Program-made: the position numbers and the translations under genes
IMG/VR virus record: IMGVR_UViG_3300033143_006101
Span: 188,877-252,876 of that record
Direction: 5' to 3' (one strand)
Length of the DNA: 64,000 nucleotides
The notes under the pieces: model-generated
Databases searched by the model: none
Told to the model about the DNA's origin: nothing
What the model saw: the letters and a program-made list of their open reading frames with translations, nothing else
Shown here: piece after piece, positions 1 through 64,000 of the stretch
Layout of the letters: each line of letters begins with the position of its first letter
Position numbering within the stretch: the first letter of the stretch is position 1

Positions 1-21
1 TGGTCTTATAGACCAGATGAG

Positions 22-981
22 ATGAAAATATTTGAAGAAGCAGTGACTCACGCTAATGCAAATAAAATACCACATTCTTCAAAGGATAAGAAAAAAGTTC
101 ATCTATTACTCATTGATGTACAAAAAGATTTCTGTCACAAAGAAGGAAATTTGTATGTAGGAGGAAGAAGTGGAGAAGGAGCAATCGAAGATAGCCAACG
201 TATAACAGAGTTCATCTATCGAAAAGTTGATAGAATAACAGAAATCACAACAACACTGGATACTCACTTTGCATTCCAAATTTTCTTCCCATGGTTTTGG
301 TTGGACATTAATGATCGATACCTAGAAGCTCATTCTGTTATAGACACAGACATGATCAAGACCAGAAAAGTTAGACCTAATCCTGCTATAAGCTGGTGGT
401 TAGCTAATAATAATTACATGTGGCTAGAGCAGTATGTTGCTCATTATACCACGGAGCTTGAAAAAGCTGGCAAATATCAATTGTATATTTGGCCACCACA
501 CTGCATTATCGGTAGCGAGGGGCATAACGTAGTAGGGATCATACACGAAGCCAGGATGTTTCATTGTTTTGCTCGAGGGTCCCAATCCTTAGCTGAGATT
601 AAAGGAGGGCATCCATTAACAGAGAATTATTCTGTGCTTTCTCCAGAAGTAAGAACGAGACAAGACGGGCAAGTGCTTACACAAAAGAATGTTAGATTCA
701 TTAAAACACTTTTAGATTCTGACATTGTAATTATAGCAGGACAAGCAGCAAGTCACTGTGTAAAAAGTACAATTGATGATCTACTTGGAGAAATTAAAGC
801 ACAAGATCCGAGTCTTGCTAAGAAAATCTACATCATGAAAGATTGTATGAGTTCAGTAGTAGTTCCGAGTGGTCCGGATTTCACAGATGATGCTAATAAC
901 GCCCTAGATCAATTTGCATCTGAAGGTATGCACGTTGTAGAATCTACAGATGATAAATGGTTGGATGAGGCTTTATCATGA
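22..981 (+). CDS. Isochorismatase/nicotinamidase-like cysteine hydrolase
   Basis: LLIDVQKDFC, TLDTH, WPPHC and AGQAASHCV motifs of the isochorismatase/PncA fold. Confidence 0.8.
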   Translation: MKIFEEAVTHANANKIPHSSKDKKKVHLLLIDVQKDFCHKEGNLYVGGRSGEGAIEDSQRITEFIYRKVDRITEITTTLDTHFAFQIFFPWFWLDINDRYLEAHSVIDTDMIKTRKVRPNPAISWWLANNNYMWLEQYVAHYTTELEKAGKYQLYIWPPHCIIGSEGHNVVGIIHEARMFHCFARGSQSLAEIKGGHPLTENYSVLSPEVRTRQDGQVLTQKNVRFIKTLLDSDIVIIAGQAASHCVKSTIDDLLGEIKAQDPSLAKKIYIMKDCMSSVVVPSGPDFTDDANNALDQFASEGMHVVESTDDKWLDEALS

Positions 982-1167
982 GTTGTATAGTGTGTGGTGA
1001 AGAACATGTAATAGTGTATATGGGATTATCAGGAGCACCTAGTTTCTGTGAAAAACACGATACTTTAAAAAAAGCAGAGGAATACAGTATTGATTATGAA
1101 CGACAACTAGAGGCCACAGGAAGAATCGAAAACAATAAAAAATTACAAACAGCATGAGGAAAAACAA

Positions 1168-2424
1168 ATGACACAGGAAGAGGCAATTAACTCCATTTTT
1201 GGTGGAGATGACGTTTTTTTAACGGGAGGCCCGGGAACAGGCAAAACCCATGTAATTAATACGATTAAATCTATGATACGAAATAGAAATGTGGCCTGTA
1301 CTGCCACAACAGGTATAGCTGCCACTCATATAGATGGTAAAACTATACATTCATGGGCAGGGATAGGTATAAAAGGAGAGGCCGAACTTAATAACCTATC
1401 AGTTTTAGAAGATATTGCACATAAGAAGTGGACAAGAGAACGAGTTAGACAAACAGATATTCTTATCATAGATGAGATCTCCATGCTTCATCCATATCAA
1501 TTACAAGCCGTTAATTTAATATGTCAATACGCAAGAAACACATCAGCTTTATTTGGTGGAATCCAAACTGTCCTATGTGGAGATTTTTTTCAATTGCCCC
1601 CTGTATTAGATAACTATCATGCTAATGATAAAACATATGTCTTTGAAGCTGAAATTTGGGAGCACCTGGATCCAAAGATATGTTACTTATATCAAACATA
1701 TAGACATGATGATACGGTATTTATTTCAATACTGAATGAGATAAGAAGAAATAGTATATCAGATAGCAATAAAACAATGTTATACAATAAAATCAATCAA
1801 CCAATTGATAATAAGTATAACCCAACAAAGCTATTTGCTACTAATGCTGACGTTGATGCAATTAACAATTTGGAATTAGCTAAAATCCAAGAACAACCTC
1901 ATTTTTTTACAATGGATAAATGGGCTATAAACGATTTTGCTCTAAAAAGTCTTTTGAAGGCTTGTTTAGCACCTGAAATACTACAATTAAAAGTTGGTGC
2001 GATAGTAATGTTTTTAAAGAATCATGGTAGCTCGTATGCTAATGGTACAATTGGAAAAGTAATAAGATTTGATGAAGATGGAGACCCTGTAGTAGAAACA
2101 ACTAATGGCACTATTGTCCATGTACAACCAGACGCATGGGAAAGACAAGAATATAATAAAAGTTCAGGACTTAGCGAAACAATTGCTAGTGTAACTCAAT
2201 TGCCTATACGTTTAGCCTGGGCGATTACTATTCATAAATCTCAAGGTATGTCACTGGATTGTGCTGCAATGGATTTATCGAAATCTTTTGAAGATGGTAT
2301 GGGGTATGTTGGGCTCTCGAGAGTACGATCATTATCCGGAATTAAATTATTAGGATTGAATGATCAAGCTCTGAGAGTAGATGATAAAGTAATAGCATTT
2401 GACGAAGGAATTAAGGATATGTAA
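1168..2424 (+). CDS. PIF1-family SF1B DNA helicase
   Basis: Walker A GGPGTGKT, IIDEISM, GDFFQLPPV, QLPIRLAWAITIHKSQGMSLD, YVGLSRV. Confidence 0.92.
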   Translation: MTQEEAINSIFGGDDVFLTGGPGTGKTHVINTIKSMIRNRNVACTATTGIAATHIDGKTIHSWAGIGIKGEAELNNLSVLEDIAHKKWTRERVRQTDILIIDEISMLHPYQLQAVNLICQYARNTSALFGGIQTVLCGDFFQLPPVLDNYHANDKTYVFEAEIWEHLDPKICYLYQTYRHDDTVFISILNEIRRNSISDSNKTMLYNKINQPIDNKYNPTKLFATNADVDAINNLELAKIQEQPHFFTMDKWAINDFALKSLLKACLAPEILQLKVGAIVMFLKNHGSSYANGTIGKVIRFDEDGDPVVETTNGTIVHVQPDAWERQEYNKSSGLSETIASVTQLPIRLAWAITIHKSQGMSLDCAAMDLSKSFEDGMGYVGLSRVRSLSGIKLLGLNDQALRVDDKVIAFDEGIKDM

Positions 2425-2426
2425 CT

Positions 2427-3041
2427 ATGAAATGGTATGTAGCAAGAACTAAGCATGGGGAAACTATATGTGAGCATACTACTTGGGACCAATTTAAATC
2501 TAAAGTAGACGGTGTGAAAGGTATGACCTTTAAAAGTTTTGAGAGCAAAACAGCCGCTGAACAATGGATCCAACAACCACCAGTTCCTTATAGAACTGCA
2601 GACACCCCACACGAAAAGGATGTAATTTATCTTTATGTGGACGGATCCTTCTCTTCAAAAAGAAACATCTCCGGATGGGGTTGGGTTGCTGTTAAAAATG
2701 ATAAAAGAATAAGTGAAAATTATGGCTATCTAGATAATCTTTATGGCAGTAGAAATATTGTAGGAGAATTAACTGCCACACAGCAAGGAGTAGCAAGCAT
2801 GACACCTATAAGAAATGGGCTTCCAATAGTTGTTGTACATGACTATATTGGTATAGCTAATTGGGCTTTAGGATATTGGGCAGCACGTAAAGAAGTAGCT
2901 ATAGAATATAAACATTTCATGAGGCAATTCACTCATCTGATAGAGTCTAATCAATTGAGATTCGAAAAAGTAAGTGGACATAAAGATATTAAATGGAATG
3001 ATTATGCAGACGAACTAACAAGAAAAGGATACCCTGATTAA
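2427..3041 (+). CDS. rnhA: Ribonuclease HI with N-terminal hybrid-binding (viroplasmin-like) domain
   Basis: N-terminal KWYVAR...TWDQFK..V.G.KG..FKSF; catalytic YVDGSF, RNIVGEL, HDYIGI, KVSGH, NDYADEL. Confidence 0.88.
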   Translation: MKWYVARTKHGETICEHTTWDQFKSKVDGVKGMTFKSFESKTAAEQWIQQPPVPYRTADTPHEKDVIYLYVDGSFSSKRNISGWGWVAVKNDKRISENYGYLDNLYGSRNIVGELTATQQGVASMTPIRNGLPIVVVHDYIGIANWALGYWAARKEVAIEYKHFMRQFTHLIESNQLRFEKVSGHKDIKWNDYADELTRKGYPD

Positions 3042-3797
3042 ATGAATGATACCTACACAGTACTAATAGAAAGATCATATTGGATAAGATTTATAACTTT
3101 CTTCCTTATCTCCAAATACAGAAAACTAAAACACCATGAATGGTTTATAAATATAAAAGGTAATATTGCTTTAAAGAAAGCAGTAAAGCGTTATAGAAAA
3201 ATTTATGTGGAGTATATTTTATATGAAGATAATAAGAAAACGACTAAAAACTTATAGAACCTATATGGAATGCCCAGAATGTAAACAAGGGTTTATGATG
3301 TATAATATGACTGCAGTAAGTGGTGGAAAAGTTATCTTATATCGACATATTTGCAACAAATGTGGGATCGAGAAAGCATACGAAAAAACATATCCTTATG
3401 ATACACAAGTAGAAGGAATAGCAAGAGTAGAAGATGAATAAAATGAATTTAAAAAATAAAATACGAGTTGATATTGTTAGACATTTTATGTATTGGATTA
3501 CTAGTATATTATGTATTATAGATGGCATTATTATAACTATTACTTTTGGATTTATAGATCCAGAATGGAGCTTAAATTATGGAAAAAGAACAATACATTA
3601 CCAAGCAAAGTGGAGCGAACGATGGAAAAAGTAATACATTTCTTTAAATGGATAAAAAGTTTTGGTCTTATCATAGATGGAATTTGTGGGCTTCTTACTT
3701 TAGGAATGTATCGTAGTCGTTGGAACCATAAAGCTTTGAAAAAAATAATTGTAATTCAATGTAATCAACGAATAAAATTAAAACAGGAGGCAAGCAA

Positions 3798-4583
3798 ATG
3801 AGTACAGATGCAAATGATTTAATTCAAAGTGCCCAAGACGAAGGTCTAATCTCTCCAGAAAGTGGGAAAATATTAAACATACCGGATCTTGGAGCACAGA
3901 TTCAAGACGCGTTAGGCGTAGAAGTGGACGATGTCCAAGCAAGTGAAGTTATCTTAGTTACTGTTATGCCAGATGATTCGGGATCTATTGCTATGGCCGA
4001 TAATGAAGAGGCTATTCAAGAAGGTCATAATCTTGTACTAGATGCCTTGTTAGAATCAAAACAAACAGACGAGATTTTATTTCATACCAGATATTTAAAT
4101 GGATATGTACTAAATCCATTCTGTTTTCTTAATACTGCTAATAAACTAACAGGCCAAAATTATCAAGCGGATAAAGGAACCCCGTTATATGATAATACAA
4201 TTTTCCTATTAGCATCCATTCTAACAAAAACCCAGGATTTTATGGACAATAATAGTGTACCCACACGTACAATTACATTAATTGTAACAGATGGAGAAGA
4301 TATGCATTCAGTAAATCATACTGCAGACAATGTAAAAACAGTTATAACAGATATGCTAAAACAAGAGAATCATATCATAGCAGGTATGGGAGTAGATAAT
4401 GGAGCTACTGATTTCAAAGAAGTATTCAAAGAAATGGGTATACAGGATAGATGGATCCTTACACCCAAAAATAATGCGAGTGATATTCATAAGTGTTTTC
4501 AAGTATTTTCTCAATCTGCTATAAGAGCCAGCCAGGGTGCAGCAAACTTTTCCAAAACAAATTTAGGAGGTTTCGGAAACTAA
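3798..4583 (+). CDS. von Willebrand factor type A domain protein
   Basis: MIDAS-like DDSGSI, GTPLYD, IVTDGED. Confidence 0.75.
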   Translation: MSTDANDLIQSAQDEGLISPESGKILNIPDLGAQIQDALGVEVDDVQASEVILVTVMPDDSGSIAMADNEEAIQEGHNLVLDALLESKQTDEILFHTRYLNGYVLNPFCFLNTANKLTGQNYQADKGTPLYDNTIFLLASILTKTQDFMDNNSVPTRTITLIVTDGEDMHSVNHTADNVKTVITDMLKQENHIIAGMGVDNGATDFKEVFKEMGIQDRWILTPKNNASDIHKCFQVFSQSAIRASQGAANFSKTNLGGFGN

Positions 4584-4585
4584 AC

Positions 4586-4613
4586 AAAAACCCCGCTACT
4601 CAGCGGGGTTTTT
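4586..4613. terminator. Bidirectional intrinsic terminator between convergent blocks
   Basis: AAAAA-CCCCGCT-actc-AGCGGGG-TTTTT. Confidence 0.85.
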
Positions 4614-4750
4614 AAATAATTCCATTATTTTATCAATTACTTCATCTACCTTGATATCCAGTAACTGTATTGTAGCATTATAGCAATCTAAATTAGTTAA
4701 TGCATCATGATCTGGGAATCGCAGAACTAAATCTTTTGCTAATATTTCTT

Positions 4751-5932
4751 TTAGCTTCTCCCTAACATTAATGTCGTCCATTCATCTGTTTTAAGTAGCC
4801 CATCAAATTCCGGGGCATACACTATTACCTCATTACCAATTTGTTGTAACAATAATCCAATAGTATCCTCATCTACTAATACAAAATCCCCTGGTTCAGC
4901 ATCATTAGTATCAGCAACAGCAACTTCTAATATTTCTACGACATCTATTGGAAGCACTAACTCTCTCTCTAAATCAGGAAGATATACTTTAGTTAATTTA
5001 TTAAAAGTCTCAGATTGTAACCCTATAAAATCACCTAAAACCACTTGTATCAATCCCAATGGCTGTTTAACAAAAATAGTTTGTTTAACACGCACCGGTT
5101 TAACATCAAAACTCCATTCTGGACCGGCAGATTTAACACGATCAAGATTAGCAGAAGCTGTTTCTTCTGGTTCGATCCCCTCATAATAAGGACGCATTTT
5201 TTCTCTCATTTCTTCCGGAATCTCTTCACCCATAGACATCTCTGCAGGTATAGACATTTCCCCAAACATCATCGGAGCCAATGTGTATCTATCTACATTT
5301 ACAGGAGGTAATTGAAGCATCAATTCTGTCTTTTCTTCTATTATTTTATCTTCATCCTCCCACATATGTAACCCGGGAGCATCATTAGGTATCTGATCAA
5401 TATCGCTAGGAGGATAAACATGAAGATATCCTTTACACCCAGGATGTGTCATCCAAAAAATTGGGGCTACGGGGTAACCTTGATTAGCCGCATCATCTTT
5501 AGCTGCCGCAAGTACCCCAATTAAATCCCATGGATTCTTATCCGCTACCCTATCACAAACATCTTCTTTATGTGAAGGATCGGGATTAATTATGAAATCC
5601 ATTACTACATATCCTAAACTTTGGAGATAACGTAAAACAGCAAAAGAATGATCAACATTAACATCCCCAAGTCTAGCATATAACTCATCAGGGATATTTA
5701 ATTTATATGTATAAACTTTTACCTCTCCGACTTCTAACTGAGGTTCGATTACTGGGAGCTCATCTTCTTGATCTTCTAAAAAATTAGGGGGAACATCTTT
5801 TCCTTGTTCAACATCTTCTACTCTATCTTCTATTTCAGTATCAGCAGAATCTTTATACTCATCCACAGGAGATCCAAAGAATTTTTTAACCTCACTCAAA
5901 ATTGTATCAAAAACACCGGCTTGTTTATCCAT
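4751..5932 (-). CDS. Acidic hypothetical protein, probably virion/late
   Basis: 393-aa ORF downstream of a CCTTAA-class promoter; carries K-x-A motifs like the head proteins. Confidence 0.5.
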   Translation of the reverse strand: MDKQAGVFDTILSEVKKFFGSPVDEYKDSADTEIEDRVEDVEQGKDVPPNFLEDQEDELPVIEPQLEVGEVKVYTYKLNIPDELYARLGDVNVDHSFAVLRYLQSLGYVVMDFIINPDPSHKEDVCDRVADKNPWDLIGVLAAAKDDAANQGYPVAPIFWMTHPGCKGYLHVYPPSDIDQIPNDAPGLHMWEDEDKIIEEKTELMLQLPPVNVDRYTLAPMMFGEMSIPAEMSMGEEIPEEMREKMRPYYEGIEPEETASANLDRVKSAGPEWSFDVKPVRVKQTIFVKQPLGLIQVVLGDFIGLQSETFNKLTKVYLPDLERELVLPIDVVEILEVAVADTNDAEPGDFVLVDEDTIGLLLQQIGNEVIVYAPEFDGLLKTDEWTTLMLGRS

Positions 5933-6362
5933 ATCTATACCACAATTCGTTCGTTTTTATCTTTAATGGCTTGATCAATTACATTAAATACTAATTCTCG
6001 CATATCATCTGGAACTAATCGCATCACATTTGCTGTTACTTCCATAATTTCAACAGGTTGAATACTTCTAGAAGTATACACATTAAATTTACCTTCTTTT
6101 TTTATAATGTGAAACGAAAAATCGCTGTTTTCTATCTGTGGATCCATAGTTAAATTGTTTATTCTGTATTATTTTGTGCCTCAAACAATACTTGAGCTAA
6201 TTCAGTGTAATACCCATGAACTTCACTAACTAATTTATACATTACATTTTCAGGAACCGAACCAGCAAATACTCGAGTAATCATATCCTTGATTGACTTT
6301 TTTGTAGCTTGTTGTACTTCTTCTTCTGTACTAATTTTTCTCTTCATCTTGTCTCCTTAAAG

Positions 6363-6812
6363 TTATTCATCTCTAGTATAAATTTTTCTGTCTTCAAAAG
6401 CTTTATACGTATCGCTTTTGTCAGTATTTACATGACTAATATCTTTAGTACTTTTTATTTCCTTTGATCTTAGTTTAAATACTGATTCTTTACTAAGAAG
6501 TTGACTACCACCAGCATCCCATCTAACCATAATAGTGTCACCATCAGGACGAATACCTGTTACTTCCCCTATTCTAGCTGTGGATCTGGATTTTATAGTA
6601 TCTCCTATTGAGATTTCCTCTTCTTGAATGAACACATCAATCAGATCTTCTCTTCTAGCCATTCTTAATGTTCTTTTAACCATTTGATTAGAATATCTTA
6701 AACCGTTATAAGCCATCCAATCCATAATCTTTTCATTAGGTACATTGGATATAGCCATACGATATAATGGTACAATATATTCGGCATCTGCAGCCCATTT
6801 ACTTCCAGACAT
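6363..6812 (-). CDS. Hypothetical protein (SH3-like C-terminal segment)
   Basis: 149-aa ORF with GAGGA RBS; IGDTIKS...IGEVTGI...VRWD pattern. Confidence 0.45.
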   Translation of the reverse strand: MSGSKWAADAEYIVPLYRMAISNVPNEKIMDWMAYNGLRYSNQMVKRTLRMARREDLIDVFIQEEEISIGDTIKSRSTARIGEVTGIRPDGDTIMVRWDAGGSQLLSKESVFKLRSKEIKSTKDISHVNTDKSDTYKAFEDRKIYTRDE

Positions 6813-6823
6813 AATAATTCCTC

Positions 6824-7162
6824 CTAAACAGGTATAATCTTTGCTTCTACTTTAATCTCATTTTCCTTCATATGTTCTTTATAACCGCCTGTTCTCTCAA
6901 TTACTCTATTACAATACTTACAAAAATGTAACCCATTAGGTAGCAGCTCTACTGGATGCTTATAATTTTGTTGGCATTCTTCACCAGCACAAGCTTTACA
7001 TAAATGCACATCCTTTTGTGAACTAAGCTTGATTCCTTGAATTATTTTTGGGTCTATCGGAGCACTGTGTGGATCTATAATAATAATCCCACAACTTTTG
7101 CAATAGTACTCTTTCAACGCAAATTTACCAGGCTTAATATTAGGTTCTCTTCCTTGTATCAT
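6824..7162 (-). CDS. Small zinc-finger protein
   Basis: Three CxxC pairs. Confidence 0.5.
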   Translation of the reverse strand: MIQGREPNIKPGKFALKEYYCKSCGIIIIDPHSAPIDPKIIQGIKLSSQKDVHLCKACAGEECQQNYKHPVELLPNGLHFCKYCNRVIERTGGYKEHMKENEIKVEAKIIPV

Positions 7163-7169
7163 AACGCTT

Positions 7170-7201
7170 AAATAATAGACAAAGTTTTTCTAAAATTAAG
7201 G
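7170..7201 (-). promoter_or_regulatory. Phage late-type promoter CCTTAA-N17-CTATTATTT
   Basis: Same bipartite motif and exact 17-nt spacing as five copies in the head module. Confidence 0.7.
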
Positions 7202-7202
7202 T

Positions 7203-7886
7203 TTATTGCCAATTTATAATATTAGGTATCCATTGATCCTTATTGATTATTAAGCAACGAAACCTCAAATCTACCTCTGGTTTCCTACCTAAATTATATC
7301 CAGTAAGCACTCCCGGAACTTTTGTATGAATATGACTAAAACAAATCTTAACATGAACCCCGTTCACTAAATAAGGCTTTTGATACCAAGATTCTTCTCT
7401 TTCATTAGGATATTGATAGAATCTACTATCTTTATCATACTCTCCTATTGAATAAAACACCTCTGGGTCCTGGTTCTCTAATGGTTGGGATGGATCCAAA
7501 CCAGCATGCATTATATAATAATCTCCAATTTTTATAACTAAAGGAAGATCATTCATATAATTTATTATTCTTTCATCATCAATATATTTACCTAATTTCT
7601 TACTCAATTCCTCTTTCTTCTCAGGAACTTGTAAGTCATTTAAGAAATTTACTTCATATTCTCCTTTCACCGCATAGGCATTCATAGCATTATGCAAAAA
7701 ACCAATTAAATCAATTATCTTAGGAGCATCTGTATCAAAGAAATCCCCACACAATATTAAAGTATCTGCATAATTATATCGTTGTTGAAAAAGAAGCCGC
7801 ATAAGGGCCTCATGATCCCCATGTATTTCACCTACGATAAAGTAACGCTTTGTATTTAGATCTGTCAGATCTAACAAGTTATCCAT
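7203..7886 (-). CDS. Calcineurin-like metallophosphoesterase (degenerate motifs)
   Basis: VGEIHGD, CGDFFD, KGEYE, MHAGL. Confidence 0.7.
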   Translation of the reverse strand: MDNLLDLTDLNTKRYFIVGEIHGDHEALMRLLFQQRYNYADTLILCGDFFDTDAPKIIDLIGFLHNAMNAYAVKGEYEVNFLNDLQVPEKKEELSKKLGKYIDDERIINYMNDLPLVIKIGDYYIMHAGLDPSQPLENQDPEVFYSIGEYDKDSRFYQYPNEREESWYQKPYLVNGVHVKICFSHIHTKVPGVLTGYNLGRKPEVDLRFRCLIINKDQWIPNIINWQ

Positions 7887-8125
7887 TTGTTCTTACCCCC
7901 TTTCCTTTTATTACTCTAATCAATTCATCTTTTGTTTTTGCTTTTTTTGCTTCAATAGGATTTATTGCAAAAGCCCAATTACATAAAACATTCTCTTCAT
8001 AATCCCTCAAAGTTCTATAAGTCTTTTTTTTGCTATAAAGCTTATTATCACTCACTCCAATCCCCAACATCTAATGATCTACAAATCTTATATAATATCC
8101 ACACCTAAAATTCCTAAATATATCA

Positions 8126-8623
8126 TTATGTATTCTCCAATTTCTTCCTATAAAACCTACATAATTCTGAAGTGATTCTTTTAATAATATACTTTTTTAA
8201 AATTTCACTATAAGTAGTATGAAGAGATTTAGCTACTTTTTTTACTGAAATTCTATCCTCTAACCATTTACATTTACTAGAATAACTCATTACTCCATAC
8301 TTATCATTCAACTCATTAGCAAACTTTATTGTATCTTCAACTAATACCTCCGGCACACAAAAATAAAACCTGTTTGGTTGTTTAACCGGATGAGTAATTG
8401 TTTTTAAATAAGCATGCTTACGTACTTTCTCTTTTGCTTCTCTATATAAATTTGCTTTAGAAATTTTTACTTCTACTTCCACTACCTCTGAATCATTATA
8501 TGCTAAGATATCTGCAATGGATCCATAGGTAACTTCCGTAGCAGGTATATATCTTCTCTTGAATCTAAAATAATGTAAAAGAGCTGCTTTAATATATGCT
8601 GATGTGATTTTATCAGATGTCAC
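8126..8623 (-). CDS. PD-(D/E)XK / MmcB-like nuclease-fold protein
   Basis: TEV...ADILAY...EVEVKISKANL and PNRFYFCVP; start moved to GTG at 8623 to minimise overlap with the RNR gene. Confidence 0.6.
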   Translation of the reverse strand: MTSDKITSAYIKAALLHYFRFKRRYIPATEVTYGSIADILAYNDSEVVEVEVKISKANLYREAKEKVRKHAYLKTITHPVKQPNRFYFCVPEVLVEDTIKFANELNDKYGVMSYSSKCKWLEDRISVKKVAKSLHTTYSEILKKYIIKRITSELCRFYRKKLENT

Positions 8624-11606
8624 AAGCACCGCCACCACATGCGTATTCTTTACCTCCCTCAGTATTATCTTCCATTTCGTACTCACCCAACAAACCAAAA
8701 TTTACTTCTGGGAATTCTTTCATCATTTTTCTATACGTATCAGCATCTATATCTTCATAAGGAGCCAATTGATATACATGATCATCAACAGGCATAAACG
8801 TTAAACCACATACATCTTCAAAATTACTATATACCCAAGCAGCTACATCCAACCATTCATCTTCTCTAACATCAATTGTTATTGATGGATTATGCTCACA
8901 CCAAAAATTACGTACCATCCTCCAATACTCTAATTGTTGTAACGCAGAATCACCCAACACTTTAGCCCCCCTCGGTGCTTTGATAGGAAATTCTAAAACA
9001 AATCTTGTAGTATCCCCTCCTACTTCTTGAATTAACTCCATTCCTGCATCTTGCATAAGAAAAGCAAGAGGATCATTACTAGCAATCCGCACTCTTCTAA
9101 TATAACATCCACTCTTTGTTTTTCTAGTATGAGCTCCAGGAGAACAATCAACTAAAGAAGATACAGTATTATGACTTACATAAGAATTAGCTATATAAGT
9201 ATTATTTTCAGGAACCTCAAGATCTACTGTGTGTGCTACAGAATCTTCTATACCCTCAACAATATCAGGAATAAACTCTGTCATTCCAATATTATCAAGA
9301 TCTTTATATAAATTTCCCAACCCGCTTTTATGCATAGCACCATTTCGTCCTTTTAGTATTGTAATTCTATATCTCATTGCTGATCCCCAAGAAGTCTCAG
9401 TTGGTAGCATTAGTCTACAAGAACATGTATGTCCAAGTGCTCGTAATACAATAGGCAACTGCCTCGCAAGTGTTTCAGAAATAGTACATAAAATTTTATA
9501 ACCCCTACTAGAAACACAACCATCTGCATCAAAAAGACCGTCAATAAACGCTTGGATTATATGTTTAGGAGATCTTCTTATAAGAAGAGGAATATCTATA
9601 TTATTAGTCTTATTCTTTATCAAATCATTTGCCTTTAAAAAAGCTAAAAGAAATGTTGAATTAGCATATACATCTGCATTTCTACCAGATGCCCTTTCAT
9701 AAATAAAACAATCAATATTAAATAATTGTGAGATATACTCCCCAACTTTCTTTAAAGGAACCATATCATCACAACAACCCGCTATTCGTATTCCTTTCTT
9801 ATGTGTACTACCATCTCCTGCATATAGACCTAAAACATATGCTAATTTTTCATCTAAAATATCTGGTTGCTCTATCTCTTTTACATTACAATAAGGAGGC
9901 TCTACTTTAATTAATTTCTGTAGACTACCCCCAGAGTACCCGCCTATCTTATAAGGTAAACAATCACCAATGGACATTTCTCGTAATTCTTTCCACTGGT
10001 ATTCCCCATTTTGTAACACTCTAAATTTATGATTAGGTGTTGCTTCTAAAACAATACCGGATTGCATATGAACACGTTTTGTTGGTACTTCCCCATTTAC
10101 ATGAAATTTAGTAGACTTTTCATAAGATGTTTCCTGTTCCACTTCAATATCATGATCTTGCCAATCTTCTCCATGAGTATCTCCTATTTCTGCTAACTCT
10201 AAAATACCTTCCGATGTAGAAATAAGAGAATCTGTGGACAAACAACCAGATGGTTTTACACATGTAATTGCTGCTGCTCTATTTATTCCTAATTTTTCAG
10301 CATACTTTTTATTTGTTTGAATAGCTACATGTTTTAAATCAGCCAACCACTTCTTTGCTGTATCATTCACATTACCTAATACTTTATGATCCCGTAATCC
10401 AGTAAAAGAAACCCCTAAAAGCCGTTCCTCTTCACAATTCATCTTCCATTCTTTATCAACGTATTTAAATTTCGTAAATGTAGATTGCCAGGTACCGATC
10501 ATAGTAGCTATAATCACTTTTCTCTTAAGTGTTTCAAAAGTGTCTTCCGGACGAATAACCACTTCCGATAAGTTACACGTCTCTTTACTAGTCAATAATA
10601 CTTCACCACATGGATTAACACCCACAACTTTTGAGCCATCTCTCCTATCATTTTCACTTGCTTTCTTTTGTGCTGCTACCCTACTAAAAATACCTCTTTC
10701 TCCACTTTTAGAACGATAGAGGTTCTTCCATTCATCAATAAATGAAACTATATCCGGTACCCTAGTATAAGCTACAGAGTTGTTAGCGAGTTCTCGTTGT
10801 TTATTAATTTTCCAAAAATCACCCATCTTAGCATTGGCCATTTGGTTATCAGTTAGATCCGAAAGGGATATACATGCAGACCTTCTAGTTCCCCCAGCTA
10901 CAACAGCCTCCGATACTTTACATGCTATATCATGAGCATCAACAGGTTGAATTTGAAATCCTCTATTTCTTTCAGCAATATCAGTCACAAAATCAACTAA
11001 TTCTATTAAAGGGCCGGGGCCTGAGGCTCTTCCCCCAAATGTTTTTAATCTCTCCCCAAATGGGCGTACTTTTGAATAATCACATTCAAAATCCTGACCT
11101 TCCCAAAGGCATTCCAATACTCTCTCAAATCCTTTAGCCCAACCTAAACGGCTATCTTCAAAAACAATTTTTTCTATAGCAGATCCATTCTTTTCTTTAA
11201 TGGCAGGTAATTGTTGTATAAATTTTCTTTCTACACTGAAGCCTAATCCACAACCGTTCATAAGAACATAGAGGATTTCAGAAAAGTCTTTCAATTTAGT
11301 TATAGTTGTAAAAGCACAATTATAAAAAGAGAGGTTCTCAACATCCGCAGCTTTCCCAGCTGACCACAATGCTCTCATAGAAGGCATTACTTCAAGATTA
11401 TATATTGCATTAAAAACATCCTTACGTTCTTTTTCCGTAACTTTATCGCCAAGCTTCTTCTTTATATAATCACAATATCGACTTACTGTTTCATCCCAGG
11501 ACTCTCTCCTTTTTTCTTTTTCTCTCCATCTAGAATACGAACGAACATATATAAATTCTTGAAACATCGTTTCGAATATATTTTCTTTTTCTTTCTTATC
11601 CGTCAT
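8613..11606 (-). CDS. nrdJ: Class II (B12-dependent, RTPR-type) ribonucleotide reductase, intein-containing
   Basis: RESWDETVSRY, MPSMRALW, NPCGE, CNLSE, TCVKPSG-[intein]-TVS, WCEHNPSIT, C-terminal ACGGGACDI. Confidence 0.93.
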   Translation of the reverse strand: MTDKKEKENIFETMFQEFIYVRSYSRWREKEKRRESWDETVSRYCDYIKKKLGDKVTEKERKDVFNAIYNLEVMPSMRALWSAGKAADVENLSFYNCAFTTITKLKDFSEILYVLMNGCGLGFSVERKFIQQLPAIKEKNGSAIEKIVFEDSRLGWAKGFERVLECLWEGQDFECDYSKVRPFGERLKTFGGRASGPGPLIELVDFVTDIAERNRGFQIQPVDAHDIACKVSEAVVAGGTRRSACISLSDLTDNQMANAKMGDFWKINKQRELANNSVAYTRVPDIVSFIDEWKNLYRSKSGERGIFSRVAAQKKASENDRRDGSKVVGVNPCGEVLLTSKETCNLSEVVIRPEDTFETLKRKVIIATMIGTWQSTFTKFKYVDKEWKMNCEEERLLGVSFTGLRDHKVLGNVNDTAKKWLADLKHVAIQTNKKYAEKLGINRAAAITCVKPSGCLSTDSLISTSEGILELAEIGDTHGEDWQDHDIEVEQETSYEKSTKFHVNGEVPTKRVHMQSGIVLEATPNHKFRVLQNGEYQWKELREMSIGDCLPYKIGGYSGGSLQKLIKVEPPYCNVKEIEQPDILDEKLAYVLGLYAGDGSTHKKGIRIAGCCDDMVPLKKVGEYISQLFNIDCFIYERASGRNADVYANSTFLLAFLKANDLIKNKTNNIDIPLLIRRSPKHIIQAFIDGLFDADGCVSSRGYKILCTISETLARQLPIVLRALGHTCSCRLMLPTETSWGSAMRYRITILKGRNGAMHKSGLGNLYKDLDNIGMTEFIPDIVEGIEDSVAHTVDLEVPENNTYIANSYVSHNTVSSLVDCSPGAHTRKTKSGCYIRRVRIASNDPLAFLMQDAGMELIQEVGGDTTRFVLEFPIKAPRGAKVLGDSALQQLEYWRMVRNFWCEHNPSITIDVREDEWLDVAAWVYSNFEDVCGLTFMPVDDHVYQLAPYEDIDADTYRKMMKEFPEVNFGLLGEYEMEDNTEGGKEYACGGGACDI
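9168..10244 (-). mobile_element. Intein (359 aa) with LAGLIDADG endonuclease in nrdJ
   Basis: KPSG|CLSTDS ... ATPNHKF ... LGLYAGDG, DGLFDADG ... YVSHN|TVS; removal restores KPSGTVS. Confidence 0.93.
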
Positions 11607-11891
11607 TATAATTTCTCCTTTAATCTAAATCTTCGAAATCTAATTCCAACTGTTTAATAATCTCTTGCAGTACATGAATTTTATCTTCCTTCTCAGCAAC
11701 ACCTATTCCAATATATTCTGTCAAATCTCTTATGTTATCAATACATAAACTAACACAGTGTATTGCATAAGATTTTTCATCTTTATTTTTTGTAGTATTG
11801 ACTTTATCTAAATAATCCATTATCTCATTACAATTTCTATAAATATCATTAAGCCTTTGCTCTGTAACGTACATAAATAATCCTCCTGTTA

Positions 11892-12230
11892 TTATCTTTC
11901 GTCTCCTGATCCTTGTAATTTTCCTCTCTTCATTCTTGAATGAAGCTTATCTAAATTAGTTCGAGCCACACTGCCCATTGATACACCTAATTCTTTACAA
12001 ACAGCTGAGAGATACCACATGATATCTGAAGCCTCCTTAATAAGTTCTACTCTTTTCTCGTCTGTCATAACCCCATCATCATCTCGTATCATCTTTTTTA
12101 TTTTTTCTGCAAACTCTCCTGATTCACCACATAAACCCAATGTTGGATAAACAATATTATTTCCTTTATTTGGATATATAGCAGTAGACCATGCTTGTTC
12201 TTGATATACATCAAATGTCATTTCATTCAT
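11892..12230 (-). CDS. MazG-like nucleotide pyrophosphohydrolase
   Basis: LGLCGESGEFAEKIKK, KEASDIMWY, NLDKLHSR..RGKLQGSGDER. Confidence 0.88.
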   Translation of the reverse strand: MNEMTFDVYQEQAWSTAIYPNKGNNIVYPTLGLCGESGEFAEKIKKMIRDDDGVMTDEKRVELIKEASDIMWYLSAVCKELGVSMGSVARTNLDKLHSRMKRGKLQGSGDER

Positions 12231-12290
12231 TATAATAGCCCCCTCTATTTATATATATATATATGCTAAATACCAAAAATTTTACAAAAA

Positions 12291-13184
12291 TTATTCAGTA
12301 TTTTCACCCTCTCCTTCATCATCTGGTGCCTCATCTAAAGGTCGTACTATCCTACCTGATCGTAAAACATCATCTTCAATACTATTAATTTTAGATGCTA
12401 ACAAAGATCTCATTTCATGAATCATAGGCTTATATTCCTCTTGTTGCTCAAGTTCATTTAAAGATAGTTGGATAGCACCCAACATCTTAGTAAGAACACT
12501 ATATTTATATGACATAACTGCATTATTCATTTCTTCCTTACCTCCAGGAAATATTTTTTTAACCATAAGCTCTTGTACTTTTACAGCATCATTCTCTAAA
12601 TCATTTAATAGCTTATTAAGTTGGATAAATTCCCCAGTTTCGAAATTCCCTAAGTTATCAATTTCTTGATTATCTGTTAATGTATCTATACGACTAGATA
12701 TGGCATTTATTCTTTTAGCTTTTGATTTAAGCACCGCTTCCATAGCACAAAAAAAATCTAGATCACCTTCTAACATTCTATCTACGAATTCATTAGCTTC
12801 AGTAGGACTATTTTCTCTCAATTCTATAATGTTTCTATTATTTCTAGATATATAGAAATGATTAGTGAAATGAATTCTTAAAGCATCTGGTGTAACATTG
12901 AATCTATAGATCATATCCTCATATGGCATATGATCCCGGGCACGAGCCAAATTAATATCCATATAATCTGGACGAGTACATATAGAGCATAATCTACTAC
13001 GCTTATGTATTTTACCGTATTGACTAATATCTTCTATGACTTCGGGTTCTATAACAAGAGTAGATTCTTGCTCTATAGGAGCAATTTCAGTTGAAGGTTG
13101 CCTAGTTAAGACTTGTTCTGGTTCTGATTTGGAGGGGTCGTCTTTTTCTTCCTCATTAAAAATCATAGGATCATCATCACTCAT
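12291..13184 (-). CDS. Hypothetical Zn-finger/HTH protein (terminase small subunit-like candidate)
   Basis: CSIC...RIHFTNH followed by a helical C-terminus. Confidence 0.35.
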   Translation of the reverse strand: MSDDDPMIFNEEEKDDPSKSEPEQVLTRQPSTEIAPIEQESTLVIEPEVIEDISQYGKIHKRSRLCSICTRPDYMDINLARARDHMPYEDMIYRFNVTPDALRIHFTNHFYISRNNRNIIELRENSPTEANEFVDRMLEGDLDFFCAMEAVLKSKAKRINAISSRIDTLTDNQEIDNLGNFETGEFIQLNKLLNDLENDAVKVQELMVKKIFPGGKEEMNNAVMSYKYSVLTKMLGAIQLSLNELEQQEEYKPMIHEMRSLLASKINSIEDDVLRSGRIVRPLDEAPDDEGEGENTE

Positions 13185-13580
13185 ATTATTTCCTCACACT
13201 AACAATTTTAACTTTATCACCTTTATATCCTTTATGGATATCGCATTCATCTGTATTTGGGCATAATACTATATGCCCTTTTTCAACTACCATATGTACT
13301 TCAATAGTAGAACTTTGCTTTGGATCCAATTCTGACACATGTTTACATTTTGTTAATATATCCTGGACTTTTAATTTTTCGATGTTCATTAGTTCTAAAA
13401 AATTAGCCAAAGAGATATACATTTCATCTTTTTTCTCATGCATTAATTGGAACTCTACATCATCTAATTCTTCTTGCTTCTGATTAATTTCATTTGAAAG
13501 TTTTGCCAATTTTTTCATCTTCTTTAAAAATTTTTTACCTTCGCCTTTTTTCTTAAAGACGTTGGAAAGAAATACCTTCA

Positions 13581-15062
13581 TTAGATACCAACCTTAATTA
13601 AACTTACATAACGTATTCTATTATCTGCAAAATCAATCAGAGAAAACATATTATTAAAATACATATTAAAACATCTAACTAAAACTAGCCTGGATGCTAT
13701 AGCTTGAAGCATAGCAGATTCAATACCTTCTGTTCTGCTTTCTAATTCAGATGCTATACGAGTTACATGAAAAGCAAAATAATAACGTAAATAATTCAAT
13801 ACTGTAGTAATAGAATTTGGTTGTAATGAATTATTTAAATGAGACACTATTTCTCTTCTACTTACTTCATTTAAAGCTTCCCCCGATGTAGCCTGTCTAA
13901 TTGGTATCTTTTCCATTTTAACAGAATCCATATTAGTTTTAGAAACGTGTTGCTTTATTTCATTTTCAACAGTTAATAATTCTATTTGAGCGTTTTCTTT
14001 TTTCTTATTCAATTCATTTAACCTATCTTCCAATACATTTATATCATCTACATTGTATGCATTGGCTTTTCGTAACTGATCAGTAATCCCATTCAATACA
14101 ATATTAGTTGAATCCATTAAATCTTTAATTCCTTTTGTACTTCTCATCAAATTATCTTGTTGTTTTTTAAACACTTCTTTTTTATCTAATAAATACTTTA
14201 TTTCTTTTTTAAATTCAGGGGTTGCTTGTATCTCAGGGACTGAACTATATAACCCATCTAATTCAACCTGAATTTTTGATATAATATCTAATACACTATT
14301 GAAATTTGTTGTTTCTTCTTCAAGTTTAAGTTTTAAACCATTATACTCTGCCACATATATTTTTTTATCATGATCTAATCCAGATATAACTCTTAATACA
14401 CCTGATATCTTTTTTTGATCTGTAGAAACAGCTTCTATTTCAGAGACAAGGACAGCTATAGTATTTAATAATTCCTTTCTTCTTTTTTTAAGAACTTCTA
14501 CTAAAGATTGGCTATCCGCTATCGATGATTTTGATATAGTTCCAATATCAATTTCTTTTTTAGTTTCCCGCTCGGCAAACCTATCTTTTAAAGGACCATA
14601 AATAGACTCTATCTTTGTTCTAAATTGTTCTGAAAAAGAAAATAAATTCTCAAACTCATTAAAGATATCATATACTGGTTTTGTCACAAGAAAATACTTA
14701 AATATATCCAAATTTTTAATAAACATTAATTGTTCTGGAATAGTTGTTTGATTATTATTTGAATAGATTTTATACTCTATACCTTCAAATTCTACAATAA
14801 GCTCCACCACACAACCATCCGGAAAAGAGAAAAACTGATAAAAAGTATTATGAATGATCTCTATAATATATAATGGGACCGGTTTATTTTCCGAAAATTC
14901 AACCTCTTCCGTTTGTGTTCCAACAGTATACTTTAAATGGATCCATTTAAGATTCGAAATCATATTTAATACTTCATCAAACTGAATAAATACCGTTTTA
15001 TAAATACTATCTTCTAATTGAGTGTGAGCTAAAAAATCTTCATATATTTTTTGTAATCTCAT
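13581..15062 (-). CDS. Long coiled-coil protein
   Basis: 493 aa with heptad-rich central region. Confidence 0.5.
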   Translation of the reverse strand: MRLQKIYEDFLAHTQLEDSIYKTVFIQFDEVLNMISNLKWIHLKYTVGTQTEEVEFSENKPVPLYIIEIIHNTFYQFFSFPDGCVVELIVEFEGIEYKIYSNNNQTTIPEQLMFIKNLDIFKYFLVTKPVYDIFNEFENLFSFSEQFRTKIESIYGPLKDRFAERETKKEIDIGTISKSSIADSQSLVEVLKKRRKELLNTIAVLVSEIEAVSTDQKKISGVLRVISGLDHDKKIYVAEYNGLKLKLEEETTNFNSVLDIISKIQVELDGLYSSVPEIQATPEFKKEIKYLLDKKEVFKKQQDNLMRSTKGIKDLMDSTNIVLNGITDQLRKANAYNVDDINVLEDRLNELNKKKENAQIELLTVENEIKQHVSKTNMDSVKMEKIPIRQATSGEALNEVSRREIVSHLNNSLQPNSITTVLNYLRYYFAFHVTRIASELESRTEGIESAMLQAIASRLVLVRCFNMYFNNMFSLIDFADNRIRYVSLIKVGI

Positions 15063-15567
15063 CTACAATCTCCTTTTAATCTAATATTCCGAGTTCTCTT
15101 AAATTAAAACTCTTTTTACAATAAGGGCATTCCACTTCTTCCTGGATTTTCTCATCTACATCTCTTATCAATTGATGCCCTTTCATACAAAAAGGACAAT
15201 AAATAGCTTTAATTTTCTTAACTTTCATACTCCCCCCTATCCATTCTTTCCAAATCCCTAACATGTGCAATATGTCTTCTATGCATTAAACCATCTAAAT
15301 ACTTTTTACTTTCTTTTTTGTTCATTACTAACATAGCGAATACATCTATGTTTAATGAATGATGAAATTCGTTTTTTCTAATCCATGACTTATACCACCA
15401 CAATAAAATATGTTTATTCCATATTCTATATTTAGTATTTCTAATTTTTTGAAGTAAAATCCAATCTAAATACCATCTTATATTGTTACATTTCTTTTTT
15501 ATATAATCCCAAACATAATAATATAAATAGAAGTTTATATGACTAATTATTGTCATTGTATTATCCC

Positions 15568-17661
15568 TTAATTAACATAACTAATATTATCTTCTGTTTT
15601 TCTAACAGTTATTATCTGAGGAAAATCTTGGATATGATCCACATGCGAAATCACTAAGATTTGATCAAACCAATTCAATATCAAAGTAAGTACTTTTTGT
15701 ACCAAATATTTATTATGATTATCAAGAAATCCAAAGGGCTCATCTAAAGTAATAAGACCTAAATTAATTTTAGATCGGTACCTTATCACCTTTGAGAACC
15801 CAAGACGTAGACCTATATTTGCAACAACCTTTTCCCCACCAGAAAGCCGTTTATAACTTCTTTCCCTACCCGCGATTATAAAAGAGATAATAAGTCGTTT
15901 AGATTTACTAGTATCTTCAAAAATATTAACCGATATATCCGGTAATATCTGCTGAATTATTTCATTTGCAGCATCTTGGATTAGAATAACAGATTGCTGA
16001 AAGATATTACGTGGTATTTCTTGAAAAGCATTTATCAATATACCATGAAGATATATTGATTCTTCTGTTTCTTCTATATCATTATCAATATTTTCAATTT
16101 CTACTTCTAATTTATCCTTGTTCTTTTCTAATTGAGAAAGCTCACCGAGCTTCCTGTTTTTAACCTCTATAGATTCCTCCAGGAACTCCACATCTGCTTT
16201 CATTTTATCTAAGATAACTTTATCCGGAACAAAGTTATCTATAACTTTTTCTATTTCACGTATTTGCTTCTTTATACCAGAAACACTAAGCTCTGTTTCT
16301 CTATTCTTTTCCGTAGCCTGGTTCATTTGAAGTTCAAGCTTTTCAATATTCTGTTCTTTAAGTAATTTCTCCTTTTCCAATTCATTTTTATTTTTAATTA
16401 TATTAGCTAACATAGTCTCGGTAGCTGTAATACTTTCTTTAAATTCTTTTATAGTTTTTTCCAAATTTAATTTTCTAGTTTGAAAATCAGTTACATTTTT
16501 AGAAGTATCCGTAGCTAATCCAGTAAGCTCTATGATTTGTGCATTAAATTCTTTCTGCTTTTCTTGAAGATACTGCGGATCCACATCTTGAAAACAAGAA
16601 GGGCATACTCCCTCTTTCATTTTACTTTTAGATTCTGTTAATAATCGTATTCTAGTCGAGTACTCTGCTAATACTACATTATATTTATTTAGCTGTTGAT
16701 TAATATCCCCTAACTTATTTTCTACAATATCCTGTTCCGTTTTTAAACTACTTATCTGCGTATCATCAAAATCACCCCTCTCACCTACCGCTTTTAATTT
16801 ATTTGTAATTTCAATTATATCAAGTTGATCGGTATTGATACTGTTTGTAAAAGATACTTTAATATCATCAAATTCTTTTAACCCTTTTTCCGCATCAAAC
16901 CTTTGCTGTCGCAATTCATTTAATTTAATAGTAAATTGTAAAGAATTATCATATTTAATTATCTCATCTTGTAGCTCTTTTTTCTTCTTCTTTAAATCAT
17001 CAAGCTCTGCAGCTATTGTTTTCTTTTCCGCTACTTTTATTTTAAGATCATCCATTTCCTCAATTTTTATTTTAGAGGTTTCAACTAATGTTTTCCTTGC
17101 ACTAATTAATAACTTATTGGCTTTATTAGCAGTCTTGTATGCAATTCTCCAAATCTCAAGATCTAATACCTTATCAACATAATTACGTCTTTCTTCTGGT
17201 GTAGCATTAATAAAGTTATCTATGTTTCCCTGTTCGAAAAAATTCGATGCAGTGCACATCTTATAATCCATACCCAAAACACGTATAATTTCCTCCTGGG
17301 TATGTTCTATTCTTTCTTTTGTTAAGGGAACATCATTTTCATAAAAATCTAGGTAGGATGAAGATTTAACACGACCGCGTTCTACTCTATATTGTTGACT
17401 GTTTAAAGTAAACTCGAGACGCACAAACATTTCTTTATCTGTAAGCGAATCATTAACAATCTCATCTAACTTGCTAAATTCTCCCTCACCAAACAGAGCA
17501 TAGATTATCGCCATTACTAATGTGGACTTACCAGATCCATTGGATCTATTTTCATTATTATCATAGACCCCGATAATCCCAGTGATACCATCCTGAAATT
17601 CAACTACATTATGCTCCTTATACGAACCAAAACCCTTTAATTCTAAACGGTTAATTTTCAT
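15568..17661 (-). CDS. sbcC: SbcC/Rad50-like (gp46-like) ATPase
   Basis: NGSGKSTL, zinc hook CPSC, LSGGE signature, LDEPF Walker B, ISH. Confidence 0.9.
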   Translation of the reverse strand: MKINRLELKGFGSYKEHNVVEFQDGITGIIGVYDNNENRSNGSGKSTLVMAIIYALFGEGEFSKLDEIVNDSLTDKEMFVRLEFTLNSQQYRVERGRVKSSSYLDFYENDVPLTKERIEHTQEEIIRVLGMDYKMCTASNFFEQGNIDNFINATPEERRNYVDKVLDLEIWRIAYKTANKANKLLISARKTLVETSKIKIEEMDDLKIKVAEKKTIAAELDDLKKKKKELQDEIIKYDNSLQFTIKLNELRQQRFDAEKGLKEFDDIKVSFTNSINTDQLDIIEITNKLKAVGERGDFDDTQISSLKTEQDIVENKLGDINQQLNKYNVVLAEYSTRIRLLTESKSKMKEGVCPSCFQDVDPQYLQEKQKEFNAQIIELTGLATDTSKNVTDFQTRKLNLEKTIKEFKESITATETMLANIIKNKNELEKEKLLKEQNIEKLELQMNQATEKNRETELSVSGIKKQIREIEKVIDNFVPDKVILDKMKADVEFLEESIEVKNRKLGELSQLEKNKDKLEVEIENIDNDIEETEESIYLHGILINAFQEIPRNIFQQSVILIQDAANEIIQQILPDISVNIFEDTSKSKRLIISFIIAGRERSYKRLSGGEKVVANIGLRLGFSKVIRYRSKINLGLITLDEPFGFLDNHNKYLVQKVLTLILNWFDQILVISHVDHIQDFPQIITVRKTEDNISYVN

Positions 17662-17960
17662 CTTATTTCATCTCCAAAGTCTATAATTTATATGTCTTCA
17701 TCCTTATTGCTTTCTATATCAATATTCATAGCATAATTCTTATATAAGTTACTTGAAATATCTAAAGCACTTCTAACAGATAAAGCAGCATCTAAAATAC
17801 GTAATGCAATCCCCTCTAATTCAATCTCTTCTGTGAGATACATCCTAATATTTTTTAAATCGTTAATAATCTCTACTAATTTGTATTCTATCATCATATA
17901 CAAATCAGGAGTTTCACCTCTATCCATAAAGCCCTCCTAAACTTGAGTTATAGGATTCAT

Positions 17961-18392
17961 CTATTTAATTACTCCAATTGTTTGATTGTATTTTATTCCA
18001 AATTCCAGAGCTCCTTCATGTGTACTCATTAAAATATCAATATGATTTCCTTTTATAGCACCTCCTGTATCTAAAGCCTTATACCATTTATTGTCGTAGT
18101 AAATAGTAGACCAAAGTGGAATAATTTTAGGGTCTACAGCCACAATACTATAAATATTGCTCATTTCTGCCATTTTATACCCAGTAGCAATATAGCCTAC
18201 CCATTTACCATTACATTTTCTGCAGGGGCAATATGCAGTTATAGTAAAACCCTTGATCTCCTTAACATTTGTTATGGAAACAGATGTTGACTTAAGCGGA
18301 TTATACTCCAAACACCAAATAAATACTAATAATATCAAAATTCCCAAAATAAGATATACCATCCCTATTTTTTGACTAGATTCACACTTCAT
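17961..18392 (-). CDS. 3D-domain (MltA-like) cell-wall protein with N-terminal TM helix
   Basis: TITAYCPC, VAVDPKIIPL, ALDTGGAIKGNHIDI. Confidence 0.85.
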   Translation of the reverse strand: MKCESSQKIGMVYLILGILILLVFIWCLEYNPLKSTSVSITNVKEIKGFTITAYCPCRKCNGKWVGYIATGYKMAEMSNIYSIVAVDPKIIPLWSTIYYDNKWYKALDTGGAIKGNHIDILMSTHEGALEFGIKYNQTIGVIK

Positions 18393-19515
18393 CTTGCACT
18401 CCTCCCGCTTTTTCTAAAAATTCATTACCCAAAATCGAGATCTTACTTAATAAATTCCACCTATCTTCCTTTTTCAACTTATCTACTAAATATGTGTTTA
18501 GTACTTTGAAAGGATCAATAGAATCTACCTGAATTTCTATAGAAGATTTATTATTTTTGGCTTTTTTATACCTTACATTCTCTAATTTACAACCTTTAGT
18601 GTCTAAAAGCTCCCCTAACGCTGTTTCATCCACTTTTTTATCACTGATAGTGGTAACAAAAACCACTCGATTGGTTGGCATCCTAAAACCCTTAAAATAT
18701 CCTAAAATATCCTCATTTTCGGGTATTTCATAAGAAACAAATTCCCTTAAACCCATTATTTTCTCAAAAATATGGCCACCATCCGGTTCTATTAACACAT
18801 ATCCCTTATCTTGGTTAGCATCCGCGAGATCATGATAAAAAAGTGACCCGGGGTATATCACTCTCATATTATTTTTCTTATTATAACATTGGTATCGATG
18901 AGCATGCCCAAGCAAAAGAATTACCTTCTTCTGTTTAAAATAATCAAAGTCAATTGTCTCCGTAAACCTAGAAATCATAGTAGATTCACTACCTACTTTC
19001 ACATCGGAATCATATACATGAGCTACAATAATAGATTTATTTTTACAATTCTCTACAACACGCAATAAAGCTTCATAGGTTGGGGCATTCCTATCTTTAG
19101 AAGTTTCAAAAGGTAAATATGGTATAAACCACACATCCCATTCACCCCATGTTGTTCCATGATTAGTATCAACATCGAGTAACCATATATTTTCTAATTC
19201 TAATTCATGTACAAAAATCATAGAATTAGAATGCATGCTTACATCATGATTACCCGTAATTAAATAAAAAGGTTTTCCTAATGCGTCCATTCGATGAATC
19301 CATTGTGTAAGAAATGCTATATTTTTAGTAGTTGGATGTGGGGTATGAAACATATCACCACCAAACACAACCATATCTACATCATCTTGTTTTGCTCTTT
19401 CATATATAGCATTCAAAGCATTCCTAGCCTCCTGTTCAGCTGTAACTAAACCACCAGGCTCCTTAATTGAATGCGTTTTTATGCCTAAATGGGTATCACT
19501 AAAAAATAATATCAT
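18382..19515 (-). CDS. sbcD: SbcD/Mre11-like (gp47-like) nuclease
   Basis: SDTHLG, GGDMFH, GNHD, LGHAH, YPGS; lies near sbcC. Confidence 0.9.
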   Translation of the reverse strand: MILFFSDTHLGIKTHSIKEPGGLVTAEQEARNALNAIYERAKQDDVDMVVFGGDMFHTPHPTTKNIAFLTQWIHRMDALGKPFYLITGNHDVSMHSNSMIFVHELELENIWLLDVDTNHGTTWGEWDVWFIPYLPFETSKDRNAPTYEALLRVVENCKNKSIIVAHVYDSDVKVGSESTMISRFTETIDFDYFKQKKVILLLGHAHRYQCYNKKNNMRVIYPGSLFYHDLADANQDKGYVLIEPDGGHIFEKIMGLREFVSYEIPENEDILGYFKGFRMPTNRVVFVTTISDKKVDETALGELLDTKGCKLENVRYKKAKNNKSSIEIQVDSIDPFKVLNTYLVDKLKKEDRWNLLSKISILGNEFLEKAGGVQDEV

Positions 19516-19575
19516 TTCTCACCCTCCTTAAAATTTTCGTCTATTACAACATAAAATAAGTGTTCTTTAATAATA

Positions 19576-20109
19576 TTAACATTCAGGCACATCCACTTTA
19601 TCCCATTCAAACCATGTCCGACAACTCTCATTTTTACATTCAGTATCCCAAGGAGTAATATCTTCCTTGCATTCTGGACAAGTATAATCCCAATTATAAA
19701 AATCATCATCATATTCTGTTCTGGTTTTTACTTTAGGAATAGGAATCCCTTTACCACGTATATTTTCTTGTTGTTTTACCTGAGCTTTACTTTTCCCTGA
19801 ATTAACTAAAACCTTATCAAAATAACCAGGTCTAACAGTGGTTCCTCCTGTTTTACCTTTTTTTATTCTATCTGTTATATCATTAATTATTCGCTTAATT
19901 TTATTTTCCCCATATACAGAAGTAACAGATTTCATGTGTTTAATACGTCTTTTAGTTAAACTAAGATTACCACCATCTTTAGCACCACCAAAATATAAAT
20001 AGTCACGATAAAAATTATGTAAAAGTAACCCATAATCTTCCCCATAAAGATTTGTACATTGTTGTTTAAACGATGTTCTTTTTATTTGATAATGATCTGC
20101 TAAAGACAC
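19576..20109 (-). CDS. Hypothetical protein with C-terminal zinc ribbon
   Basis: CPEC...CKNESC; overlaps the parB stop codon. Confidence 0.45.
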   Translation of the reverse strand: MSLADHYQIKRTSFKQQCTNLYGEDYGLLLHNFYRDYLYFGGAKDGGNLSLTKRRIKHMKSVTSVYGENKIKRIINDITDRIKKGKTGGTTVRPGYFDKVLVNSGKSKAQVKQQENIRGKGIPIPKVKTRTEYDDDFYNWDYTCPECKEDITPWDTECKNESCRTWFEWDKVDVPEC

Positions 20110-21125
20110 TACTTGTTTTCCTTCACTTCATTCAATTCGTATGCTTTTCCAGTCAGATGAGATATTGTTTCAATCAAACTCTCTATTAATAACCTCTCAT
20201 ATGTTTTAGTGACCTTTTTAATATTATTAGATTTCATATTACTAATTAATTCTGATGTAATCTTAGCTAATTTCTCAACATAATTAGCTACAAGAGTTTT
20301 GGCATCCGTTGGGACCTTAGTCTTTCTTTTTATAGTATCATCTGATAAATCTCCATTCTCAGACATTTCTTTCATATTACTACGAAGGGATTGAGAATCC
20401 ATACCCCCATCACCGGTACTCTTTACAAAATTCTCTATCACATTTTTCCGGGCATCCTCATTATCCCTAAAATCAGGATTCCTAGCAGTTTCTTCCAAAA
20501 CAGAATTATATCGTTTCTGCATTAATTCCTTTTGCTCTGCATTACCCTCTATCATCTCTAATATTTTCTGATGAAAACTAATATTACGCTCTATAAAATC
20601 AAATTTATTAACTGCCATTTTAACAACATACACAGATACACCTACATGATCACTAATATAGTATATCATCCAATCATCCGCCTTAGTTTTATCAGGTTTC
20701 ATTTGATCTAATTCTTCTGGAGGTAAAGATTTCAACATTTTCCAATACTGATGTATAGCAGCATCCCTTTCTACAGAAGCAAGCTTCTCTTTCAAACAAT
20801 CTAATAGTAATTGCTTTTCCAAAACCTGTATATCATTTAAGTTATCTAAGATTAGACACGGTAATTCAGTTACCCCCAAAGCACAAGCAACACGAAACCT
20901 ACGTTCACCATCAAGAATAACATAAACAGGGTCTCCTCCACGAGTTGCTATCCTTCTAACAAAAAGTGGAATTAAAACCCCATAATCCTTGACAGAATCC
21001 ATTAAAAATTGTAATGGTTCTTCATCAAAGGTTTTACGCGGTTGAGTAGTGTCGGCTTGAAGTGTACTAACAAGTAACATTTCAATAGTTTGCATTTTAA
21101 GACCCCCTAAATTTTTTTTCGTCAT
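20109..21125 (-). CDS. parB: ParB/Srx N-terminal domain protein
   Basis: QPRKTF, SVKDYGVLIPLFVR, ILDGERRFR. Confidence 0.85.
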   Translation of the reverse strand: MTKKNLGGLKMQTIEMLLVSTLQADTTQPRKTFDEEPLQFLMDSVKDYGVLIPLFVRRIATRGGDPVYVILDGERRFRVACALGVTELPCLILDNLNDIQVLEKQLLLDCLKEKLASVERDAAIHQYWKMLKSLPPEELDQMKPDKTKADDWMIYYISDHVGVSVYVVKMAVNKFDFIERNISFHQKILEMIEGNAEQKELMQKRYNSVLEETARNPDFRDNEDARKNVIENFVKSTGDGGMDSQSLRSNMKEMSENGDLSDDTIKRKTKVPTDAKTLVANYVEKLAKITSELISNMKSNNIKKVTKTYERLLIESLIETISHLTGKAYELNEVKENK

Positions 21126-21129
21126 ATAT

Positions 21130-21160
21130 TATATAAAGTACAACTAACATAATCTTTACA
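21130..21160 (-). promoter_or_regulatory. TGTAAA-N16-CTTTATATA promoter-like motif ahead of parB (probably leaderless)
   Basis: Same motif and spacing at 42542 and 50297. Confidence 0.6.
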
Positions 21161-21286
21161 CTTTTTTTTCGTTTTTATTTCTTTTTTTTTTGGTTATCTT
21201 TAGTTCTTTTTCTTTTAGTAACAGAGCGTAGCGTTTTGCCGTTCTCACAGATCCCTAATAGCTCATTCCCTACAGATAATAATTGT

Positions 21287-21397
21287 TTGACTTTAAAGTC
21301 AATCACTGGGAACTGGCACTTACATTTTTGGTGTTTTTAAAAAATAAAAGTCAATCACTGGGAACTGGCACTTTTTAGTACTTGACTTTAAAGTCAT
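21287..21397. repeat. Two TGACTTTAAAGTCA palindromes plus a 27-bp direct repeat (origin/parS candidate)
   Basis: TTGACTTTAAAGTCAA at 21287-21302, TGACTTTAAAGTCA at 21383-21396; AAAGTCAATCACTGGGAACTGGCACTT at 21295-21321 and 21347-21373. Confidence 0.9.
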
Positions 21398-21997
21398 GTG
21401 CTCTTAGTGTTTGGAGGTAAAAAAGTCATGAATAATAATAAAAAATGGTACATAATTGACTGGAAAAGCGGTATAAAAAGAGTTATTGATTTATTTAAAT
21501 TATATCCGATTGTTGAACAGTCAGATAAGGATTTATTTTTACTATTTGGATACAAGAATTTGTCTCCAGGAGATAAGGAAACTTATTATTTAATAAAGGA
21601 GTTAGCAATTCTTAATGAAAAGAAATATAAGCGATATCAATGTCAGGTTTCCCTGGGTTATTTAGCTGATGTTTTAGATACTACAGTGGAATGCCAATCA
21701 AGACGAGTAAAAAAGTTAAAATCCGCTTATTTGTTAAAAATTATACCATCTAAAGCTGATACTAATACATATATTCCTTTAATAAAAGCTTATCCTGATT
21801 CTACTTTAGTATCAACTATCATAAAATTAATCCGTCGTAAAAAATTATATGCAATGATGAGTATTTATGAGCAAGAAAAAGGTATAATACAACATCCTGC
21901 CTCTTTAGAATCTATCAAATATCTTGTTAAAAAGGTACCTGCTTTTACAAGGTATCTTAGTAAAGAGTTAAAGTCTAAAATACAACCATCCCTTTAA
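21398..21997 (+). CDS. Winged-helix protein, replication-initiator-like
   Basis: LSPGDKETYY...VSLGYLADVLDTTVECQSRRVKKLKSAYLL...TNTY pattern; adjacent to the repeats. Confidence 0.5.
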   Translation: MLLVFGGKKVMNNNKKWYIIDWKSGIKRVIDLFKLYPIVEQSDKDLFLLFGYKNLSPGDKETYYLIKELAILNEKKYKRYQCQVSLGYLADVLDTTVECQSRRVKKLKSAYLLKIIPSKADTNTYIPLIKAYPDSTLVSTIIKLIRRKKLYAMMSIYEQEKGIIQHPASLESIKYLVKKVPAFTRYLSKELKSKIQPSL

Positions 21998-22023
21998 AAT
22001 ATTCCCATTTCTACCATTTAACT

Positions 22024-22055
22024 CCTTAAAAAATAGAAAATTTTTTCTATCATTT
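22024..22055 (+). promoter_or_regulatory. Late-type promoter CCTTAA-N17-CTATCATTT
   Basis: Heads the structural module. Confidence 0.7.
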
Positions 22056-22805
22056 TAGATGATAAATACATTTATTCTATTTTTGTATAGAGGAGTTATA
22101 CTATGGCTGACATAACAAAAGTTAATTCTACAAAAGGATTAGTTACTTTAAAAGAAGAAGATTTACTCGAAAATAATCTTATGAGGTATATAAGAACTTC
22201 ATTAAAAGGTATTGGTAAGAAAGGATTACTTACAGATCACCCCTTCGAGACAGTAGCTGCAAGCATGTTTAAAGAGAAACACCCAAGTGATCAAGTAAAG
22301 CTCGCGGAGAAGTGTTTGCTTAAATGTAATAAAGACGGGGATATTTCAGTAGATGTTGTACTTCGCATTTCTAAAGATGTTTCTGAAGGTTTATATGAGA
22401 TGCACCCTACCAAACAAGTGTTCAAAAAACAAGAAGTAACACGCGGTGACAAATAGCGGAGGAAATTATGAAATCAGTTAAAGATGTTTCTGGTAGATCT
22501 ATTCATGTTGGAGATCCGGTTTGTGTATTACCTGATATAGAATTATCTAAAAAAATTGGTGATTATATGGATTCACTTCTTATAGGTGTTGTTCATCGTA
22601 TACGTCAATCTGGTCAAATCAGTGTTAAGGTTGGAAGTGTTGGTTTACATTCCGAAAGGCACCAATTAAGTAAAATAGATTTAAAAGATAAAATAGATGA
22701 TGTTATTGCTCGTTTAGCACAAGATATAGAAACATTGCAATTACAAAAGGAATCTGATATTCTAAATTCTATGTTGGATCCAACAGAACTTTAAGGAGAA
22801 TTTTC

Positions 22806-24788
22806 ATGAAATATTATATACATAAAGGAAAAATCAAAGAAGCAGCTAAAGAATATAAAATACCTTTTGATAAACTTACTCCAGAGAATGAAGCAAAAAT
22901 TGAGAAATGGGTCGAAATGGGAAAAGCTGATGTAGTATATGGTCCTGAAGGAGTTACTGTTTATACTACTGAAGAAGGTTCAGCTATGGATCCATTAGAA
23001 GAAGCAGAACAATCTTTTGTTAGTGAGGTACCGATAGTAGAAGAAGAAGAAATAACAGAAGAAGAAGGATTAAAAGCAATGGAAGAAAATCTTATTACTG
23101 AAGGTTATAAGTCATTGAATCTTCCTGAAGGTTTTTTAAAAAATAAAACAGTAAGAAGTGTAATAGAAAATTTCGAAGCCGAAACAAACTCACAAGTACT
23201 TAATGATAAATTATTTGTTAGTCCAGAAGGAATGGATTCTTGGAAAACTATTTATTATCCGGCTCTTAAAAGTTATTATGGAGAGCTTGCTAGTAAAGAA
23301 AAAGAAATTACAGAAAAAGATCTCAAAGAACCAACATTAGAAGAAAGTTTAGTAGATACTCTTTATTATGCTAAACCTCATGAGCAACTTAATCCATGGT
23401 TTGAAGAAGGTCAAGATATTGAAATAGTAAATATGCCAGATGATCCTACTGGTAAAGTTATATTAAAAGCTAAAGATGGTAAAGATATCCCTATTTCATT
23501 AGATAACATAAAAAAATTAATAGATAATGGATATTTTGTATTAAAAGAAGATCCTTTTAAAATGTTTAAGAATATCGCTTCTATCAACTTAACTAATTTA
23601 TTAAAACAGGCCGAAGAACAATCAGTTAAAGAATTACGAAAAAAAAGAGACGAGCTTAAATCTGGATTAAAAGAAGTAAGACAATTAATAAATGATTTCT
23701 CAGTAGAAGCAGATAGAGAATTAAATGAGATAATGTCTGGACGCATAAATATTTTAGATTGGGTGTCTAAAATACCAGGAGGGAAATCCCCTGCTCGTAT
23801 TACAGAAGTAGAAGAAAAAGCTAAAAGAGAACAAACTTCTCCTATGGAAGTGATTGAAGAAGGAAAGCCACAACAAAAATCTTCTGCAGAAGTACCGTTA
23901 GAAGAAGGATTAGCAATAGATGTACCAGAAGAAAAAGAATCAATTCCTGGAGAGGAAAAACAATTAGCTGGGAAAATAAAAACAATTACTGAAGCAACAC
24001 ATTATGCAATCCAAGAACAAACAAATAAAGCATTAGTTAATTTAGATGCACTTTATAGTACAATTGCCAGTGATATAGACGAAGATTTATTACGAGACCC
24101 GGATTTCAATGCTAATTATACAGAAAAAATAAATATAGCTGATAAAATTATAAAACGATTTTCTACATTAAAACCTTATAAGTTCAAACAAGATGCAGGT
24201 GAAACTAAAGGAAAAGAAAAACTTCCTGAGGGTATGGGCCAAATGTCTAAAGTAGAAGAAGGACCTGCAATGTATGTTGGTGTGGGGGCTGATTTTTTAA
24301 GGAATTTTGTTAAGAGCATGCTCAATAGGGATATTACTTCACCAGATCAAGTGCACGCTGAAGTACAGAAATTTTTTGCTATAGGTGAAGATGAAGAAGG
24401 TAACCCACAAGTAAAAACTCCTATTTCATTATTAATTCATTCTGACTTTGTTGATGTTACTCCAACTGAAGATGCGGGTCCAATTGAAGAAACAGAAGAA
24501 TATACTGGAGAAGCACCAATAACAAAGCTCAAGGAATTAGGACCAGAAGCAATAAATGTTGCTATCAATGATATAAAACAACAATTAATAAATTATAACA
24601 AATATTATAATTATTCACCTGCAAGACAAGACATGATTAATAAAATTATGGAAGAATATAAAGTTACTTATGAAGTAGCCGAACATTATTATGAAGAAGC
24701 AAAAGAAGAAGCACGGGAAACAATGACAGATGAAGAGGAGATTATTCATGACTATACTCCTTCAGAAAGAGAAATGCAACATTTATAA
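22806..24788 (+). CDS. Large acidic head-module protein
   Basis: 660 aa, Glu-rich, K-x-A motifs, upstream of the portal gene. Confidence 0.5.
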   Translation: MKYYIHKGKIKEAAKEYKIPFDKLTPENEAKIEKWVEMGKADVVYGPEGVTVYTTEEGSAMDPLEEAEQSFVSEVPIVEEEEITEEEGLKAMEENLITEGYKSLNLPEGFLKNKTVRSVIENFEAETNSQVLNDKLFVSPEGMDSWKTIYYPALKSYYGELASKEKEITEKDLKEPTLEESLVDTLYYAKPHEQLNPWFEEGQDIEIVNMPDDPTGKVILKAKDGKDIPISLDNIKKLIDNGYFVLKEDPFKMFKNIASINLTNLLKQAEEQSVKELRKKRDELKSGLKEVRQLINDFSVEADRELNEIMSGRINILDWVSKIPGGKSPARITEVEEKAKREQTSPMEVIEEGKPQQKSSAEVPLEEGLAIDVPEEKESIPGEEKQLAGKIKTITEATHYAIQEQTNKALVNLDALYSTIASDIDEDLLRDPDFNANYTEKINIADKIIKRFSTLKPYKFKQDAGETKGKEKLPEGMGQMSKVEEGPAMYVGVGADFLRNFVKSMLNRDITSPDQVHAEVQKFFAIGEDEEGNPQVKTPISLLIHSDFVDVTPTEDAGPIEETEEYTGEAPITKLKELGPEAINVAINDIKQQLINYNKYYNYSPARQDMINKIMEEYKVTYEVAEHYYEEAKEEARETMTDEEEIIHDYTPSEREMQHL

Positions 24789-24809
24789 TATGAAATAGGA
24801 GATGAAAAT

Positions 24810-27800
24810 ATGGCGAGAAGATTTAGTACAGGTGGACCAGAAAACTTCAATGATATCTTGCCACGTACTATTTTTGCTGAAGCTGACCCAGAAAGATTAG
24901 ATAAAACAGGAGCATCTTTTACAGGTTATCCTGGGTTAGGAAATTCAGTAAATCAGATGGTAACTTATGGTGCAGGTAATAATATATTACGAAATCCTTC
25001 ACGAAGATTTTACGACCCGGAAATAACAACTACAGCTATTTATTTACCGCGAACTGTTAAACAAAAAAATAGATGGTGTAGATGGTTCTATGATCATGAT
25101 GAGTTAGTTGGAGCTGTATTAGATTTGCATGCTGAACTTCCTTACTCCCGGGCAGAGATCGTAGAAAAAGATACTTATGTTAGAAAATTAGTAGAGGAAT
25201 GTTTTAGTCGTATAAACTTTTTCTCTATGCTTCCTATCATAGATCTTGAGTTTATGAAAATAGGAGAAGTATTCATACATACTCCATGGGATGATACCGA
25301 AGGTATGTGGAGTCATATCATTGTACACAATCCTGACTTTGCAGAAGTAAGGTTTACTCCTTTTGCTGATCAAGAATGTACGATAGAATTAATTCCAGAT
25401 GATGAACTTAGATCAATTGTACATTCTACTAAACCAGAAGACCAACAATTAAAACGTAGAATACCGGATGATGTGTTTAGAAGAGTACTTACTGGAAAGA
25501 ATATAACTTTGGATCCGTCAGAAGTAACTCATATTGCTCGTCGAAGCAATCCTTATGATATTAGAGGAACTTCAATAATCAATCGTATTTTTAGACTTTT
25601 AATGTATGAAGATAAACTACGAGAAGCTCAAATTACTATTGCAGATAACTTTATATACCCATTAAAGATATTTAAACTTGGTGATCCAAAAATTGGTTGG
25701 ATTCCTAATGAGACACATCAAAGAGCTCTGGCTCAAATGTTGCAGCAATCTACTTTCGATCCCAACTTTAGTCTTATTTATCATTACGGTTTGAATGTCG
25801 AATTTCATACTGTGGCTGATAAGGTAATGAGATTAGAGAAAGAATGGTCTGATATTACTGAAAAGAAAATGATTGCTCTCGGTGTTGGTAAACAATTTCT
25901 GTCTGGGGAAACAACATATGCGTGTTTTGTAGAAGGATCAAAAATACTAACACCAAATGATATTGTAAATATTGAAGATATATCAAATGATGATAAAATA
26001 TTAGATAAAAATGGAATGGTACAAACTGTAGTAGATAATTGGTGTGAAGGAATCCCAGAGACAATTACAAAAATAAATTTATGGGGTGGAAAAGAATTAC
26101 TATGTACTAATAATCACAAATGGCCTGTTTGGATGTGGCCTAGAAAATGTGCTTGTGGATGTGATAGAGATCTTACAGCTGGAAGAGCGTTTGCACATGC
26201 AATGAAATATTCTTCTAATTATAAATTGAAAAAAGTAGATTGTGGTAGGGCTACGATTAATTCGAAAGAATCTTTAGGTATACCTATTGATTATGAATCA
26301 ATTAATAAAATAAGTGCTTCTGAAATAAAAGAATGGGATTATTTAATGATCCCAAGAAATTTTGAGATTATAGAAACAGATACTACAAAAGACGAAGCCA
26401 GATTATTAGGGTATTTCGTGACTAAAGGTAGCTTTTCTAAACACGCCAGAACCAAGAATTTAACAGGTATCAATCTAACATTCGGTATCACAGAAGAAAA
26501 TACTTTAGTAAAAGATACTGTAGATCTTTGTGAAAAATTTGGTATTCCTGTTAGAGATGTAGAAGAAAAAACAAATTCTCTTCGGATAAGATCAATAGAC
26601 CGAAAAGAATTTAAAGATAAAGTTTTGTGGTTTAAAGAACACGCTGGAGAATATTCTCATCTCAAAAAATTATCTAGTACTGTAATGCATTGGCCTCTTG
26701 ATCTTAAAGAAGAGTTGGTGAAAGGTCTTTTTAAAGGAGATGGTTGTCAACAAATAAATAAAGTTAATAATGAACATTCTGTTCATTATACTACTACATC
26801 TAAAGTATTAGCTTATCAAATAGAACTAATATTAGCTCAATTAGGTTTTCCTATTAATTGGACAATACAAGATAACTCACATAGAAATAGGAAAATGACT
26901 TATAGATTAGATATTTATGGAAAATTTGCATTCGATTTAGCTAAATTAATTTGGGAAGATGATTGTATAATAAATTTTAATGATTCAAAACAATTTTATG
27001 GGCAAAAAGCTTGGGTGGATAATGATTATATATATATTATGGTCAAATCTGTTGAAGAAATTAAAAATGATAAAAAAGTATATAATTTAACAGTAGAAAA
27101 TTCCCATAGTTATTTAATAGAAAATATAGGGACATATAATTCAGCTAATGTTGCATTACAAACTCAGTTAGCACGTTATAAAGCTAAGCGTGATCTATTT
27201 CAAATTAAATGGATCCATAAAATGCTTAGAATAATGGCTGAGCGTAATGAATGGTATCGTAGAGATAAAAAAGAACTTGTAGGACAATATAGAGTAAAAA
27301 GAAAAGGCAAAGAGCTACAGGAAAGATTGATTATACCTAAATTAACCTGGCATAAAAAGTTAATGATGCGTGATGATCAAGCTTTCTTAACTTTTATGAA
27401 CAATGTATATGCTCAAGGTAAAGGCCCTATTAGTACAATAACACTTTTACAGTATATGGGGTTGAGTCTTGAAGATGAATTAGAGAATAAAGTAAAACAA
27501 ACTGAATTAGAAGAAAAGATTGGGGCTCTTATTCATCCTATAACACAAATTGCAGGTGGTATGACTGCTAAAATTAAAGATAAGTTTAAATTTGGGAAAA
27601 ATAAACCTGAAAAAGAAATTACTGGAGAAGAGTTAATGAAATTAGAAACAACTTCTCCTACATCAACTCAGTATTCTGGTTCTCAAATGGAACATCCTAA
27701 AGGTGATTTAAAGAAATTAACTGTTAATGAAGCTAAGTTAAGAGAAGCCCAACTAGATATTGAGACCACAAAACAATTGCATCCTGTTGATGAAAAAGTA

Positions 27801-29105
27801 TGGTTTGATAATCTAGAGTCTCCAAGCGTACCATCCGAAGTTAAATTATTACTTATTAATCTCAATAATAAACTTAATGCAATAGATAAACGAAATAATG
27901 GAGATTATAAAGAGGGACTTATTAAAGAGACTAATAATATTAAATCTGTATTAATAGATTTGTACAAGCAAGGTAAATTACATTCATATAATATTACAGG
28001 ATTTTTTCCTATTTATAAACAATATTATTCAACTCATGAAGCATTAACAGATTATTCTGATCTTGTATTAGCAGAAGAGTTTGAACAATGGATCCATAAG
28101 ATAATTGCTATTGATGTAGAAAAGCAAGAAACATTCAAGCATTTACGAAATGTTGGGAATGCCTGTTTTTGTTATGGGCAAGTTAAAGGTTACCAAGAGC
28201 AAGGTGTTAATACATTAAAAATAGGGAATTTATTAGTAAACGAAGGACTTAGATATTCATCAAATGAATTATTAGATAAGGGATGGAATTTAAGTTCATT
28301 ATTGTCTCCCAAGAATGAAATTGTTATTTTATATCCTTGTATAGAAGGACATGATGATGATATGTTTAATAATAATCTAGATCCTCAAGTACAGAGGTAT
28401 AGGGACGCAGTAATTTCAGGAATAGCAATAAAAGATTGTCCTATTGAATATATGCCTTATATTAACAGAATTTTTAATAAACTTGGTAAACATATAAATA
28501 AAAAATATGATACTATTGTTTTTGTTAAAGATGTTATAGATTTAAAAAAATGGGAAGAAAGAAAGGCAAAAGACATTGAAAATGAGGCTTCCTCCGCAGA
28601 TGAAAAAACAAAGAATTTAATGGTAATAAATTCTTTAGGATATGAAAAATTACAAAAGAGAGGTACAGTCCCTACATTTACTGACGGAAGAACACTTTAT
28701 ATATCTAATTGGATTGGGGTAGAGGAATTCCCATTAACAAGTAAGTTACTTAGGCTATTAGATATTACAGATGAGATTGGAGATAAAGCCATTAGAAAAG
28801 CATTTAAAAAGAAGAGTTTAGATTTAACACAAGATGATATTCAAACTTATCGAGTATTTAATTATATTGTTCCTATTTCTGATGATCCACAAAATCCGAG
28901 AGGATTTAAAATAAGTAAAGAATATATGGATACTACGGATCTTGATTTTAGATTAAAACAAGGAAAGATGTGGGATTTAAATGGAAAATGTATGGGAGCT
29001 GATGACACTGATGAATTAAAACTTTTTAATGATAATTTAAGGATATGGATTGATTATCCACATCTATTAAATGTAGATTTAGCAAAATCTTTTGAAGTAC
29101 TATAA
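24810..29105 (+). CDS. Portal protein, intein-containing, with long C-terminal extension
   Basis: RWFY..DELVGAVLDLHAELP, HIARRSNPYDIRGTSII.R, PLKIFKLG, GETTYA-[intein]-SANVAL; position at the start of the head operon. Confidence 0.75.
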   Translation: MARRFSTGGPENFNDILPRTIFAEADPERLDKTGASFTGYPGLGNSVNQMVTYGAGNNILRNPSRRFYDPEITTTAIYLPRTVKQKNRWCRWFYDHDELVGAVLDLHAELPYSRAEIVEKDTYVRKLVEECFSRINFFSMLPIIDLEFMKIGEVFIHTPWDDTEGMWSHIIVHNPDFAEVRFTPFADQECTIELIPDDELRSIVHSTKPEDQQLKRRIPDDVFRRVLTGKNITLDPSEVTHIARRSNPYDIRGTSIINRIFRLLMYEDKLREAQITIADNFIYPLKIFKLGDPKIGWIPNETHQRALAQMLQQSTFDPNFSLIYHYGLNVEFHTVADKVMRLEKEWSDITEKKMIALGVGKQFLSGETTYACFVEGSKILTPNDIVNIEDISNDDKILDKNGMVQTVVDNWCEGIPETITKINLWGGKELLCTNNHKWPVWMWPRKCACGCDRDLTAGRAFAHAMKYSSNYKLKKVDCGRATINSKESLGIPIDYESINKISASEIKEWDYLMIPRNFEIIETDTTKDEARLLGYFVTKGSFSKHARTKNLTGINLTFGITEENTLVKDTVDLCEKFGIPVRDVEEKTNSLRIRSIDRKEFKDKVLWFKEHAGEYSHLKKLSSTVMHWPLDLKEELVKGLFKGDGCQQINKVNNEHSVHYTTTSKVLAYQIELILAQLGFPINWTIQDNSHRNRKMTYRLDIYGKFAFDLAKLIWEDDCIINFNDSKQFYGQKAWVDNDYIYIMVKSVEEIKNDKKVYNLTVENSHSYLIENIGTYNSANVALQTQLARYKAKRDLFQIKWIHKMLRIMAERNEWYRRDKKELVGQYRVKRKGKELQERLIIPKLTWHKKLMMRDDQAFLTFMNNVYAQGKGPISTITLLQYMGLSLEDELENKVKQTELEEKIGALIHPITQIAGGMTAKIKDKFKFGKNKPEKEITGEELMKLETTSPTSTQYSGSQMEHPKGDLKKLTVNEAKLREAQLDIETTKQLHPVDEKVWFDNLESPSVPSEVKLLLINLNNKLNAIDKRNNGDYKEGLIKETNNIKSVLIDLYKQGKLHSYNITGFFPIYKQYYSTHEALTDYSDLVLAEEFEQWIHKIIAIDVEKQETFKHLRNVGNACFCYGQVKGYQEQGVNTLKIGNLLVNEGLRYSSNELLDKGWNLSSLLSPKNEIVILYPCIEGHDDDMFNNNLDPQVQRYRDAVISGIAIKDCPIEYMPYINRIFNKLGKHINKKYDTIVFVKDVIDLKKWEERKAKDIENEASSADEKTKNLMVINSLGYEKLQKRGTVPTFTDGRTLYISNWIGVEEFPLTSKLLRLLDITDEIGDKAIRKAFKKKSLDLTQDDIQTYRVFNYIVPISDDPQNPRGFKISKEYMDTTDLDFRLKQGKMWDLNGKCMGADDTDELKLFNDNLRIWIDYPHLLNVDLAKSFEVL
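25923..27140 (+). mobile_element. Intein (406 aa) with LAGLIDADG domain in the portal gene
   Basis: TYA|CFVEGSKI ... CTNNHKW ... KGLFKGDG ... VYNLTVENSHSYLIENIGTYN|SAN. Confidence 0.9.
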
Positions 29106-29131
29106 TAAATTTAAATTTAGGAGAATTTACA

Positions 29132-29389
29132 ATGGAAGACAAGAAAGCGTATACTTTAACAAATGATGATTTTTTTGACATTGAGCAAATAATTAAAAAA
29201 ATTGCAAAAGATAATAACATCGGTGATGTTGAAAATGTTACAATTAATTTAACAGCTAATGAAGGCATGGCTAGATTCAAAATAGCTAAAAAAGACGATG
29301 ATGACGATAAGGATGATAAAAAAGATAAAGAAAAGGATAAAGAAGAGAAAGGTGAAGAAGAAGAAAAAGAAGAGGAGAAATGTGATTAA
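29132..29389 (+). CDS. Small protein, paralogue of 47182-47364
   Basis: IIKKIAKDNNIGDVENVTINL..NEGMARFK vs IIKKIASENKIENVESVSITL..KQGMVQFK. Confidence 0.6.
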   Translation: MEDKKAYTLTNDDFFDIEQIIKKIAKDNNIGDVENVTINLTANEGMARFKIAKKDDDDDKDDKKDKEKDKEEKGEEEEKEEEKCD

Positions 29390-29401
29390 AGGAGTTTAAT
29401 C

Positions 29402-29806
29402 ATGACAGATAATAAAGTAGATAAATTACCAGGAGGCATAGGCGATAAAATGACTCCTGGTTCTGTAGATCCGAAGGAGCTGGAAAAGGGTCAGAAGATA
29501 GAAATGGAGCATACTAAGGATCCAGAGGTTGCTAAGGAGATAGCTTTAGATCATTTAACAGAATTCAAAGATTATTACAAGCGTCTTGAAAAAATGGAAG
29601 ACGATGCTGAGAAGGATAAGGAAAAAGCGGAAGCTGAAAAGGATAAGAAGAAAAAAAAGAATAAGGGAGCCGATCTTCCTCTGAAAAGAGACATTAATTG
29701 GAAATTAATGTTAGAAGGTGGCAATGTAGAAAGTGTTGAAGATCTGTTAAATAAGCATGCTAATTGTGGGAAAGATCATGACGATGAAAAAGAAGAAGAG
29801 GAATAG
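29402..29806 (+). CDS. DUF5661-like protein
   Basis: KGQKIEMEHT.D..AKEIALDHLTE..DYYKRL. Confidence 0.7.
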   Translation: MTDNKVDKLPGGIGDKMTPGSVDPKELEKGQKIEMEHTKDPEVAKEIALDHLTEFKDYYKRLEKMEDDAEKDKEKAEAEKDKKKKKNKGADLPLKRDINWKLMLEGGNVESVEDLLNKHANCGKDHDDEKEEEE

Positions 29807-29846
29807 ATATCGATGGGAGAAAATTATAAGACCTGGAAATAAATAA

Positions 29847-30998
29847 ATGGATTTTATTGAAGCAAAGACATTAAGTGCATTATTAAAAACAGCAGCTGAA
29901 GAAGAGCATGCTGTTTATGATATGAGGGTAAAACTTTCCTATGTAAAACATATGCCAGGTCATAAAAATTCTAAAGGTGAAGCTGCCCCATGGGTTATTA
30001 TAGATCATGATGATGGTAAAGTACTTTCTTCTCACAAAACCAAAGAAGAAGCAAAGAGTCATCTTCGTGATATGAAAATACATGGTTCTGTTAAAACTGC
30101 TCAAGATGAAGAGGAAGAATATGATTTAATAGAAAATCTTCCTTATGAAGATCCAGCATTTGAAAAGATTGAAGAAGAGGAGGCATATACAGAGGAACAA
30201 TTAATGGGACAAGAAGAAGAAAGTGTTGTTTCTGAAGAAGCTATTCAATCTTTTTTTGGTGCAAGTTCAGATGAATTAGCCCAACAATATGTAGAAGAAG
30301 TTGGTACTGTCTCTGACGAAGATCATTGGAAAACACTTAAAAAAGAATTAAAAATTACTGATTTTAAAGAGCTAGAAAGACAAGAAGAATTAATGAAAGA
30401 TTTACCTGAAGACATTCAAGCTATTCGAGATAAAGGAGTTGTGACTAAAGAAGATGTACAATCAATAGATGAAAAATATTGGGATAAGTATAAACAGGTA
30501 GATTTATTAAAATTGTTAGGAATTAGCGATAAATCTTATACCGCTTTATATAACAATGAAAAAGATAAAATATTAAAAGATCGTCAACACAGACCTTATT
30601 TTGAATGGTGGGAATTAATATCAAATGAACAAACTGCAGCTATACATAAATTAATTGATCGGTTTATGCCTTTCATTCAAGATTACATATATGAGTGGTT
30701 AGGGACAAGAGTAAAGGAATTGTATTTAGCAAAATTCCAAGAATTATATGGAGATTGGCAAGATCCAAATGACCCGGATGCTGTATTTAAATATATTTTT
30801 AAATCTGTAATTAACCAAGCATTTTCTTTAGCTAGAAGACTTAAATTAAAATCGGAATCTCCTTTTGCAAGAAGAAGTAGTATAATATTTCATGATAATA
30901 GAATAATTAATTACTGTGATATATATAATATAAATGAATTAGTTAAATATGCAGATCATGTTATAAATCTTGAAATGGACATTTCTATTTATGCATAA
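29847..30998 (+). CDS. Acidic head-module protein
   Basis: PGHKNSKGEAAPWVI motif; KTA motifs. Confidence 0.5.
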   Translation: MDFIEAKTLSALLKTAAEEEHAVYDMRVKLSYVKHMPGHKNSKGEAAPWVIIDHDDGKVLSSHKTKEEAKSHLRDMKIHGSVKTAQDEEEEYDLIENLPYEDPAFEKIEEEEAYTEEQLMGQEEESVVSEEAIQSFFGASSDELAQQYVEEVGTVSDEDHWKTLKKELKITDFKELERQEELMKDLPEDIQAIRDKGVVTKEDVQSIDEKYWDKYKQVDLLKLLGISDKSYTALYNNEKDKILKDRQHRPYFEWWELISNEQTAAIHKLIDRFMPFIQDYIYEWLGTRVKELYLAKFQELYGDWQDPNDPDAVFKYIFKSVINQAFSLARRLKLKSESPFARRSSIIFHDNRIINYCDIYNINELVKYADHVINLEMDISIYA

Positions 30999-31461
30999 AA
31001 ATTATGAAAGAATACTAAAAAGAAAACTTGCTTATTTACTTCAAACATCAGATACTTCTATTATTAATTCTCCTGCAGTACCTAAAAGTTATCTACGATT
31101 TGATGAACAAAAAGAGCAGGAAATTGTTGTATGGATCCGTCAATTACAAGGAGAGGATAAGCAACAGATCATGGATAATATAATAGACAAGTTTAATATT
31201 TCAGAAGAAGATGCTGAAAGATTGTTTTTTGTAGCTTATCCAGACGGGCTTAGTTTCCAGGAAGAAGAAAACATAAATCAGTTCGAACCAGAATTACCTC
31301 AATGCAACCAATCACAATTTATAGATGATTCAATTTCAATTATAATCGATAATCAAAACCCATCGGATTTAGTAGAAGATTATGAAATGGATCCAGAGAT
31401 TGCACGCCTTTTTATTCAATATCTAATGTATATGCTAGGCGATAGAAATATCATACAATTA

Positions 31462-31493
31462 CCTTAAAATTAGTAAAAAATTCACTATTCTTT
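31462..31493 (+). promoter_or_regulatory. Late-type promoter CCTTAA-N17-CTATTCTTT
   Basis: Motif copy upstream of the protease gene. Confidence 0.65.
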
Positions 31494-31525
31494 GAGAGAA
31501 TGTATATCAACTTAAGGAGAATTGT

Positions 31526-32422
31526 ATGGATCCGAAAACAGGTTTTGTAAGTAAAACTTATGAATATAAACAATTTCATGAGTTTTCTAATAGAGATAAG
31601 GATAAAATCGCAGAAAGTATAGAAACAAAACATGGTAGTCATTGGTTATCTCCTACTGTAGAAGATTGGATTTACGGAACTACACGAGCATTAGATTGTG
31701 GTGACTTTTATGGTAATATTAATAAAAAAGCTCTTTGGGAGCATGCAGTAAATAAGAATGCCGATTATTTTGATATAACAGAATTAGAAGATGTACATCC
31801 CGAAAAAGATATAGAACGCTATCTCACTTTCAGAACAGCTGCACTTTATAGAGATCACAAATCACAAAGCTTAGAACTTGCAATTGGATTACTTTTTGAT
31901 AGTACATTATTAAAAGATAAGTATGATGATATGCATGTAACTGCTTTGTTTGGTTTAGATAAAAAGAAAGCTCCAGCGATAGCAAGATTACTTCACGATT
32001 ATCCAACCAGAGTTGGAACCAGTATGGGATGTTCGATAAAATATTCTATTTGTACTCTATGTGGTCATGAAATTAAAAGCGATAATGATTTTTGTGATCA
32101 TTTGCTTTATAATCGAGGTGGGCGTTTTCAAGGCAAAAGAGTTGCTGAGATACTAAAAGGTGTAGATTTCTATGAGCTATCTGTAGTAAATGCACCGGCT
32201 TGTCCAACTGCTTTTGTGATTGATGCAATATCTAAAGTAGTTCCTGGACGTTTACTTAAAATTGCTAATACAAATGAAGGTTTTGCAGTAGCTCACATTA
32301 TGATGAATGTATATAATGCTATTAAAACAGCAAGTACAGTAAATGAAAAGAAAAGACTTTCTAATCAATTGGATATGTTAATAGTAAAGTTACAAGAGCT
32401 TGATGCTAAAAGAATAGCATAA
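31526..32422 (+). CDS. Prohead (capsid maturation) protease
   Basis: N.NADYF...EL, YRDH, TSMGC...SICTLCG..FCDHL, FYELSVVNAPA; lies between portal and capsid genes. Confidence 0.7.
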   Translation: MDPKTGFVSKTYEYKQFHEFSNRDKDKIAESIETKHGSHWLSPTVEDWIYGTTRALDCGDFYGNINKKALWEHAVNKNADYFDITELEDVHPEKDIERYLTFRTAALYRDHKSQSLELAIGLLFDSTLLKDKYDDMHVTALFGLDKKKAPAIARLLHDYPTRVGTSMGCSIKYSICTLCGHEIKSDNDFCDHLLYNRGGRFQGKRVAEILKGVDFYELSVVNAPACPTAFVIDAISKVVPGRLLKIANTNEGFAVAHIMMNVYNAIKTASTVNEKKRLSNQLDMLIVKLQELDAKRIA

Positions 32423-32435
32423 TTGAGTATATGCG

Positions 32436-34412
32436 ATGCCAGATGGAAAACATGACATAACAGAATTAGAAAAAGGAGATAAACATATTACCCCGGGAGT
32501 AGGGGCTGATTTATTTATTCGCAAAAAGTTACCTGGTGCTCAAATAGGTAGAGGTTACATTATTGATGTCTATGAAAATGGTGTCAAGATGGATACTCAA
32601 GAAGTTCCTACTAAAAAAGAAGTTACAGAACTTATAAGAGTATTTAAAGATAAGTATCGTACTGATAGAGCATTCCAAAATGAACTTCAAGTACATATAA
32701 CTTATAAAACTAAAGAAGAGAGAGGGGAAGTACCCGAAAAAGCTCCCGAAGAAAAAGGGAAAATACCAGAAATTGCATTAGAAAAGGAAAAAGAATTAGA
32801 AAAAGCAATTCCCCCTGTTGAAGAAGTAAAAAAAACAAAAGAGGAGAGACCTATGGCTTCAATAGATAATATCTTAATGAAACAAGCAAGTTCAATTAAT
32901 GGATTAATTTTAAGATTACTTAATCCTGAATTGCCTATTAAAGTAAGGAATGCCGAAGAACCTGTAATACCAGGACCATTAGAAACTGTTAGTAGTGTTC
33001 CTGCTACTCCGGCTACTGAAAAAGGTTATGATAATATAGAACAAGTAAAAGCATATATTGTTAATGAAATTATAACAAAATTTGCTACTTTTGTTTCTAA
33101 CCGTATTAAAGATGCTGGTGGAATAGAAGTAAAAATTGATGATCTATATAATCCTTTAAAAGGATGGTATGGTGCATTAGGTAGAGCTATTGAAGACTGG
33201 AATAGAATGAGTAAAGGTGCTTTTGTTAAACAGGATATTGAAGATATTGTTGTTGAAACAGAAAAAATATTGTTATCTAAGGATCCAACGTTAATTTCTA
33301 ACAAATCTGGGGTACAAGTAGATCAACGTGTTGCAGATTTAATGTATGAAGTTGGATCTAAAAGTGTAGGGCAAAAAGGGGATGCCGAACAAGGTGGAGA
33401 ATTAGGTGGTGATCCAGCAACTTCTAGAAAAGCTAGTGAGGATGAAGGTGAAAAATATGAGCCTACTGAAGAAGATAAATTGTATGAGTTTACTCGTCAA
33501 ATTCAAATAAACGGAATTATGGAACCAATAGAAGCAATAGCTCAGAATTTAAATTTAAAAGACTCTTCAATGTTAATGTCTTTTTATAAGATACTTAATA
33601 AAAAATCTGCATTGAATGAATCAGAAACTATTGCTAAACGATGGATTGAAGAAGAACTTCATAATAAAAAACAAGAAGTAGAAAAGTATGAAAGTCATGT
33701 AAAAGATTTTTGGAAGTATGCTGAAACAATTGAAGGTGAAATGCAAATTGATGAAGCATTTTTAAGTTGGTTACCTGATAATAAATTTTCATCTATGGAT
33801 GTACAAGAAATTTGGAATAGAGTCTATGATGATGTTGTAAATGTTTTCTTCAAGAAAGAAGCAGCTCTTTATTTAAGTAGTTCTGTAATAGAAAGCTTAT
33901 TTCCTGGAACTATGAGTGCAATAGGGGAAACAATAACTACTGCAGTAGCAGAAGGAGTAGATCTTAATAGTTTTAAAGATATGATAGATCAATCGGGTTT
34001 AATACAAACCATGCTTAGTGAAGCTTCCGGTATTGTTTTACAAAATGGATTAGCTATTGCTAGTAGATTTATAGAAGCTGGGAAAGGAGAAAGCGAATCT
34101 GAAATAGTTGAAAAAGTACAGCATGCTGCGGAACATAGCAATGTAGTTCAAGGAATAACATCTTTCTTGCAAAGTTATTTTGGTGATTTATATAAAGCTG
34201 GAAAACGAGAATATAGAGCATATCTTATGGAAGTAATGAATCAAATTAAGAATGCTTTAGATCAAAATTGGGATGCAATTACAGCTGAATTTGAAACAAA
34301 TATAAGACAACATATACGCGAAGCTACAGGTACATCAGAAGAGGCCCCCGCAGAAGAAACCCCTGCAGAGGCTGTTCCTACAGAAGTACCTACAGAAGGT
34401 GTCAGAGTTTAG
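32436..34412 (+). CDS. Large head-module protein
   Basis: 658 aa; shares a KDFWK(Y/F)A domain with 35182-35700. Confidence 0.5.
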   Translation: MPDGKHDITELEKGDKHITPGVGADLFIRKKLPGAQIGRGYIIDVYENGVKMDTQEVPTKKEVTELIRVFKDKYRTDRAFQNELQVHITYKTKEERGEVPEKAPEEKGKIPEIALEKEKELEKAIPPVEEVKKTKEERPMASIDNILMKQASSINGLILRLLNPELPIKVRNAEEPVIPGPLETVSSVPATPATEKGYDNIEQVKAYIVNEIITKFATFVSNRIKDAGGIEVKIDDLYNPLKGWYGALGRAIEDWNRMSKGAFVKQDIEDIVVETEKILLSKDPTLISNKSGVQVDQRVADLMYEVGSKSVGQKGDAEQGGELGGDPATSRKASEDEGEKYEPTEEDKLYEFTRQIQINGIMEPIEAIAQNLNLKDSSMLMSFYKILNKKSALNESETIAKRWIEEELHNKKQEVEKYESHVKDFWKYAETIEGEMQIDEAFLSWLPDNKFSSMDVQEIWNRVYDDVVNVFFKKEAALYLSSSVIESLFPGTMSAIGETITTAVAEGVDLNSFKDMIDQSGLIQTMLSEASGIVLQNGLAIASRFIEAGKGESESEIVEKVQHAAEHSNVVQGITSFLQSYFGDLYKAGKREYRAYLMEVMNQIKNALDQNWDAITAEFETNIRQHIREATGTSEEAPAEETPAEAVPTEVPTEGVRV

Positions 34413-35050
34413 TTTGCGATATTAATGATTTTTACTTTTTGCGGTTGAAAATTTAAACATTCTAATACTTTTCTAGTAAAATTATCTTCAATAGGTTCAG
34501 TAGTAATATATTCTATTAGATTTTCAATATCTTTAAATGTTTGTGCTTCCTTATCAAAGGACATACTCAAAAAATAATCTACATGAGTAAACTCTAATAC
34601 TGAAATATCAATACCAGAAAGTCTTATAAATTCCTGTATATCTTTTATATAAATTCTAATATATGATTTCTCTTTTATAAAAACTATTGTTATTATCTCA
34701 CCTTTATCTTTCTTTTCCCTCATAAAAAATTCTGGATGCACATCAATAGTAGGAGACTCAGCTAATACTTTTTTCATTATTCGTTCTAAATAAGCTATAG
34801 TATAATCAAAACTCGCTTCTTTAGTTATATGTTTCCAGGTATTTTTATACGTATCTAAAAACGGATCATACGAATATCCACCATAATGTACACGAGCAAA
34901 CCATTCTTCTGGAACATTTTCGGCATGAATTAAAGGTTGTATCTTAGTATGAAGTTCTTCTATTTTTGCGATAAGTTTTAATATAAACATGTCTTGTGTA
35001 TTGCTTCTTTTGTGCACTATTTCCGACAACTTAATGAGATTATTGTTCAC
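34409..35050 (-). CDS. Hypothetical protein, antisense insertion in the head operon
   Basis: 213-aa ORF with its own TTGACA-17-TATATT promoter. Confidence 0.6.
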   Translation of the reverse strand: MNNNLIKLSEIVHKRSNTQDMFILKLIAKIEELHTKIQPLIHAENVPEEWFARVHYGGYSYDPFLDTYKNTWKHITKEASFDYTIAYLERIMKKVLAESPTIDVHPEFFMREKKDKGEIITIVFIKEKSYIRIYIKDIQEFIRLSGIDISVLEFTHVDYFLSMSFDKEAQTFKDIENLIEYITTEPIEDNFTRKVLECLNFQPQKVKIINIAN

Positions 35051-35080
35051 ATTACCCCCTTTTAATTAATATATACATCT

Positions 35081-35109
35081 AATATACATTAGTTTAAAAC
35101 CAATGTCAA
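35081..35109 (-). promoter_or_regulatory. Host sigma70-type promoter TTGACA-N17-TATATT
   Basis: Consensus -35, 17-nt spacer. Confidence 0.75.
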
Positions 35110-35126
35110 CTTTTTTTGTACAAATA

Positions 35127-35158
35127 CCTTAAATTTTTTAAAAATCTTTCTAATATTT
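35127..35158 (+). promoter_or_regulatory. Late-type promoter CCTTAA-N17-CTAATATTT
   Basis: Motif copy. Confidence 0.7.
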
Positions 35159-35181
35159 TAATACTATGTGCAAATAGGGGT

Positions 35182-35700
35182 ATGCTAATGTTAAACAATA
35201 AAATTATTGATGCTTATGCTAAAGATTTTTGGAAGTTTGCTAGTACAACTAAAGGTACACATCAAATAGAAGATATTTTTTTTGAGTGGGCAAAAGAAGC
35301 TAACATAACGTTTGCTGAATTTGAAATAGTTTGGGGAAAAGTAAATGCTGATGCATATCAAGCTTTTGGTATGAAAGAAGCATATAATAAACAACAATTA
35401 TTACAAGATCTTATTCAAAATTATAATAAATATTTATTTGGAATAGGAAAAGAAGAAGACATAAGTGCACCTCCTATCATTGAAGAAGAACAACTTCCAG
35501 AAGAACCAATTGAAGAAGACAAACCAGAAATGTCTATGGACGAAGATGAATTAAGATCAGACGTTGGAGAATCAATACCAGAAACTTCTCCCGGTGCCGA
35601 TGAAGGTATTGGAAGAAGACCAAAAATGGTAACTAGTCCAGCAGAAGCTGGAGAAGAAAATTTAGTTGGCTCACTTAAAGTAAACTTTGACGAACGTTAA
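35182..35700 (+). CDS. Acidic head-module protein
   Basis: AGGGG RBS; KDFWKFA domain. Confidence 0.55.
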   Translation: MLMLNNKIIDAYAKDFWKFASTTKGTHQIEDIFFEWAKEANITFAEFEIVWGKVNADAYQAFGMKEAYNKQQLLQDLIQNYNKYLFGIGKEEDISAPPIIEEEQLPEEPIEEDKPEMSMDEDELRSDVGESIPETSPGADEGIGRRPKMVTSPAEAGEENLVGSLKVNFDER

Positions 35701-35750
35701 TTAATACACCGTTATTACTACCTACCTTATTAACTTTTTGAGCTCGATAT

Positions 35751-35782
35751 CCTTAAATTTTTGAGTGCGTTTTCTATATTTT
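35751..35782 (+). promoter_or_regulatory. Late-type promoter CCTTAA-N17-CTATATTTT
   Basis: Motif copy upstream of the scaffold/capsid genes. Confidence 0.7.
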
Positions 35783-35796
35783 AATCAGATTAAAAT

Positions 35797-38121
35797 ATGG
35801 GGAGAGCTATGCCTGATCCGTTAGATACAGCTAGTACATTTCAGGAAATGCCTTCGTTACATGGAGAAGGTAGTCAAACACCACCTGATCCATCAAAAGC
35901 TACTGGAGCACCAACTCCTATTGGTTCGGGTAAACCAATAACACCAGCAGGAAAACCTGGAGCACCACCTATGGGTGGAGCACCTGGTGGAGCGGGGATG
36001 CTCGGAGCAAAACCTGGGGCACCAAAACCTCCTGCAATATCTCCCGAAGAACAACTCAACTATGATTCACTTGATACGTTGAGGCAAGATATAACTAGAT
36101 TAATGAGAAATGATGAGATTGAAGATCTTGATTCATTAGTTGATAGATTACTAAATGAAGATTGGAGAGTTGAGAGAATAACAGACTTAATGGATTTTCG
36201 CAACTTTTCTACAGTTCAGGAATTATTTCAAGATGCCTTAAGTAAAAGCTATAAAGAAGAAGAGGAGAAGAAGAAACAAATGGGAGCACCACCACCCGCA
36301 GGTGGAACACCTCCTGGTGGAATGGGGGGCATTCCCATTGAACCTCCTAAAAAACCGGATAATGATCTAACGGGGCAAAACATGCCAAAACCGGAAGCGA
36401 ATACAAAAGGAATTATAAAAGAAGGTGTAGATCCTTTAGAAGCAAGTACTAAAAATCTAAATGTGAGGAGTGGACTTATGAAAAAAGTACTACTGAAAGA
36501 TGGTACTCTTGTAGTCAAGGAAGCAGCTTCTGCTTCTGAAGTAATTGAGGGTATCTCATCAGCAAGACGTAGAGTAGAAGCACTTATAGACGATTATAAA
36601 GATGCTTATTTAAGACATGCCGGACTTGAAGCACTTAAGAAAGAAGGCATGGGTCCTTTTGGAGACATGGGACCAGGTGGGCCTCCTGGTGGGCCTGACA
36701 TAGGCGGTGGTTTAGATCTTGGTGGACCAGATATGGGTGAACCGGATCTTGGTGGAGTATCGGGGCTTGAAGATATAGTAGGGGCTCTTAAAGATGCTAT
36801 CCAGAAACTTACCGATTGGCTTTCAAAAGGTAAAGACACTAAGAAAGACGAGGCTCTTCCTGCAGCTGATGCCGGAGATCTCGAAGATGAAATGGGTAAA
36901 GCTAAAGAACCTATGGACAAAGCAAAAGGTATTTTATCAGGACCTCCAAAGAAGAAAGACGAGGATTCCGAAGATAAAGATAAGGACAAAGATAAGAAAG
37001 AAGAAGCCGGAACTGAAGGCGATACTAAGCAAGCAGTAGCTGGTGATGCAAAGGGTGAGAATACTCCTGTTGGTTCAGATGCACCAATGAAAGTAACTAT
37101 GGGAGAAACAAAACCACCTGGAGATTCAGGACAAACTAGTAAGGAGAAAACTCAAATGAAAGATGGAGAAGGCGGAGTAAAAAAGGCTGATTTAGACGAA
37201 GTTGTAGAAACTGTTGTTGAGCGTGTTGTTGATGACGCGACTGCACCGACAGAAACTACACCGGATCCTGCACCAGAGACTACTTCTATGGAAGCAGCAC
37301 CTGAGGGTGGGGAAGGCGATGTAGCAGAACCTATTACAGCAGCGACTATCGTTGATCAGTTAGAAACACGTTTAGCAGAGCTTAAGAAAGAAGCAAATCT
37401 CTATCCATTCAAAGACCTCAACAAACAGCAAGTAGATCCTATTAACGCACAGACTGCATCAGATCAAGCATCAACAATTAACACAGAAATATCTGGTGGA
37501 AACCATGCAACTAAAGAACCTCAGCGTGGGGAAACTTTAGCACCTGGTGATATTTCAACAACTAATCCTACAGTTGGACAGGGCAATCCATCAGAAGCAC
37601 CAAACAGTAAAACTGTTAATGCTCCTGCGGCAGGCAAAGTTTCTGTTGAAGTAGCTGAGAAGATTCGTCAGTCAAGTGTTGAGAATGAAAGAGCTAAAGC
37701 AAAACTTTCTGTTGAGCTTGCATGCCAGCAGCAACTTAAGGGACTTATTGATAATCCTTTGAGAGTGGCAATGGTTAAGAATATGATTGAAGCAGGAATT
37801 GCTGAAGCATCTGCTGAAGCTATCGCATTCAACTCTTTCTTAGATGGATATGAGGAATCACAAAAACTTGTTATGAAGGAAGCTTTTGAAGAATTCATGA
37901 CCAAGGATATTGATGAGTTTATTAAAATAGCGAAAGTTACTAAAGAACATAGAGTAAAAGAAGGCTCCCAAGCGTCTGTAGAGAACGTAGAAGAAGGAAC
38001 ACGAAATAAAACCGCGAGTTTAGATTCAGCACCTCTGAGAGGATCTCAACCAAATAAGGGTCGTAAAGAGGATTATAGCAAATATTGGACAGATGTCGCT
38101 CGTGAAAGAAGAAATTGGTAA
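35797..38121 (+). CDS. Probable scaffolding/core protein
   Basis: 774-aa low-complexity Pro/Gly/acidic protein preceding the decoration and capsid genes. Confidence 0.55.
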   Translation: MGRAMPDPLDTASTFQEMPSLHGEGSQTPPDPSKATGAPTPIGSGKPITPAGKPGAPPMGGAPGGAGMLGAKPGAPKPPAISPEEQLNYDSLDTLRQDITRLMRNDEIEDLDSLVDRLLNEDWRVERITDLMDFRNFSTVQELFQDALSKSYKEEEEKKKQMGAPPPAGGTPPGGMGGIPIEPPKKPDNDLTGQNMPKPEANTKGIIKEGVDPLEASTKNLNVRSGLMKKVLLKDGTLVVKEAASASEVIEGISSARRRVEALIDDYKDAYLRHAGLEALKKEGMGPFGDMGPGGPPGGPDIGGGLDLGGPDMGEPDLGGVSGLEDIVGALKDAIQKLTDWLSKGKDTKKDEALPAADAGDLEDEMGKAKEPMDKAKGILSGPPKKKDEDSEDKDKDKDKKEEAGTEGDTKQAVAGDAKGENTPVGSDAPMKVTMGETKPPGDSGQTSKEKTQMKDGEGGVKKADLDEVVETVVERVVDDATAPTETTPDPAPETTSMEAAPEGGEGDVAEPITAATIVDQLETRLAELKKEANLYPFKDLNKQQVDPINAQTASDQASTINTEISGGNHATKEPQRGETLAPGDISTTNPTVGQGNPSEAPNSKTVNAPAAGKVSVEVAEKIRQSSVENERAKAKLSVELACQQQLKGLIDNPLRVAMVKNMIEAGIAEASAEAIAFNSFLDGYEESQKLVMKEAFEEFMTKDIDEFIKIAKVTKEHRVKEGSQASVENVEEGTRNKTASLDSAPLRGSQPNKGRKEDYSKYWTDVARERRNW

Positions 38122-38145
38122 TCACTTTATTAGGAGGAAATTATT

Positions 38146-38847
38146 ATGAGTACAGACTTAGCACCAATAGGTCGTCGTGGAATAGTTAATTCAGCAAGAA
38201 AACTTAGTCAGTTCGCCAAGCCTGGTTACATGTGGAGAGATGCAAGTGCAGTTTTCCAACAAGGTATGGTAGCTACTAAGGGAAGTGACGGAGAGCTTGA
38301 AGTTGCTTCAAGTACAAGCAAGATTCTTACAGGTATCTTCAATTGCCATAAGGCAAGTACTTTTAAGAGACCTGTAGTAGAAGAATCAATCACTTTTACA
38401 GGAGCATTAAGTGTTATTTCATTAGCACATCCTAATGTTTCTAAAGTAGTTGTAAACAAAGTATCCGATGGTTCAGCATATACTGTAACAACACATTATA
38501 CAGTACAGGCTGCTGCAGGTACCATTACACATGTTGGTACTATCGGCAACACAGAAACAGTTAATGTTTCTTATCTTTATGAAGATCCAGATCTTGCTGC
38601 TCTTGATCAGACTCAAAAATCAAGAAAAGCATCTATCCTTGCGGATGGTGAGATTGCTCTCAAGATTTATGATACTTCTAAGATCATGACTGATTCAGGC
38701 GGATATGACGAAAATGTAAAAGTAACTTGTGATGATGACGGATTAGTTACAACAGGTGGTAGTATTCAGCTTGGTTATGTTACTAAGCCACCTACATCTG
38801 GAGATCCAGAATTACACATTATGTTAGATATAGTTTCAACATTCTAA
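38146..38847 (+). CDS. Capsid decoration/cement-like protein (paralogue 1)
   Basis: Upstream of MCP; GYVTKPPTSGDPELH C-terminus. Confidence 0.6.
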   Translation: MSTDLAPIGRRGIVNSARKLSQFAKPGYMWRDASAVFQQGMVATKGSDGELEVASSTSKILTGIFNCHKASTFKRPVVEESITFTGALSVISLAHPNVSKVVVNKVSDGSAYTVTTHYTVQAAAGTITHVGTIGNTETVNVSYLYEDPDLAALDQTQKSRKASILADGEIALKIYDTSKIMTDSGGYDENVKVTCDDDGLVTTGGSIQLGYVTKPPTSGDPELHIMLDIVSTF

Positions 38848-38982
38848 CATGGCTTAAAACGAATTTAATCATCTGTATTTGATGTGTATTGTTTTCGATT
38901 TATAGAAATACCTCTTTAAGTACTAATAACGAAACGATCAGAAAGAGGATTACTAACTAAGGAGTAAAAGGAGACATAAACA

Positions 38983-39678
38983 GTGAGCAATGTAATAATG
39001 CCACCAGTAGGGAGACATGGAATTGTTAACTCTGTTCGCAGAATAACAGGAAATGTAGTTCCAGGCTGGAGGGCAGTTGACCCAGAGTCCCAGTTTATAG
39101 CTGGTTACATAGCTGCACTTAACGATCAAGGAAAAGTTACGGTGGCAGATGCCGATAGCGAAAATCTTCTCGGCTTATTTAACTGCCACAAAACTTTAAA
39201 CTTTTATGTTCCTGTTGAGGGAGAAGAAGGAACTTTTACAGGAGTAGGATCCTACATAGCAATTACTAACGCTTATATTAAAGAAAATTATGAGCGAGTA
39301 CTAAGTGCCGATAGGGAAACACTTTATGTAAGGGATACTGATTATACCATGAATTACACGAATGGTTTAATCACTCATACTTCAACAGGAAGCATTGGGT
39401 CTACAGATACAATTCTACTTAATTATACGTATCGAGATCCCAATGTTAGTGGACTTGATCAAACGCTATCTGGTTTTTGTTCTATTATAGAAGGAGACGG
39501 TGAAGTTGCCACTCTAGTTTATGACACCAGTGCTGCTTGGCGAGTAAATGTGGATTTAAGAGTAGGTGTAGATGGAATACCCACAACTAGTGGAGAAGGT
39601 AAGAAACTTGGATTTGTTACTAAACCTCCCACAGCTGGGGATCCGGAACTACACTTTCAAATGAGACTTACTACGTAA
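38983..39678 (+). CDS. Capsid decoration/cement-like protein (paralogue 2)
   Basis: PVGRHGIVNS, GLFNCHK and GFVTKPPTAGDPELH are shared with paralogue 1. Confidence 0.6.
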   Translation: MSNVIMPPVGRHGIVNSVRRITGNVVPGWRAVDPESQFIAGYIAALNDQGKVTVADADSENLLGLFNCHKTLNFYVPVEGEEGTFTGVGSYIAITNAYIKENYERVLSADRETLYVRDTDYTMNYTNGLITHTSTGSIGSTDTILLNYTYRDPNVSGLDQTLSGFCSIIEGDGEVATLVYDTSAAWRVNVDLRVGVDGIPTTSGEGKKLGFVTKPPTAGDPELHFQMRLTT

Positions 39679-39702
39679 AATTTTAAAGAGGAGAATGCAA
39701 TT

Positions 39703-40866
39703 ATGTGGGCAGAAGGAATTGAAAGAAAGTCCGTGGCAAATGTTACTCCAAGTAAATATGATGAGAGACTTCTTAATCCTAAAGCTTTCGGTGGAATGAA
39801 TACTGCAGGTAAGCACACTGCTTCTGCAGAAGACATGTTTAACTCTAAGGGAGAACTTAATGCTTATAGCAAAGAAGACGCTATAAATCAGCAAATGAGA
39901 TTCGCTCAACTTAGAGCTAATTACCAAAGACCTGGAAAACAAGCCCAGTCTTACTTCACACCAGAAGAAAGACAAAGAATAGTTGAATCCGTTTTTGCTG
40001 CTGATGAGCAGGAAAGACTTAGATTCGGTGCGGAGATGATCCCATTGATTCTTGACAGATTGGACTATGAAGGTTTTATTCGTCAGGTTTTTAGAACCCA
40101 TCAACTTGCACAAGGACAGATTAACTCCTATGAAAAGGACGTTAATGTTACTGCTCTTGTAATACATGAAGATGGTCAGACAATCGAAAGCGTAGTTAAA
40201 GGTAATAGAATTTTCCCACCAGAATTCTTAGTAACAGCAATGCCAAAAATTACTATCTCTGAAATCGCAACACGTCAATACGACATAGTAGATAGAACAC
40301 ATGACAAGACTACTTTCCAAATCATGCTAACTGAGGACAGAAATGGTCTTAGAGAATTGTATCAGTCAGCTACATTAGAGAACTCACTAATTAACGTGAC
40401 TTCAACAATTAGCAAGAGTGTTCTTGAAACACTACAATACGAAGTCGAAAGACACAGATTGCTCGTTGATAAGTTTATTATGAACAGAGCTGAACTTGGT
40501 GACTTGAAGAAAAATATTAACGCAATTGATTACGATCCAATCACATCTCGTGACCTGTTATTAACAGGTATATTTGGATCAATCTGGGGAGTTAACATCT
40601 ATGTAACAGCTGGTGTTGACGAAGCAGGTATTGAAAACGTATCTGTACCAGAAGGAATGATCTTCGCAGTAACAGAAGGAAGATATTTAGGAGCAATGCC
40701 TATTAGGGTTGACCTTACTGTACTTCCTGCAGATCAATTCATTTTTGGAGCACCTCAATATGGTTGGTTGTTCGTTGAGCAAATTTCTCAAGTTGTTGTT
40801 AATCCAAGATCTGTAGCGTGTGCCGTTAAGAGCAGTGCGACCGTGCCTCAGTGGATGAGTGCATAG
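39703..40866 (+). CDS. Major capsid protein (HK97-like)
   Basis: 387 aa, highly expressed-type codons, RLDYEGFIRQ / PEF...P.I...EI..RQYDIVDR / GIFGSIWGVNI pattern; followed by a strong terminator. Confidence 0.85.
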   Translation: MWAEGIERKSVANVTPSKYDERLLNPKAFGGMNTAGKHTASAEDMFNSKGELNAYSKEDAINQQMRFAQLRANYQRPGKQAQSYFTPEERQRIVESVFAADEQERLRFGAEMIPLILDRLDYEGFIRQVFRTHQLAQGQINSYEKDVNVTALVIHEDGQTIESVVKGNRIFPPEFLVTAMPKITISEIATRQYDIVDRTHDKTTFQIMLTEDRNGLRELYQSATLENSLINVTSTISKSVLETLQYEVERHRLLVDKFIMNRAELGDLKKNINAIDYDPITSRDLLLTGIFGSIWGVNIYVTAGVDEAGIENVSVPEGMIFAVTEGRYLGAMPIRVDLTVLPADQFIFGAPQYGWLFVEQISQVVVNPRSVACAVKSSATVPQWMSA

Positions 40867-40899
40867 CCAATATCTGACCAGTAATTAAATTTGTAAAAT

Positions 40900-40931
40900 A
40901 AAACATCCTCTCAAATAGAGAGGATGTTTTT
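40900..40931 (+). terminator. Intrinsic terminator after MCP
   Basis: AAAACATCCTCTC-aaata-GAGAGGATGTTTT. Confidence 0.85.
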
Positions 40932-41012
40932 AGTTAGATGTTATAAAAATACAAAGAAGTGCGAAAAATAAAAATTCTTGACAATGACATATAATAAATA
41001 TTAAAAAGTATA

Positions 41013-41981
41013 ATGAAAAAATTAACTATAGAACATATGCATAATATTGCTAAAGAAAGAAAAGGCGAATGCTTAACCAAAATATATAAAAATAATAAAG
41101 AAAAAATGATCTGGAAATGTGAGGTTGGGCATATATGGAAAGCTATATTTTTAAGCATACAAAAAGGAACTTGGTGTCCTAAATGTTATGGAAGAGGTAT
41201 ATATTCTTTTGACGCACATTTTTTTGATAAAATTAATACAGAAGCAAAAGCTTACTTTTTTGGTTTTTTATTGGCAGATGGATATAACCCAGAAAAAAGA
41301 AATGATATAATTTTACAACTTGATAAAAAAGATATAGAAATTCTTTATCAATTTAAGAAGATAATTAAATCAACATATCCTATTTATCAATATAATTATC
41401 TCCATAAAAAAGGGGGATGCCCTTGTGTTTTTAGAGTTAACAGTCATTATATGAGTAAAGTACTTTTTAATCATGGAATGGTTCATAACAAAACAGAAAG
41501 TTTAGATTTTCCTATATGTATTCCTGATCATTTATTACATCATTTTATTAGAGGTTTTTTTGATGGAGATGGTTCCTTTAAAAAAGATAAAAATAGTTTA
41601 AATTTTGTTATCTGTGGAACTATAAATGTTTTATCAAAATTACGAAACATATTAATCAAAAAATGTTTTCTTAAAAGACATAATAAATTATATTTTCCAA
41701 AAAAAATGCCTTCATATTTTAGAACTTTATCATATTCGGGTAATGATGCTTTGCGAATAAGAGATTATATGTATAATAAAGCTACATTATACTTATTAAG
41801 AAAATATAATATTGCTTTTTCATATGACTATAAATATAGAGGAAAAGAAGTAGTAGAAATGAATAAAGAAAAAATTAAGCAATTATATTTAAAAGGAAAA
41901 AAAATATATGAAATAGCTAAGATAATAAAATGTGATCGACATCTTATAAGCCCAATATTAAAAAATTTAAGAATTCATTAA
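41013..41981 (+). CDS. Free-standing LAGLIDADG homing endonuclease
   Basis: AYFFGFLLADG and HFIRGFFDGDG; N-terminal zinc ribbon WKCEVGH..WCPKC. Confidence 0.88.
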   Translation: MKKLTIEHMHNIAKERKGECLTKIYKNNKEKMIWKCEVGHIWKAIFLSIQKGTWCPKCYGRGIYSFDAHFFDKINTEAKAYFFGFLLADGYNPEKRNDIILQLDKKDIEILYQFKKIIKSTYPIYQYNYLHKKGGCPCVFRVNSHYMSKVLFNHGMVHNKTESLDFPICIPDHLLHHFIRGFFDGDGSFKKDKNSLNFVICGTINVLSKLRNILIKKCFLKRHNKLYFPKKMPSYFRTLSYSGNDALRIRDYMYNKATLYLLRKYNIAFSYDYKYRGKEVVEMNKEKIKQLYLKGKKIYEIAKIIKCDRHLISPILKNLRIH

Positions 41982-41987
41982 AAAATT

Positions 41988-42016
41988 TTGACTTTGCCTA
42001 TAGAAATGTGTATATT
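41988..42016 (+). promoter_or_regulatory. Host sigma70-type promoter TTGACT-N17-TATATT
   Basis: Consensus-like boxes, 17-nt spacer. Confidence 0.7.
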
Positions 42017-42044
42017 CCTCTAATTTTCTAAAAGGAGGTAAATT

Positions 42045-42527
42045 ATGACAACAGAAGTTAAGAACCAAGAAGATGTGGATTGTTTTAATAGTACTGCAAA
42101 ACATATCGAGTTTGTCAAACGTTACATGCAGAAAGTTTTATCGCTCCTACAACAACGGGCAGGGGCACATGATAAATCTAAATTAAAAGAACCGGAATTT
42201 GAGTTATTTGCTAAATACACACCTGAATTAGCTGGCTTAACATATGGTTCAGATGAATACAAAGAATGCATATCTAAATTAGCTCCTGCTTTAGAACATC
42301 ACTATGCTAAAAATAGGCATCATCCGGAACACTTTAAAAACGGCATTCGAGACATGAATTTAATAGATATAATAGAAATGTTTGTTGATTGGTATTGTGC
42401 GGCAATGAGACACAATAATGGAAATATTAGAAGAAGTATAGAATACAACCAGGAAAGATTTGATTTTTCAGATGATATTACTAAGATTTTTTATAATACC
42501 ATCGAAATTTTGGACATTTCTAATTAA
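42045..42527 (+). CDS. DUF5662-like HD-related protein
   Basis: HDKSKL..PE, HHYAKNRHHPEHF, EMFVDW. Confidence 0.7.
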   Translation: MTTEVKNQEDVDCFNSTAKHIEFVKRYMQKVLSLLQQRAGAHDKSKLKEPEFELFAKYTPELAGLTYGSDEYKECISKLAPALEHHYAKNRHHPEHFKNGIRDMNLIDIIEMFVDWYCAAMRHNNGNIRRSIEYNQERFDFSDDITKIFYNTIEILDISN

Positions 42528-42541
42528 ATTAGAAAAATTTT

Positions 42542-42572
42542 TGTAAAATAATCTGTGTTTCGGCTTTATATA
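42542..42572 (+). promoter_or_regulatory. TGTAAA-N16-CTTTATATA promoter-like motif overlapped by a long inverted repeat (42548-42616)
   Basis: Motif shared with 21130-21160 and 50297-50327. Confidence 0.6.
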
Positions 42573-42655
42573 GATAAGGGCTATAACAATAGTTTATAGG
42601 TCGGAACACAGATTATACTAAATAAATAAATATATAGAGACTTTGGAGTTATACA

Positions 42656-43507
42656 ATGAACGACGTTTTCCTATTACAAAATAGGTGGAAAGTACAAAAT
42701 ATTGTACATAACTGTAAACATAAAAAACACAAGAAATTGATTATGGATAGTTTTTTACTTTCTCGAATAACACGAAGAACTGAAGAACAAACTAAATTAT
42801 TACATATTAATATAAAAAAACTGGTGGAATTAAATAAGAAGAAGGATTGTAGCTTTTCTAGAGATACTATGTGTTTACTATTTCTTCCTTTAATAATAAA
42901 AATAACTACAGAATTATATTACAAATATTGTAGAAAACATTATCTCAGAATAATGTATAAAGATATATTTCAAGAAGGGTTCGTTATATTTTTAAAATTA
43001 TTAGACAAGTATGATAATAGAAAATCCGCTTTTCCTTATTATATAAAAATAATGTTAAAATTCCATTTAAAATATTATGTATTGGAGGTTATTAAATATA
43101 TTAAGATGACATCTACCAGAATGGTGGCCAATTCTCTGGCTGTGGATAGGAGTTGTGCATCTGAACATAAAGTAGTGTTAAATGTATTGGTAAGTATACT
43201 TTATCAAGATATCATAGATATAATCAAAATAATTAGAGTATCAAGAAATAGAGCACCCAGAACAATTAAAACTGTTTGTGATGAATTACTTCTTGGTCCT
43301 AATACAATACAGGGAGTAGCCACGAAATTAGGACTAACATATCATTCGATATATCAAGTTTATCAAAGAATTCAAGTAAAAGTAGCAGAAATGATTAATA
43401 ATAATAAATATGCTACTTGTCATGTGGATATTAATATTGCTTCTGCTACAGTATCAGGAAGTAACACTTATAATTTTACTGTACGTAATAGAAAATTCAA
43501 TGAATAA
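42656..43507 (+). CDS. RNA polymerase sigma factor-like protein
   Basis: Region-2-like YKDIFQEGFVIFLKLLDKYD....FPYYI and region-4-like HTH TIQGVATKLGLTYHSIYQ. Confidence 0.65.
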   Translation: MNDVFLLQNRWKVQNIVHNCKHKKHKKLIMDSFLLSRITRRTEEQTKLLHINIKKLVELNKKKDCSFSRDTMCLLFLPLIIKITTELYYKYCRKHYLRIMYKDIFQEGFVIFLKLLDKYDNRKSAFPYYIKIMLKFHLKYYVLEVIKYIKMTSTRMVANSLAVDRSCASEHKVVLNVLVSILYQDIIDIIKIIRVSRNRAPRTIKTVCDELLLGPNTIQGVATKLGLTYHSIYQVYQRIQVKVAEMINNNKYATCHVDINIASATVSGSNTYNFTVRNRKFNE

Positions 43508-43760
43508 GGAGAAAAAATATGCTAGACTTAGGAGGACAAGTATTATTAGATGTATCAGAGATTATTTGGGTAGAAAAGGTTGAGGGCTCTATGGCACTAA
43601 AACTATCCTTCCGAACAGGGAAAGAACAATTTATTGAATATGATACTGAAGCAGAAATGCATACAGATTATATGATGATAAAAAGAGCTAAAGAAAGACT
43701 AACAGAGGAAATAATTAATAAAGATATAGAAAGAGAAATTTAAATTAAAGGAGAGATGAT

Positions 43761-44642
43761 ATGAAAATAACAATTTTAGGTTGTGGAAACGCTTTTAGTA
43801 AAATCAATTATAATCAATGCTTTCTGCTAGAAGCTGACAGTAGAAAAATGTTAATTGATTTTGGAGCTAAGGCTCCTCTTGCTTTACATAATGCTGGTAT
43901 AGATATCAAAGAAATTGATGATGTCTATATCTCTCATTTACATGGGGATCATATTGGTGGTCTTGAAGAAATGGCATTTTTACGTTATGATTGGTATAAT
44001 AGACCAGTGCATTATAATGAAAGATCTATTAAAGACGCTCCTCCAAAATTGATTGCTAATGAACATTTGATGGGTGATCTTTGGAAAAAATCATTGTGTG
44101 GTGGATTAGATTCAATGGAAGGTTTTGATGCTACATTAGAGACATATTTTATACCTAAACCAATAAAACCTAATAAAACATTTAGATGGATGCAGTGGGA
44201 CTGTCAGCTGATACAACAAGTACACATTATGACAGGATCTATTATATCCAGTACATTTGGTTTATTTATGGAACAAAGTGGACATCCAACTATATATTTT
44301 ACTACAGATAGTCAACATTGCTCCCCGCGACAAGTAGAGATATTTTATGCTAAAGCAGATATAATCTTTCAAGATTGTGAATGTATTGGTGTAGATACTA
44401 AAGAAATGGAATTTAAATTCAGTTCGGGAATACATGCTAATTATGCTCAATTATCTGGTTGGAAATCAGCTAATAATGTTGTACTTTCTGATGAGATTAG
44501 AGCTAAAATGTGGCTCAGTCATTATCAAGATTTTGTTACAGAAGATAAAGACTTCTTCGGTAATGTTTGTGATTGGACCGGAATGTCTTGTGCTGACGGA
44601 TTTAAAGGGTTTCTTACAGTCGGACAAGAAATAGAAGTATAA
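43761..44642 (+). CDS. Metallo-beta-lactamase-fold hydrolase, Apyc1-like
   Basis: LGCGNAFSK, LIDFG..APLALH, SHLHGDHIGGLEE, IFQDCE, IHA, MWLSHYQD. Confidence 0.75.
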   Translation: MKITILGCGNAFSKINYNQCFLLEADSRKMLIDFGAKAPLALHNAGIDIKEIDDVYISHLHGDHIGGLEEMAFLRYDWYNRPVHYNERSIKDAPPKLIANEHLMGDLWKKSLCGGLDSMEGFDATLETYFIPKPIKPNKTFRWMQWDCQLIQQVHIMTGSIISSTFGLFMEQSGHPTIYFTTDSQHCSPRQVEIFYAKADIIFQDCECIGVDTKEMEFKFSSGIHANYAQLSGWKSANNVVLSDEIRAKMWLSHYQDFVTEDKDFFGNVCDWTGMSCADGFKGFLTVGQEIEV

Positions 44643-44657
44643 ATTATCTAAAAAAGT

Positions 44658-44689
44658 CCTTAAAGTTTCATCTATCCTATCTAATATTT
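44658..44689 (+). promoter_or_regulatory. Late-type promoter CCTTAA-N17-CTAATATTT
   Basis: Motif copy restarting late genes. Confidence 0.7.
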
Positions 44690-44724
44690 AAGAAGTAGTA
44701 AAATATTAAATAGAGGTAGATGAA

Positions 44725-45717
44725 ATGAACCCATTAATAAAAAACCCAGATTTAATGGATAAACTCCACAAGCAATATAGTGCAAACGGAGGAATCCAAG
44801 GTCAGTTTGATGTAAATTCTAATACTGTTTTGCCTGCACAACAAACAAGTGTAGATCAATCAGTAAACCAAGCTCCAATAGACTGGAATCAAGCAAATGA
44901 TAACACAGTACCTGATTCACAGCCAAAAGTAAGGAGTGCAAGTAATGTACCTGGCCCAGGCCCATTGCCGGATCCTACAGAACCGGTACCTGTAGAAGAT
45001 AAACCGGGGCAACAAGAGGCACCTACACCTGCACCTACGCCTACACCTGCACCACAAAGATCTATACAGGACCAGATTCAAGAAGTTGAGTCTAAACTTG
45101 GGGAAGCACCGCAGAACATTGCTGATGTTACTGCCCGGGCAAAAGCTTTCTTAGACGAATACAATGATGAAACATTTTATGTAGAGAATCAATCGAATGG
45201 GCATATTGTAATTTCTGATATGGATATTACAATTAAGCGAGCTAAGTGTGAGGACTTGTTAAAATTTGCAACGCTTGAGGACCTTAAAAAGTCAAGAGAT
45301 TTAAGAGCTATGTTAGCAAGTGCGGGATTACGCCCAATGTTAAAGAGGTTAACGCAAGAGGAATATTTAGTAAAGAAAAAACGTGAGTATGATAATAAAA
45401 GAGTTGTAGAGCAAATGAAAACACAGCATGCTCAGACTGCTCAACAGAATCCTCAACAGCCTCAAGCACAACCGCAACAACCTCAACAAGTAACACCTAG
45501 AATAAATCCAACTATTCTAAGTAAGCTTGAGAAATTAAGACTCTCTACAGTACCAGAAAGTGCTCATTTAGGATTAACACCACCAGAATTTATTGAATGG
45601 GTGTTAACAGAAAGCTTATCATCAGAAGAATTAGATTTTGTAGCAAGTCATCCTAATGTAGTACATAACAATGAGATAAGAACAGCTGTATATCAGCGAA
45701 AGAGTGAAATAGAGTAA
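44725..45717 (+). CDS. Pro/Gln-rich hypothetical late protein
   Basis: 330-aa ORF with GAGGT RBS. Confidence 0.55.
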   Translation: MNPLIKNPDLMDKLHKQYSANGGIQGQFDVNSNTVLPAQQTSVDQSVNQAPIDWNQANDNTVPDSQPKVRSASNVPGPGPLPDPTEPVPVEDKPGQQEAPTPAPTPTPAPQRSIQDQIQEVESKLGEAPQNIADVTARAKAFLDEYNDETFYVENQSNGHIVISDMDITIKRAKCEDLLKFATLEDLKKSRDLRAMLASAGLRPMLKRLTQEEYLVKKKREYDNKRVVEQMKTQHAQTAQQNPQQPQAQPQQPQQVTPRINPTILSKLEKLRLSTVPESAHLGLTPPEFIEWVLTESLSSEELDFVASHPNVVHNNEIRTAVYQRKSEIE

Positions 45718-46235
45718 AGAGGTATTGATAAGTGAAGAATAAAAAGATAACTGTATCTCAAGTAGATTTAAATACTGGGGATCAATTAAAAATCCCTTGT
45801 AGTTTATCAGGTGAGGACGATCCAAATCAACGAGAAGCCTCACCCAAATTTATTCATTTTATAAATGGAACAGGCAAGCTGATAGAGATCAATCTACTCA
45901 GCAAAACGGAATTATCAGAGTACACTACTTCAACTGGAAATTTTGAAGGAATGGGAATAGCAAACGGAGCTACTTATAATAGCATGCTATTAAGCATTGA
46001 TCCAGAAGATTCAAATAATCCAATCGATTATATATTAGTCAAGAAAGCCGAAGCAGGTGATGTCTCTGCAGTATTAGATGTCTACTGCATTAACTATGTG
46101 TAAAAGGATCCGCTTAGAATGTCAAACTTGTCTGTTTTTCTTTACGGTAAGTAAAAAGAGATATGATAATAAAAATGAGATGATTCTCTGTCGTTATTGT
46201 GAGAGCCCTAATTTAGTACTATTAAGACATTCGGA

Positions 46236-47168
46236 GTGCACATGCTAAGATTAATTAATATTGCGGAACAAACTAGTACCGGTTTAACATTTAGTACAGA
46301 AGAAATAACAGAAAAAGATAAAGTAGCATATGTCATGTATGATACTAGTACAGGTATAGCTAATATGAATGATTATTATTCTTGGCGTACCTTGACTACT
46401 TCTACTGGAACTTCTACACTCTTTGAGTTAGATATAGACAATACTAAAAAATATCCTGGTACTGATGATAACGTATTGGATTACGATATTTTTGATCCTA
46501 AACTATTTAAAGTAATGACATGGGCAGAGCATGAAGTCATTCAAATGTTATTATCACGAATAGATTTAATTCGAAGACGATTCCCTAATCCCGGACCTAC
46601 AATTTCAGATACAGATGCTATAGGGCAAGGTGGAGTAATAGGGTTTGGTGGAGGATGGGATAAAAAATTCTCTCTTGAAGAATTAAGACATATGGTGGAG
46701 GGAGCTCTTATTGAAGTAAACATACACCCTCCGGCAACTGAATTCTGGTGGCAATATAGTAGTGAAGATAGGGATAAAGCATATAGCCCCTATCAAAGAT
46801 CAGAAAGCTTAGGGATACCATATAAATTTATAGATTTAATAGTACATGGGGCCATCATTAGATGTCTTACAGCATGGGGTATTTTAGAAATCGATATTAA
46901 TTTTAGTTCTTCTGATTCAGGACTAACAATAACATATGATCGTGTGGGGCACATATCAACCTGGATGCAAAATTTATTAAATGATTATAAAGAGATGAAA
47001 ACTTTTATTAAGATGGATTCTATTAATAGTTATGGCGTAGGAGTCGGAACGTATCCATTTGCTGTATCAGCTCTTTGGGGTGCTGCAATGAACATGATTT
47101 CTCAAGGTGGAACAGTGCCTCTTAGTTCTATGTTAGGATTTGGAATCAGAGCAAACACACCATTATAG
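46236..47168 (+). CDS. Probable head-tail connector/neck protein
   Basis: Position in the late operon; FSLEEL...ALIEVNIHPP and FSSSDSGLTITYDR pattern. Confidence 0.45.
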   Translation: MHMLRLINIAEQTSTGLTFSTEEITEKDKVAYVMYDTSTGIANMNDYYSWRTLTTSTGTSTLFELDIDNTKKYPGTDDNVLDYDIFDPKLFKVMTWAEHEVIQMLLSRIDLIRRRFPNPGPTISDTDAIGQGGVIGFGGGWDKKFSLEELRHMVEGALIEVNIHPPATEFWWQYSSEDRDKAYSPYQRSESLGIPYKFIDLIVHGAIIRCLTAWGILEIDINFSSSDSGLTITYDRVGHISTWMQNLLNDYKEMKTFIKMDSINSYGVGVGTYPFAVSALWGAAMNMISQGGTVPLSSMLGFGIRANTPL

Positions 47169-47367
47169 AAGGAGATTTAGTATGAAAATTAACAGTAACA
47201 CAGTTCAATTAGAAACAGAACATCATCAAGCCGTTGAAACAATTATCAAAAAAATTGCTTCAGAGAATAAGATTGAAAACGTTGAATCTGTTTCAATAAC
47301 TTTGGATCCAAAGCAAGGTATGGTACAGTTTAAATCTATCAATAAAGATGAGCGTGGACAATAGATA

Positions 47368-48045
47368 ATGTCTTGGATAAGTGAAATACAAAGACAAATT
47401 AAACAATTAGTACCATCAACAAAAGCTTATCTCAATAAAAAGCCTGGTAGAGAAGTAGAAGCCAATTTTACAGAAAGAGCTTCGGATTTAGTATTTACTT
47501 CTGATGAGGAGATTGAGATAAAAAAAGATTTCTTAACTCTTAATAGATATTCACGACCAGGTAAATTGCGAATAGCTATTAAAGGCATAGAAATTCATTG
47601 GGTGGCTAACCCAAAAACTTCCGCAAAGTTCAATAGAAATTATTTTGAACTAAGAAAAGGAGGTAAATATGGATTTGGTTCTACACAATTTATCATTGAT
47701 TTAGACGGTGATATTATTCAGATGATACCAGAAGCAGAAATAGCTTACTCATCGGGAAGTAGTTCAGGATATAAAGATGGAATTAAAACAAGATTAGGAA
47801 GTAAAACACCTTACTATTATACTTTATCTATTGAATGTACACATACTAATTGGAAAGGTGAAATGGATCAGTCTACACATAATGCTCTTGTTGAACTATG
47901 TGTTCATCTTTGTAAGAAATATAAATTAACAGCAAGGGATTTATATCTACATTATGATATAACAGGAAAGAATTGTCATAGATGGTTTGTAGATAACCCT
48001 GAATTATGGGGTGAGTTTAGAGATGAGGTAGATGTAGAATTGTAA
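47368..48045 (+). CDS. N-acetylmuramoyl-L-alanine amidase (Amidase_2), endolysin candidate
   Basis: IEIHWVAN, STQFIIDLDG.I.Q.IPE.EIAY, SIECTH, HYDITGKNCH. Confidence 0.88.
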   Translation: MSWISEIQRQIKQLVPSTKAYLNKKPGREVEANFTERASDLVFTSDEEIEIKKDFLTLNRYSRPGKLRIAIKGIEIHWVANPKTSAKFNRNYFELRKGGKYGFGSTQFIIDLDGDIIQMIPEAEIAYSSGSSSGYKDGIKTRLGSKTPYYYTLSIECTHTNWKGEMDQSTHNALVELCVHLCKKYKLTARDLYLHYDITGKNCHRWFVDNPELWGEFRDEVDVEL

Positions 48046-48072
48046 TTTTTTTACCGACATAACATTTTTTAC

Positions 48073-48101
48073 TTGACGAAGGAGAACTAAATTGTTATAT
48101 T
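48073..48101 (+). promoter_or_regulatory. Sigma70-type promoter TTGACG-N17-TATATT with extended TG, heading the tRNA island
   Basis: Predicted +1 coincides with the ATG at 48108. Confidence 0.8.
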
Positions 48102-48107
48102 GTAAAC

Positions 48108-48248
48108 ATGAAAATGCGAAGACAAATATATTTTACCAACCCGAACCTAAAACCGAATTGCCTCTCGGTACAGGGATGGTTATGTCCAGATCATGGCACA
48201 GAGAACATCTATGCGGTGATAGGGAAAGGTAGGTCTGCTTTTCGTTAA
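48108..48248 (+). CDS. Leaderless 46-aa leader peptide (putative attenuator peptide)
   Basis: MKMRRQIYFTNPNLKPNCLSVQGWLCPDHGTENIYAVIGKGRSAFR*; all 20 amino acids, 37 distinct codons; below the ORF-track length cutoff. Confidence 0.7.
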   Translation: MKMRRQIYFTNPNLKPNCLSVQGWLCPDHGTENIYAVIGKGRSAFR

Positions 48249-48274
48249 TTGATATTATTCATTATTTTACTCTC

Positions 48275-48309
48275 AAAAACGAAAGGCGAAAACCTTTCGT
48301 TTTTTTTTT
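48275..48309 (+). terminator. Intrinsic terminator/attenuator upstream of the first tRNA
   Basis: ACGAAAGG-cgaaaa-CCTTTCGT followed by T9. Confidence 0.9.
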
Positions 48310-48353
48310 GGTTTTTTAATTGGTATCTGGAGATGCTAGTTTTTTGTAGAAAG

Positions 48354-48440
48354 GGTGAGTTGGCAGAGCCCGGTTTATTGCACTGGTTTGCTAAATCAGA
48401 GGGTGTAACAGCCCCGAAGGTTCAAATCCTTCACTCACCG
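48354..48440 (+). tRNA. tRNA-Ser(GCT)
   Basis: GGTGAGT/ACTCACC acceptor, ctggt-ttGCTaa-atcag, long variable arm, G73. Confidence 0.93.
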
Positions 48441-48707
48441 AATTACTGCTAAAACAATAAAAGAAATGAAATTGTATGATATTATAGCAAAGATAATGCA
48501 AAGATAACGATTATTACTGATAAACCAGTAATAATTCTCGAATCGCGAATAGCGAATGGAGGGCTTTATGATAGCATATCAATGTATACGTAAAAGTTGT
48601 GGTAAAATAATATCATCTCATGAGGTCTTAAGAATAAGAAGACCTGATAAAATAACTAAGAAATGTCCTCATTGTAAAGGGCAAGTTAGTAAAATACATG
48701 TGAAATA

Positions 48708-48794
48708 GGAGCGGTGGCAGAGTCTGGCTAATTGCGTCAGTCTTGAAAACTGAAGGGTGTAACAGCCCCGTGGGTTCAAATCCTACCCGCTCCG
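48708..48794 (+). tRNA. tRNA-Ser(TGA)
   Basis: GGAGCGG/CCGCTCC, tcagt-ctTGAaa-actga, long variable arm. Confidence 0.95.
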
Positions 48795-48806
48795 AAGGAG
48801 AATGAA

Positions 48807-49105
48807 ATGGGGGCAAACGAAAAAAACCTTGGATCCATCAAGTAGGTCGAGTTGTTGCAAATAATGCAACAGTTGTTTCCGGGGAACAAACTTTTCGATT
48901 GGTAGACACGTTAGGAATACCATTAGAAATCATCCTGGAAAGGTTCGAGCAAGAAAATATTGTAGTCCAGTGGCAAAAGTTTTATGACATGGGACTAAAA
49001 GTAGGATGGAACGAACAGACCGTAATTGATCGAATGAAGTATGCTATTATTGATATTTATGGTATCCATTATTGGGAAGAAGTAAATAAAAGATTAAGGA
49101 GGTAA
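48807..49105 (+). CDS. Small protein resembling an alanyl-tRNA synthetase helical segment; needs a -1 frameshift from the RBS-linked ATG
   Basis: VSGEQTFRLVDTLGIPLEI resembles AlaRS SGEDAFKLYDTYGFPLDL; A_AAA_AAC at 48821-48827. Confidence 0.5.
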
Positions 49106-49143
49106 TACCATGTTATAGTTAAATCCAAGTAAGGAGAAAGATT

Positions 49144-49347
49144 ATGGCACATGGTTACAGGGCTTCCCGGATGTCTAATCATTGTGGGTATGACTATTGG
49201 AGTGCTAGAAAGCACAATAGAAATACCCTAAACAAAGCCAGGTGGTTAAGCCCAACAAGGCATAAATATTCTAAAAAGCTTACGTATCGAGAAGAACGAA
49301 AGATGAATAAACAAATTATTCAGGAGGACTTACATGAACTGTATTAA
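49144..49347 (+). CDS. Small basic Arg/Lys-rich protein
   Basis: AAGGAG RBS; GYDYWSAR motif. Confidence 0.6.
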   Translation: MAHGYRASRMSNHCGYDYWSARKHNRNTLNKARWLSPTRHKYSKKLTYREERKMNKQIIQEDLHELY

Positions 49348-49387
49348 GGAGGTTGGAGTTTTCTGACTTTAATGTTAGGAGGCTCTT

Positions 49388-49678
49388 ATGTTTTACTCTT
49401 GGAATAGCTGGACAGGAGAATACGACGAACACGATTGTCCTGTTTGGTGGATGTTGAATGATCATATTGGATATTATAGAATCCAACGAACGCAACAAGA
49501 AATGACTCGTTGGTACAGAGATTTAGAAGAACCAGTAAAGCTAAGACAACGGAGAAGTCCAAAAAACTTGAATCCGTGGATCATTGAGACGATCCCTAGT
49601 AGATGTTGTTCTAAATCCTGGAAAGACCTGTATAAAATTCGCAGGCAATGGCAGGCCCCGAAAACTATAGTACGGTGA
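49388..49678 (+). CDS. Small basic Trp/Arg-rich protein
   Basis: AGGAGG RBS; RTQQE...KLRQRRS..NL.PW...KSWK...RRQW. Confidence 0.6.
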   Translation: MFYSWNSWTGEYDEHDCPVWWMLNDHIGYYRIQRTQQEMTRWYRDLEEPVKLRQRRSPKNLNPWIIETIPSRCCSKSWKDLYKIRRQWQAPKTIVR

Positions 49679-49755
49679 AACCTGTAAGATATTTGACAAC
49701 TCCGGTCTCATTTTTGTTCAGAATGTAACCTCAAGGTTACAAACTGAACACTTTT

Positions 49756-49839
49756 GGTGCAGTTGAGCAGTGTGGTGTGCTTAGCAGGCTGTAAACCTGT
49801 GCTCATTTGAGATTAGTGGTTCGATTCCACTCTGCACCA
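49756..49839 (+). tRNA. tRNA-Tyr(GTA)
   Basis: GGTGCAG/CTGCACC, gcagg-ctGTAaa-cctgt, variable arm. Confidence 0.93.
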
Positions 49840-49918
49840 ATTTTAAAATCTATTTGAATCTTAAAAGTGATTGATAAATTACTACTCTTTAAATAAGAGT
49901 TACATAGGAGGTTCGAAT

Positions 49919-50178
49919 ATGAAATGTGAAAATTGCAACAACGAGCACGATGGTTCTTATGGTTCTGGTAGATTCTGCTCTGAAAAATGTGCTAGAGGAT
50001 TTTCTACGACGGTAATTCAAAGAATAACAAAGAAGAGAACCTGGAACTAATTTGTCCTAATTGTCATTCCTTGACTGTAAATTATGGTTCTTTAAACATG
50101 GGTAATGGTAGAAAATATTATAGGGATTTAAAAAGAAAACAAGCAGGTGTAGCTCAGATTGGGAGAGCACAAGACTGA
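49919..50178 (+). pseudogene. HNH endonuclease remnant (internal deletion/frameshift) running into tRNA-Phe
   Basis: MKCENCNNEHDGSYGSGRFCSEKCARGFST, then in another frame DGNSKNNKEENLELICPNCHS...KQAGVAQIGRAQD*. Confidence 0.7.
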
Positions 50179-50216
50179 AAATCTTGGTGTCGTCGGTCCG
50201 ATTCCGACCATCTGCA
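50143..50216 (+). tRNA. tRNA-Phe(GAA)
   Basis: caaga-ctGAAaa-tcttg; T-loop TCCGATT. Confidence 0.92.
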
Positions 50217-50296
50217 TATAATAGGACAAAAATCGGGGCATTTTGTCCCGATTTTTGTCCCGATTCAAATAAAATGTAATTTTTTGCAAAAAAAAG

Positions 50297-50327
50297 TGTA
50301 AAATTATGTCTAGTTATACTTTATATA
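50297..50327 (+). promoter_or_regulatory. TGTAAA-N16-CTTTATATA promoter-like motif inside the tRNA island
   Basis: Closely similar, including flanks, to the element upstream of parB. Confidence 0.6.
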
Positions 50328-50358
50328 AGTAGGGCATAAAAAGTAAAGGTTATAATAT

Positions 50359-50775
50359 ATGTCGTATAAAAATAAGCAAAGGCAATTAGAATACCAACGA
50401 AACTGGATGAGGAAAAGAAGAAATATGTTTTTTTCAGGTAAAGTTTGTGCGAAATGTGGGTCTTCAAAAAAATTGGTATTACATCATATAAATCCAGAAG
50501 AAAAAGAAAGTCATTATGTTTGGTCGTGGTCAGAAAAACGAAGAGAAGCAGAGCTTAAAAAATGTGTTGTTTGGTGCGAAAAGTGTCATATTGAATATCA
50601 TACAAATAAACGGAGATTAAAAAATATACATGGTACACGTACTGGATATAATAAGTATAAATGTCGTTGCGATGCTTGTATACAAGCTAATAGCCTATAT
50701 CAAAAACAATGGCGTAATCAAAAACAATTAGCTGGCGTTGTGTCCGAACTGGTTAGGTCATCGATTGCAACTTGA
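50359..50775 (+). CDS. HNH endonuclease (paralogue of 52502-52885); stop lies inside tRNA-Cys
   Basis: CAKCGS..LVLHHINP..K...ELKKCVVWCEKCH; HGTRTGY..CRC..C. Confidence 0.8.
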   Translation: MSYKNKQRQLEYQRNWMRKRRNMFFSGKVCAKCGSSKKLVLHHINPEEKESHYVWSWSEKRREAELKKCVVWCEKCHIEYHTNKRRLKNIHGTRTGYNKYKCRCDACIQANSLYQKQWRNQKQLAGVVSELVRSSIAT

Positions 50776-50805
50776 TATATGCAGGTTCGAATCCTGTCAA
50801 CGCCT
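50734..50805 (+). tRNA. tRNA-Cys(GCA)
   Basis: GGCGTTG/CAACGCC, U73, ttGCAac loop. Confidence 0.92.
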
Positions 50806-50811
50806 AATAAA

Positions 50812-50884
50812 ACTCCCAGAGTTCGACTGGCTGAACGCCTGTGTTACAAGCAGGTATGTCTTGGTTCAAATCCAAGTGGGAGTA
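50812..50884 (+). tRNA. tRNA-Val(TAC)
   Basis: ACTCCCA/TGGGAGT, cctgt-gtTACaa-gcagg; atypical G8 and G32. Confidence 0.85.
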
Positions 50885-50898
50885 ATAAGGAGAATAAT

Positions 50899-51486
50899 AT
50901 GTTTGAATTACAAGATTATTTAAAAAAATACGAAGATTTTAATGTAATAGATACAGATGCTTATTGTATTACAAAATCTAATATGAAAGATCAATTAAGT
51001 CATTGGGGTGCAGAAGAGATTGCTGAAAGATCATTTATTAATGCTCTTTGGATTACTTGTTCAGAATCCGGAAAGATAATATCATCAGATAATTTTGCAG
51101 AAACTGGACTAAAACATTTATTAGAAGCTGTACAATACGAAGTAGAAAAGAAGAGGAGACTTGTAGATGCTTTTCTTTTTAATAGAGCAATGTTAGGTAA
51201 CATGAAACATTATGTAAATGCTATTGATTTTGATCCTATAACGGACAAGGATAAATTAGTAACGGAGGGTATTTTTGGTAGTTTGTGGGGAGTAAATATA
51301 ACAATAATTACTACAATACCTCATAAAACTATTTTTTCAATAGAAGCTAAAAATACTTTAGGCTATTATCGAGTAGAAGGAGATATATTAGAAATAGGAA
51401 TTAATCCAGATGCAGTAGCAGTAGCAACTAAGAAAAAGTATATAAGGTCTAAGTTAGAACCTTTACCTTTAAACCTTGAAGAATAA
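50899..51486 (+). CDS. Truncated paralogue of the major capsid protein (195 aa)
   Basis: LEAVQYEVEKKRRLVDAFLFNRAMLGNMKHYVNAIDFDPIT...GIFGSLWGVNI vs MCP LETLQYEVERHRLLVDKFIMNRAELGDLKKNINAIDYDPIT...GIFGSIWGVNI. Confidence 0.85.
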   Translation: MFELQDYLKKYEDFNVIDTDAYCITKSNMKDQLSHWGAEEIAERSFINALWITCSESGKIISSDNFAETGLKHLLEAVQYEVEKKRRLVDAFLFNRAMLGNMKHYVNAIDFDPITDKDKLVTEGIFGSLWGVNITIITTIPHKTIFSIEAKNTLGYYRVEGDILEIGINPDAVAVATKKKYIRSKLEPLPLNLEE

Positions 51487-51487
51487 T

Positions 51488-51560
51488 GGGAGCGTAGCTC
51501 AATTGGGAGAGCGTCTGCCTTGCACGCAGAAGGTCGCGAGTTCGACTCTCGCCGCCTCCA
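51488..51560 (+). tRNA. tRNA-Ala(TGC)
   Basis: G3:U70, tctgc-ctTGCac-gcaga. Confidence 0.95.
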
Positions 51561-51581
51561 ATGGATCCATTAAGTTAGATC

Positions 51582-51654
51582 CCCCTTCTCTACACCAAGA
51601 ATGCTAAAATATGAGGGGCTATGAGTAGAGAACGGGTATTAATAGCCCCTCATA
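51582..51654 (+). ncRNA. Pseudoknot/switch element upstream of a small membrane-peptide gene
   Basis: 13-bp stem 51610-51622/51642-51654; loop GTAGAGAA is complementary to TTCTCTAC at 51586-51593. Confidence 0.55.
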
Positions 51655-51695
51655 AATAAGATGATATGAAGTAATCCACTATCAGGAGGTATACC

Positions 51696-51836
51696 ATGTC
51701 ATCTTGTAACAAATTATTAACCACTGCATTATGGATGATTGCAGGGTGTCTCATAGCGATACTTTTAACCTTGTTCACTTTTATGAACAAGATGGATTTA
51801 ATACTTCAAACATTAAAAAGTATGGCTGTTCTTTAA
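51696..51836 (+). CDS. 46-aa single-TM hydrophobic peptide
   Basis: AGGAGG RBS; MSSCNKLLTTALWMIAGCLIAILLTLFTFMNKMDLILQTLKSMAVL*. Confidence 0.6.
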   Translation: MSSCNKLLTTALWMIAGCLIAILLTLFTFMNKMDLILQTLKSMAVL

Positions 51837-51840
51837 AGAC

Positions 51841-51979
51841 GGGGGAGTGCAGGCCAATGGTTGGCCATCTGATTTTGGGTCAGACAAAGCACTGCATTAA
51901 AGCTGTATCAACTTGAACCTTTTAGGTTCCATAAGAAACCAGCGTACAAGCATATCGGTTCGATTCCGACTCTCCCCCA
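51841..51979 (+). tRNA. tRNA-like gene 1 (TTG anticodon) with ~70-nt variable-loop module
   Basis: GGGGGAG/CTCCCCC, ggcc/ggcc D stem, tctga-ttTTGgg-tcaga, GGTTCGATTCC; insert 51885-51954. Confidence 0.8.
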
Positions 51980-51981
51980 CA

Positions 51982-52194
51982 TGGCTCAACTGGTATAGCC
52001 AATCAGTTAAACGCAGAGATAACAGGCTCCTTTGAAAAAAACATGAGAGTCTCTGACAAAGGAAAGTTGATCACTAAACCTTGATACAAATCGCATGCGT
52101 GTATCTGCCTTCCAGGAAAGACTGGTTTACCCTATGCTTTCATCGGCATCGCCTTCATCGGCGTGATAGGGGTTGACAGCTCGGAAAGACGGGC
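51982..52194 (+). ncRNA. ~210-nt multi-pseudoknot structured RNA candidate
   Basis: Two H-type pseudoknots, twin TTCATC-loop hairpins, two GGAAAGAC hairpins, no ORF of 60 aa or more. Confidence 0.65.
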
Positions 52195-52199
52195 AACAC

Positions 52200-52342
52200 G
52201 GCGAAGTAGCCAAGTTGGGTAAAGGCACTAGAATTGAAATCTAGCTAACAGCAGACTAACTAAATTAACTTGAACTCAGAAGAGTTCCCCATAACTTAGT
52301 TTACAAGCAAAATTATCGATGGTTCGAGTCCATCCTTCGCCA
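52200..52342 (+). tRNA. tRNA-like gene 2 (TGA anticodon) with 73-nt variable-loop module
   Basis: GGCGAAG/CTTCGCC, ctaga-atTGAaa-tctag, gatgg-TTCGAGT-ccatc; insert 52245-52317. Confidence 0.8.
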
Positions 52343-52344
52343 AT

Positions 52345-52481
52345 GCCCGAGAAGCTCATGGAGAGCACTTTTTCTACTAAAAAAGAGGTAACAATTCTTT
52401 TGGGTTATTTCAACTTGAACTCTTTAGAGTTCCATCGGAACTAACTTACAAGCATTTGCCGTTCGATTCGGCACTCGGGCT
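52345..52481 (+). tRNA. tRNA-like gene 3 (ambiguous ACT / 8-nt loop) with 71-nt variable-loop module
   Basis: GCCCGAG/CTCGGGC, 5-nt D-loop, ctttt-tctactaa-aaaag, tgccg-TTCGATT-cggca; insert 52386-52456. Confidence 0.75.
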
Positions 52482-52501
52482 CATAAAATTTTAGAGGGTT
52501 T

Positions 52502-52885
52502 ATGCCATACAAGGATAAGGAGAAGCAATCAGAGTATCAGTTGCAATGGATGAAAGCTAGAAGAAATGCTTTCTTTAATGGCAAGTGTTGTAAAAAATGT
52601 GGGTCTATGTTTAACTTAGTCTTACACCATAAAAACCCAGCCGAGAAAGAAGATCATAGGATATGGTCGTGGTCGGAAGAAAGAAGAAATGCAGAACTTA
52701 AAAAATGTGTTGTTTGGTGTTTATCATGTCACATAGAACATCATGCTGATAGACTGAGATTAAAAGAAATACACGGCACAAGAACTGGTTATAAGAATTA
52801 TGGGTGTCGATGTAAAAAATGCACACAAGCAAATACGGTTTACATAAGAAATTGGAATAGAAGAAAAAAAGGGGTATTCGTCTAG
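52502..52885 (+). CDS. HNH endonuclease; stop lies inside tRNA-Glu
   Basis: CKKCGS..LVLHHKNP...ELKKCVVWCLSCH. Confidence 0.8.
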   Translation: MPYKDKEKQSEYQLQWMKARRNAFFNGKCCKKCGSMFNLVLHHKNPAEKEDHRIWSWSEERRNAELKKCVVWCLSCHIEHHADRLRLKEIHGTRTGYKNYGCRCKKCTQANTVYIRNWNRRKKGVFV

Positions 52886-52943
52886 TGGACTAGGACATCG
52901 GGTTTTCAATCCGACAACAGGAGTTCAATTCTCCTATACCCTA
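52871..52943 (+). tRNA. tRNA-Glu(TTC)
   Basis: tcggg-ttTTCaa-tccga; GTCTAGTGG..AGGAC D arm. Confidence 0.93.
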
Positions 52944-52956
52944 ATAAGGAGACAAT

Positions 52957-53613
52957 ATGAAACCAAGTGATGCAGGCATAGCAAACTCATTACATTTTAC
53001 GAGTAAAGATTATCCTGAAGAGGTGAAGAAGAATTTTCTTACTATCACCTAGGATGGGAAAAGAGGCAGACCAAAGTTTCCTGAAAGGACTTGTTCACGA
53101 TGTGAAAAGATTACTGAGAGGAAAAACAAATCCGGGATGTGTCAAAAATGTTTAAAACTTACTAACAAAGAAAGAAGAGAGGAAGAAAAAGCAGCTGAGC
53201 CTAAGTATAACTGTAAAGAATGCACTGCACCGATTACCAGGCATAGTAAATCAGGATTGTGTCAGACATGTTTTAGTTTAACTCGTACCAAGATGCCAAC
53301 AGAGGAAGTACTCGAAGAAGATGTTAAAAAATTAAGCGTAATAGCAATGAGTAAAAAGTATGGGGTATCTGATGCAACCATAAACAAATGGATGAGGCTT
53401 TATGGAATAAAAAGAGTACTTTCTTGGCGTAGGACATTGCCATCCGAAGAACAGCTTAAAAAAGATTTAGTGGATCTGCGGTATGACGATATAGCAAAGA
53501 AGTATAACGCAACAAAAAACCAAATTAACAAATGGATAAAGCATTACAATCTACAAGGCTATAAAAAGATTTTAAGAATAGAGGGAAAGAAAAACGAAAA
53601 CAATAAAGGGTGA
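52957..53613 (+). CDS. Zn-finger/HTH protein interrupted by an in-frame TAG at 53050-53052
   Basis: AAGGAG RBS and ATG 52957 are in frame with ORF 53137; a repeated CxxC...KSGxCQxC unit spans the predicted start. Confidence 0.55.
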
Positions 53614-54055
53614 TTTAATCAAGTTAGCATTGGAAGGGCACTTCGATGTTATTATTCATGGATGTAATTGTTATCGTACCATGGGTAAAGGTATTGCAAG
53701 TACTATTAAACGAGTTTTTCCTGAAGCATACACAGCCGATAGAGAAACACGTGCCGGAGCCAGCAAGCTTGGTACTTTTTCTCATGCTACAGTCGTAAGA
53801 CCAAAGGGAAGAATAACTATTGTAAATGCATACACACAAGACAGATTTAATCCTAAATACAGTAAAGGAAAAAGCATGGCTGATTACCGGGCAATAACTG
53901 ATGTAATGAAAAGCATCAAAGTGGCATTTCACGGATTTAGAATTGGTTATCCTAAAATAGGAGCAGGGCTTGCTCGTGGTGATTGGAATAAAATATCTGA
54001 AATTATTGATAGAGAGTTGGAAGGAGAAGATCACACGTTGGTAGTATTACCATAA
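53594..54055 (+). CDS. Macrodomain (ADP-ribose/Appr-1''-p processing) protein, apparent ACG start
   Basis: KTIKGDLI...IIHGCNC..TMGKGIA, VNAYTQ, YPKIGAGLARGDW. Confidence 0.85.
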   Translation, partial: TKTIKGDLIKLALEGHFDVIIHGCNCYRTMGKGIASTIKRVFPEAYTADRETRAGASKLGTFSHATVVRPKGRITIVNAYTQDRFNPKYSKGKSMADYRAITDVMKSIKVAFHGFRIGYPKIGAGLARGDWNKISEIIDRELEGEDHTLVVLP

Positions 54056-54060
54056 AATAC

Positions 54061-54135
54061 AGAGGCATAGCATAGTTTGGTCAAATGCAGCGGGTTTTGA
54101 TCCCGTGATCTCAAGTTCAAATCTTGATGCCTCTA
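54061..54135 (+). tRNA. tRNA-Gln(TTG)
   Basis: AGAGGCA/TGCCTCT, gcggg-ttTTGat-cccgt. Confidence 0.92.
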
Positions 54136-54754
54136 ATAAAGGAGATAGATGTGGGTGAAGAGCATAAAGATTGTGATTGTGGTGGTGATGAAGATGATTG
54201 TGTTTGTGACAATGATGATGATATAATTATACTAGATGATGAAGAAGACATAGAGAAAATAAGCACTCCAAGTATAAATAATTTGTTAGAAACAATAATT
54301 AAAGAATTACAGACTATGAATACTAAAATAGAAAAGATTAATAATAAATTAAAAGCATTAAGTGATAGGGTAGACGAAATTTATATGGATGGTTTTTGAT
54401 ATGGGAAATTAAGATGAAACCAAATGATGTATTAAAATGGGATCCACATTGGGTTAAATATAGTGACCCCAATAAAGATAGATTAGTCAGTTTAAAAGTA
54501 ACACATCTTCGGACAGAGACTTCTGTAGAAGTACGAAATTATGCATCAGGTTTAGATTATACTGTCACAATGGATTTTTTAAAAGATCGATTACATGTAC
54601 TGACCGATTACACAGATGGAAAAAGAATGTAAGTGTGGAGCCATGATGCTCCATATAACATTTGCTAACAAAGCAAAGTTAGCAGTATATCATTGCAAGA
54701 AGTGTGGAAGAACAGTCACAGAACCATTAAATGAAACTATAAAGAGGATATAAT

Positions 54755-55864
54755 ATGAAAGCACCACCAAAGAAAAAAACAACAGGTAAAGGTAAAACAG
54801 CAAGTAAAAATGCCCCTAAGAGAAAACCAGTAGAAAGAGAAGAAATTTCAAAGGTTGAAGAGATATTCTCAGAGGACAATGCTCGTATAAGATTCGGGGT
54901 AGAATGTGTACCAGCGATTAAGGTACGAATGCAATCAGATCCAAATTCTTTTGCCCATTTGTTTCATAGTTATATATTAGAGCAAGGGCAGATAGGATGC
55001 CATAACTTACACCCACCAAGAAAAATTCTTTACCTGGAAGATAAACAAGAAGGTCCTGAGAGTTTAGGTACTCGAGTAGATATTAGTAATAAAACTTCAA
55101 GGGTTTTTCCCAGTGAATATGTTATAGCCATAACTGTGGATATACCCCTATCAGAAATAGCGATTCGTACCAAGATAGACATACTCCATAAAGAGCTTGT
55201 TGATACAGCTTCTTCAAAATTAAACAGGAATATAGCTACGAATTGGCTCAAGCTTCTTTATGCCTCTGCACTGGTTAATAAAAATATTAAAACTCTAAGA
55301 AGCTTCTGGAGGAACATCCCAGTTATTCGTTGGAAAGTTCTTTTTAGTTTAATCACTAAAGCGAGAAGTAAAATTCATCAAAGGGGGTACCAGACATTGG
55401 TATTTTTAGTTCACCCGGCAACACTTGCGGAATTGGAACTATTTCTTGGAGGCCATCTAAGAGTAACTTCAACCAGTTTTCCATATGTTAAACAATCAAT
55501 ATATGTTCCGGAAGGGTTTGTGCTTATATTTCCCAATGATAGGACTATGGCTGCAAAGAATATACGAATAGATTTGACTGCGTTTGGGGCTAATAAGTTT
55601 GTTATGGGATCAGCTACCTTTGGGTTTATGTTTGTACAGTCTGAGTCCTCTGTTATTCTTGATCCCGAATCCGTAGTTTGTATTAGAATGAGTAATTTTA
55701 AAATTCCTGGTTATCTAAAAGAAATTAAGTCTTATCTGATGCCTACGGTTTTTTCTAAGCTAAAAGAGAAAAGCATAAAGCTGTGGGGAAAAGTTAAGAA
55801 GTTAAAGAATAAGATAATGAATAGGATAAAGAAGTTTAGGAAGAAAAATGCTGGAATCGCATAG
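54755..55864 (+). CDS. Divergent full-length paralogue of the major capsid protein with Lys-rich termini
   Basis: RIRFGVECVP/QGQI/RVFPSEY/SEIAIR/VPEG/IRIDLT..ANKF..FGFMFV..DPESV align in order with MCP RLRFGAEMIP/QGQI/RIFPPEF/SEIATR/VPEG/IRVDLT..ADQF..YGWLFV..NPRSV. Confidence 0.85.
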   Translation: MKAPPKKKTTGKGKTASKNAPKRKPVEREEISKVEEIFSEDNARIRFGVECVPAIKVRMQSDPNSFAHLFHSYILEQGQIGCHNLHPPRKILYLEDKQEGPESLGTRVDISNKTSRVFPSEYVIAITVDIPLSEIAIRTKIDILHKELVDTASSKLNRNIATNWLKLLYASALVNKNIKTLRSFWRNIPVIRWKVLFSLITKARSKIHQRGYQTLVFLVHPATLAELELFLGGHLRVTSTSFPYVKQSIYVPEGFVLIFPNDRTMAAKNIRIDLTAFGANKFVMGSATFGFMFVQSESSVILDPESVVCIRMSNFKIPGYLKEIKSYLMPTVFSKLKEKSIKLWGKVKKLKNKIMNRIKKFRKKNAGIA

Positions 55865-55933
55865 AGGTCGAGTGCACCTGCCTTGTAAGCAGGAGGGTAA
55901 ACCCCCGCGTCAGTTCAAATCTGACTTCCAGCT
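55850..55933 (+). tRNA. tRNA-Thr(TGT) with long variable arm
   Basis: GCTGGAA/TTCCAGC, cctgc-ctTGTaa-gcagg, 15-nt variable region with a GGG-taaa-CCC stem. Confidence 0.9.
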
Positions 55934-55939
55934 CATAAA

Positions 55940-56372
55940 GCAAAATGCAGATACTGCTTTAGGAAGTTAGAGATACTTCTAAAAAACTCCGTACATACTA
56001 CGATAGTGTATGGGTGCTCTTTCTGCTGAGATCCTTATGGGAGTAGAATCACTAGGAGGCGAGACTGGTGAAAAACTAAAAACCGCCAGAAGACTAAAAA
56101 TGCTGCATCGTTTTTAGTCTGAGGTGCTTGATGGCGAAAGTTAGACGCTGAGTAAGGGCGGAAACGTCAAGAAAGCCGAGGTTGTGATATTAGCAACGAG
56201 CATATGGGTATCAAATCCCATTCAAGCACATCTCTGTTCGGATCGTTGGTCACTGTTTGGGTAGAATCCTTCTGAGATACCGTAATTCGATCTTTATGCC
56301 CAACATTGTGCATGCAGAGTAATCCTCGGACCGAATGTACCCCTTAAGGAAGGAGCTAAGGTTTGGGGTATT
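55940..56372 (+). ncRNA. ~430-nt structured RNA candidate containing a tRNA-like domain without an anticodon arm
   Basis: ORF-free, GC-enriched, serial hairpins; tRNA-like domain at 56124-56230. Confidence 0.65.
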
Positions 56373-56391
56373 TAATTGAAGGTATAATTAA

Positions 56392-56852
56392 ATGATAAAA
56401 AGATGGAAAGATAACGATATACTTATTATGAAAAGTATGATTAATGAAAAGACAAGCCCAGAAATTGCAGAGATATTTGAAACTTCTACTAAAGCAATTA
56501 ATAGTTTATTCACAAGAAGAAAAATTATTCGAAATAAAGAAATATCAAAAGAGCATGTTAGAAAAAGTTTGATAAAAAGAAATAAAAAAAATTATGGGGA
56601 TAAAAATGGTAACTGGAAAGGAGGAATATCAAAAAATAATTATCATTACAAAAAATTACAAATTGAAAAATTTCCAGAGAGAGAGTAAAGGCACGAGGTA
56701 AAGTGCATAAAGCAATTAAAAGCGGAAAGTTAAAAAGAAAACCATGTGAAATTTGTAATTCAAAAGATGTGCAGGCACATCATAATGATTATTCTAAACC
56801 ACTAGAGGTTAAATGGTTTTGTAGAAAACATCATAGAGAGTATGAACAATAG
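56392..56852 (+). pseudogene. HNH-type endonuclease frameshifted in an (AG)5 run; stop overlaps +1 of tRNA-Asp
   Basis: GDKNGNWKGG...FPER, then in another frame VKARGKVHKAIKSGKLKRKPCEIC...AHHNDYSKPLEVKWFCRKHH. Confidence 0.75.
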
Positions 56853-56923
56853 GAGCTTTAGTTTACTTGGGAAAACACTACCCTGTCACGGTAGAGTAAG
56901 GAGATCGAAACTCCTAAGCTCCG
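56852..56923 (+). tRNA. tRNA-Asp(GTC)
   Basis: GGAGCTT/AAGCTCC, ctacc-ctGTCac-ggtag; T-loop ATCGAAA. Confidence 0.92.
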
Positions 56924-56926
56924 AAT

Positions 56927-57322
56927 TGTCAGGTAGGTTGCCTCACGAGAGGCTCGGCATTTGATAGTACCAATCCCGTAATTAGTAGGGCTATCAAATA
57001 CTGCTCGGTACTGGTTAGGGTCTGAGTCAGTTTGGTTTCTAGAAAAGCTAGATTATTATAGTTTCATCAGGTTATTAGGACCGCTTCGTGAAGCAACTTG
57101 GATGAACAACTTCTAGCTGATCATTCTGAAGAACTTGGCGGTTAGGGGAAACAGATGTGATAAGGATGAAGATTGAAACTAGGATCCAATTGTAAACTTA
57201 TCTTACTTAAAAATAGTAGAAGGGATTGAGGCGACTCCCACTCGGTTTATAATATTAAATAAACTCTAACTATTCTGAGTAAAAGCCTTCACCCTAGATT
57301 AGCGACCTGGGGCTATCTGACA
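56927..57322 (+). ncRNA. ~400-nt structured RNA candidate closed by a terminal helix
   Basis: TGTCAGGTAG/CTATCTGACA closing stem; many nested stems; ORF-free. Confidence 0.65.
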
Positions 57323-58285
57323 CAACTATGGATCCATAGTTATTTGGGGTATAATGATTAACGTATTTATGACAATACATCAGAAACAGCAATCTCTTAT
57401 TAGTCCAGAGGCTACTGATACTATTACTTCAATTTGTATTACAGCAATTATTATTTGTATTATATTATTTATATCTGTACTTTTTATGTTATATAGAAAT
57501 AAATGGATATTTGGTAATGCTCTTATTCTTTCAAGAATGGTGTTTGCAAGACAACTTAATACTCTAATGTTTCAAGAAGCAGAAATTTATACTAGTGAAG
57601 AATTGTATGCTAATAATTGGTCATATAATAAAATGCTTTTTTCAATTTGGGTATGGACACCACTAAAAATGGCTTATAATAAGAAAATGTTGGATTATGT
57701 TGTAATGGGTGTGTTACCTGATATTAGGGAAAGAATTATAGATGTTTCTATTGAAGAAGTCTGGAAGAAAAACCCAAAACCATGGGAAGCATTAAAAAAA
57801 AGAACTTATGGCTTTCTGTGCAATTGAAGGGTGTGTACAATGATTATAACAAATATTGCGATAGCTCTTATAACTATTTTAGTACTTATTGATGTTATAT
57901 TATTAACCGCTAATATTATGGATAAAGATAATAATCTAAGTATACTAAGCTGTATTGGTGGAATATTTATAATTGTACTTATTACATGGTTTATGATAGT
58001 AGCACCTACATTTAAGGATAGTGATAAAGAACTAAAGAGGTTAGAAATGTCATTAATAAAAGAACCAAAAGAAATGACTCTACATTCTTTGAATAAGGAA
58101 CTAGAAAAATATTATGATGAGCACGGTCGTGAATATGGAGAAGAAAGTAAGATATTCTACAAATGTGAATTAGAATTATTTGATAGAATAAGAGAAGCAA
58201 TTAAAGATGATAGAGAAACTCTAGTACTATTTGAGTTTACTAGAAAATTTGCTGAGATGAAATCAGCTTGTGCGGGGAATTAGAT

Positions 58286-59470
58286 ATGAAAGAATTAATA
58301 AATAGACAAATCGATGGTAAAATAAGTAACGATAATGTAGAAGAATGTAATTCCAGTTATAAGGCAACTATCCTAAAGGGAGCACCCAAAGGACTTGCTG
58401 TTTTTGAACAATATGGTAATTTAGTTCTTAAGCAAATAACACATGATGTTGTTACACAACATACTTTAGATAAAAAATTATTTTTGACTTTTGTGCTACA
58501 TCTTCCTCTTAGAAATGAAAATTTAGACGCTTTATTTTTAGAGAAATTTTCTGAGCTAGGAGATGTTTATAGAATGGAAGATGGTTTAATGAGTTATAAA
58601 AGTATCGTAGTAGCAAAGGATTTTATAATTCGATACGAAAGTGGGGAAAGTACTGTTAAAATAGCTCATATTTATCTTGCTCTGCATGTACAAACACTAC
58701 AACAAAGAGATATTCTTATTTTAAAATTAAAGGAATTATTTAAAGATCATATTGTTACTGATATAAATGTAAACGTATCATTTTTTTATCTTACTAAACA
58801 TGGATTAAAAAATTTAGGTTTTGATATGATATATACACCCGAGCTACCCGAAGTAAATTATCCTTACATTTCAATTGATAAAAATGTTAAGGATATGAAT
58901 GAATATATAGAAAAATATATTAAAAGTGAATCTCCTATAATTATTCTAATGGGAGAACCTGGAACAGGTAAAACAAGGTTTATTAGATATCTTCTATCAA
59001 AGTTAAAATGTCATTATAATGCAGATTGGAATGTATATTTCACAGTGGATCCGGAAGTGCTAAAAGACACGGTGTTCTTTGTGAATTTTATGGCTTCTAC
59101 GTCAAGAGCAATGGTAGTAGAAGACATGGATAAAAATCTTCACGCGAGAATAGAAGGCAATGAGGTAATGTATAGTTTACTTGGAATATCTGATGGCATC
59201 ATAAATATAGAAGAAAAGAAAATGATCTTTTCTACTAATCTACCTTCTATAAAAAATATAGACTCGGCTATTATCAGAGAAGGTAGATGCTATGATATTC
59301 TAAATTTTAGAGCATTAACTGTAAATGAATCAAATGCATTTTTAGCATATAATAAAAAAGGGGATTTAGATTTAGTAAAAGATTCATATACTCTTGCTGA
59401 ACTATATGCACTAATAAACGGTAACCCTAATAATTCTCATATAAGAAAAACAGGATTCAAAAATGAATGA
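58286..59470 (+). CDS. AAA+ ATPase
   Basis: GEPGTGKT, VVEDMD, FSTNL..IDSAIIREGRCYD. Confidence 0.85.
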   Translation: MKELINRQIDGKISNDNVEECNSSYKATILKGAPKGLAVFEQYGNLVLKQITHDVVTQHTLDKKLFLTFVLHLPLRNENLDALFLEKFSELGDVYRMEDGLMSYKSIVVAKDFIIRYESGESTVKIAHIYLALHVQTLQQRDILILKLKELFKDHIVTDINVNVSFFYLTKHGLKNLGFDMIYTPELPEVNYPYISIDKNVKDMNEYIEKYIKSESPIIILMGEPGTGKTRFIRYLLSKLKCHYNADWNVYFTVDPEVLKDTVFFVNFMASTSRAMVVEDMDKNLHARIEGNEVMYSLLGISDGIINIEEKKMIFSTNLPSIKNIDSAIIREGRCYDILNFRALTVNESNAFLAYNKKGDLDLVKDSYTLAELYALINGNPNNSHIRKTGFKNE

Positions 59471-60235
59471 GAATAAACACTGGCAAGTTATGGTAATGCG
59501 AAGAAGGTGGTATCATGCTTTATACTATTGGTTAAGAAGACTTCGTGGGAGAGATTTTAGTAAAGCTAAAGAGTATTTTGTAGGATTTCATATGAAGATT
59601 ACAGATGATGGTATAATGGATGAACCTACTTGTTCTCATATAGTTGAGACTTTTGAAAGTACACAAGGTTATACGCCTGCTTATGAAACTTTATCAGAAA
59701 GAAATAAGGATGTTAAATATGAATGATTGGTTGTTAACTATTATAATGCTTATATTAATAGTTATGTGTATTATATTATTAGGTATAGGTGAATTACTTC
59801 AAATGATTTTAGTGGTATTGAAATGAAAAGGAGATAATTAAAATGTTAGATGATTTATTACCTCCTATAGGAGGATGTCCAATATCAGTTACTTTATGCA
59901 AAGATTGCCGTTATTTGTCTAGTGGAGGTTCTGAGCCAAGTGTAAACAGTGAAGAGTATAAAGAAGTAAAAAAGAAGTATCCGCATGTACAAAATATGCT
60001 GACAAAATATAGAGAGTGTAGTAGTTTTAATGTAATTTTCAGAATTTTTAATTCTATGGTAAAAAGGTTTTTTGGGGATAAAATACAAACGGTTCTTAAT
60101 GAAGATGACTATTGGGATTTAAGACTTCTACTCAGTTATGCACATTTTGTAAGAACAGGAGAAAAGAGAAAGGATATTGAAGGTCCTGAAAATGAAAATG
60201 ATCTTGATGAATGTATAGAATGGAAAAGATTATAA

Positions 60236-60307
60236 TGCTGGGTAGCTCAGAGGGAGAGCTCGTGTTTGTTAAACACAGGGTCGGCGGTTCAATCCCGTCC
60301 CCAGCAG
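60236..60307 (+). tRNA. tRNA-Asn(GTT)
   Basis: TGCTGGG/CCCAGCA, ttGTTaa loop, G73. Confidence 0.9.
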
Positions 60308-60493
60308 ATAAAAATAGATTTTGGAGATGTTAGTTATGGCAGAAAAAGTAAAAATAATTGTACTTAAGTCTAGGAATAAACGATTGAGAGGCATGAGGAA
60401 ATTCATTACTGAACATATTGATGAATTGGATTGTTTATTCACTGAAAAAGAACAGGACAAATTGAATAAGATTAAGGCAAGGAGAAGTTCTGT

Positions 60494-60850
60494 ATGCTAG
60501 TAAAATTATTAAACTGGCTCATTAAACGTCTTAAGTTAACAGGAAAGATTTCAGATGGGTATCATACTTTTGATGAATTGTATGAACATAGAGTAAGATT
60601 GTATTTAGCTCTTTGTAAACATGGCCCCAAGTTTGTCTGGAAGTCACGGAAACATTCAGATGGAACTTCATACCCTGGATGGTTTTTGTTAGGAATGAAT
60701 ACCGTTCCCGGATTGCAAATGACGTATCATATTCCGGATAAGTATTGGGATCACTGCCAATAGTATCGAGAGTTAGATCAAGCTCCTAATTTTGATGGAC
60801 ATACATCGAATGATGTACTAACAAGAATCCACAGAGAGTTGATTATTTAA
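60494..60850 (+). CDS. Conserved phage protein (SDGYHTFDELY...DGH family) interrupted by an in-frame TAG at 60761-60763
   Basis: The family motif APNFDGHTSNDVL lies in frame after the TAG. Confidence 0.65.
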
Positions 60851-60876
60851 GTTGTAATAGGCATCATATTAAAAAA

Positions 60877-60951
60877 CGGGGTGTAGGCTAGTCAGGCTAA
60901 GTCGCCTGCTTTGGGAGCAGGAAATCGGAAGTTCGAATCTTCTCACCCCGA
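60877..60951 (+). tRNA. tRNA-Pro(TGG)
   Basis: CGGGGTG/CACCCCG, cctgc-ttTGGga-gcagg. Confidence 0.95.
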
Positions 60952-60968
60952 ATGATAAGGTTATTCAT

Positions 60969-61574
60969 ATGAAAAAATATACCAAAGAAGAAAAACAGCA
61001 AATTGAAAAACTAGTACGTTTTGGAAAAACAAATAAAGAAATTCCTGCTTTATTAAATAGACCCTTCGAGTCTATTAAAACTTTTATAGCACGTAATTGT
61101 TCTAGGTATAAAATAGTAAAAGATAGTAAAACAAAAGCTATAACTTATGAAATAGATAAAAAGACTGGTTGCTGGATTTGTGCAAGTCATTACTGTACTA
61201 CTGATTACCTCTATATTCAATCAGATGGTACAAAAGTAGGTTTTCATAGAAAAGCTTTAGAAGAAAAATTAGGAAGACGTATAAAAAAAGGAATGTACGC
61301 TTGTCATATTTGTGATAATATATCGTGTATTAATCCTGATCATTTGTATGAAGGAACACATAAAAGTAATATGTTAGATAAAGTAAACCGAAATCGCCAA
61401 GCAAAAGGGGAGTAAAATGGCAAAGCTAAATTAAAGGATAGTCAAGTTAAAAAATTAAAAAAGGTAGTATGTAATAAAAGTAGAGAAGAACTTAAAATAA
61501 TTGCTAAAAAATATAATGTAGATGTTAGAACAATAGAACATATTAAAAATGGTCATACTTGGAAGTATTTATAA
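60969..61574 (+). pseudogene. HNH endonuclease with in-frame TAA (61413-61415) before its C-terminal HTH
   Basis: ACHICDNISCINPDHLYEGTHKSNMLD; KGE*NGKAKL...IAKKYNV..RTI..IKNGHTWKYL. Confidence 0.7.
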
Positions 61575-61643
61575 ATAGTATAAGAATATTCAATCAATTT
61601 ATTTTTGATTAGGGTATAAAGTCTGGCCACACAACCAGATAAT

Positions 61644-61730
61644 AAGGGGGCGAGTAGAGTGATAAGTGCTCCACGCTGACTTTATGTTAGCTAACGCCTG
61701 TGCGGTGGATGACTCTACTCTTTCCCCCTT
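61644..61730 (+). ncRNA. 87-nt branched hairpin RNA candidate
   Basis: AAGGGGG/CCCCCTT, GAGTAGAGT/ACTCTACTC and TCCAC/GTGGA stems enclose two small hairpins. Confidence 0.55.
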
Positions 61731-62724
61731 AAAAGGAGAGAAGATATGGATGTAAAAGTAGAGATAACAATTAAAAATGAATTTGAACAAATATCAAGAA
61801 GTGTTTCAGAACTAAAAGATTTTGATAATGATTGTATTTTAGATGGTACGACAACTGTAATAGACGAAATTATACAACATGTTTATCAAGCTATACTAGC
61901 ATTGGGTTATACACCTGAAACAGTTGATAAGTATATCAATAGAGAAGGAATATGAGTAACGAGATTATAGAAGAGTTTTTAGTAGATAAAGTAGACAAAG
62001 CATTAGCTGATTATTCAAGTCTTTTAGATCAATTGAATAGTACAGATGAAATTGATCAAGTAAAGTTTGAGAAGGGTACTGATAATCTTTTAGAAGAGTA
62101 TGAAGAAGTAATGTATTACGCCGATACTTTTCAACAAAACCGGCAAGATTCTGATAAGTATTATGAAGTATTGAAGTGTGTGGATTTATTAGCAGACACA
62201 CATAGATCTTTTATAAGTTGTTTAGAAAAAATATTAAGAGAAGAAGGAAGAAGAAAATAATGTATGACAAAACAAGGCATAAGATTAAATAAAAGGAGAT
62301 GTAATGAATGATATCCTTGAAAAGTTAGCAGATTTACATCATCAAGCAACTGAAGAAAAATCTCATTACTATGTTGGTGCGTGCATTAGAGAAGCTATGT
62401 CAGAAATAATGAAACTAAGAGAAAAAATAGTGGAGGAAATCAGTATGTCAGTAGATAAAATACCAAAGTATGAGAATGCTCGAAAGGGGGAAGAATGTAA
62501 ATGCCCACACTGTGATAATTCTTTTCATATAAAAGGTAATTACTGTGGATTGTGTGGACGGAAAGGGTAATGTACTACATAACTAAACTGGGAGATATAA
62601 AAATAGTAAAAAAGGACTCTGAATTTCTAACACAAGAAAGTCTTTGGAAATGGTGTATAGGTATGGGAGAGAAAGGATATAAGATTGAAAAGGAATATGA
62701 ACCAGGGGAGCATAAGGCGATAAG

Positions 62725-63144
62725 ATGACTGTAGGATACAAAAGATTGTGTGGTTTTTATGATCATCCTAATGCAGATAAATACGGAGTTATTTTAGAGC
62801 ATAGGCTAGTAATGTCTCAGAAACTGGGAAGACCATTAAAGAAAAATGAAACAGTACACCATATTAATGATGATACTTTTGATGATACTTTTGATAATCG
62901 ACCAGAGAATTTAGAAATATATACTAATGAAGAGCATGCAAGAAAACATGCATTAGAAAGAGGAAAACTAGTTATTGAAATAGAATGTAATTTCTGTGGT
63001 AGTACTTTTGAATTAGATTTATCTCAATATAATTCAAAAGTTAAACAAGGTTATAAAAATTTTTATTGTAATAGGTCTTGCATGGGAAAAGGACAATGGA
63101 ATAAACATCTTTTCAAAAATAAAAAACAAGCGGATGTGGTGTAA
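62725..63144 (+). CDS. HNH endonuclease; stop lies inside tRNA-Gly
   Basis: HPNA...EHRLVMSQKLGRPL...VHHIN..DNRPENLE, with a 12-bp tandem duplication (DDTF x2). Confidence 0.8.
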   Translation: MTVGYKRLCGFYDHPNADKYGVILEHRLVMSQKLGRPLKKNETVHHINDDTFDDTFDNRPENLEIYTNEEHARKHALERGKLVIEIECNFCGSTFELDLSQYNSKVKQGYKNFYCNRSCMGKGQWNKHLFKNKKQADVV

Positions 63145-63201
63145 GAGGAAGCATTAGAGTCTTCCAAACTCTGGGTACGAGATCGTGGCTCGTCATCCGC
63201 T
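63130..63201 (+). tRNA. tRNA-Gly(TCC)
   Basis: GCGGATG/CATCCGC, U73, agagt-ctTCCaa-actct; atypical T-loop ATCGTGG. Confidence 0.9.
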
Positions 63202-63230
63202 AATTAAAAATTAAACTAAGGAGGTATTTT

Positions 63231-63410
63231 ATGTGGGCTAAAAAAGGAGAAAGAGGAGAAGGTAAAGGAAAAGGAGGACCTAGACAACAAGACATGGGTG
63301 CAATTTATTGTGAATGTCCTAAATGTTCATACAAAACAAAGCATGATAAAGGAATACCATGTTCTTCAAAATCTTGTCCTAAATGTAATATACCGTTAGT
63401 GGGTAAATAA
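63231..63410 (+). CDS. 59-aa zinc-finger peptide
   Basis: AAGGAGGT RBS; CECPKC...HDKGIPC...CPKC. Confidence 0.65.
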   Translation: MWAKKGERGEGKGKGGPRQQDMGAIYCECPKCSYKTKHDKGIPCSSKSCPKCNIPLVGK

Positions 63411-63416
63411 TTGTAT

Positions 63417-63488
63417 ACGGTTGTAGCTCAACGATAGAGTACTTGTTTTACCAAGCAGGAGACGGGCGTTCAATTCGCCCCAACCGCT
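63417..63488 (+). tRNA. Gly-type tRNA with 8-nt anticodon loop (ACC/UACC) and A1:C72 mismatch
   Basis: ACGGTTG/CAACCGC-T; cttgt-tttaccaa-gcagg; gggcg-TTCAATT-cgccc. Confidence 0.75.
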
Positions 63489-63512
63489 AATTAAATAAAG
63501 GAGAAAAATGAA

Positions 63513-63788
63513 ATGGAAAAAGAAATGAACAAAGCAGGAAAAGAATCCCGCACTTTATCTAGAATAGATTTACTAAAAGATAAAGTAGATACTATTGAGA
63601 GTAAGTTAGGAGCTCTTACAGAGCAACTAAATCCTTTGATGGTTTGCCCTCCTCCAAGCGTTGGTGAAGGGAACATGAAAGAAGCTGAAGACCGCTCTCG
63701 TGTAATCACAGAGTTGGATGATTTAAGTAATAGACTACAAGATATTATAAATGCAATAGAAGATGTTAGGGATAGGTTAGAGATATGA
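63513..63788 (+). CDS. Coiled-coil hypothetical protein
   Basis: AAGGAG RBS, 91 aa. Confidence 0.55.
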   Translation: MEKEMNKAGKESRTLSRIDLLKDKVDTIESKLGALTEQLNPLMVCPPPSVGEGNMKEAEDRSRVITELDDLSNRLQDIINAIEDVRDRLEI

Positions 63789-64000
63789 TGTTAAATGCCA
63801 ATATGTTATTTAAAACATTGTAGTCACCCTCCTGTAAAAAATTAAAAATGCCTGGTTTCAGTGAAGGCACTTTAAATTTTTTCCTAGAGGGAAATGTATT
63901 TATTAAGGAATATGACTGAATATCGTTTAATTACGGCTTAATACAAGCGATTTAAAACTATATACTGAGATATAATAATCAATATCTCTGGGAAGAATAT

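What the first reader, a model, noticed from the sequence alone, without database searches (positions are those of the whole stretch)
51982..52194. Multi-pseudoknot RNA wedged between two of the extended tRNA-like genes
Seen: pseudoknot 1 is TGGCT/AGCCA with AACTGGT/ATCAGTT (51982-52008). Pseudoknot 2 is CAGAGA/TCTCTG with CCTTTG/CAAAGG. There is a GATACA/TGTATC stem. A CCCTAT/ATAGGG stem encloses two hairpins with the identical loop TTCATC, and two hairpins share GGAAAGAC (CCAGGAAAGACTGG, GCTCGGAAAGACGGGC). Inference: processing of the flanking tRNAs would release it as a discrete ~215-nt RNA. Twin loops suggest a dimeric protein target or antisense seeds, and it may partner the module-bearing tRNAs.
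Basis: partly seen in the sequence, partly recalled or inferred. Interest (0 to 1): 0.7.

Follow-up and report, generated by a model that had tools for sequence, protein, structure and literature searches.

The report
Orphan spacer between odd phage tRNAs
The 220-base stretch is a real, unusually GC-rich gap between two oversized tRNA genes of an uncultured jumbo phage, but the proposed pseudoknots are no better than chance, nothing like it exists in any relative, and its ends look like leftover pieces of tRNA genes rather than a new riboregulator.

Summary
The fold is not special. MFE z = 0.01, and counts of 5-7-nt complementary words match shuffles (P 0.2-0.6). Pseudoknot 1 is sterically impossible (loops of 1, 2 and 0 nt) and pseudoknot 2 is strained. 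What is non-random: GC of 46%, the highest of 78 non-coding segments in a 33% GC genome; short direct repeats (P about 0.02); and tRNA-derived ends. The 5' hairpin is an exact D-arm consensus. The last 30 nt copy the acceptor strand plus D-arm of the phage's own tRNA-Lys. There is no Rfam family, no paralogue and no homologue in 18 related phage records or in the pattern scans of viral and metagenome contigs. In relatives tRNA-Ala and tRNA-Glu are 4-76 nt apart; here they are 1309 nt apart. The element therefore lies inside a lineage-specific, HNH-associated insertion. Best reading: recombination debris of tRNA genes, co-transcribed and cut out by RNase P/Z as a by-product (confidence 0.5). 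A genuine stable small RNA, like T4 RNA C/D, is not excluded (0.27). Expression could not be tested.

The parts
51487..51561 (+). tRNA-Ala(TGC); left boundary of the lineage-specific insertion
   Evidence: ARAGORN and Rfam. In relatives G001 and G002 it lies 4 and 76 nt upstream of tRNA-Glu.
51696..51836 (+). 46-aa ORF for a hydrophobic peptide, with an AGGAGG ribosome-binding site; part of the insertion
   Evidence: GC 31%.
51841..51979 (+). Extended tRNA xT1, with a 43-nt module in its variable region and no encoded CCA
   Evidence: tRNA-Sec model 35.6 bits, below its cut-off. Module pattern. Acceptor pairing GGGGGAG/CTCCCCC read.
51980..52199 (+). The element: a 220-nt GC-rich inter-tRNA spacer
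   Evidence: Single copy in the genome.
   Evidence: Exact match to the D-arm consensus GCTCARYTGGTANAGC. Only 0.02 matches are expected in the 64-kb window, and the only other match is the D-arm of tRNA-Ala. 17 of 20 identical to positions 6-25 of a relative's tRNA-Val. P = 0.028.
52014..52062 (+).
   Evidence: The sequences are present. z = -0.35 for 52008-52066. A 1-nt loop would have to cross a 6-bp helix.
52083..52105 (+). GATACA/TGTATC hairpin with an 11-nt loop
   Evidence: It is not part of the centroid fold.
52112..52125 (+). Hairpin CCAG-GAAAGA-CTGG; its loop resembles the D-loop of the phage's tRNA-Lys
   Evidence: in the centroid. Loop comparison with tRNA-Lys GAAGGAC.
52130..52171 (+). 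Three-way junction: CCCTAT/ATAGGG enclosing two hairpins with TTCATC loops, which are a 15-nt tandem duplication (52136-47, 52151-62)
   Evidence: z = -1.71. Repeat family D9.
52170..52197 (+). Copy of the 5' third of tRNA-Lys(TTT): acceptor 5' strand plus D-arm, including hairpin 52179-52194; cut off where xT2 starts
   Evidence: Local alignment to positions 2-28 of the phage's own tRNA-Lys, about 23 of 28 identical with one gap. P = 0.042.
52200..52342 (+). Extended tRNA xT2
   Evidence: Rfam tRNA 53.1 bits, with an insert of about 70 nt.
52345..52481 (+). Extended tRNA xT3
   Evidence: Module pattern. Acceptor pairing GCCCGAG/CTCGGGC read.
52502..52885 (+). Small HNH endonuclease ORF that overlaps the start of tRNA-Glu; right end of the insertion
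   Evidence: Homologues at up to 61% identity lie in tRNA arrays of relatives, without the element.
52871..52943 (+). tRNA-Glu(TTC); right boundary of the insertion

Best explanation
The element is the spacer of a young, lineage-specific insertion in the phage's tRNA array. The insertion holds a small ORF, xT1, the spacer, xT2, xT3 and an HNH endonuclease gene, and it lies between tRNA-Ala and tRNA-Glu. At least at both ends, the spacer is built from truncated copies of tRNA genes. The 5' end is a D-arm whose acceptor strand is overwritten by xT1. The 3' end is the acceptor strand plus D-arm of a tRNA-Lys copy, cut off by xT2. In between lies a locally duplicated hairpin. I infer that recombination or endonuclease-driven gene conversion inside the array left these pieces. 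Their tRNA origin explains the high GC content and the many short hairpins, including the 'identical loops'. The stretch is probably co-transcribed with the array and cut out by RNase P (5' end of xT2) and RNase Z (3' end of xT1). That would give a by-product of about 220 nt with a hairpin near each end. No selected global fold, pseudoknot or trans-acting role is indicated. Shown here: the anatomy, the tRNA likeness of the ends, the uniqueness and the insertion. Inferred: the origin by recombination, transcription, excision and lack of function.
For: 1. Insertion: tRNA-Ala and tRNA-Glu are 4 nt apart in G001 and L060 and 76 nt apart in G002, but 1309 nt apart here.
2. 5' end: exact D-arm consensus at 51984-51999, with 0.02 matches expected in 64 kb.
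3. Both ends resemble 5' parts of tRNAs: P = 0.028 and 0.042. The four-part sum is 88 against 77.4 +/- 4.2 in shuffles (P = 0.02), and the reverse complement scores 78, at baseline.
4. The 3' end aligns to positions 2-28 of the phage's own tRNA-Lys, whose unusual D-loop GAAGGAC matches the GGAAAGAC loops.
5. The fold is not beyond chance.
6. There is no homologue or paralogue: own genome; BLAST in 5 relatives; nhmmer on their tRNA arrays; covariance model R1 on 18 relatives' records, only itself at 126 bits; loop pattern in viral and metagenome contigs. A copy from a sister sample is 100% identical.
7. Relatives' arrays also hold degenerate tRNA-like pieces and unique GC-rich spacers.
8. HNH genes are scattered through these arrays.
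Against: The tRNA-fragment signal is modest, and the D-arm pattern was chosen after I had seen the sequence. Rfam's tRNA model finds no partial tRNA in the element, and ARAGORN at 70% thresholds finds none. About 170 nt in the middle (52001-52169) have no identified origin. Being the most GC-rich non-coding segment of an AT-rich genome could equally reflect selection for RNA structure. A hairpin close to each processed end is what a stable RNA would have. Absence from relatives does not prove absence of function, because this part of the genome turns over fast: the neighbouring 195-aa and 369-aa ORFs also have no homologues.
Confidence: 0.5

Rival explanations
1. It is a genuine stable small RNA of the phage, released from the tRNA precursor by RNase P/Z and protected by terminal hairpins. 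Its paired loops (2 x GAAAGA, 2 x UUCAUC) or its D-arm mimicry would bind or decoy a host or phage protein, by analogy with T4 RNA C/D or tRNA-mimicking Y-like RNAs.
For: It has the highest GC of 78 non-coding segments. It lies on the sense strand of the array with no internal promoter-like or terminator-like site. The centroid fold keeps four hairpins in the 3' half, and there is a hairpin 3 nt from the predicted 5' end and one 5 nt from the 3' end. Loop repeats are enriched (P about 0.02). T4 RNA C and D show that such RNAs exist and can remain unexplained (PMC9697503).
Against: z-scores are near zero. There are no homologues and so no covariation. There is no Rfam family. The phage has no Ro/TROVE or CsrA partner. 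The repeats are explained by a tandem duplication and by D-arm copies.
Confidence: 0.27
2. It is a base-pairing partner or regulator of the module-bearing tRNAs xT1-xT4, with the loops acting as antisense seeds.
For: Only its position between xT1 and xT2, and the fact that both the element and the module are unique to this phage.
Against: Local alignments to xT1-4 are at shuffle level (P 0.51-0.79). Duplex energies are at shuffle level (P 0.42-0.73). xT4 lies about 68 kb away without any copy of the element.
Confidence: 0.04
3. It is a decayed or unconventional coding region. Frame +0 has a single stop, and the TTCATCGGC repeat reads as a hydrophobic AFIGIAFIGVIGV stretch.
For: Frame +0 has one TGA in 73 codons, and the peptide segment is hydrophobic.
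Against: There is no ATG, GTG or TTG start before the hydrophobic part, and no ribosome-binding site. The GC-ending codons (TTC, ATC, GGC) are atypical for a 33% GC genome. Long intact ORFs under table 11 give no sign of TGA recoding. The frame runs into xT2.
Confidence: 0.04
4. It is a remnant of, or an undescribed, catalytic or intron-like RNA. Relatives carry 213-401-nt inserts in tRNA anticodon loops.
For: ARAGORN calls tRNAs with inserts of 213, 229 and 401 nt in G002 and G003. The sizes are similar, and the spacers are GC-rich and rich in hairpins.
Against: The element lies between two complete tRNAs, not inside one. It matches no intron or ribozyme family even at E <= 10. It shows no similarity to the relatives' inserts or spacers. 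One caveat applies: Rfam also failed to recognise the relatives' inserts, so this negative result is weak.
Confidence: 0.05

Closest known systems
Phage T4 RNA C and RNA D (stable small RNAs encoded in the T4 tRNA region)
   Same: A non-tRNA RNA encoded among phage tRNA genes, presumably matured by the tRNA-processing enzymes, with no known function. That their function is still unknown is stated in PMC9697503. Their location in the tRNA cluster is from my own knowledge.
   Different: The T4 RNAs are shown to be expressed and stable, and they are conserved among T4-like phages. Here expression is untested and no homologue exists. No sequence comparison with them was made.
Pseudo-tRNAs and tRNA gene fragments in phage tRNA arrays that carry homing endonucleases (for example the T4 SegB region and the T5 tRNA region)
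   Same: Truncated tRNA pieces lie next to intact tRNAs in an array interspersed with HNH genes. Relatives show degenerate tRNA-like spacers.
   Different: Only the two ends (about 20 and 28 nt) are recognisably tRNA-derived, and the central 170 nt are unexplained. The link to endonuclease activity is an inference. The T4 and T5 examples are from my own knowledge.
Bacterial Y-like RNAs (YrlA, Rfam RF02553) that mimic tRNA arms
   Same: They contain D-arm-like hairpins outside a tRNA.
   Different: The element has no T-arm and no long terminal stem. The only weak YrlA hit (19.6 bits against a cut-off of 69) lies on the xT2/xT3 junction, not on the element. The phage has no Ro/TROVE gene.
manA RNA motif of cyanophage tRNA-rich regions
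   Same: A phage setting near tRNA genes, with several hairpins.
   Different: No family, manA included, reached E <= 10 on the element.

Membership tests
Any Rfam 15 family (including manA, wcaG, YrlA, T-box, group I intron, small ribozymes) | Covariance-model score at or above the family's gathering threshold | tested here: not met
   Nothing in 51980-52199 at gathering thresholds. At E <= 10 only Flavi_CRE (20.2 bits against 42) and two snoRNA models at about 10 bits appear, all chance-level.
H-type pseudoknot | Two interleaved helices whose connecting loops are long enough to cross the helices | tested here: not met
   PK1 has loops of 1, 2 and 0 nt for helices of 5 and 7 bp. PK2 has loops of 9, 15 and 1 nt for two 6-bp helices. 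Coordinates are; the geometry is my reasoning.
Structured RNA in general | Folding energy lower than that of dinucleotide shuffles | tested here: not met
   z = 0.01 for the whole element, 0.14 for the 5' half, -0.90 for the 3' half and -1.71 for the three-way junction.
Structured RNA in general | Base pairs kept by compensatory changes in homologues | not testable with these tools
   No homologue found. The only other copy is 100% identical.
tRNA or pseudo-tRNA | Cloverleaf recognised by a tRNA model | tested here: not met
   No tRNA hit in the element with Rfam or with ARAGORN at 70% thresholds.
tRNA gene fragment | Local sequence identity to defined tRNA parts, beyond shuffles, on the sense strand only | tested here: met
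   Exact D-arm consensus at 51984-51999 (0.02 expected in 64 kb). The ends score P = 0.028 and 0.042. The four-part sum gives P = 0.02 and the reverse complement is at baseline. Modest and partly post hoc.
T4 RNA C/D-like stable RNA of a phage tRNA cluster | A discrete, abundant transcript matured from the tRNA precursor | not testable with these tools
   No run holding this phage was listed. The one run found holds only a relative and covers only tRNA-Ala and tRNA-Glu.
T4 RNA C/D-like stable RNA of a phage tRNA cluster | Conservation among related phages | tested here: not met
   Absent from 18 related records with 66-88% major-capsid-protein identity.
Y RNA / YrlA | Ro (TROVE) protein partner, a terminal stem, and a tRNA-like domain with a T-arm | tested here: not met
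   No TROVE gene in the phage. No YrlA hit on the element.

The most novel reading that the evidence does not exclude
The spacer is a new phage-specific small RNA, assembled from tRNA D-arm copies and duplicated hairpins and released by tRNA processing. It would act as a decoy or sponge for a host factor that recognises tRNA arms, for example a tRNA-targeting defence nuclease or a modification enzyme, and would work together with the module-bearing tRNAs of the same cassette.
Probability: 0.1. Interest if true: 0.6.

Novelty: new member of a known kind. Interest (0 to 1): 0.25.

Why it matters
If the debris reading is right, the stretch is ordinary. It shows how HNH-rich phage tRNA arrays grow by insertion and leave GC-rich, hairpin-rich tRNA fragments. 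An unaided reader, or a structure-hunting program, can mistake such fragments for riboregulators, which makes this a useful negative example. If instead it is a stable RNA, it would join T4 RNA C/D as an unexplained product of a phage tRNA cluster, here visibly built from tRNA parts, and could bear on tRNA-directed phage-host conflict. The more interesting objects are its neighbours: four tRNAs that carry one conserved 43-nt module at two different positions.

Tried and rejected
1. Known families. Rfam at gathering thresholds and at E <= 10, on the window, the region and the element alone, found nothing.
2. Homologues by DNA. All of these were negative: blastn against 50,697 phage records, which found only tRNA-Ala; the own genome; BLAST in 5 relatives; nhmmer on relatives' tRNA arrays; a covariance model of the 3' domain on 18 relatives' records; and the four-loop pattern in viral contigs. 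The same pattern in metagenome contigs gave one hit, a coding GKTS repeat, so a chance match.
3. Homologues by neighbours. The 195-aa and 369-aa flanking ORFs have no relatives. HNH homologues lie in tRNA arrays without the element. One of those contigs could not be read.
4. Co-occurrence with the tRNA module. The module pattern gave only chance hits in viral contigs, none in metagenome contigs and one coding chance hit in genome contigs.
5. Expression. No run holding the phage was listed. Run X1 holds a relative only.
6. Antisense or partner role. No similarity to, or duplex with, xT1-4.
7. Decayed extended tRNA. No significant alignment to xT1-4.
8. Rest of the tRNA-Lys copy downstream of the cassette. 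Not found.
9. Terminal repeats of a mobile cassette. None convincing.
10. Small ORF or recoding. Rejected.
11. Protein partners or RNA repair and splicing enzymes in the phage (RtcB, splicing endonuclease, Rnl1, TROVE, CsrA). None found. The Rnl1 search had no positive control, so that one is uninformative.
12. Similarity among the GC-rich spacers of different relatives. None.

Full report
Setting. The window is the last 64 kb of a 252,876-bp IMG/VR virus record with direct terminal repeats and 33.3% GC. Its major capsid protein (39703-40866, PHROG 2522) has 168 metagenomic homologues at E <= 1e-20. The 120 listed are 61-100% identical to it. The nearest deposited genome is only 38% identical. 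A bacterial host is likely. The evidence is an Amidase_2 endolysin and an anti-Pycsar-like gene nearby, a cold-shock protein gene and strong AGGAGG ribosome-binding sites. That host assignment is an inference. About 27 tRNA genes form an array that runs over the record's ends, interspersed with small ORFs and HNH endonuclease genes.

The observation. The stretch 51980-52199 does lie between two oversized tRNAs. xT1 (51841-51979) has acceptor pairing GGGGGAG/CTCCCCC and scores 35.6 bits on the tRNA-Sec model, below its cut-off. xT2 (52200-52342) scores 53.1 bits on the tRNA model with an insert of about 70 nt. A third extended tRNA, xT3 (52345-52481), follows after 2 nt, and then comes an HNH ORF (52502-52885).

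Is the pairing more than chance? No. The whole element folds at -53.1 kcal/mol against -53.15 +/- 4.5 for dinucleotide shuffles, z = 0.01. The 5' half gives z = 0.14, the 3' half -0.90 and the three-way junction -1.71. Counts of perfectly complementary 5-, 6- and 7-mers are 26, 7 and 1, against 21.1, 5.2 and 1.3 in 1000 shuffles (P = 0.20, 0.30, 0.62).

Pseudoknot 1 has connecting loops of 1, 2 and 0 nt. A 0-nt loop cannot cross a 5-bp helix, and a 1-nt loop cannot span both helices in the alternative stacking. The two helices are therefore mutually exclusive. Pseudoknot 2 has a 1-nt loop opposite a 6-bp helix and is at best strained. This is my reasoning from H-type pseudoknot geometry, not a computed result.

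What is not chance. First, composition. The element has 46.4% GC (54% in its 3' half), while the ORFs around it have 29-36%. It is the most GC-rich of the 78 non-coding segments of at least 150 nt in the genome (mean 32%, sd 5%). Second, short direct repeats are enriched (P = 0.021-0.027 for 6-8-mers). The two TTCATC hairpins are a 15-nt tandem duplication (52136-47 and 52151-62), and GGAAAGAC occurs twice.

Third, and most informative, the ends are pieces of tRNA genes.
51984-51999 matches the consensus GCTCARYTGGTANAGC exactly. Only 0.02 such matches (allowing one mismatch) are expected in the whole 64-kb window, and the only other match is the D-arm of tRNA-Ala. With the preceding CATG it is 17/20 identical to positions 6-25 of a relative's tRNA-Val. 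The first five acceptor positions are missing, and in their place stands the 3' end of xT1.
- The last 28-30 nt (52170-52197) align to positions 2-28 of the phage's own tRNA-Lys(TTT), that is, acceptor 5' strand, two linker bases, D-stem, D-loop, D-stem and AAC. That tRNA has an unusual D-loop, GAAGGAC, which explains the GGAAAGAC loop. The copy breaks off where xT2 begins.
- The other GGAAAGAC hairpin (52112-25) has the same loop type.

Statistically the two end quarters score P = 0.028 and 0.042 against 88 tRNAs of this phage and its relatives. The sum over four quarters is 88 against 77.4 +/- 4.2 (P = 0.02), while the reverse complement scores 78, at baseline. These values are modest, and the D-arm pattern was written after I had seen the sequence. 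Rfam's tRNA model and relaxed ARAGORN see no partial tRNA. The central 170 nt have no identified origin.

Relatives. Using an alignment of capsid proteins I retrieved 27 related IMG/VR loci. I then searched whole records of 18 relatives with 66-88% capsid identity, among them records of 218, 161, 179 and 236 kb. BLAST gave nothing below E = 0.09. nhmmer on their tRNA arrays gave nothing below E = 45. A covariance model of the best-defined 3' domain found only the query itself, at 126 bits. A pattern requiring all four loops found nothing in viral contigs and one coding low-complexity repeat in 241 million metagenome records. A 3.7-kb contig from a sister sample is 100% identical, so no covariation can be assessed.

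Synteny is informative. tRNA-Ala(TGC) and tRNA-Glu(TTC) are 4 nt apart in G001 and in an ENA contig of the same lineage, and 76 nt apart in G002. The G002 spacer is itself a degenerate tRNA-like sequence. In this phage the two tRNAs are 1309 nt apart. A hairpin, a 46-aa ORF, xT1, the element, xT2, xT3 and the HNH gene are thus one lineage-specific insertion.

The 43-nt module of the extended tRNAs occurs three times here and once more in xT4 (genome c172989-172854). It was found in no other record. HNH homologues (up to 61% identical) sit between ordinary tRNA-Leu genes in relatives, without extended tRNAs or the element. Relatives' arrays hold their own unique GC-rich spacers and a 52-nt mini-tRNA. 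None of these resembles another.

Expression. No sequencing run holding this phage was listed. The single run found holds a distant relative and covers only tRNA-Ala and tRNA-Glu. Transcription and stability therefore remain untested. No promoter-like or terminator-like site lies inside the element, and xT1 encodes no CCA. From general knowledge of tRNA maturation, RNase Z after the xT1 discriminator and RNase P before G1 of xT2 would release 51980-52199. The D-arm hairpin would then start 3 nt from the new 5' end, and the last hairpin would end 5 nt from the 3' end.

Explanation. The most economical reading is that the element is recombination debris of tRNA genes inside a recently inserted, HNH-associated tRNA cassette. 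Truncated tRNA copies sit at both junctions with the extended tRNAs, a short tandem duplication lies inside, GC is still high because the pieces derive from tRNA genes and are young, and no global fold is selected. I put this at 0.5. A genuine stable small RNA, comparable with T4 RNA C and D, whose function is still unknown (PMC9697503), is not excluded (0.27). The top-ranking GC content and the end-proximal hairpins fit it. tRNA-derived arms could even be its working parts, but the phage encodes no Ro/TROVE or CsrA partner.

The antisense or partner idea has no support. A coding reading fails for lack of a start codon and because of atypical codons, although frame +0 has only one stop. An intron or ribozyme relic has no positive evidence. 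Rfam also missed the large tRNA inserts of relatives, so that negative result is weak.

Verdict. The element is best filed as a new instance of a known kind, a tRNA-fragment-bearing spacer in a phage tRNA array and possibly a processing by-product. Interest is low to moderate (0.25). The neighbouring module-bearing tRNAs deserve more attention than the spacer.

Noticed in passing
window 51841-51979, 52200-52342, 52345-52481; genome c172989-172854 (L055:755-890, minus strand): Four extended tRNAs (136-143 nt) share a 43-nt module (AACTTGAAC, a 7-8-nt variable stretch, GTTCC, 13-14 nt, TACAAGCA). It sits in the variable region of xT1-3 but between positions 31 and 32 of the anticodon arm in xT4, a tRNA-Pro(TGG). 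The module was found in no other record searched. The phage encodes no RtcB or splicing endonuclease.
   Followed up: partly
L017:16366-16491 and 16582-16707 (G002); L057 (G003:107861-108114): Relatives carry pairs of 124-127-nt tRNAs with a different 45-55-nt insert in or near the anticodon loop. The inserts share a core (TTGAC, TTGAC-like, then GTACG-like) and can form a long hairpin.
   Followed up: partly
G003 tRNA array (reverse complement of L057, 4443-4928); G002 array (reverse complement of L059+L053, 9763-10073 and 29609-29911): ARAGORN calls tRNAs with anticodon-loop inserts of 401 nt (tRNA-Leu(TAA), at position 35), 213 nt and 229 nt. These may be group I introns, but Rfam recognises neither intron nor tRNA there.
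   Followed up: partly
window 55935-56391 and 56924-57353: Two more GC-rich (40-42%) non-coding stretches lie after tRNA-Thr and after tRNA-Asp. The first lies next to split HNH-like ORFs (56392-56688, 56703-56852). No Rfam hit at E <= 1.
   Followed up: partly
L056:8721-8772 (G001): A 52-nt mini-tRNA-like sequence, apparently an acceptor stem plus D-arm plus T-arm with no anticodon arm, scores 30 bits on the tRNA model. It lies inside a non-coding stretch of about 330 nt (local GC peaks at 55%) after tRNA-Glu.
   Followed up: no
L016:13972-14045 (G001): A relative with 85% capsid identity encodes a tRNA with anticodon CTA, which reads TAG (ARAGORN labels it 'Pyl'). This is a possible amber suppressor. 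The window phage shows no sign of recoding.
   Followed up: no
genome 93500-104000 (L065): About 10 kb contain only nine ORFs of at least 90 aa and several GC-rich non-coding segments (40-44% GC). No Rfam hit at E <= 0.01.
   Followed up: partly
window 50359-50775 and 52502-52885; genome c172597-172310: Three paralogous small HNH ORFs lie in tRNA arrays. The two in the window run 15-42 nt into the 5' end of the next tRNA gene, tRNA-Cys and tRNA-Glu.
   Followed up: no
G002 array (reverse complement of L059+L053), 1369-1444: The 76-nt spacer between tRNA-Ala and tRNA-Glu of G002 looks like a degenerate tRNA: acceptor-like GAGTCAG/CTGACTC and a T-arm AGAAG-TTCGAAT-CTTCT. ARAGORN does not call it.
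   Followed up: no
window 43761-44642: This ORF matches Pfam Anti-Pycsar_Apyc1 / Lactamase_B in precomputed hits, so it may be an anti-defence nuclease for cyclic nucleotides.
   Followed up: no
window 52112-52197: Weak, below-threshold resemblance to the Flavivirus 3' UTR CRE model (20.2 bits against 42, E = 0.18), driven by the CCAGGAAAGACTGG hairpin. I judge it a chance match.
   Followed up: yes
genome c173100-173028: A tRNA-Asn with anticodon ATT (A34) lies in the small second tRNA cluster beside xT4. xT3 may also carry an A34 anticodon (ACT), by my manual reading.
   Followed up: no

Follow-up and report, generated by a model that had tools for sequence, protein, structure and literature searches.

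The tRNA gene at positions 63417-63488 of the window, the 64-kb stretch of phage DNA analysed here, is well supported as a member of a viral tRNA-Gly(ACC) class, but with its own U31-U33 run expanded by one U, giving an anticodon loop of eight nucleotides. Our preferred explanation, which we hold with about even confidence, is that the gene was damaged recently and is now a weak or inactive copy, dispensable to the phage.

The phage genome

The window forms the final 64 kb of an IMG/VR virus contig of 252,876 bp (G000; 33% G+C). Since the contig ends repeat over 72 nt, the assembly is circular. After removal of this terminal repeat, the circularised genome is ~37 nt longer at the junction than a second IMG/VR contig, L003, an excess that is either a short direct repeat or an assembly artefact of the ends. 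Stop-to-stop ORFs of at least 100 aa under translation table 11 add up to 234 kb, or 92% of the genome length; thus, the phage uses the standard code and an alternative genetic code was ruled out.

PHROG matches included a portal protein, a major head protein (39703-40866) that is 25-38% identical to those of the nearest cultured phages, a ribonucleotide reductase and SbcCD-like nucleases. The reductase is encoded by an ORF of 997 aa (window 8613-11606, minus strand) that carries an endonuclease-like insert (PHROG 4645, residues 584-768), and a 601-aa thymidylate-synthase-like ORF that neighbours the tRNA gene (G000 599-2404, locus L033) contains a LAGLIDADG domain; both inserts are probably inteins or homing-endonuclease insertions. 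The tRNA array spans the contig junction, is interspersed with HNH endonuclease genes and serves all 20 amino acids through a minimal set of anticodons, and none of the phage's tRNAs encodes CCA.

The stretch that adjoins the junction (63804-64000 of the window) is non-coding. When 61000-64000 (3,001 letters) was searched against sequencing runs at a 5% word share, three sediment or hydrothermal-vent metagenome runs were found, and only 63804-64000 was present in them, on short contigs. The three runs are unrelated and share one A>G difference at 63886. The segment may belong to low-coverage relatives or may be a conserved regulatory piece, both being possible.

A glycine tRNA gene with an enlarged anticodon loop

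The features of the gene and its neighbour, all on the plus strand of the window, are as follows.

63417..63488, +: glycine-type (ACC class) tRNA gene with an 8-nt anticodon loop, no CCA encoded (Rfam, RNAfold, ARAGORN)
63417-63423 / 63481-63487, +: acceptor stem with A1·C72, C2-G71 and G3-C70
63417..63417, +: A1, mismatched with C72 (63487); G in 33/33 canonical class members
63426-63440, +: D arm
63434..63434, +: A at the D-loop G19 position; G18-G19 invariant in the class
63442-63446 / 63455-63459, +: anticodon stem CUUGU / GCAGG
63446..63449, +: four-T run (U31, extra U, U32, U33) that holds the one-base expansion; a single inserted column relative to 33 canonical members
63447..63454, +: anticodon loop UUUACCAA with ACC at 63450-63452; the canonical UUACCAA layout plus one U
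63464-63480, +: T arm with a canonical UUCAAUU loop
63488, +: U73
63130..63201, +: neighbouring tRNA-Gly(UCC) with G1-C72, C2-G71, G3-C70 and U73; T loop AUCGUGG

Direct reading of the plus strand confirmed all elements given in the preliminary description, namely the A1:C72 mismatch, C2-G71, G3-C70, U73 and the 8-nt loop. Rfam recognized the gene as a tRNA (RF00005, 47.3 bits, above the gathering score of 29; E 1.5e-7 for 17 kb), flagged A1·C72 and placed one inserted base in the anticodon loop. The minimum-energy structure calculated by RNAfold was a cloverleaf (z = -2.9), with 20 of the 21 stem pairs intact, a perfect T arm and a variable loop of 4 nt. In Rfam score the gene does not fall behind the phage's tRNAs for Trp, Gly(UCC) and Tyr, and it is packed tightly between ORFs, as are the working tRNAs of the array. 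No promoter or terminator dedicated to it was found.

The 7-nt anticodon loop expected of tRNAs is not present. A central G30-C40 pair fixes the register of the 18-nt anticodon arm, so that the loop can be drawn with 8, 6 or 4 nt and never with 7. Because of this even loop, ARAGORN detects the gene at a lowered threshold only, with a two-base anticodon: it was missed at default settings and reported as tRNA-?(Val|Gly) at the 90% threshold (-ps90), while in silico deletion of one T yielded a default call of tRNA-Gly(acc).

We then compared the acceptor stem with those of 84 tRNAs from the phage and four relatives. The two best matches were the tRNA-Gly(UCC) of the phage itself and that of relative G002 (11/14 positions each, both with U73), which bears out the glycine identity proposed earlier. 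A reading as tRNA-Val (UAC with C37) was ruled out by U73 and the glycine-type acceptor stem. The phage's own tRNA-Gly(UCC) has a T loop, AUCGUGG, that deviates from UUCRANY, and reaches only 45.5 bits.

The gene recurs in contig L003, which stems from another sample and differs from the phage by one mismatch in 13.9 kb; it is identical there, including the four-T run. This near-identity argues against an assembly error, yet carries no evolutionary information.

A viral class of tRNA-Gly(ACC)

IMG/VR was scanned with a pattern that combined the loop string, the T-loop consensus and a glycine 3' end (CGC plus U73). The scan returned 91 stretches versus ~4 expected by chance. Among the 81 matches that could be evaluated, 79 were canonical tRNA-Gly(ACC) genes, one was a chance hit and one was L003. 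Thus, 79 viral contigs bear the same tRNA with the ordinary loop UUACCAA, and the suggestion that the anticodon loop be read as U33-ACC-AA held up. In these 79 genes the pattern string begins at U31, which pairs with A39 or G39, and ARAGORN at default settings called tRNA-Gly(acc) in all of them (79/79). Only the L003 copy among the 80 tRNAs found has an 8-nt loop; the other 79 have 7 nt. Since the 79 contigs reduce to 33 distinct sequences with rather different bodies, the class is broad. Its closest member shares 54 of 72 bases with the 63417-63488 gene, compared with at most 50 for any tRNA of the phage or its relatives.

A MAFFT alignment of the 33 canonical members with the gene allowed us to list the invariant features that had not been set by the search pattern: G1, C2, G3, U8, G18, G19, A21 and the length of the anticodon loop. 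The gene breaks exactly three of them, by G1→A, G19→A and one extra U in U31-U33. It thus shares C2-G71, G3-C70, U73, the canonical T loop and an ACC flanked by U33 and A37-A38 with the class, and its 4-nt variable loop is frequent there. It differs in having A1·C72 for G1-C72, CGAU for the CGGU or UGGU that holds G18-G19, and one U more than the 7-nt UUACCAA loop closed by U31. The location also fits, in a phage tRNA array and close to tRNA-Gly(UCC), which ends 215 nt upstream. In the loci that we fetched, arrays with tRNA-Gly(ACC) contain up to 24 tRNAs. It occurs together with tRNA-Gly(UCC) in 18 of these loci, and in 8 of the 18 the two genes are immediate neighbours. Within these contigs (L055-L133), a GCC anticodon occurs in only 2 loci, and other A34 tRNAs accompany tRNA-Gly(ACC), namely Ser ACU, Val AAC, Thr AGU and Leu AAG.

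The preliminary description had called such anticodons very rare in bacteria. In line with this, the same pattern applied to one genome for each of 185,579 prokaryotic species gave 30 matches (L147-L176) versus ~26 expected by chance. Just two or three of these are genuine tRNA-Gly(ACC) genes, one of which lies on a small contig of a metagenome-assembled genome and is identical in tRNA sequence to that of a viral contig. Bacteria and archaea nearly lack A34 tRNAs other than tRNA-Arg, and eukaryotes have no tRNA-Gly(ACC), although an engineered tRNA-Gly(ACC) functions during elongation (PMC4928997). This engineered tRNA and the Mycoplasma tRNA-Thr(AGU) resemble the phage tRNA in carrying an A34, unmodified in their case, in a four-codon box, but their loops are normal and their decoding range has been measured (PMC11066159, PMC4928997). 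Glycine tRNAs of the nearest cultured phages, as far as inspected or seen annotated, are UCC or CCC, and a literature search revealed no paper describing a phage tRNA-Gly(ACC) class. It looks like tRNA-Gly(ACC) is a virus-specific isoacceptor class.

Conservation among relatives

Relatives of the phage were found through the major head protein. They comprise 17 contigs, including a complete 236-kb genome, with 66-88% identity except for a distant one at 38%. Conservation of the 8-nt loop had been proposed as a check, but none of these 17 contigs contained an ortholog of the gene or any even-loop tRNA; only the near-identical L003 has it. Where relatives have glycine tRNAs, G002 and G003 included, the anticodon is UCC only. 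A 17-nt match in G001 turned out to be coding DNA. Patterns that left the loop unconstrained, applied in three viral scans and one metagenome scan, retrieved only L003 and two chance matches in coding DNA, and a blastn search of 50,697 phage records with the tRNA gave no match. Synteny was of no help: the downstream 91-aa ORF is an orphan, and no useful relatives were found for the thymidylate-synthase-like neighbour. With no ortholog in the relatives, the gene is lineage-specific and dispensable within its phage group. For the contrary outcome named in the preliminary description, ordinary 7-nt GCC/GCT loops, the result was mixed: wider relatives do have 7-nt loops, but around ACC and not GCC.

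Other tRNA features were noted in the relatives. The tRNA-Gly(UCC) and tRNA-Trp(CCA) genes of G002 and G003 are 79-81 nt long and have a short extra hairpin in the variable region (e.g. GCGAAAGC; L025 15168-15246 and 14991-15071, L027 3943-4022 and 3854-3933), which is unusual for these class I tRNAs. Further tRNA-like genes carry a ~50-nt insert with the motifs CCTTTT..ACTTGAC..GTACGGA that replaces or splits the anticodon arm (L026, G002 36874-36997 and the next gene downstream; L027, G003 107861-108114), and a motif GGTACGGA..GGTTATC recurs between such insert-bearing genes. G001, the closest large relative, encodes a tRNA with a CUA anticodon, of the amber-suppressor type, far from its array (L024 901-974; G001 123401-123472, minus strand).

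The proposed parallel in a second tRNA-like gene

A parallel 8-nt loop had been described for another locus of the window.

52345..52480, +: 'tRNA-like gene 3', with acceptor, D and T arms, a weak U/A-only anticodon hairpin and a ~70-nt arm that holds a conserved element

The string UCUACUAA is indeed present at 52373-52380, between a run of five U and a run of six A, and these flanking runs make the register of the loop ambiguous. If the stem is moved over by one base, it has 5 bp (U·G and four U-A) and closes a 7-nt loop, CUACUAA (52374-52380), with anticodon ACU. Thus, the string stands, but the 8-nt loop depends on the choice of register, the 7-nt one being equally drawable. CUACUAA is also the loop of a canonical tRNA-Ser(ACU) in two Gly(ACC) phage arrays (two contigs, one tRNA sequence), and three further such arrays, which share one sequence, have a tRNA-Ser(ACU) with the loop UUACUAA. 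Even at E 10, Rfam returned no tRNA for gene 3, and the discriminator of gene 3 is U, versus the G of serine tRNAs. Given the 7-nt register, the Rfam result, the U discriminator and the ~70-nt arm, gene 3 is poor evidence for a shared 8-nt design. What it has in common with the 63417-63488 gene is A34, a feature that recurs in phage arrays.

The conserved element of gene 3, ~41 nt in length (ACTTGAAC), consists of a GAACC/GGTTC or GAACTC/GAGTTC hairpin with compensating changes, a spacer of 13-15 nt and TACAAGC. Four copies were found, each inside a tRNA-like gene (window 51911-51951, 52268-52308 and 52413-52453; G000 172897-172936, minus strand, corresponding to L032 4898-4937). Three lie in the variable region and one in the anticodon loop, which ARAGORN reads as a 63-nt intron in tRNA-Pro(UGG). 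RNAalifold yielded no consensus for the four copies, since MAFFT had misaligned the hairpin, and a viral scan for the element in other contigs gave chance matches only. Candidate identities are an intron-like insert, an arm that binds protein and a small mobile element. Partial copies flank a tRNA-Asn(AUU) outside the window (G000 173028-173100, minus strand; L032 5028-5100) that has a 7-nt loop and scores 61 bits in Rfam, but contains A1·A72 and A6·C67 mismatches; it is part of a second, small group of tRNA genes that lies ~2.3 kb away from a transposase-like gene.

Recent damage as the preferred explanation

To account for the structure of the 63417-63488 gene, we propose that one U was gained in the U31-U33 homopolymer within this phage lineage, most simply by replication slippage, and that two G-to-A transitions hit the class-invariant positions G1 and G19. 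G1-C72 is an identity pair for glycyl-tRNA synthetase (GlyRS), and G19 pairs with C56 at the elbow of the tRNA. Three independent changes, at the three kinds of position of greatest importance (a synthetase identity pair, the elbow pair and the loop size), favour recent damage under relaxed selection in an AT-rich genome, as do the G-to-A direction of two of them and the absence of conservation. Since the neighbouring tRNA-Gly(UCC) and host tRNAs cover the GGN codons, a damaged copy would be dispensable. Weighing against damage, the only second copy is near-identical and thus offers no comparative test of selection. Other tRNAs of the phage are odd as well, such as tRNA-Gly(UCC) with its T loop, so the host may tolerate deviations.

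We infer the loss or weakness of function, and likewise the mode of decoding. If the tRNA is used, it would be co-transcribed with the flanking ORFs, excised by host RNase P and RNase Z and completed with CCA by the host. GlyRS would then charge it, probably more weakly than usual, via C2-G71, G3-C70, U73, C35 and C36. With the enlarged loop in its 3' register, GGU would be read as a triplet, similar to the reading of CUN by yeast mitochondrial tRNA-Thr1, with at most occasional +1 slips on GGU-A.

Alternative explanations

The intact remaining stems, the tight ORF packing and the yeast precedent leave room for a working tRNA. In this explanation, which we consider rather unlikely, the gene encodes an elongator tRNA-Gly that reads GGU (perhaps GGN via an unmodified A34) as a triplet and is kept by selection as a supplement for a frequently used codon. 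GGT makes up 39% of the glycine codons (1696/4351) and is the second most used one of the phage, and the widespread canonical ACC class indicates that such a job exists. The closest known case is the yeast mitochondrial tRNA-Thr1(UAG), which has a natural 8-nt loop, UUUUAGGU, and reads triplets; its authors ruled out quadruplet reading because in-frame quadruplets are abundant (PMC3113583), an argument that applies here too. Both loops follow the layout UUU-NNN-RN, in which the triplet is preceded by three U and followed by two bases (UUU-ACC-AA in the phage, UUU-UAG-GU in yeast), and hence share an extra pyrimidine 5' of U33 and a triplet in the 3' register. However, the yeast tRNA belongs to an organelle, is conserved across 10 yeast species, descends from tRNA-His and is linked to a codon reassignment (PMC3113583), whereas the phage loop is unconserved among relatives, occurs under the standard code and has a putative decoding function. 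The loss of G1 and G19, the lack of an ortholog in relatives and the presence of such a loop in just 1 of 80 class members, which looks accidental rather than designed, also speak against a selected triplet reader.

It is less probable still that the gene produces a non-decoding, tRNA-like RNA, acting as a decoy or sponge for a tRNA-targeting nuclease or modification enzyme, or as an off-ribosome donor of glycine. All three changes weaken use by the ribosome or EF-Tu while the fold is kept. A donor role would fit the 1:72 mismatch and the missing G19; the non-proteinogenic tRNA-Gly of Staphylococcus likewise lacks G18-G19. Yet no conservation was seen, no defence system or target is known for tRNA-Gly in the host, and searches of the phage genome for a class IIb synthetase core, a CCA-adding enzyme and a TadA-like deaminase came up empty. 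A T4 Rnl1 ligase profile matched neither the phage nor any of 14 control genomes, which makes its blank in the phage uninformative. Phage tRNAs do counter anticodon nucleases by changes in the loop (PMC10264068, PMC11464382, PMC11555353). Those of T5 and others share with our phage an array for all 20 amino acids and a deviation in the anticodon loop (here A34 for G34), but theirs are substitutions within 7-nt loops with shown resistance, and no change of loop size was described (PMC10264068).

The preliminary description had likened both loops to quadruplet, +1 frameshift suppressors of the sufD type. We therefore determined codon contexts in 328 long non-overlapping ORFs (71,300 codons). In-frame GGT is followed by A in 673 of 1,696 cases (39.7%) and AGT in 474 of 1,265 (37.5%), compared with 35.3% A overall, so neither quadruplet is avoided. 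With ~670 and ~470 such sites, an efficient quadruplet reader would damage most phage proteins. We also scanned for +1 junctions, at which the end of a long 0-frame ORF meets the start of a long +1-frame ORF, and detected no enrichment of GGTA (rank 36 of 256) or AGTA (rank 141 of 256). The 14 candidate fusions at GGTA or AGTA were ordinary gene junctions: most have a start codon within ~40 nt, several a purine-rich stretch 5' of it, and two pairs searched against PHROGs fell into different families. Without avoidance of GGU-A and without a +1 target, frameshift suppression is unsupported.

Consequently, we regard it as very unlikely that the tRNA is a natural +1 decoder, with UACC acting on GGU-A, for programmed frameshifting or disturbance of host translation. 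UACC allows ACC:GGU pairing and, once shifted by +1, UAC:GUA pairing, and the sufD/SufB2-type suppressors, one of which is likewise a glycine tRNA, are classically marked by an 8-nt loop. Those suppressors (Salmonella tRNA-Gly CCCC and tRNA-Pro) are, however, reportedly laboratory mutants with a repeated anticodon base that read monotonous quadruplets. In the phage tRNA the extra base is a U in the 5' run, outside the anticodon, and there is no slippery quadruplet. Amber suppression, suggested by a CUA in the loop of gene 3, conflicts with the 92% coding under table 11, by which TAG is not read as sense, and with the position of that CUA, which is out of the anticodon register and not at 34-36. 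Finally, it is highly improbable that the fourth T is an assembly or sequencing error in a plain tRNA-Gly(ACC), because, even though the extra base lies within a homopolymer, T4 is present in two separate IMG/VR contigs, 4-base runs are not error-prone on short-read platforms, and the changes of G1 and G19 would remain.

Implications

If the gene is a decaying copy, it is a caution that oddities of loop size in phage tRNA arrays can be slippage accidents. It is possible, though doubtful in our view, that the enlarged loop is functional and that the tRNA-Gly, with its 8-nt loop, decodes GGU (or GGN) as a triplet or causes +1 shifting at a low, tuned level. This would then be the first natural non-organellar example, in a tRNA-Gly(ACC) lineage that is previously undescribed, essentially specific to viruses and takes the place of the cellular GCC isoacceptor. 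Natural 8-nt anticodon loops are very rare and bear on how the ribosome keeps its frame and on the engineering of quadruplet codons, for which a working phage tRNA of this kind would be a ready-made test object. Glycine tRNAs with ACC recur in phage tRNA arrays, which poses the question of why phages prefer A34 over G34. Candidate reasons are escape from tRNA-targeting defence, AT-rich codon use and avoidance of host modification.
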